Shown in pieces: positions 1-64,000 of a stretch of DNA of 64,000 bases. Origin of the DNA: Blastocystis sp. Blastoise. Taxonomy: Eukaryota; Protista; Bigyra: Opalinata. Within the stretch, counting starts at the first letter, position 1. Every line of letters begins with the position of its first letter. The notes beneath the pieces are model-generated. The model was given only the letters and a program-made list of their open reading frames with translations, did not search any database and had not been told where the DNA came from. The stretch is from positions 372,001 through 436,000 of the forward strand of contig JBBPEB010000006.1 in the NCBI GenBank assembly GCA_039096225.1. Direction: 5' to 3'. Both the position numbers and the translations under genes were made by a program.

Positions 1-24
1 CCCTCTCTTATTTCCCTCCATTAG

Positions 25-1142
25 GTATGCTACTGAAGGTCGCGGTATGGTGGGGGACTCCCTCTCGTCTCAGCGCGCTTCTAGTGGCGGCAACGACATC
101 TATAATATTAAACAAAGAGCTGATCTTGCAGATATTATTGTATACGATTATTATTATTATTTATTTATTATTCTATTTATTCTATTTATTATTATATTTA
201 TTCTATTTATTATTCTATTTATTCTATTTATTATTATATTTATTCTATTTACTACTTTATATATTCAATTAATAAATTCTCTTATTAATTATTATGTCTC
301 TATATACCAATTCTATATAGAATAAGAACCTAGGTCACGGTGACACTCCTGACTTCATTACTGTTCGTGGCACCATCGCTTTCTTTAAAGTAGATTCAAC
401 CATGTGGTATCCATCATGTCCTAAGTACATATATAATGCTATTATTGTTATTATTATTATACTTATTATTATTATTATTATTATTATTAATTTTTTTTTT
501 TTTTTTTCTTTATTATTATTATTATTATTATATTTGTTATATTTATTATACTTATACTTATGATGAATATGTTTATATATAATATTAATTATATAGTTTA
601 CTCTCTATATATATAGTACTTTAGAGAATGGTAAGTTATGTCAAAAGAAGTTGATCGAAGAACCAGGAGTAGGATGGAGATGTGAACGATGTGAAAGGTA
701 TATATATATATATTTATATATACTACTATATATATATATATATATATATGCTACTATATATTTATTATTATGATATTATTTACATATTCTATTTCTTTAT
801 TTATATATATAATCTATCCTCTATGTATATTTTATATTCTGAATGTATACATACTTATATATATATATAGAACTTATCCAAGTCCAGAATACCGTTATGT
901 ATTCTCCAGTAGAGTCAGTGACGCGTCCTCCGCCTATTGGGTCACCTTCTTTAATGACCAAGGCAACGTCATCTTTGGTCGTCCCGCGGGGGAAATGATG
1001 CAGTTACAACAAACAAATCCTGATGAGTTTGGACGTGCTGTTCAAAGTAAATTATTTACTGAATATATAATGAAACTAAGAGTTAAGGTATGTATATATA
1101 TAGATAGATATATAGATTATTATATTGTTAATACATTATATA

Positions 1143-1173
<31 letters not shown>

Positions 1174-1243
1174 GGCTGATATGAGTAATGGTAATGAATA
1201 TCTTCGTGCAGCCTGCTCTGCTATCTATCCTGTCGATTACTTA

Positions 1244-1279
<36 letters not shown>

Positions 1280-1358
1280 TTTATAATATTATATATTTAA
1301 TATATTCTATATATAGGAATCAAAAGGTCTTATTGAATTTATTGATTCCTTTGAATAA
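25..1358 (+). CDS. RPA1: Replication protein A 70 kDa subunit, C-terminal part (5' end lies outside the window); 6 exons visible
   Basis: Spliced GT-AG exons read NKNLGHGDTPDFITVRGTIAFFK...WYPSCP...LCQKKL...GWRCERCE.TYPSPEYRY...WVTFFND, the RPA1 C-terminal OB fold with C4 zinc ribbon; stop TAA at 1356-1358. Confidence 0.9.
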
Positions 1359-1645
1359 ATAATTCGTTCATTTTGTATTTCAATACTCTATTTAATACAT
1401 TATATTACTTCTTTTGGTTATTTATTTTCATTTTTTCTTTTGAATAACCATATATATATAATGACATTTATGATATTCTTAGAGTGTTTTGTTATGAATC
1501 ATACGTCTCTTGGATTCTTATTTATTAGATTATCTAGTCATACATATAATTTTTAAAAATCAACAAATAACAACTATTCATATATTTTTTTATTGATGTC
1601 AATACAAATATTAATATATTCTTATAATAAAATATAATCCTGGAT

Positions 1646-5641
<3,996 letters not shown>

Positions 5642-6580
5642 ATCTATGATAAATAGGATTAAAAAGATGAATTTTGAGTTATAAAATACAATACTCTTCT
5701 CAAAAAACAAAAAAATATCATAAAGAACTTATTATTGATTAATTTTGAATTTCTATTGTAATCCGTTTCTTTCCCGTGGATTGAAGTTTAAAATTGTTTT
5801 GCCTCGAAAACATCGGGGAATTCTTTATTTTTGTGAAATATATGTTGTATTAATCTTTATTAATATTCAATACCTTTTTTAAAATTGAAAGCGGATGTTT
5901 ATACAAATAAAAAACAATCAATTCTCAATCAATGAATGAGAAACACAATTCCAAACCATTCAAATATTTCCTTTAAAAAAATATGTGTATAAAAATTCTC
6001 AACAATACGACAACTTGAAAATTAAACAAGTTAAACATGTTTTTAAGAATTGAAACTATTTGACTTTTTTTGGATTTTATTATCTATCACAAAGAATGTA
6101 GAATGAAAACAAACGTTCACGTATTTTAAAATTAATGATTAAATAAACAACGTCGTCCTGCCCTCTGCTGTAATGAATAAAACAAAGAACAAGCCTTTTT
6201 CTGATCTTTGAGACTTTTAAATGATTGGGTCATTCGGAAGACTCATGTTTCTTGGAAATGGCTTGATCTTTGGATATAAAAAAATTCCCAGTATTATTAT
6301 CAAATTTTCGGTATTTTTTAGAGAATCTTCCATATTTTGATGACCATTCATTTCTGTGGCGGTCGTGTTTTTGTCCAATAATCTGTTTAACACAAATGTC
6401 GTCGCATACTTATCGAGATTGTATAGTGATCACTAAGTATATACTTTTTCTATGGGCAACAATTGAATTTCAATCAAAGATCCTTGATATAACGCAACTT
6501 TTATCTCACACTGTACATATTTTCATAAGTAATTTTATAATCTTTTTATTATCTATTTTAAATTAAGTTTTACTCAAATC

Positions 6581-9500
6581 ATGAGTCAACCTGTATTTAA
6601 TAATAATAACAATTTAGAACCGGCTCCTATGCCTTCTGAAAACATTGAACCTGCACCTATTGGTGTAGACCAATCTAATGTTCAACCTACTGCTGCTCCT
6701 GAAGTTGAACCTGTTCCTGCTCCTATTGCTGAACCTGCTGTAGCTCCTATAGCTCCTATAGCTCCTGAACCTGTAGCTGCTCCTACTCCTGAGCCCATTC
6801 CTGCTCCTGTAGCTGCCCCAGTTCCCGCTCCTATTCCTGCTCCTGTAGCTGCCCCCGCTCCTGCCCCAGTTCCTGCTCCTGCTGATCCTAATGGTTCTGC
6901 TCCTAAGGCTGTTGAATTAACTGGAATCTCTGTTAATGAAACTACTCAAGTATGTATAGACATTTAATATTTTTTTTATAATGCTTATTTCTCTTTTTAT
7001 TGATTCTAAATAATCATATTTTAAAACAATGAATATTTAATATATATTTATATATAGAGTACTTCTAAATACTGTTGGGGTCCTAAAGAATTAGGTGCTC
7101 CTCAAGCTGATATAAAGGATTCTTTATTTGATTGGCAATTAGAAAATAAGGGTGCTAAGACTCTTGATGCTTTTGGTGGTGTTAAGGGACTTGCTGCTTG
7201 TTTCGGTACTAATTTAGAAAAGGGTTTAACTGATGAAGAAGCTGAAGATGAAGAACGTGCTGAAGTCTATGGAACTAACAGAACTGTTGAAAAGAAGAGT
7301 GCTACTTATTGGGAAATCGTTTGGGATGCCCTTCAAGATGTTACTTTAATTATTCTTATTGTTGCTGCCGTTGTTTCTATGATTCTTGGTGTTATAACTG
7401 AAGGTTGGGGTAGTGGTTGGATTGATGGTGCTGCTATTTTACTTGCTGTCGTTATTGTTGTTAATGTTACTGCTATTAATGATTTACAAAAGGATAAACA
7501 ATTCAGAGCTCTTAATGCTATTAATAATAGAAAGTTAATTAATGTTATTCGTAATGGTATTCAAAGTCAAGTAGTTGTTGATGATCTTGTTGTTGGTGAT
7601 ATTGTATGTGTTGGTGCTGGTGATACTATACCTGCTGATGGTATCTTTATTTCTGGTAATCATGTTAAGATGGATGAATCTAAATTAACTGGTGAAAGTG
7701 ATCAAGTCGCTAAGAGTATTAAAAATCCTTTTATTGTTTCTTCTTCTGAATGCCATGAAGGTTCTTTCTTAATGCTTGTTGTTGCTGTTGGTCAAAATTC
7801 TGTTTTTGGTCGTATGAGATCTATGATTGAAGGTGAAGAAGAAGAAAATACTCCTCTTCAAGTTAAGTTAAGTATCTTATCTACTCAAATTTCTGTATTA
7901 GGTGCTGTTGTTGGTGTTCTTACTGTTGTTGTTATGCTTATTCTTCATCTTATTGAATATTTCAATGGTAATGGTACTGTTGATGCTGAAGGTAATCCTG
8001 CTTGGACTACTGATAATTGGAGTTCTCTTGTTGATTACTTTATTACTGGTGTTACTATTTTAGTCGTTGCTATTCCTGAAGGTTTACCTCTTGCTGTTAC
8101 AATTGCTCTTGCTTATTCTGTTAAGAGAATGATGAAAGATAATAACCTTGTTCGTCACTTAGCTGCTTGTGAAACTATGGGAGGTGCTAATACTATTTGT
8201 TCTGATAAGACTGGTACTCTTACTCAAGGTAAGATGACTGTTGTTCAAGGATGGTCTTATAAAGAAGGTGAAGAAACTAAATTATTAAGTGAATTAAAAT
8301 CTGGTTCTTCTGATGAATATAATGCTTTCTTAGAAAAATGTAAGACTATTAGTAAACCTACTTTTGATCTTTTACTTAATGATGGCATCTTAAATAATGA
8401 AGGTTTCCTTACTGTTGATGAAGATGGTAGAGAAAAAGGTGTTGGTGGTGCTCTTGATATTGCTTTATTAAATTGGTGTAATCGTATGGGATTCAAATAT
8501 AGTGAAATTCGTGATCAATATCCTACCTTAAAAGAAAATTGTGGTCCTAATGATGTTGGTATTATTAAGAATTATCCTTTCCATTCTAATAGAAAGAGAG
8601 CTTCTGTACTTGTTCGTTTACCTAATGGTAAATATAGACTTTATGTTAAGGGTGCTCCTGAAATGGTTATTCGTATTTGTGATAAATTAACTTATGGTGA
8701 AGGTCAAATTAAAGATTTAACTGGTGATTTCCAAGAACAATCTGGTAAAGTATTAGGTTCTGGTTCTAGAAAGAATATTGTTGAAAATTGTATTTATCCT
8801 ATGGCTAAACAAGCTCTTCGTGTTTTAGCTTTTGCTTATAGAGATTTTGATGCTCCTGAAGATTGGGATGCTACTTGTGTATTTAAGACTGAAGAACAAA
8901 AGGGTGTTGGTGATTGTCCTATTATTGAACAACATCTTACTCTTATTGGTTTATTAGGTTTCCAAGATCCTGTTCGTCCTGAAGTTCCTGAAGCTGTTAA
9001 GAGTTGTCAAGGTGCTGGTATTTTTGTTCGTATGGTTACTGGTGATAATATGGAAACTGCTAAGGCTATTGCTAAACAATGTAATATTTATCATAATGAA
9101 CCTTGGAAAGATCCTCGTGGTACTATGCATCCTGCTGGTCGTGCTATTCTTGGTTCTCAATTCCGTGAAGTTGTTGGTGGTTTAGTTTTACCTCCTCATT
9201 TCTATCATGAATGTAAATGTTGTGATTGTTCTAATGATCCTCTGTTTATTAAAGATTATGAAACTCCTGCTTATCCTGAACATTTTGGTTATCCTTCTAT
9301 GGTAAATCATAAGACTCATTTATGTAATGATTGGACTCATGAAGCTGTTGAATCTAGAGGTGAAGGTAAGAGAGCTTGTACTCAAGAATGTAAAGAAAGA
9401 GGTTGTATGTATAGATTAAAGAATCAAAAAGATGAACGTGAATTACAAAGTTATTATGTTGTTAAGAATCAAGGTCAATTTGAACAATTTGTTGATACTC

Positions 9501-10555
9501 TTCAAGTTATGGCTCGTTCTGCTCCTACTGATAAACATCTTTTAGTTACTGGTTTAATGGAAAGAGGTCAAGTTGTAGCTGTTACTGGTGATGGTACTAA
9601 TGATGGTCCTGCTTTAGCTAAATCTAATGTTGGTTTTGCTATGGGTATTGCTGGTACTTCTGTTGCTAAGGATGCTTCTGATATTGTTCTTATGGATGAT
9701 AATTTCACTTCTATTGTTAAAGCTGTTATGTGGGGTAGAAATGTTTATGATTCTATTCGTAAATTCTTACAATTCCAACTTACTGTTAATGTTGTTGCTT
9801 TAGTTCTTGCTTTCTCTTCTGCTTGTATTCTTAAAGAATCTCCTCTTACTGCTGTTCAATTATTATGGGTTAATTTAATTATGGATACTTTTGCTGCTTT
9901 AGCTCTTGCTACTGAATTACCTACTCCTAAACTTTTAGATAGAGTTCCTTATACTAAGAAAGAATCACTTATTTCTAAACTTATGTTGAGAAATATTTTA
10001 GGTCAATCTTTCTTCCAACTTATTGTATTATTCTTCTTAACTTATGAAGGTCATGTACTTTTCAATGTTCCTATTGGTAGTCGTTTAGGTTATGGTGCTG
10101 ATAATACTAAGCATTTATCTATGGTTTTCAATACTTTTGTCTTTATGCAAGTTTTCAATGAATTCAATTCTAGAAAAATTAATAATGAATGGAATATTTT
10201 CGAAAATATCTTTACTTCTGGTATGTTCTGGTTTGTTATTGTTATTACTGTTGTCTTACAAATTGTTATTGTTGAATGGGCTGGTCCTATTATGAATACT
10301 ACTACTTTAACTGTTATTCAATATTTAATTAGTGTTGCTATTGGTGCTGTATCTCTTGTTATGTGCCAATTATTCCGTATTATTCCTGGCTCTTGGTTCC
10401 TTGATCTTGGTAGTTCTTCTTCTACTGATGCTCAAGATAATCCTTGGACTAAATTACGTGCTAAGAACCGACTTTCTTCTGCTACTCTCAAGAGTGTTAC
10501 TTCTACCCAATATGAAGATACTGCTCATTTAAAGAGAATTTTCACTCGTAGCTAA
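6581..10555 (+). CDS. P-type IIB (PMCA-like) Ca2+-transporting ATPase; one intron at about 6950-7057
   Basis: DESKLTGES, VAIPEGLPLAVT, ICSDKTGTLT, KGAPE, MVTGDN, VTGDGTNDGPAL and QLLWVNLIMDT; Pro/Ala-rich exon 1 joins in frame via GT-AG. Confidence 0.95.
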
Positions 10556-11126
10556 ACCTTTTGATTCTTTTGTTTTATATAATATATTACTTTCTATATA
10601 TATAATATTTATATTAATTATATCTATATTATTTTATATATATTTATAATTTTTATAATGTAGACTAAAAATTATCTCTTATCTTTTGAATGAGAAAACT
10701 TTTGATTTTGTTTTGATTTAAAATAGAAAAATATTTGTGTTTTGTTTTTAATTTTTTTTTGTTCAATATTTAACAAGATAATATATATATGTTTTGATGA
10801 GTATACAATTGTTTATTGACAATGACTAATATATATGTTTATGTTTCACTACTATTTATAAAAGAAAAATGAACAATAGAGTAAACAAAACATCATTATT
10901 TTTTTTCAGTTTTTCAATTAATTAATAAAAGAAACGAGCATACAACAAAATGCTGTAATAAAAATATAAAAAGATTTAAAACATAGCAGACAAAATACAT
11001 CTAACGTGAATGCTCGGATTCATTTTACAATAATACAGAGAAAAGAAAACTATTTAGTAATGTTTTGATTTTTAAATATATAAAAGAAAATATGAAAAGG
11101 ACCCCAGTTAAAAGTACTAATTCAAT

Positions 11127-12686
11127 TTAAATTAATTCAGCAATATCACTAGGCATTTCTTCAATAGTAGTGTTATAGAATTTTTCAATATCACTAATTA
11201 ATTCCTTATCGTTTTTAGTGACAAAGTTAATAGCTGTTCCTTTACGACCAAAACGACCAGAACGACCAATACGATGAATATAGTTTTCTCTGTTAGCAGG
11301 GAGATCAAAGTTAATAACAAGAGAAACTTGTTGAACATCAATACCACGAGCTAATAAATCGGTAGTAATTAAAACACGAGTACAACCAGTTCTGAATTCC
11401 TTCATAATAACACTTCTTTCATTTTGTTCCATATCACCATGAATAGCAGAAACAGTAAAATCACGTTCTTGCATTCTCTTAGTTAACCAATCGACCTTTC
11501 GTCTAGTATTACAATAAATCATAGCTTGAGCAATAGTTAAAGTTTCGTATAAATCACAAAGAGTATCAAATTTCCATGATTCTTTATCAACCATGACATA
11601 GAATTGTTTAATACCTTCAAGAGTTAATTCATCTCTCTTAACTAAAATACGGACAGGATCTCTCATGAACTTAGTAGTAACTTCTAAGACATCAGCAGGC
11701 ATAGTAGCAGAGAAAAGAGCAACTTGAATAAATAAATTAAGATCATATATTTAATAATAATTAGTTATATTAAAAAGAAATAATAATAATAAAATTAATA
11801 AAATAAAAATATTAAATACTTGAATGTTAGAATTGAAATTACGGAAAACTTCATAAATTTGTTCTTTGAAACCACGGGATAACATTTCATCGGCTTCATC
11901 TAAGCAGAATAAAATACAATGAGAAAGATCAAAAGCACTATATAATATTGGATTTTAGAAATATATATATAATAATAAATAAAAATAGTTTAAATAAACA
12001 AAAATATTGTAATTAAATAAAAATATATAAAAATAAATATATACCCACGACTGACCATATCATTGACACGACCAGGAGTACCAATAACAATTTGGACACC
12101 TTGAGAAAGTTTAGCAACATCTTCAGCAATAGCAGTACCACCTACGCAACAATGCATAGTGACTTCCATATATTCAGAAAGAGCTTCGTTGACTTGTATG
12201 AAAATAAATAGAATAAATAAATAATGATTTCTTCAAAATAAAATAAAAATTAAGGAAAAATATATATATAAATATATATATATATATACTTTGTAAATTT
12301 GTTGAGCTAATTCACGAGTAGGAGCTAAGACAAGAGCTTGACAGAACTTTTCTTTAGGATTAATCTTTTGAAGCATAGCAATGGAGAAAGTAGCAGTTTT
12401 ACCAGTACCAGATTGGGCTTGAGCAATAGTATCTCTACCTTCTAAGATAGGTAAAATGGCTTTTTGTTGAATAGCGGAAGGTTTTTCAAAACCATAAGCG
12501 TAGATACCACGAAGTAAATCGTCGTTAAGATGTAATTCATCAAAACTATTTACTTCTTTATCCCAGTTGGATTCGACTTCGAGTTCAACAGGATTATTAA
12601 CTATACAAAAAGATCATAGAGAAAGTCACCATAGTGAAATTGAAATGTATAGCATGTGTTCTATATATACCTTGTTCGTCTGCCAT
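11127..12686 (-). CDS. EIF4A: Translation initiation factor eIF4A (DEAD-box helicase), 5 exons
   Basis: [53 protein letters not shown] and [15 protein letters not shown]; two introns end in AA instead of AG. Confidence 0.95.
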
Positions 12687-13544
12687 ATTTTATATTCTTT
12701 ATTAATTAAAAAATTAGAAAAACTTTTCTTTTATTGTGGTGTTAGAATGATGTGAGCAGTCTAGTTATCCATTCGATATATAAATTCCATAGAAAAAACA
12801 CAACAGAATATCATTTCTCATTCTTACTCTGTAATAATACTAGAAAAGCCTACGGTTGTTTATATAAAATTCTGTCGTGAGTTCTTTTTACAGCAACAGA
12901 TATGATTCTCATTCGCTTAATTGCTTCGAATAGATCCAGATTCCAATCAAAATTGATTCAATATAATTATGGGAATTTTCACTTTTTACAAGATTAATTG
13001 ATTTTATTCTTATTCTTTAATTTTCGTATAATGGAATGGACTTTTATGCACTATATACTTTACAATCAATAAAACAAGAGTGACAGCATATAAAATCATA
13101 AAGTATTTTAGAAATTACAATCATTTTTTTAAATAATCAAAGTCATTTATTGTCTTTTTATCAATATAACTTATTTTCCGTGAGCTACTATTTTGGAGAA
13201 TGATATTTTATTTAAAAAAAATTATTTAAAAAAGATTTTGCTCATTTATAAAGAGAAATAATCATGTTATGAATAGTACAAACAAAGCATAAGTAAATAG
13301 GAAATACGTTCATACAAATAAATAACAAAAATAAATAAATATAGATATATTGGAGAAAAATATATAGAAACATGGTCAAAGTCTCTAATAAAGTATTCTA
13401 TCTTGAATTGAAAAAGATAACATAAAATATATTTAATAATATTCAATATATAATTATTAGAAAAGAGAAAGATAACAATAAATCAATAAATACATCAAAG
13501 GAAGAATTTAAAACAAAAAAAAACAAAAATACTTATTTTTCTAT

Positions 13545-17500
<3,956 letters not shown>

Positions 17501-18127
17501 AATGTTGATTTATAATCAATTTAACAATCAATTCTTAGTTGACCAGAAACTTTTTTTGGTAACTGTGGTTTTTTATTTTCCCATGAATATTGAGTACATT
17601 TGGAATATTATAATTTTATTGATGATTTGCATACTATTATGATGTATAAAAAATTATATTGCATTATTTTATAATTAGAAAACAATCTGAATCATGATGA
17701 AAATACTTGGTAACGTGGATTCAATTTTATTCATAATCAGTGATCACTTATTTATTGTTTTATTCTATATTTAAAATGACTGACATACAAACAATAATAA
17801 AAATACTGGATAATATTCATAAATAATTTTTTTCTGATCCATCTTCTTTTTGAATAATGTGCATTTTATATCATTACTTATTTTTAACAACATTTGTATT
17901 ACTAAAAAATACAAAATTTGCTTGTTAAAGAATAATGAATATAAAAAATGATACATCAGTGTTGAGTGATTCGTTCAGTTTGAATGTCATTGCTATTTTA
18001 AGGATAAATCACACCTAATTCTCTTTTTTTCTCTATTTAAAAAGATTATATAAGATAAAAAAACACTGAAACAATATTTATAAATAAAAAACCAGGAAAT
18101 ATTTTTGTTTTGGTTATTTAAAAATAA

Positions 18128-19817
18128 ATGAGTGTTGAGAAGAGTATTGATTTGATTTCTATGCATGACAACATTATAAATAATGTTGAGAATGCTAGAG
18201 AAGTCATATCTACATTGAAGTCTACCATTCAAGATATGTATGATGAAAAGAATGTATATAAAATGAAAATAAATAGCTTGAATATATGCAACTCATGATA
18301 CTATATATATAGATAATAAATAATGCTAATGGAAAGAATATGGTTGATGAGGATGGACTTTCTGTTATTGAAGAAAATCAATTGACTATTGATACTCAAA
18401 TCTGTGAATGTCATGTGATGATGTTACAATTAAAAGAGTTTACGAGAAATGTATATTCGAGCATAACAAACTTTTCAACTCAAGTTGAAGCTGTAAAACA
18501 AAAAACAGAAGCTGATTTGATCCGTTTAAATAAAGCAGAATATGAATTCCAATGTATGAATAAAGCTATGAAACAAATATTATCTTATGAGTATATGTGT
18601 ATTGTTAAATCATTATTTTTTTATTTTATTACATGAATTTTAAACAATAATTTTTATTATTTATATACCTATATTATTTAGAAAGCCTGAATTTAATAAG
18701 ATAAAGTTATTAAAAGGTGAAGAATATAGCGATTTAATAAATGTTGAAGAAGAACAACAACAATTAGATTTGTTAAAATTATATCCAAATAAAAATAAAG
18801 ATCTTAAGAAAAAGAATTCTACAAAAATAAAAGAGGAACAGAACATTTCTGTATCTATAGATAAGAAATCTGAAAAGAATTTTGAAAAAGAAGAAGAAGA
18901 AAAGCCTAAAGATTTATCTATAAAGAAAGAAAGCAAAGAAGAAGAAAAATCGAAAGATTTATCTATAAAGAATGAAAGAAAAGAAGAAGAAAAGTCTAAA
19001 GACTTATCTATAAAGAAAGAATCTATAGATTCCAAAGAAAAACTTTCCGTGAAAGAAGAAAATAATCAAGAAGAAGAAACTATAAATAGAGATACTAATA
19101 AAGATATAGAGATAGAAATAGAAGAAGAAATCCAACCAGAAATGAAACGAGACAATGAACATTCCGTTAAACGAAAACTTGCTTGTGAAATGATATTAAG
19201 AAAAAGGTATCTATATTTATTTGATTATATAGAAAATATTAATTATATAAGAATGCTATTATAATATTATTATACATATACATTATATATTTCATTTATA
19301 AAATGTAATAAAAATCATATTTTTAACTGTAGATAATGATATAAATATATATATATAATTTATTCTTATATAAATATTTACATTTTATTATAATTATATA
19401 TAATTATATATATATATAGATATGAACATGAACTATTAGATTTAAAGAAAATTTATAAAGAGAAACAAGAAATACTAAAATCGAAACAATCATTTAAAAC
19501 AAATTTAATTGAGAAAGACTTACTACCTATTCAACAAGTATATATATAATACAAAATTAAAATATATTATTTTATATATTATTTTATATATTATTTTATA
19601 TATTATTTTATATATTATTTTATATATTATTCTATATATCATTTTATATATTATTCTATATATCATTTTATACAGTTCTATATGTTATCTCTTATCAAAT
19701 TAGATATATATTATTTTACTTTACAACGATATATTCTAATGTTTATCTATATACCTACATTCTTTATAGAAACTTCAGACTATTCAAGAACAAATTAATA
19801 AACAACTGGAATCATAA
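18128..19817 (+). CDS. THO complex subunit 5 (FMIP/THOC5)-like protein, N-terminal domain only, 5 exons
   Basis: Spliced product includes LQLKEFTR...KQKTEADLIRLNKAEYE...and EHSVKRKLACEMILRKRY, which resembles the THOC5 N-terminal coiled-coil pattern (recognised from memory, not searched). Confidence 0.6.
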
Positions 19818-21489
19818 GGTTTTTATTATAAAACTAACATCCCATTTATTAAATATTAATTTATATTATTTCTTATCTCTCTATTATAAAGAGAAAACAC
19901 TATTCACTTTTCTGTTTGCTACTTATATAAATGTAAAACGTTTTTTTCTACTTTTTTATTGTTTTTTTTTAAAGAAATTCATATTATACAGTAGAATGAT
20001 ACATTTGTATGATTTATACACGTTGAGCATATTTTGTAATACTTTTTATACCATAAAACTTTAACTACATGAAAATCATTTTGCCGATTCATGTTACCAA
20101 TTTCGGTACAAAAATTTTTAAAGTTTTTTATTCTTTTCGTACCTATTGTATTATGATACAGCATAGATAGGAAAAGCTAATAATCACAAAATAAAAAATT
20201 AAATCACATTTGTAACCCATTGTTCAGGTGCATTAGAAAACAAAGTGACGGGATCTATTAAAGCCGAAAGACAATGAATTCCCAATATCAAATCATTATC
20301 ACCAAAATATGAATGGAAACCTAAACTCAATAAAACACCAAAAAAGATACTTTGGACAAATCCAATATTTGATCGTGAAACTCTATTTGTACTAAAGACT
20401 TTTTTTTCTATTTTTTCTATTTTGAACTTATGAACAATCATATTGGTAATGGCTTGTCGCCTTCAGTTATGAAAGGAAGAACGTTATGCGTAAAAATATT
20501 TTTCGGTGTTCTTTCATCTTTTATCTTTTTTATTACAAGTTAACAAAAAATACAGAAACACTTATTCCTTACTTAGAATTGATATTACTATCTTTACAGT
20601 AAATTCCTTTGTATTTTCACGATGATTTATTTAGACAAAAGTGAATCGATGAAAGGAACATTACAAATATACGACTGAAACATTTTTGAATAAGAACTGG
20701 CAAACTCTTCTATAGTTTAAAGGACTTCTTTGGAAATAGATTTAAACCAAAGCAACACAAATGTTGAATGAGATGTGATGAGATGTGACGGATTGTTCTT
20801 CTATACGAATGGAGAGAAACTATGGAAAATCATAAATTTAAATATTTGAATTTCTACTGTAAATTAGGAGCAGTTTGAAAGTCTTTAGATGAACAGTATT
20901 TTGACAGTATTTGATTGGTCTAAAAACCAAATTTATCCAATAGATTAGTTGAAGCTTTCAGTAAAAATATGCTTTTTCTACAGTCAAAATTATTTTTTTA
21001 TTGTTTCATAAAAATGTAAAATTAAAAGTAAATTTGTTATCTTTCTGGTTTATCTCATTGATGGTGTCACGTATAACTAATTATTAGTATGCTATATACA
21101 CATTAATCCAAGTGAAGGTTTGTCTTTTTTATAATAAATAAATTTATAAAAAGATAAGTAATGTCCGTACTTGTTCATATTGTCAGTGAAACTAAAAATC
21201 GAATATATTGTTTAAAATTAGTACTCTTTATATAAAAAAAACATCTGTTTCGGTTTAATCACTTGTTTCCAAAATTTTCTCAGTTGCCCATGGAATCACA
21301 TGGGGATTGTTGCGGGAATTGAAATGTTCCGTGTTTTTTTGCAATATTTTCAGTGAAGAAGTACAGATAATCATGGGAATAAATGCATTATCCTCAATGC
21401 TACTACCATTTCGTTTGTAATTGAGAAGCCATATAAATCTTTCAAAGAATTGTTCTTTTGTTATATATTCTTAATAATTCGTTACTAAT

Positions 21490-27429
<5,940 letters not shown>

Positions 27430-30400
27430 CCACGGTTATTCATTATTTTGTGAATATATGTATAGTATATAATAGATTCATAACTTGATTTCTAGTAGTT
27501 TTTTTTAATTCCTTTTTTATCCTTCTTTTCCCTATATATATATATATAAATGTGTATATATAATTTTCATTTTATTTTATTTTTTTTGAATATTTTTTAG
27601 CCTCCTTTTTTTCTCTCTATATATATATATATGTCCTCAGTTTCCTGCCTTTAGTTGGTAGAATATATGAGTTTATTATAACTATCTCTTTTATTCCCCA
27701 ATATATATATATTTATATATATATATATTTTTTAATTAAATATTTTTGTTGTTCATTTTTATTCCTATAATACATATTTTCATATATTTCTACTCTCAAT
27801 ATTATTTATTATTTCACTCTTTTAGTTTCATTTTCATCATTATTATATATATATATATATATAATATATTTCTAATCAATATTCTATTCAATTCTTTATC
27901 TTATCTCCTTATCTTCCTCCTCTTCTTTATATATATATATATATAATATATATATATATTTATTCTCTTTCTCTCTCAGTATATATATATATATATATTT
28001 GTTACATATATATATATATATTATTTCTACTTCGATCTCTTGTATTCCCTCTTCTGAATCTATTTATGTGTATTTTTTTATGTATAAATTCTTATTTATT
28101 CCTATATCTATATTTTTCATTCTTTATTTTATTATATATTATCAAATTTTCATATGTATATATAATTATTTATTTTTAATATATTTTTATATCAATTTAT
28201 TTATTTATTTCTCTCTTTTTTCTCTCTCAATATATATATATATATATATAGTCTATTTTTATAATTATAAACTATTATTGAAGACGAAATATTCCTTTGT
28301 TTTCTTTATATTTATAGAATTATATAAATATATAGAATAGTGTTTATTGGAAATTTTTTTTGTTTTATTATATATATATATATATATAATAAAATCTCTG
28401 TTAATACTTAATACTGATATTTTTTTTTATATTATAAAAAGTAGTTTTTTAAAATGTTATTTATATATTAATAATTATCTACTATGCGTTATATATTTAC
28501 CTTTTAAATTTCCCTGGTTTAATTTCATTTCATATTATAATATATATATATATATATTTCTTTTTTTATTATTAATCATTTTTTTAAATTTATACTATTT
28601 ATCATTATTCTTTATATGTATATATATAAAGTTCTCTTATTTCATTATATTGGATATAACATATATTTTTGTTGATTTCCTTCTGTTTCTTTTATTTACT
28701 TATATATATACTCATTCTATATATATATATATATATAGTTTTGTGTGTCTCTTTTTATTTTTTGCTCTCAATTTTGTTTTAGTATATATATATAGCATCT
28801 ACTTATATTTTATTTGAAATAAAATATATATTTTTATATACTTTCTTTTTCATATTTACTGTATATATATATGTATATATATACAATTATTACTGTTTAT
28901 ATATTTTAATTTATTTTTAAGTTCCCTACGAATTATTTATAACTATTATATATATATATATATATTGTGGTATTTTTTATATTTTTATTGGTGATTTAAT
29001 ACTATATTTTTAATGAACTTTTTTTATAATTTATGTTTATATTTAACTACTGATATTAGTGTATATATATATATATATATATATCTATTATATTCACACT
29101 TGTTTCTTGTTATTATTGATATACTAAATATATATTATGATTTATATAATTGATTTCATATAAATTATATATATGTATATATATATCTTTTCGTTATTAT
29201 TCACTGTTATTATAAAAGTGTATTGAATTCCTGTTGTTTTATAATTATATTTCTCGTATTCACTCTGTATATTGTTTATATATATGTATACATATATATA
29301 TATGTCTATTTCTTTTGCTACTTACCGTTGTGTCTTGTGACTTGTATATTATTGTATGTGTATATATATATATATAATAATATATACCTTTTATTCTTTC
29401 TTTTTCACATTTATTATTCATCTATATATATATATTGTTATATCTCATAATATTACATTATTATTATTTATTTTCTTCTTCTATTTATATATATGTAAAA
29501 TTTTTATTTATAATACTTTCTATATTTTATTTTACTCTATTTATTTTATTTTATTTTACTATTATGTTATTTACACTTCCTCCTGTTATACCGAAACATA
29601 TTTCTTATTTATTAACAATAAACATTCTCTTCTCTTTTTTGTGATTTTTATTAAAATATTTTTTTTTTTCTTTTTTATTCCTTTAGAATTTCTATTTCTT
29701 CAGTGTTTATACTTACTTTTCGATTTTGTATTTCTATTATGATTCAACATAATGTTTATTTTTATATAGTTATTTTTATATATTTATATGATTTATATCA
29801 TTTTTTTGTTCCTTTATCTAATTCTCTTTCAAACTAATTTGTACATATATATTTATTACGTTAATTTTATCTAGCAAGATTTGTTGCTTATTTTAGTATT
29901 TATCACCTAAATATTCTTGTTTTTCTTTTACTTCTTTTTTTAACATTTTCACATAGTTTTGTTTATTGATTTTTACATAAATTCTATATGATTATTTCGT
30001 TTAATATATATATATAGGTATGTAATAATAAATAAACTCATATAACAATCTATTTCTCTTTTTTTCCAATTATGCTGCCAGTTTGTATATTATATTTTTA
30101 TAAAACAGTCTTTTTAAAGTACATTTTATTATTCTGGTAATAGTATTATTCTATTAATAAAAAAGACATTTCTTAATTCAAGTTGTTTATTATTAAAAAT
30201 AGTTTTATGCTTAAAAAGTATAATTAGTATGATATATAGAATTATTCAGTATTATACTATAAATAAATCTTAAAATAATAATTATAAAGAATGGCTATGA
30301 TTTATATAAGAAGAATTGATATATAAACAAATGTATATATATATTAGAAATATAAATTATATAGTATTCAATTTGATTTTTAATAAATAACAAAACATTA

Positions 30401-30642
30401 ATAAATTTGCACATTATAATTAATTAAAAGCTTTAATAAAATAAACACAGAGTAATTAATATATATATACATATATACATATATATATGAATAATAAATA
30501 AAAATAATTTACTTCATACATATAGATATAATGTAATAATAATTATAGATAGATGAATAATTTATATATAATATAGTATATCTATTTATACATAAATTTT
30601 CAATACAAAATATATAAATAAAGAAATCAAATTATAAATTCT

Positions 30643-38287
<7,645 letters not shown>

Positions 38288-39740
38288 TATTCTTCTAATA
38301 AAATACAATATGAAAAGTATTTATTTGAATAACAATTAGTATTTAAAATTTAGTACTCTAATCATAGAAATGGATTTTTATAATAAGTCAGTGCGACACC
38401 AATAAAATGTTGGTTAGAAAAAAATTCATTTCTGGGAAAAAAATGAATAACTGGGATTTTGTTCCAAAAAACATAAAAATTCATTTTGTTTGAAAGAAAC
38501 CCTCCGTTAGAAAAAGAAGAACCACAACCAATAGGAAATAGAGCCACTCCTAATATATATATGCTCCAATATTTTAGTAAAAGATTCATGATTTTTTTTG
38601 TCAAATAGAAGTAAACAATAAAAGTTTTCAATTACTAAAGGTACCTTACTAAAAAATATTATTGCTAAAAATCTGTTTTAGTAACTGTATTATTTAGCAG
38701 ATTTATAATCTCATGAAAAATAAAGTAAGTTTATTGTGTCTATGTGAAATGAATACCTTTAACGAATTAAGAACTGAATTCCATAGATGATTATACAAGT
38801 CAATTAGTGACCTTATGATTTAGTCTCAAAGGATACTTTATAATGTATATTTATTTGATACAGCTTTAACGAATGGAAGATATATTTATATCTATGAAGA
38901 ACCATTTTAAAGCTGTTTTTTTTGTTGAATTAAACTCTTTTTTTTTTTTGCTAAAAGTATCAAAAGCTTGACGTTATCTTCGTTTCTGGATAATACACAT
39001 AGTGAATATAAAATTATGTTTTTTAAAATGAGATTTTTAAAAAGATTCTCTTTTAGACATGGACAATAATTCTCGTTAAGAGTAAGTACTAATATCATAT
39101 ATATTAATGATATGACAGAGCCATCTTGATCTTATAACTAAACAGCAGCCAACAAAAAGAAAACACTAAAAAAAAGTGAAGACGATTTTTTTATCATAAA
39201 GTAATTATTGCTATTTTTTTTTCTCGGTTTATATATATATATAGAGTATGAAACTGTTCATCGAAACAAAATGGCAAAAAATAGAATATATCAACATTCG
39301 ATACACATAAGCGTGACATAGTATCACACTTATACATAAGAGAGTATCGACAAAAGGAATATAATATGTAATAAAGGAGAAAAAAGAGTTTAAATAAATC
39401 AAAAAGAGAATGTAGATCACTTTTAAAAATATCGAAAATGACTGTAAATTTCGAAAAAACAGTGAAACTACACCAGTAATTTGAATTTTCCAATCAAAAT
39501 GAGTCTCGTATGAAACCATGTTTTTTATCTGAAGGAGACTATAGCCGAGTGAAACATGGGGATTTTGAAATTTCACCAGAGACAGTATTGATATTCGTGG
39601 AAGAACAAATCCATTCATTACCTATGTTTGATGAGTTCATCGTAAATTTCGTTTTTATACAGTTGTATTGATTTAAGGAATACTCGTGTAGTTCCACATT
39701 TGTCAATTGCATTGTTTTAATATATATATATAATTCTAAC

Positions 39741-41435
39741 ATGAATACTCCCCCTTCTCCTCAAGCTCAGAATCCTCAACCTAAAGAGAGTACATCAAAC
39801 AGCGTATCTGTAACTCCTCGTGCAAAGAATGATAAACAGACTTCAGAAACTGAATTAGAAGCCTTAATGGAAACTTTTCAAATTAACGATATGTATCATC
39901 AAAATAAAGTATGATTATACTTATATACAATATAATTTCTTGTTTTTTATAGGATGGTGCTCGTAGTTCGTCTTGTATATATATAGATTTCTTTTTTTGC
40001 TTGTTTTCTATGTTGCTTCACTTATGTTTAAAGCATATTGTTGTTCTACTGAATTATTATATTTATTATTGTTGGGAATTTTTTTTTATTTTGAATAATT
40101 TAAAAAACTTTTTTTGAATTTTTTTCGTTTAAATAATTTATTTTTTCTCTGTATATAGTTACTGAACGCCGTGTACCTACAGGTCGTGCTGCTTCTATTT
40201 CTGAAGCTAAATATCCTTATGAAATGGATGAGAAATATGATAATTTTAATACTTATCAAAATCTTCCTCCCCGTGGTTATCCTTCCAATGATTATGATGT
40301 TCCTCAAGTATCTATGAATCAACAAGCTCCTTATAATGGTGGTAATTATAATTATCCTAATGATATGATGTATCAAAATATGCCTGGTATGTTTTTATAT
40401 TATTATTGTTATTTTATTTATATTATTATTTCTTTATTATATTTATATTATTATTTCTTTATTATATTTATATTATTATTTTTTTTATTTTAATATATTA
40501 TTATAGTTATTATAATTATATTATTTAAACTAATATAATAAAATTTTCTTCTTTTAACTCTACATAATAAAAAATAAATTTATACTCTACTATTCTTATT
40601 CTATAGATAATTATGGTCGTTCTTACCATATGCCTTCAAATACTCCTCCCATGAAAAGTTATAGTAAGCCTGTTTCAATGAATAATAAAATGAATTCTTA
40701 TGGTGTTCCTAATAATAATGGTCCTATGTCTAATCAACCTATGTCATCTGTATCAGGTGATTTTGGACATAATCCTAAATTACCTCGTGTTGCTAAATCT
40801 GCTTTATATAAAACACGTAAATGTCGTAATTATGATGCTACTGGATTCTGTCGCTATGGTGATTTATGTCAATTTGCTCATGGAGATAAAGAATTACGTG
40901 CTGAATATACACCTCATATTGCTCCTTCTGAACCTCAACCTGCTATGTATCCTCCTTCTAGAAACATGTATCCTAGAGATATACAACAAAATGAATAGTA
41001 TATATATATAGTTACTTATTATTTATAAAATTATTATTATTATGTTTATTATTAAAATTATTTTTATTTATAAAATTATTATATCTATTATTATATCTAT
41101 TATATTTATTATTATATAGTATGATGCCTAGACAGAATCAAGATATGGATGATATGAATTCTTCTTCTGTTCCTTTTCCTGTAATTGCTGAAGACTCTAT
41201 GCCTATGTATAATCAATATTCAGGTACTTCTCATAGTAATATTGGAAGAGCTTCGACTGTAACTGATGTTGATGCTCTTTATAATAATCAAAGAATGAAT
41301 AATTATAGAACTGCTAGTAGTATATATAATATGGACCAAGTAGGTAAACAATCAAGAAGTCAAAGTTCAAATGATTTAATTACATCATTAAATATTGATT
41401 ATCATGATGTAGATATTAATAAAAATAGTAAATAA
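39741..41435 (+). CDS. CCCH zinc-finger RNA-binding protein (TIS11/TTP-type finger), 5 exons
   Basis: LYKTRKCRNYDATGFCRYGDLCQFAHG (C-x8-C-x5-C-x3-H with KT lead-in) in a low-complexity N/M/P/Q protein; GT-AG exons join in frame. Confidence 0.85.
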
Positions 41436-42476
41436 AGTTTTATAGGGATAAATAGAATTCGTTTTACGTAATTTATTACTCAATCTATCTTAACATATAT
41501 AATATCATTAACTTTATATATATATTAATATATATTTTTTTTTATTTTCTACATTCTTCTTTATTATCAGTATTATTGTTATTTTACTTAATTAGTACAA
41601 TCTTCTGAATCTACTCTTGTATCAGTTATCCTTTTTTTTTTTTATTATTATAATTCAGTTTATAATCATTTTTATTTACTTTTTTAAATATTATCTATTA
41701 TAATTAATTGTTTTAATTACGCCTCTTATTATCTGATTCTCTTATTATGTTCAAATTTTTATTTTAGTTTTTTTTTTTTTTTTTTATAAAATAATGCGTC
41801 GTCTTGTTTGGTCTACTCTATTAAATTATACATATTTTTATAATCATCAATTATTATTCATACATTTTCTTATACTATTTCCATCTTTATTGTTATGTAT
41901 AATAATTAAATCAATATTTATTATGTTCATCTTTTTTCTCTTTCTTTTTATTTTCTTATCCTATGTATTTGTTTTCCCTCTCCTTAACTCATTTTGATAT
42001 TATTCAATATTTCCGAAACATTTCTTATTCTATATATCTTTTTGATATTGTTTGTAGCTAAAAGATGTGTATTTAATTTATAGGCCAGTGTATATAGATA
42101 ATCATTTTTTATATTCTTGTTGTTGTTATGTATTTTTATGTTTCATTTAACTTTTTTTTCCATCATTTTCTATTTTTATAATGTTTATTTCATTTTTACC
42201 TCCTACCAATTACATTTACAAGTTACATCATATATTATACATATTATTGTTAAGAGTCGTTAATGAAAACGATCATCAAGTCATTTTTTATATGAAAAGT
42301 AGGTATTGTATTGAGATTTGTTGAATAGAAGATTATCTCTTACCTTTAGAAGACAAATAATATTAAAACAATATTTTTATAATTAAAAAATCTTCGTTTA
42401 GTTTGGTGTTTAGATTCTGGAAAATGAAATGAGAAACATCTTTTTTACAAATTTTTATCTTTTGAATATTAATATA

Positions 42477-43909
42477 ATGTTTTTGAATAATTGTAGTAAA
42501 AATGTTTTCAAATCAATCAAAGGAGTTATTTTTGATATGGATGGTACATTAACTACTCCTGGTATAGCATACATTATTCTATTAATTGGAGAAACTAATT
42601 ATTTATATCTATATAATTGACTTAATAATCATGTACTTTCAATATAGGATGTATTAATTTTAAAAGGATGAGGGAAAAAGCTGGTATTCCTAAAGGTGTT
42701 GATATTTTTCCTTATGTAATGAATCAAATGACTGGACCAGCCCAAGAAAACGCTATTCGTGTTGTCTTGTATGATTCTTTTTCTTTCAGTTTTCTTTTTT
42801 TTCTAAATAATTCTATTTTTTTTTCTCTAGAGAAGAAGAGGAAATAGGTGTGCAATCATCACAGTTGCAAAAAGGTATTTGAATAATCTGTTTTTATTTT
42901 TTGAAAATCATATCGTCGATATTGTTTTATCTAGATACGAATAATTTAATTACTTTTTTGAATAATCAAGGTATATATATATGTAATATATATATGTTTT
43001 TATGTTAAATAAACATTTAGAGATATTGGTTAGTAATAATTATTTGATTTTTAATATTCTAATATTTATTTGATTTTTAATATTATAATTATTATTTGAT
43101 TTTTAATATTCTAATAATTATTTGATTTTTAATATTCTAATAATTATTTGATTTTTAATATTATAATAATTATTTGATTTTTAATATAATAATTATTTGA
43201 TTTTTAATAGTATAATAATTATTTGATTTTTTAATATTATAATAATTATTTGATTTTTTAATATTCTAAAATTGTTTCATAAATAATATATATATTCATA
43301 TAGGAATTAAAGTTGGTATTTTAACAAGAAATAGTAAGGAAGTTGTTGATCGAATTATGCCGATGTTTAGTGGTCAAATAGACACTGTTATTTCTAGAGA
43401 ATTTCAACCTTCTAAACCAAATCCAGATCCTATTCTATATATTAATAAAGTATAAATAGAATATAGTATATAGTATATGTATATGACTCTCATAATACAG
43501 TTTTAATAAACATAATAATATATATATTTAAATTTTTTTAGTTATGGAATACAGATTTATCAAATTTATTGCTAGTTGGTGATTGCATCGATGATATTAT
43601 ACCCTCTCTATGTACATATTATTCTATTTATATAAAATGACATTAATAAATATTATTTTTATTATTATACTTATTATTTTTTTCAATAAATTATAATTGA
43701 TTTCTTTAGATACTCATTCCTATTCTTGTTTTGTAAATTCACATTTTTCTGGTGAAGAACAAGATTGTAAATTATTACTTTCTAAATGTCAACAAAAACC
43801 AAATTATATTCTTGAAGAACTAAAATCAACATCTTTCTTTTGTCCACATATTACTGTTTCCAATATATCTGAACTTTATCAAGAATGGATCTCTTCTTTT
43901 CAACAATAA
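42477..43909 (+). CDS. HAD-superfamily hydrolase/phosphatase, 7 exons
   Basis: Motif I VIFDMDGTLT, motif II ILTRNS, motif III KPNPDPI, motif IV VGDCIDD. Confidence 0.88.
43034..43268. repeat. Intronic minisatellite, unit about 26 bp (TAATAATTATTTGATTTTTAATATTC/A), about 9 copies
   Basis: Core TTATTTGATTTTTAA recurs at about 26-bp spacing within a HAD gene intron. Confidence 0.9.
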
Positions 43910-44899
43910 TATTATTATACTTTTTTTAAGGTATTGATCTTTTTAACTCTCTTTGAAAGTGTTATTCATCTTTCTTATTTGCTTGTAATTTTTATATCAT
44001 TGTATTATATATATATATATATTATGTTTTCTAATTCTTGTTATTACGGTTTCAATTGTGTAAATTTTTCATTATTATCTTGTTAGAACTTAAAAAATAT
44101 ACGTTTATAACTCATTCATACATATTACATTCATTTATTCGTTATTCATAATATTTATGTTATTACTAAAAGTTCTCAATTAATATTATTTTAAATTACA
44201 TATAATATATCTTGCTTATTAATACTCTTACATATATCGGTAATAATTTTATCACATAAAAAACATAATTACAGTTAATTAATTTGAATATTTGTTTAAT
44301 AATGACCTATCTTATTAATATTATGCATCCCCTTAATTATCAGCTAGACATAAAACATTCTATTATTCATAACAAGTGAATATTCAACAAGAAATAGGGA
44401 ATTAAAGAAAACTTCAAGCTCAAAAGGAAACTGGTTCTATTTTTCTTTAGCGAAATCTATAGAAGCATTTACCATGAAAACGACATTCTCCATTATTTGT
44501 TTTAGGAATTGGGTAGGAATGAAAACTGTTGTACTGAGAAAATAAATCCTTAAATCGAGAAGATGATTGGTAGTTGTGAATCCATTTTATTCAAAAACGT
44601 CATTTGTGTGTAGTAGAATTCTAATCGATGTAAATCAGTGATGGAATGACGTTGAACTGTATACAAGTGAAATTTTTATTTTCGACTCTTATTGTTTCTC
44701 TTCCCCAATAAAATAGTAGTGAATTTTTTTTTGGAAATATTAAAAATTGCACTTGCAATGAGAAATTAGAAAGTATTTTTTAATTTTTCTACAAAAATTT
44801 ATTGTTTCATTGAATGTTACAATTCTCATCCATATTAAGGAGAGGTACTAAATTTCAACACGGGCATTTATTTGAAACAGGCTGTCAAAATCACGATAT

Positions 44900-46447
44900 A
44901 TGATGTCTTACCAATATACAGATTTACCTATTACTGTCAATTCTGAAAATGTAAAGTATTCTCCTAGTGAGATTACTTCTGAATATGTCTACGATAAGAC
45001 TGTTGTAGTCAATGAGAATAACACCCTTGTTGTCAAGCCCGTCGCTGAAAAGTATACTTTCAAAACTCAACGTACTGTTCCTAAAACTGGTCTTTTACTT
45101 ATTGGTTGGGGTGGTAATAATGGTACTACCGTTACTGCTGGTATTCTTGCTAATAAGCATAAGGTTACTTGGGAAACTAAGAGAGGTACTAAAGACGCTA
45201 ACTATTATGGTTCTCTCATTCAGTCTTCTACTGTTAGACTTGGTGCTGGTGAACATGGAGATATCTTTGTTCCCCTTAAGAACCTTGTTCCTTTTGTTAA
45301 TCCTAACGATTTAGTTATTGGTGGTTGGGATATTAATAATATGAACATGGCTGATGCCTTAAAAAGAGCTGCTGTTTATGATTACACCTTCCAACAACAA
45401 GTTGCTCCTTATATGAAGGATATGGTTCCTATGCCTTCTATTTATTATCCTGATTATATTGCTGCTAATCAATGTGATCGTGCTAATAACTTAATTCCTG
45501 GTGATGATAAACAAGTTCATTTAGATACTATTCGTAAGAATATTAGAGATTTCAAGAAAAATAATAATTTAGATAAAGTTATTGTTTTATGGACTGCTAA
45601 TACTGAACGTTATTCTGATGTTATTGAAGGTATCAATGATACTGCTGAAAATATCTTAAAGGCTATTAAGAATAGTGAAAAAGAAGTTGCTCCTTCTAAT
45701 GTTTTTGCTACTGCTTGTATTCTTGAACATACTACTTTTATTAATGGTTCTCCTCAAAATACTCTTCTTCCTGGTATTATTGAATTAGCTGAACGTGAAG
45801 GTACATTCATTGCTGGTAATGATTTCAAGTCTGGTCAAACTAAGATGAAATCTGTATTAGCTGAATATCTTATTGATGCTGGTATTAAACCTGTTTCTAT
45901 TGCTTCTTATAATCATCTTGGTAACAATGATGGTAAGAATTTATCTTCTCCTATGCAATTTAGATCTAAGGAAATTTCTAAATCTGGAGTTGTTGAAGAT
46001 ATGGTTGAATCTAATGGTATCTTATATAAAAATGGTGAAAAACCTGATCATTTAATTGTTATTAAGTATATTCCTTATGTTGGTGATTCTAAGAGAGCTA
46101 TTGATGAATATACTTCTGAAATTTTCTGTCATGGTATTAATACTATTTCTATGCATAATGTCTGTGAAGATTCTTTACTTGCTGCTCCTCTTATGATTGA
46201 TTTAGTTGTTCTTGCTGAAATGTGTGAACGTATTTCTTTCTCTTATGAAGGTAGTAAGGGATATGAACATTTTGATTCTGTCCTTTCTATTCTTTCTTAT
46301 TTAACTAAAGCTCCTGCTGTCCCTGTTGGTACTCCTATTGTTAATGGTTTAAGTAAACAACGTGCTTGTATTGTTAACTTCTTAAGAGCTTGTATTGGTC
46401 TTAAACCTGAAAATAATATGTTATTTGAATATAAATTAAGACATTAA
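44900..46447 (+). CDS. INO1: Inositol-3-phosphate synthase (MIPS), intronless
   Basis: [35 protein letters not shown] and CEDSLLAAP signature motifs. Confidence 0.97.
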
Positions 46448-46786
46448 ATTGATTTTTTTTTTAAATTAATTTTTTTATTTTATATTTTATTTATTAATAA
46501 TCATATTTTATTTTATTTTTGTTTAGTTGTTACTTTTATCATTTGAAATGTAAAAGAGTAATAAAATAGTTTATTTTGTCAATCATATGCTCTAAAAGGT
46601 CGAAAGTGCCTAATAATTAATTATTTGGTTATTAAACAAATATATATATATAAAGTTGTTCAAAAAATGTATTATATTAAAAAGAAACTACAAAAAAAAA
46701 TGTTTATAATAAAACAAAACTATTCAATACTTTATAAAACTAATATATTTTCATTTGAATGATTATTTTAATAATAAATTAATAAA

Positions 46787-47632
46787 TTATAATTCAGATT
46801 GTTCTTTAGCGAATTCTAAACAACCTTTAATAACCATTCTTTTCAAATCTTTGGGAGGTTCAAAACGAACACATTTCCAATTATAAGAAACAGAATGTTT
46901 TTCAGCTACTTGTAAAGCTTTTTCCATATATCCAGGATAAGTAGTCGTAGAACCACCAAATATAATAACTTCAGGATTTAACATATTAATAATCATAGCT
47001 AAGGTTAAACCACAATATAATCCACCATCATTTAATACTTTCAATGCTTTTTCATCTTTTTCTTTAATCAATTTAATAAAAGTTTCAGCATCACAACCCA
47101 TCTTAGTTAACATAGAAATACCAGTCAAATAATTATCACAAGTTTCTATTTGATCCTCACCCTTACCTGTAAAGAAAGGAGTAAATCCAGGTTCACCAGA
47201 CCAACCTTTAGCACCCATTATATAAGTTCCATTCATTCTCATACCCATACCTATACCTGTACCTACCATAACAACAGCAACAGAAACTTCCTTAGGATAT
47301 TGAGAAGCTTCATAATAAGTAGCTGCTTTACAATCATTAATAAAATGACATTTATAATTCTCAGTACTAAACATATCTTCAGTAATACCTTCAATATTAC
47401 GAACATCAGAAGCATAAACTAATTCACCATGATCTATATAACCAGGAACAGCAACACCAACATGATCAGGTTTAAATGGAAGATTATCTAAATATTCATG
47501 AATATCCTTAGTAATTGAAGCAGGAGTAGCTGTAGGACCAGTTAAAACTCGTTTCTCAAGGATTTCACCATTCCATTCAGCATACATTAACATCTTTGTA
47601 CCACCTATATCAATAGCAGCAAAATTAGGCAT
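46787..47632 (-). CDS. ROK-family sugar kinase, intronless, bacterial-like
   Basis: AIDIGGTK, FINDCKAA, VGTGIGMG, GWSGEPG and NMLNPEVIIFGGS ROK motifs. Confidence 0.9.
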   Translation of the reverse strand: MPNFAAIDIGGTKMLMYAEWNGEILEKRVLTGPTATPASITKDIHEYLDNLPFKPDHVGVAVPGYIDHGELVYASDVRNIEGITEDMFSTENYKCHFINDCKAATYYEASQYPKEVSVAVVMVGTGIGMGMRMNGTYIMGAKGWSGEPGFTPFFTGKGEDQIETCDNYLTGISMLTKMGCDAETFIKLIKEKDEKALKVLNDGGLYCGLTLAMIINMLNPEVIIFGGSTTTYPGYMEKALQVAEKHSVSYNWKCVRFEPPKDLKRMVIKGCLEFAKEQSEL

Positions 47633-48130
47633 TCTTAATTAAACAAAAAAGTAAAACAGTTAACTTTAAAAATTGTCAACGGCGACAATAGAGAACAAAA
47701 TATTTTATTTGATATTTCATTTTATAGTTGGAATTGCATTTCTTTGAAGTAATGTGAATAGGAACAGAAGTTCATCTTCTTTTACTATTATTTCTGGTTA
47801 TTTCCATATTTAAAGGCAAATCATTGATTACTTTTATGGTTCTTATCTTCAAAAAAAATATTTTTCCTTTTTTCTCTTTGTTTTGATTGTATATGTAATA
47901 ATGAATTGCTGATATTCATTATGAGCTTAACAAGCAATACTAAACTTTATATATTGTTATATCTCTACAATAAATGAACAAATATCTTTTAATATCATAT
48001 TATTTAACAATTTATTTCCATATTGTATTGGTTCATTCATAAAACAAATAAAACAAACATGATACATTTTTTATGCTAATCAATGAAATTAAAAAAAAAC
48101 ATATCTTTAAAAATAAAATAATTAAAAATT

Positions 48131-48201
48131 TGCACCAGCCGGGAATCGAACCCGGGTCTGTTCCGTGGCAGGGAACTATCTTACCACTGGACCACTGGTG
48201 C
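48131..48201 (-). tRNA. tRNA-Gly (anticodon GCC)
   Basis: Reverse complement GCACCAG TGGTCCAGTGGTAAGATA GTTCC CT-GCC-AC GGAAC AGAC CCGGG TTCGATT CCCGG CTGGTGC A folds as a cloverleaf. Confidence 0.96.
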
Positions 48202-49058
48202 ATGAAATTTGTTTGCTTTGTCGACTACTAAAGATAGACAAACGCATAGATTTATGGAATTGTTTTTATTTATAATTGATTCAAATTAAATTCTTTTCTT
48301 AAGATATTTATCTTTATAACATCTTTCTCACACTCCGATTAAAAACAGCGTGATTTAAACTATTATATTTAGTAAAATAAATGATTATTCGATCTCTAAC
48401 TGTAGACAAACATTCAAAAGCTATTCATGACAGCTATTCATTTAATACTATATAATAGATATCATAATAATAAAGAAACTTCACTATATTATGTATTTAA
48501 ATAATCATTAATAGCGATAAAATAATAATATGTATCTAATTCAGAATTAGTTTAAAATGTATAAAATCAATAATAATAATAATAATTAAAAAAACACATA
48601 TTTAATAAACCTATATCTATTTAAATTTTTTCGTCTTTATATCTTTTCTTTTCCCCACACAAAAAAAAATAGAAAAAAAAATCGAGAAGACGAGATTATA
48701 GAGATACTTTTGTGACTCAAGTCCCTAAAACAGTGGAAGCAACATATGTCATAGTTCCACACATATAAAAAGAGATCCTTCAATATTGATGACGCACTTT
48801 TTTGTTGATGATGATTAAAGAAAAGAATAACATGTTCTTTCATGAGGAGTATCGTCATAGAACAATATTCAATTTATTGGCTGTTCATATACAAAAAAGC
48901 TTATATAATAATTGAGTTCACTTTGAGATTGGTTTTATAAATGATGAAGGGTTTGACGGACACTTCATCATCTGTGTTACATCGTCGTCATAGACTCCTT
49001 TTCTCGTTTTTTTAATCTTCTTTTTACGAACATTTTTATTTTGTTTTTCTATTTAAAA

Positions 49059-50318
49059 ATGAAAGTTATCTATCTTTTAGCTTTTTTCGTAGCTTTAGCT
49101 GCTGCTGATAAATGGGCTGTTCTTCTTTCTGGTTCTCAAGGTTATAGTAATTACAGACATCAATCTGATGTTTGCCATATGTATCATGTTTTACTTGATC
49201 ATGGTATTGCTCCTGAACATATAATTACCATTATGGCTGATGATATTGCTAATAATCCTCGTAATCCTTTCCCTGGTACTGTTTATAATCATCCTGGTAA
49301 TAACCAACGTAATTTCTATGAAGGAATTGTCGTTGATTACAAAAAAGAAGTCAGTGCTGAAGTCTATTATGCTATCTTAAGAGGTGATGCTGATAAAGTC
49401 AAGGAATTAACTGGCAAGACTGAAGTCAAGACTCTTACTTCTGGTCCTACTGATACTGTTTTCTTCTATTATATTGATCATGGTGGTACCGGTATCGTTG
49501 CTATGCCTGATGATAAGACTTATCTTAAGGCTGATGAACTTCAAGCTGTTTTAAAGGAATTATATGAAACTAAGAAATATTCTAAGGCTGTTTATTATAT
49601 GGAAGCTTGTGAATCTGGTTCTATGTGGTTAGGTTTACCTACTGATATTAATCTTTATGCTTTATCTTCTACTCTTCCTGATGAATCTTCTTGGGGTACT
49701 TATTGTCCTGGACAAGAAGAAGGTCATGATGATACTGTTGATGGTGAAAGTATTGGTTCTTGTCTTGGTGAAGTTTGGAGTTGTTTCTGGTTAGAACAAG
49801 ATGATGAAGCTGATCTTTTCACTTTAACTCTTCAACAACAATTTGATGATGCTAAGAACTTTACTACTACCTCTACTCCTCTTCAATATGGTGATTTATC
49901 TTGGGCTGATACTCCTGTCGGTGAATTTATTGCTGAAAAATCATTCAAGGAATGTAAGAGTCTTGAACGTAAATCTGCTTCTAGACAATGGGAATCTCGT
50001 GATAATAATCTTAAATTCTGGAAACATCTTGCTCAAAAAGGTGATCATGAAGCTCAACAAGAATATGTTAAAGAACTTGAATCTCGTAAACAAGCTGATG
50101 AATATTTTGGTAAACTTACTAGTAAACTTAATACTAAGATTGATTTATTAATGAGCTATCCTATTAATCATATTAACTGGAAGTGTTATGGTCCTCTTGT
50201 TGATAAGTATCAAACTACTTATGGTTTCAATGATTATAGCTTAAAGTATGCTCATGCTTTAGCTGCTCTTTGTAATACTATCAATGGTGATGGTCACGAA
50301 ATTCTTAATTTAATGTAA
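49059..50318 (+). CDS. LGMN: Secreted legumain (asparaginyl endopeptidase, peptidase C13), intronless
   Basis: Signal peptide MKVIYLLAFFVALAAA, NYRHQSDVCH, catalytic DHG and EACESGS, SSWGTYCP. Confidence 0.93.
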   Translation: MKVIYLLAFFVALAAADKWAVLLSGSQGYSNYRHQSDVCHMYHVLLDHGIAPEHIITIMADDIANNPRNPFPGTVYNHPGNNQRNFYEGIVVDYKKEVSAEVYYAILRGDADKVKELTGKTEVKTLTSGPTDTVFFYYIDHGGTGIVAMPDDKTYLKADELQAVLKELYETKKYSKAVYYMEACESGSMWLGLPTDINLYALSSTLPDESSWGTYCPGQEEGHDDTVDGESIGSCLGEVWSCFWLEQDDEADLFTLTLQQQFDDAKNFTTTSTPLQYGDLSWADTPVGEFIAEKSFKECKSLERKSASRQWESRDNNLKFWKHLAQKGDHEAQQEYVKELESRKQADEYFGKLTSKLNTKIDLLMSYPINHINWKCYGPLVDKYQTTYGFNDYSLKYAHALAALCNTINGDGHEILNLM

Positions 50319-50857
50319 ATCGTTTTATTCGATTTGCTTTTGCGTTTGATTGCATATTATAATTGTATTGTTTATGTTTTAAATCTTTTAAAAAGTATTC
50401 AATAAATGTCTTGTTTTGTTTTTTTTAAAGTGTATGTTTTATTCATTTTGAGAAATAAAGATTTTTTTGTTTATTAATAACGTGGTATCAAAATTATTAT
50501 TTTTTTAAATAAAAATAATAGATGAATATGATATCATGAAAACCTATGAATATGTTCAAACCTATTTTTAATAGTAAAATCTACACATCAATTTTGTATT
50601 CCTTTTTGTATGTGAATAATCAAGATAAAAATAATCAGACATTCATGTAGAAAGGAGGATTTAAGTGTAATCTTCATTATGTAACACGACTGATATGCGA
50701 TGATATGAATTTTCGTTTCAAATGATTATCGTGTTTGCGTATATGAAACGAAAACAATATATACACGCCATTTAATCAATTCTCGTATGCTCAAACTATT
50801 CTATAAACTTTGTGAATTCAAATTTTCGTTTTCATTTTATTTTTCTAATATTCAATT

Positions 50858-53800
50858 ATGAAAATATATTATATTATTCTTATTAGTTATTTTTATTTGA
50901 TTGGTATGACCCTATATATGATTATTATATATTCTTTTATTATTTATAAAAAATATAGTATTTTCTCAATGTTCTCCTCCTAAATTATCATTTATTCTTC
51001 GACGTGAGTATTCTTCTTATTCTTATGAGGAATCATGGAAGATCTATGAAGGAATAGATGATACTGGACAATTAATCTATGAAGGAAGTGCAACTGTTTT
51101 TGAATCTAATACTGTTAAAGAATTTGATATTTGTCTTGAATTTAATAAACAATATACACTTTATATGTTTGACGTGTATATATAGCATTATATATATATT
51201 TATATTAATTATAGTTTTATTTTATTGCTTTTATTATTTATATTAATTATAGTTTTATTTTATTATTTTTATTAATTATATTTATTATAGTTTTATTTTG
51301 TTATTTTTATTAATTATATTTATTATACTTTTATTTTATTATTTTCACTATATATAATTAAATAATTATTATATATATATAGATTTGGTGATGGTTGGGG
51401 TTCTGCTTCTCTTCCTTCATTATTGAAAATACTCTATGATTCTCAATTATTAATAACCACTACATTACCTCATGGGGATTCAGGACCGAAAAAAGAATTA
51501 TTTAAATGTATATATATATATATATATATATAAATTATTTTTTTTTAAATTATATATTCTTAATTCATTTTCTAACTATAGAGTGACTCCATTCTTATAT
51601 ATATATTATTATTATTATTATTTTCTTTTGACTTTATTTCATGTATATTCTAACATTTATAATACAAAAAAAAATATATATTATATATATTGAGTATTAG
51701 TTTTTATATACTATCTCTATATAGTTATAGTCCCCATATCTCCTTCATCTTTTTGGAAATATACATCTATACCCTTCTCTTCTTCTTCTTGGACTTCTAA
51801 TTCATATATAGATACTACATGGAATACAGGTATACATCAACAATTCCCTCTATATTCTAGTATAACTACATATTATCGATATACTACTTCTATCTTGGAT
51901 CTTAATGCTTATGTTTATCATATTAAACTCACTACACAAGCAGGAGCTATTCTTTATATTAACGGAAATGAAATATATAGAATCAATCTTCCAGAGTATA
52001 TATATTCATGTTTAGATTTATTTTTTTTTCATCATATTCTAATATGTTATTTTTTATATACTTATATATTTATCATATTTTTACTCATTATAGATTCTCT
52101 ATATATAGTTATTAATATATATATATTAGAGATTAGAGATTAGCAATATATATTATTATTTATATAGAGGTCTAATAACAGCAACAACACCTGCGTCATC
52201 TATTGAACCAGAACCAGTTACTCTTATGTATATACATATATACACATATACATAATCTTTTCCATGATTCACTCATTATTTATATCTCACATTATTTATT
52301 AATATATATATATATATATAGTATATCGATTCCTGCAAAAATGTATCAAGTAACATCATTAACAGTAGCTGTAGAAATTCATATTATTCAGTCATTGCTG
52401 AATACTGCTGACCCATTTGAACTCTATATTCTTCCAGGAAGTGATGAAGATGGTATATATATTATATATATAATAATAATAATAATTATTATTATTATGT
52501 TTAATATTAATGAAAAATATAATTAATAATAATACTATGTATTTATTTATTATATATATATATATATAGATGGAATACGTTTTGGAAGTGATGCTGCAGG
52601 TCTCTGTGATCCAGACGTAACAAGCACGTCTGAATCATGCTTAAATCTATTTGATAATTATAAATATTCGTATTATATCACTCCCGAAGGTATTACTACT
52701 CCAACTATTACTATTATACTCAGTCACCAAAGGTATATATATATATATAGAGTATTCACAATATATTCTATTGACTATCTATGAATAATTATAATAATTT
52801 TATTATTTGTTTTTCTTCTTTTTCTTTTTATTATAAATAATATACTTATACTAATAAAACATCATTATTGATATAAAAATGAATAATTAATATCTATAAT
52901 AAACTCTATATATATATATATATAGCGCATCCTGGATAAATGGATATATGCTTATAAGTGGAAGTGACGCTACTAGAGATCCTACGAAATGGAAAGTATA
53001 TGGGTCAAATAACCACGGGGAAACATGGAAACTAATTGATATGAGAAATGATGAATTATTTGAAGGAAGAAGAACCGCGAATGTTTATTCCCTACCTTCC
53101 AATAGAATGATCTTTAATCAATTCAAATTCAATTTCTGTATATATATATATATATATATTTATTTTATCTTTCTTTATTATTATTAATATTATGTATATT
53201 TACATATATTTATCATCTATATAAAATATAATAATAACAAATTAGTATTTCAAATGAATACCATTTCCTTCTTATTTAAAAAAGAAATATATATATAGTA
53301 TCAACTACAGGAGGTTCTCGTTTTCAGCTTGCTGAAATTCACTTAATGTTCTTACCTATAGACCTTCTTCCTATAGGCTTATACTATGAACAAGCTTTAT
53401 ATGCTATTAAAACAGATATTTCCTTTTCTATATATCCTATTTCTTCAGGATATATATCTTATTCGATCTCTTCTTCTCTTCCTTCGGGATTATATATAGA
53501 TATTGAAAATGGACATATCTATGGCATCCCAGTTGGAGACAGTTCGACCGTTATATATACCGTTACAGCCACAGAAGCAGCAACCAATGAAATCTCCACT
53601 TTCTCTCTCACTCTTGCTATTACTGGTATATTATTATATATACTAGCTCCTCTATATATGTAAACTATATATATATATTTTTTATATTAATTAAAATATA
53701 TAAATACTGCTGTACATGGATTCATATATATATACTCTTTCTTTTTAAATACTTTATATATATATACATTCAGGCTGTATTCAACCATCAATGTCAACAA

Positions 53801-56800
53801 TATATATTACAAAAGTGAATAAACAAACATCGGGAGATGAACAGTGGACACTATATACACAAATGAACACAATCATTTATCAAAGTCAAGGTGTCAATAA
53901 TGGAGAAAATCAAGTCTATTCTGAGTGTATCCCCGCGGGAATATATCGATTAGGATTAAGTGATGATGGGAATAATGGATGGGAAACAGGTGCTTATATA
54001 GATATATCCTTACATTATGATGCTACTACTAGATTTCCATTAACAAGGCTTTATTTACTTTCAGGTACTTCTAATTATTATAGAATTAATACAAAAATGT
54101 ATTTACCTCCTTTTTCAACTTGGAAATATTCCCATGGGAATCCAATGGATATAAATTGGATGGAATCTACATATAATGATAATCAATGGTTGAGTATTTC
54201 AGCATTAAATAAATTATCTTTTTCAACACCTCTCGTTTTATTAAGAAAAACATTTTCAATAGAATTAGAACAATATAGATCAGGATGGATATTATATTTC
54301 AAAGTTAAAGCTGGTACTATTATATATATAAATAATAAAGAAGTTTATCGTATATTTCTTCCTAAGGGTTCTATTACTTCTTCTACTACTCCTACTGGTG
54401 GTGATATTCATTTTAAATGGAGATATGTTACTGGCTCCATTCAAACATTAGGAACAAGTAATACTATAACTATTGCTATTGCACATATTAATACTATTTC
54501 TACTTCATATCTTTTTGATTTTGATTGTGTGTTATATACTATGGCAGATAATACTACTCCACTTCCTATTGATGGAATAGCTTATGCATCTAGTCTTGGA
54601 TTAGATGGAAAAGCAGAATATGCTTTTGATAGTAATATATATACACGATATATTTCTGGATTACATGATTCTATTACTCCTCTTTCTATATCAATTGTAT
54701 TTAATAATTATAATTCTATATACAGTAATGAGTATTGTATTATAAGTAATAGAGATTCACCTCAACATGATCCTATTGATTGGACTATTTATGGAACTGA
54801 AGATGGAGAGCAATATGTACAATTATCATCCCAAATACATATATCTTGGGAAGAACGTCTTCAAAGACAATGCTTTTATATACCAACATTAGAGAAAGCA
54901 TATAGAGGATATAAAATGACTATGACTAAAACAGCTACTATTTTAGATCAAAATCGATATGCATTTTCTGAATATGAAATTTATATGATTGATCTTGATA
55001 GTTTAATTATACCTCCCTTATATCTTACTCCTAAAGAGATTATTGCTTATAAAGGAATAGCTGTTCCTGCATTATCTACTACTTCTGCTTATTATTATGA
55101 CTTTAGTATATCACCTGATCTACCTTTTCCACTTACTCTTGATTCTAGTAATGGATATATTAATGGTATTCCTATTACTTTACTTCCACCTACTCTTTAT
55201 ACAATTACTGCTAAAAATATAAAGAATATAGAATCATCGACAACTATAACTCTGTCTGTTATTCAATGTTCTTCTCCTAACATTCTTTTTACTTTAGAAT
55301 TCTACTTTTCATCTGATGGAATAGAAGCTTCATGGTCGTTAAATGATCCTATTGTTGGAAATGTTATCTTTTCAAGAACATATTCTGTATCTTATACAAC
55401 ACAACATTATTCTTTTTGTAGACTTCCTCAAATATATTCATTAGTATTATCAGATAGTATGAATAATGGTTGGGGAGATGGACAATATACTATTTATTTA
55501 GAAGATGGTACAGTAGTACATACAGGAACTGTTGAAAATGGAGAATCTCCTAAAACAGTAACACTTGTTATTGGTCGATTATTAAATCCAACAGAAGGTC
55601 ATTGGACAATATTAAACACAGATCAACAAGCACCTGCTGATTGGTCGATTCTTTCATTTGATGATAATCATTGGTATTCTGCTTCTGGAAGTTCTCTTCC
55701 GATTCCTATGGGTATCACTCAATATTATAGGACTAAATTTACTATTAATATTCTATTACCATTATATTCTGGAATAGAAATCATGGCTAAAACATTTGCA
55801 GGTATGATTGTTTATTTAAATGGACATGAAATTAGACGTATAAATTTGCCTTCTGGTATTATTGATAAGAACACTTTAGCTACTCAAGATACATCTGACA
55901 ATCACGCGTTTTATACTACTATTCCTGTTTCTTATAATTATATTGTAGTAGGAGAAAATGTATTAGCTGTAGAAATCCATAAATATTCTTCATTACCTTC
56001 AATCAATTCATTTGATGCGACAATCACCTTAATTGCAAATGACGAATATAGACTTAAATCAGGTATATTATGGTCTGATATACTAACAACAGGAGTAGAA
56101 GGTATTGATAAATTAATAGATAATAATATATTTACAAAAACATTAAGTGGACCACGTTGTGTTGATGCTATATTTCAATATACATATAATTATGATCGTA
56201 GAGAGTATATAAATCAATATAGTATTACTAATGGAAATGATTGTAATAAACGTCATCCTTCTTCTTGGAGATTTGAAGGTAGTAATAATAATGGTCAAAC
56301 ATGGACTTTATTACATTATGTATATTCACAATTATTTACATCCTATCGTCAAACAGTTACATATGATATATTTACATCTATACCTTATAATTCTTATCGA
56401 ATTCTTATAACTGAATGTGACAATCAACCTTTAGATTCTGTTAATTGTGGAGATGGAAATATCCAATTATCAGAATTAAAATTCTTTTTAACCAATAAGA
56501 ATCCTTCATGTATAGGAGAAGAAGGATATACAACAGCAATGGAAGGAGATTATGGATACAAAGAATGTATTTCTGGATATAAAGGAATTAGGAGAAGAAA
56601 ATGTACAAATAGTACTTTTGAAACTATACAAGATTTATGTATATTACAAAGTCCATCGATATTACGTTATGAAGGATCTCCATTTACTCTACATAAAGGT
56701 ATTCAAGTTATTATAAGTCCTATACTGACTGGTGCTGAACTGATTGTTAATATTGATCCTCCATTACCGAATGGTTTAGTTATTGATAATAATGCTATTA

Positions 56801-58116
56801 TATCAGGAACTCCATTAGAATCCTCTCTATTAAAAGAATATACAATTACTGTATCAAATAGATTAGGAACAAGTTCTACAAAGATATTGATATCTATAGA
56901 TACAGCTGTGTGCGCAGTTGATGGAATTTGGCCAATTACTGAAGGAGGAAGTCAAGCAACACTTGCATGTGCAGATCCCTTATTGTATGAGGGATCTCGT
57001 ACACGTTACTGTAATATTGGTACTCCTTGTTTTTGGTCTGAAGAAGTTGATAATTGTAAATTAAAAATTCCCACAATAGAATATCCAATAAATATATTAC
57101 AAGGTTATAAAGGAGATTCTATTGACGTTATTACACCTGTCATTACAGGAGGATCTTTGAATTTACTTACTATTACTCCTTCTCTTCCTAAAGGATTAGT
57201 TTTTATCGATAGTACAGGACAAATATCAGGGATTCCAATAGAAACAATAGATAATGTATATACGATAACTATATCGAATCCAAGTGGTTCTAAATCTACA
57301 TTATTAACAATACGTATACAAAGAGTAGTATGTAGTATAGATGGTGAATGGATAGAAACAGAAAGAGGTGAATATGAATATATATGGTGTACACAAGGAT
57401 ATACAGGAGTATTAAGTCGATTCTGTATGAATAAAGGTATTGGATTAGCAAACTGGGATATAATTGATACAAGTAGATGTTATATATATGATAGTAATGA
57501 AAGACCTGGAGAGAATAATGTATTTATTAATATACCTATATTATTGAAAGGAATAACCTATTTATTATTTAATAATCCCAAAACTTATGAGCTATTTCGA
57601 AAGATATTTGTAGATTTACTTTCTTCTAAGAATATTTTATCTGAACATATACAAATAACTCATTATAATGAGATTAATGAGGATGGTATAAAAGTATATA
57701 TGAGATATAAAGTAGAAGAGGGTAATATGAATGAAATTGTAGATCTATTAATACCTTTTATTGAAAGTCAAACTACACAAAACTCTCTACTTTATAAATG
57801 TAAAGAATCGGCTAATGAATCTCTTCGTTATATAGAAACAGTAGCTATAGGTCAGGAAGGAATTTCTTATCGCTATAATAGTATTAGTGGATGGGTGATT
57901 ACAATATTTGTTTTAGTTATTTTATTGATACTTATTCTTTTTAGCGTTATAGGATTATGTATATACTATAGATTAAGTGGAAGAAATAAATTGAAAGATC
58001 GAAAAAAGAGTGGGAAGAAAACTGTTCCTTCAAAAGGAAATAATAAAGAGATAAAAGATAAAAAGAATGCAAATAATTATAGTCAAATAACTCCTAATGT
58101 ATCAAGAAAAATATAA
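50858..58116 (+). CDS. Very large type I membrane surface protein with repeated Ig-like (He_PIG-like LP.GL.ID...G.I.G.P) and F5/8/galactose-binding-like modules, 10 exons
   Basis: Hydrophobic N-terminus, repeated SLPSGLYIDIENGHIYGIP/DLPFPLTLDSSNGYINGIP/PLPNGLVIDNNAIISGTP modules, DPTKWKVYGSNN-type motifs, Cys-rich C..DG.W..T repeats, C-terminal TM helix and basic tail. Confidence 0.75.
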
Positions 58117-58439
58117 TTTTTTAATTTTGTTGTTTTATTAAATATATATATGTATATATATATTTGTTTATAAAATATTCTTATTCTAAAATAGTAAAGT
58201 TTAGTTGATATAAATTTTTGTATGAATAGAACAAAAGGACAAATTATTTATATTTACATGAAATACTAAAACTCTTATTATGATTGAAAAAAGAATTCAT
58301 ATACACGAAAAGGAATTTTAATGAATTTAAAAAAAAGAATTTGAAAACAATTAATGAAAATTGATGATTCATTTCTTTTAATATTCAAATAAGTATAATA
58401 AAAAAAGTAATGATAAATTATATATATAAAATGATATTA

Positions 58440-59028
58440 TTACTTGAGATTATCTTTATCAAAAGCAAAATAAACATAAACGAAATAGATAACTTGACAT
58501 AAAGCGAAGATAAGTTCAGTATAAGGTACTCCAATAGCGTTAAAAAGAGGAGGGATAATAATAGAAGTAACTGCAGAGAATAACCACATACTGAGATTAG
58601 CTAATGAACAAGCTTGAGAAGAGATGCTAGAAGGATAGGAAACAGCACAAATGACATAGAAAAGAGGAGAGACGCCAACTTGGAAACCTAAGATAAAGAC
58701 CACCATACCTATATATATATATATAATTTAATGAGATATATAGTGTATATTAATAGTAACATTATTATAATATATATATACCAATAATAACAACGAAGGC
58801 GATGGAAGGAATGAAGAAACTATATTAATAATAATATTAATAATAATAATAATAATAATAATAAATATATATACGGAATAATAATACCAGCAGAACCAAC
58901 AAACATAATAATAAGAGAGGATAACATAAGAGTCTTAAGAGATATTTTATTAACGACAAACATGCATATAATAGAACACATGACATTCCAAACACCACTA
59001 ATTAACATTTGAGGAAGAAGAACCTATA

Positions 59029-59069
<41 letters not shown>

Positions 59070-59284
59070 TAATAATATACATTATCAATTCCCGCCATTT
59101 GAAGGAGTTGAGGGGCATAGAAAGTGATACAAGAAATACCAGTGATTTGAGTCATAATAGCTGACATTAAGGCAAGAACAATATACTTTACATTCTATAG
59201 TATAATAATATTACAATATAATAATAATAATAATAATAATATACAGATTTAGTCCAAAGAGATTCTTTCTTTCTATAAATAAAG

Positions 59285-59356
<72 letters not shown>

Positions 59357-60585
59357 TTAATAATAATAATAATATATACACATCAAGAAGTTTAGTGGTT
59401 TCAACATCAACTTTTTCAACAATAGTATCAATAACAGCTATATAAGATATATAATATATATTATACTAAACATAATAATAAACATAATAATACATATAAA
59501 AACTATAGAGCAACATAAAATAATAATAATAACTATATACAATCTTCTTTAGTAAATAAAGAACAGATGAAAATAATAAGACCAAAAACCATGGGGAAAC
59601 CAAGTTGGAACTTCCAAGAGAATGGAGTCAAAGGTTGACAATTATCTATTTCAAAATGAGGAATTAACCATAAGTTAAAAAGAGTCTATATAATATAATA
59701 TAATATAATATAGTATAGATTATTATTGAATATAAAATAGTTTAAAACATATAATGAATAAAGCAGAATAAAAAAATAATAAATATAAATAAATAAATAA
59801 AGCATAATAAATAATATATATATAAATAATAAATAAATAAATAAATAAAACATAAATAAATAAAACATAAATAAATAACTAAATACAGCACAGAAAATGA
59901 ATGCACAAATAGACATATTCAGAACAGTAGCAATTCTTGATTTTAAATGTTCAGGAACAAGAGTACTAGAATAAGGAGGTAATAATGTAGAAGCACCAGT
60001 AACAGCGAAACCTATAGATACATGTAGATATAGAAAAAAGAATATAATATAATAAAAAAAATTAAAAATAAACCAGAAAAAAACATATATATATACCAGA
60101 AAGTGAACGTCCAATGAAAGCAAGCCAAAAGTTATTACTAATAATAGCAAGTAAAGGACAAATGAAACCAACAATACCAATAATCATAACAGTCTATAAA
60201 GTTGATAATTTATATTTTTAGTATAAACAAGTAAATACCTTTTTGTTACCAAGTTTCTTGGCAAGATAAGCAATGAGATAGGAAGAGAAACCAGCGATAA
60301 TATAGATAATACCATTAAATAATCCCTAAATTATTTAAAAAATGATAGAATGACAATTGAAAGAAAATATGAGTAAATACTTGATATAAAGAAACGTTGA
60401 TATCATCAGATTTATCGAAAACAGTACAGGTGATGAAAGGAATAGCTAATCCACTAATAATAGCAAGATTATAACCAATATAACCACCACCACAGAAGTT
60501 CAAAATACCTAGAAAGAATAAAACATAGTTGAAGAATAATAGATTAAGAAAAAATACAAGCAAGAAGAGTCTGATTAACAGCCAT
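58440..60585 (-). CDS. MFS sugar porter family transporter, 12 exons
   Basis: GYNLAIISG, IGRSLSGFAVTG, QITGISCITFYAPQLL, FQVGVSPLFYVICAVSYP; about 12 hydrophobic segments; all introns GT-AG. Confidence 0.85.
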
Positions 60586-61402
60586 TTAAAAACTATCTTA
60601 TAAAAAGAAAATAATGCGATGTATGATGAATTCAAACAAGGGAATACACAAATATTGCTGTTTATTCTTTATCATAATAGAGTCACGGGGATCTTTATTT
60701 TCATAATTGTATTTTAATAGTTTTTCATGAATATCTTTTTATGTTGAAGAATGACGTTACGAATAATACAATTTATTTTTCATAAAACCATTCATTTTAT
60801 AAGCAAATGTTGTTTTTATTTTATAAAGAGACACATTCTTGTGTTTTATAATGGTATATGCTGGAGTATAGAGTATATATGCTTAGACATGAGTTACGAA
60901 AATAAACTATTATGATTCTTTTGTGTTTATGTGTTTTTATTGTTGTTAAAAGTATATAGTCCAAGAAGTGTGCTTGTTATAAGTGTAGATGAGTTAGAGA
61001 GAATTTGTATATGCTATTTTGTTTTTAATTTCTGCAAAAAAAAATTTGTTAGAATGGCCGTGATGGCTTTCATTATTCAATAAATAGTTTATGTTATAAA
61101 ATTAAATGCTAATAATTGATTCCTGACGTTGTTTTTCAAATAGAATAAGAATAAAATAATAAATACAAACAATGAAAGAATACTAATAATAATAAGAATA
61201 TAAGTATATACTATAAATAAAAAAAGAGAATGGAATAAAAATTCATATAGAGAAGTAACAAATATAAGAAATAGTTCTTGAAATATATATTAATATATAC
61301 AAAAATTGTTGAATATAAAAAAAAAGGTTTAAGAAAAGAAATATTTTATAAAAAAAAAATATATATATATAAATGAAAGATAATTATAGAAAAGTATATT
61401 GT

Positions 61403-63995
61403 TTAAATAGCAAATCGTTTAATAATACCATCAAAAAGAAGATTATCATAGACTCTAATATTATCTAATTTATATTCATTAAGACCGGATAAATTAATCA
61501 CTTGATATTCAAAATATTCAGTTGATTGGGCAATTGTACGGAATTCAAGTTCAGTTATGTACGAGAATTCAGCGTAATAGGATGAAGGAATAAATATAAT
61601 ATATGTAATAAATATAATAAATATAATATATATATAAGGAATAAAGGATATCTTTGTCTTTTGAGGAATAAGTTGATCTAATTTAATCGCGGGAGTTTCA
61701 ACAAATGCTTTTCGTACGGAATCTTGTACATGAGGATCCATAGTAAATGAGTATACTCATTAAGAATGTATATATATAATATATGTAATAATAATAATAA
61801 ACATAATAATAATAATAAATATAATAAATATAATAAACATAATAATAATATATAAGGATATATAGGGACGAATATCTTCAACTCTTTCAATAAGTCTACC
61901 TCCTGAGTATATATCACCAAAAGAACATTTCTTACCACTATCACCACAATTAAACATAGGTAATACTAATACTCTATTTAATAAACGAGATATTTTGATA
62001 GCATTCAATAAACGAAGCTCTTGAGCATCTACATAATATAATATAATATAATATAATATAATATAATAAAAATAATATAATAATAAAATAATAAAAATAA
62101 TAAAATAATAAAATAATAAAAATAATAAAAATAATAAAAATAATAACAATAATAAAAATAATAACAATAATAACAATAATAACAATAATAAAAATAATAA
62201 AAACAAAATAGTAATATATATACCAGGTTGATCAGGAATAAAAGGATTTTCATAAATAAGTAATTTCTTATCAATATTATAATAAATAGGAAGAAGAGGA
62301 GTATATAGATTCATATCCATCATTCTGAATAACTTGTCACTTTCAGTTTGAAGGTCGTTATGAATGACAACGGCTACATCATTCTCTATATACATAATAA
62401 TAATAATAATAATAAAATGAATTCTATATCAATATATATATACCTTTATCAAGTTTATAAATATTATACATATCAAATAAAGTAGCACCACTAACAACAG
62501 TATCTAATATCTATATAATAATAATATATAATAATAATAAACATAATAATAAACATAATAATAATATATAATAATAATAAAACATAGAATAGAACATACT
62601 TCAGTAATAATACCACTGTCTTCTTTAGCTTCATATAATTTAATAAGAAGAGAGGGAGATTTTTGTAATTCATGCATATAACTAAGAGTCATAATTGTAG
62701 GATGAAATATACTATATAGAATATATAACAATTATTGATTACGAATATAAATCTTTTAATAGAAATGAATGGATATCTACAATGAATTCAGATATAAAAT
62801 AATATATATATATACATGAAAGCATAAGCAAGATTCGTAATAGGAAAAGAAGGAACATGTATATCACAATCATAACAGGAATAAGAACGAGGAAGAGGTT
62901 TTACAAGTGAAACATCAGCACCAATGAAAGTAACACTATAACCGTCTTCTAATATCTATATAATAATAATAATATTAATAATAATAATAAAATTATAAAG
63001 CTATATTAATATACCAATAAGAATGATAATAATAAACAAAAAAAAAAAATAACAAACAACAAAATAATAATAATAATAATAAAAACTAAACTTTTACAAG
63101 AATCACCTATATATATATAAACATACAGCAGAAATCTTTTGAATAACAATAGAAGAGAGTGGGTCACCAATAGTACCTTGATCATCTTCAGACTTCTTCA
63201 ATAAAACCACGGGAATTCGATCAAGTTTTAAGCGATCAAATACTTCAGGAACAGTAACATATATAATAATATTCCATAATCCATTACGTAAAACTATATT
63301 GTCATAAAATGAATAAAATAATTCCATATTTTGATAAGGGAAGAAATATATAACAATTTGCTTAGAAATAGCTAATTGTGTTATAAAATCATTTTCTTCT
63401 AAACTTTTTTCTGTAATATATTGTGGAATACTAGCTTTTATACGAGAAACAACAGGATTATCTAACTATTCAATATTAAAAAAAAAAATAAATTAAAATT
63501 ATATATAAATAAACATACGACAGGAATAACTAATAAAGAAGATTTAGCAAGAACATCATTATTCTTTTTCTCTTTAATATCTACACAATTAATCATAATT
63601 AAAATATTATAAAATATTAAAAATACTTTGAAGATAACTTTCCTTATTTTCAAAATTATTATCTAAATAAAATAATTATTAGTTTTAAATTATCATTGTT
63701 TGTATTCGAAATAAAACTATAAAAGAAGAAACATACATTGATATAAACCTCTCTTAATAGTAGTCATCTTTAATTGATTCATACCACTCATCATACGAAT
63801 ACTAGCAGGAATGAAAACAAAAACCATGATAAAAGCAACAAATCCACCAATAAGCAAATAGGCGTTCTTCTTGAGTTTCAATCTTTTAAGACCTGATTCG
63901 TTTAACCAGATTTGAAATTGACGATTCAAATTTGAAGCAACTCTCTGAATGGATTCTATTATATCAGTAAAAGATGTTTGGCTTCTTTGATTCAT
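61403..63995 (-). CDS. Type II membrane nucleotide-diphospho-sugar transferase (GT77-like glycosyltransferase), 10 exons, last two introns AT-AC
   Basis: N-terminal TM anchor, ILEDGYSVTFIGADV (GT77 L..GY.V...D.DV pattern), LLNAIKISRLLNRVLVLPMFNC and RPY|SFTMDPHV. Confidence 0.6.
61574..61651 (-). other. U12-type AT-AC intron (78 nt, in frame, stop-free)
   Basis: aca aag | ATATCCTTTA ... TTCCTTCAT cctattAC | gct gaa; interior has the low-complexity T/A composition of introns here. Confidence 0.8.
61751..61861 (-). other. U12-type AT-AC intron (111 nt)
   Basis: ccc tat | ATATCCTTAT ... TTCTTAAT gagtatAC | tca ttt; contains an in-frame stop, so it must be removed. Confidence 0.9.
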
Positions 63996-64000
63996 TATTA

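Follow-up and report, generated by a model that had tools for sequence, protein, structure and literature searches.

The U12-type introns of animals and plants are mostly of the GT-AG kind, are biased against phase 0 and usually occur once per gene, at positions that are conserved across kingdoms; ion-channel and information-processing genes are among those that carry them. As a class, minor introns tend to be old and rare and to disappear slowly, and the ancient ones average ~22% phase 0 (PMC10639083). Their gain is rare, with Physarum polycephalum as the exceptional case, and Blastocystis is among the few suspected makers of new minor introns (PMC10639083). In Blastocystis ST1, 346 U12 introns were reported in 319 genes, and the minor snRNAs and the proteins of the minor spliceosome are all on record (Gentekaki et al. 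2017, PMC5608401). A later independent survey counted 253 minor introns of 42 bp on average, 77% of them AT-AC and 49% in phase 0, and suggested that Blastocystis minor introns may be recently gained (Larue and Roy 2023, PMC10639083). According to the same survey, a few of the minor introns of ST1 are shared with an animal, and turnover is rapid, 11 of the 12 compared ST1 minor introns being absent in B. hominis. Blastocystis isolates from tortoises have longer introns and AT-rich genomes (23.1% GC in Rus-B; PMC12129017); U12 introns receive no mention in the paper on the Rus-B genome.

The gene analysed here lies on the minus strand of a stretch of DNA of 64,000 nucleotides (the window; GC 15–34%) and runs from an ATG at 63995 to a TAA stop at 61405–61403, with the open frame kept to the stop. 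Its features, together with the matching positions in a relative (contig L006, described below), are as follows.

61403..63995, minus strand: whole gene; 10 exons, 1578 coding nt = 526 codons including TAA; model based on a table of exon and intron phases and on exon-wise tblastn to L006
61862..62028, minus strand: exon 8; 167 nt, last codons R-P-Y abutting the AT donor, 76% identical to L006:8757-8921
61751..61861, minus strand: intron 8; 111 nt, phase 0, AT-AC, predicted U12-type, terminal AC at 61752-61751
61854..61861, minus strand: intron 8 donor ATATCCTT, at the first intron base
61759..61766, minus strand: intron 8 putative branch box TTCTTAAT, 8 nt to the intron 3' end, which ends in AC
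61652..61750, minus strand: exon 9; 99 nt = 33 codons, between both minor introns; orthologue L006:8978-9076 of equal length
61574..61651, minus strand: intron 9; 78 nt, phase 0, AT-AC, predicted U12-type, terminal AC at 61575-61574
61644..61651, minus strand: intron 9 donor ATATCCTT, at the first intron base
61582..61590, minus strand: intron 9 putative branch box TTCCTTCAT, 8 nt to the 3' end; same 9-mer in intron 9 of the orthologue
61403..61573, minus strand: exon 10; 171 nt including TAA, matching L006:9132-9296 with E=9e-18

Introns 1–7 start with GTATGT or GTATAT, finish with TAG and have a GC content of 5–16%. By contrast, introns 8 and 9 are very probably, to judge from their sequence, genuine U12-type AT-AC introns of a single-copy gene for a type II membrane protein, which were already U12-type in the common ancestor with the relative. 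Both donors fit the extended U12 consensus /[AG]TATCCTT, and the branch boxes, TTCTTAAT in intron 8 and TCCTTCAT in intron 9 and in the relative, are near the U12 consensus TCCTTAAC and lie within ~8–20 nt of the 3' end. The box of intron 8 departs from TCCTTAAC at two positions, both of which form G-U wobbles with U12 when paired by hand, and the box of intron 9 has one mismatch to the consensus, adjoining the branch adenosine. Removal of the AT-AC introns restores the reading frame in the window gene as well as in the orthologue. An initial annotation of this DNA had placed both introns, the 99-nt exon between them and the branch points, and all of these coordinates proved correct on the minus strand; the common donor, the AC ends and the U12-type branch points that it described are likewise there, ATATCCTT and the boxes having been located in both introns. 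Its reading of the introns as U12-type AT-AC is supported by these sequence signals, by minor snRNA genes (including a U4atac candidate) and by conservation in the orthologue.

As in ST1, the U12 introns of this gene are AT-AC, carry the ATATCCTT donor, are in phase 0 and short, and share their gene with another, as is also found in some ST1 genes; as in ST1, too, the genome holds four minor snRNAs, of which U4atac is here a candidate. Unlike in ST1, where the mean is ~42 nt, they measure 111 and 78 nt, consistent with the longer introns of tortoise isolates (PMC12129017), and, whereas 11 of the 12 compared ST1 minor introns are absent in B. hominis, these have been kept across a deep split. 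The resemblance to Physarum polycephalum consists in many minor introns beyond the classical conserved genes and several per gene; unlike in that species, a massive expansion or an altered splicing system is not in evidence here. With animal and plant U12 introns they share the donor and branch consensus and the snRNA partners, but both are AT-AC, in phase 0 and adjacent, and they interrupt a gene without detectable outside homologues. The initial annotation had started from the premise that minor introns usually occur once per gene and mostly in old, conserved information-processing genes. That premise fails for Blastocystis on the figures of PMC5608401 and PMC10639083: since hundreds of U12 introns, mostly AT-AC and rich in phase 0, are on record for the genus, a gene with two AT-AC introns in phase 0 is typical of Blastocystis and not exceptional.

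The comparison with a relative carries most of the argument. A full HMMER scan with exon 3 over 1.84 billion representative proteins returned one true match, a 100-residue ORF fragment with 61% identity; a second match was a spurious repeat protein and was discarded. The fragment maps to three Logan contigs (L006, L007 and L008), which are mutually identical in the gene region and have a GC content of 42–43%. The relative's gene spans L006:7293-9305, and all 10 of its exons match window exons, with an overall amino-acid identity of ~56% (our own sum of exon-wise tblastn rows). The nine intron positions and their phases are equal in the two genes by a check on coordinates only, seven of the eight internal exons are identical in length and the coding total is 1578 nt in both species. 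Introns 1–7 of the relative are GT-AG, six of them being 32–36 nt long, and only introns 8 and 9 are AT-AC, as in the window:

L006:8922-8977: relative's intron 8; 56 nt (window 111), AT-AC, donor ATATCCTT, TCCTTCAT 13 nt before the 3' end
L006:9077-9128: relative's intron 9; 52 nt (window 78), AT-AC, donor ATATCTTT, TCCTTCAT 9 nt before the 3' end

Outside these signals, neither intron can be aligned with its window counterpart. The residues that flank the junctions are conserved: at the first, R-P-Y/H precedes and S-F follows; at the second, K precedes and x-E-x-S follows. Since it measures 52 nt, which is not a multiple of 3, the relative's intron 9 is not readable through. The relative has nearly twice the GC content of the window genome and introns that are three-fold shorter; in a fragment of pyruvate phosphate dikinase (PPDK) it differs by 35–40% of residues, and in the intron-bearing protein by about 44%. 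The comparison rests on this one relative, whose taxonomic position we infer from the figures in PMC12129017 to be beyond the AT-rich tortoise clade or on its margin. Because the same positions carry U12 signals in a relative at ~56% protein identity, both introns are older than the divergence of the L006 lineage and are not a recent gain. Two adjacent AT-AC introns thus seem to have been kept as U12-type across a split over which GC went from 23% to 43% and introns became ~three-fold shorter. Some of the unusual minor introns of the genus are thus stable and very probably under selection, in contrast with the turnover between ST1 and B. hominis; the general picture of minor introns is unchanged by the present gene.

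A side observation concerns intron length. Within L006:7543-9128, the relative's U12 introns (56 and 52 nt) exceed six of its seven U2 introns (32–36 nt), which points to a greater minimum length of minor introns in those Blastocystis whose introns are short.

Motif counts by themselves do not single out the two donors. The octamer RTATCCTT is not enriched in the 64-kb window, with 14 occurrences observed against 11.6 expected, and the remaining 12 copies have coding-like or otherwise non-intron-like surroundings, without a plausibly placed branch box and AC and without a switch in composition. As the count is near expectation, significance comes from position and conservation and not from motif numbers; both intron donors are placed exactly at the end of the coding frame. 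A count of U12 density over 214 kb used a crude filter that was nonspecific, the reversed control motif matching more often than the real one. At window positions 34768 (minus strand), 35102 (plus strand) and 31212 (minus strand), ATATCTT or GTATCTT stands at a switch from coding- to intron-like composition, and these may be minor introns with a variant donor.

It is very unlikely that the two segments have nothing to do with the minor spliceosome, that is, that the major spliceosome acts at other or non-canonical sites, or that intron 9 is translated as an insert of 26 residues. Intron 8 contains an in-frame stop and must therefore be removed. A GT-AG alternative exists for it (donor −8, acceptor −5) and keeps the frame, but its donor is poor and it has no counterpart in the relative. 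Intron 9 contains no G at all, so that neither a GT-AG nor a GC-AG intron is possible there, and enumeration of splice sites found none of either kind within 36 nt. When the site pairs within 36 nt that keep the frame were all listed for the two species, the AT-AC pair at shift 0/0 was the one solution that they have in common, and this held for each of the two introns; the alternative sites are not shared. Translation of intron 9 is a reading that its sequence allows, since it is in frame and stop-free, and retention would add 26 very hydrophobic residues without truncating the protein. By our own composition estimate, however, 26 codons without a stop arise by chance in about 1 in 6 cases in G-free sequence, and the open frame was given no weight. 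In the orthologue, moreover, intron 9 is 52 nt long and has an in-frame stop, which makes a conserved retention switch unlikely, and conservation is confined to the donor and branch motifs, the remaining intron sequence having diverged. A sequence search for transcript-derived protein fragments of the gene found none; part of the gene is present in two sequencing-run sets, one of them a poly-A gut metatranscriptome.

The components expected for U12-type splicing were searched for with Rfam models in the window genome (33,340,088 bases in 34 contigs). U11, U12, U6atac and a U4atac candidate are encoded in the same genome as the introns. The U11 gene (62.9 bits; 5' end AUAAAGGGC) and the U6atac gene (63.8 bits) score above their Rfam cut-offs. 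The U12 gene scores 46.8 bits, a little below the cut-off of 53, at full model length and with its branch-pairing box AGUAAGGAAA intact. The U4atac candidate was missed at the default threshold, and K-turn and Sm-site features can be seen in its Rfam alignment. Its 5' end pairs with the genome's own U6atac at −32.7 kcal/mol, against −14.7 ± 3.3 for shuffled sequences, none of 500 of which reached this value. The two genes of this pair are located as follows.

L003:1501-1617, minus strand (G000:C21:544821-544937): U6atac, Rfam match
L024:1501-1635, minus strand (G000:C8:151033-151167): U4atac candidate, 29.7 bits, below the Rfam gathering threshold

If the canonical pathway operates here, the U11 5' end AUAAAGGGC would pair with the donor AUAUCCUU, and the U12 box AGUAAGGAAA with the branch box UUCCUUCAU or UUCUUAAU, leaving the branch adenosine bulged ~9 nt from the 3' AC. 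U4atac/U6atac would join next and catalyse removal of the intron. At 78–111 nt, recognition would probably take place across the intron and not across the exon, and the splice signals have probably been held by selection since the split from the GC-richer, short-intron relative. Two further observations concern the snRNA genes. Just 5' of its conserved GAGAGAAGG box, U6atac reads GAGCC, versus GAAAGG in the Rfam consensus and in human; the GAAAGG stretch of human U6atac pairs with donor CCUUU, yet donors here keep the usual consensus. A tRNA gene lies at L024:2078-2149, ~450 nt from the U4atac candidate.

How the two introns arose is a separate matter. The initial annotation had proposed a lineage-specific gain. 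Nothing supports a gain confined to this genome or the tortoise clade, all nine introns being at identical positions in the relative, and we regard such a recent gain as most improbable. The gene is lineage-restricted, as a recent gain would have it, and an exact 18-mer common to introns 8 and 9 could hint at intron copying: its two copies, at 61774-61791 and 61594-61611 (minus strand), are the only ones in the window, and the 3' halves of the introns align at 39 of 45 positions as far as the branch box. Against this, introns 8 and 9 are no more alike than intron 9 and the GT-AG intron 7 are (score 36 against 33), the relative's two minor introns are alike in their signals only, and the relative has U12 signals at the same positions despite ~56% identity, 43% GC and introns of 32–56 nt. 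The idea that introns 8 and 9 are copies of each other was rejected, as TA-rich low complexity explains their similarity, intron 7 scoring as high.

A second possibility, which we consider unlikely but well worth weighing, is deep retention, in which the gene is an old, fast-evolving glycosyltransferase, its introns come from the early eukaryotic minor set, and its homologues have diverged too far for exon-wise detection. That minor introns are mostly old and rarely gained, and that a few in ST1 are conserved with an animal (PMC10639083), would agree with it, as would the GT-A-like character of exon 3 (PF03407, 0.88) and the weak PF10250 signal in exon 8, through which the gene may belong to old families. 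Yet exon 3 found a single relative among 1.84 billion representative proteins, word-indexed searches and metagenome scans added nothing, and the introns are in the C-terminal part of the gene, where homology to outside proteins was not seen. Both introns, moreover, are AT-AC and in phase 0, while ~22% of ancient minor introns are in phase 0; in this they resemble the minor introns peculiar to Blastocystis more than the ancient ones. The searches made turned up no homologue outside the two lineages, which favours creation within Blastocystis. We infer that creation somewhere along the Blastocystis lineage, and not in this genome, is the most likely origin, with a chance that comes close to even. 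Spelled out more fully, and a shade more tentatively, the gene may have arisen within the Blastocystis lineage, both introns having been created there as U12-type and then kept since the deep split. If creation in Blastocystis is true, the gene would be a concrete and datable case of minor-intron creation, almost undocumented outside Physarum, and Blastocystis would be a natural system in which to learn how minor introns get made.

The product begins with a short N-terminus that has a basic patch, followed by a hydrophobic anchor of ~20 residues, all encoded by exon 1 and kept in the orthologue. The short N-terminus and single anchor, as judged by inspection, point to type II membrane topology. 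A glycosyltransferase-like identity (GT-A/GT77-like or O-FucT-like) is a lead. In both species, exon 8 matches the beginning of PF10250 (O-FucT) below threshold, with 19–21 bits against a cut-off of 31.5. The neighbours of exon 3 in a protein language model are all GT-A glycosyltransferase families, at 0.86–0.88, with PF03407 the nearest at 0.88. Exon-wise Pfam scans, in which the joined protein was not the query, gave nothing above a curated cut-off and no match to PF03407. A DxD motif is absent: both genes, that of the window and the orthologue, have G-A-D-V at its expected place in exon 4. The fold model of exon 3 has a mean pLDDT of 57 and an alternating strand-helix pattern, and Foldseek returned no match at E≤0.001. 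The glycosyltransferase label given to the gene by the initial annotation thus retains the sub-threshold leads from PF10250 and the language model, but it reaches no Pfam cut-off and lacks a DxD motif.

All protein searches were made exon by exon and never with the joined protein, so sensitivity to remote homology was limited. Within this scope, a profile search with exon 3 returned only the same fragment of the relative, scans of metagenomes with the exon 8 and exon 3 alignments and word-indexed protein searches yielded no further relatives, and a PDB sequence search with exon 8 gave chance matches only. Paralogues of exon 3 or exon 8 were not found in the gene's own genome. The gene is nearly an orphan, with one other lineage among 1.84 billion representative proteins, yet that lineage has the same exon structure.

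The surroundings of the gene were compared as well. A large gene downstream on L006 has no match in the window, and PPDK adjoins the gene in L007, whereas the PPDK of the window genome is multi-copy with none on the window's contig. The PPDK N-terminal domain has at least nine full matches in the window genome, 60–65% identical to the relative's copy, on contigs C1, C4, C5, C8, C29, C32 and C33, and PPDK thus forms a large multi-copy family in this genome.
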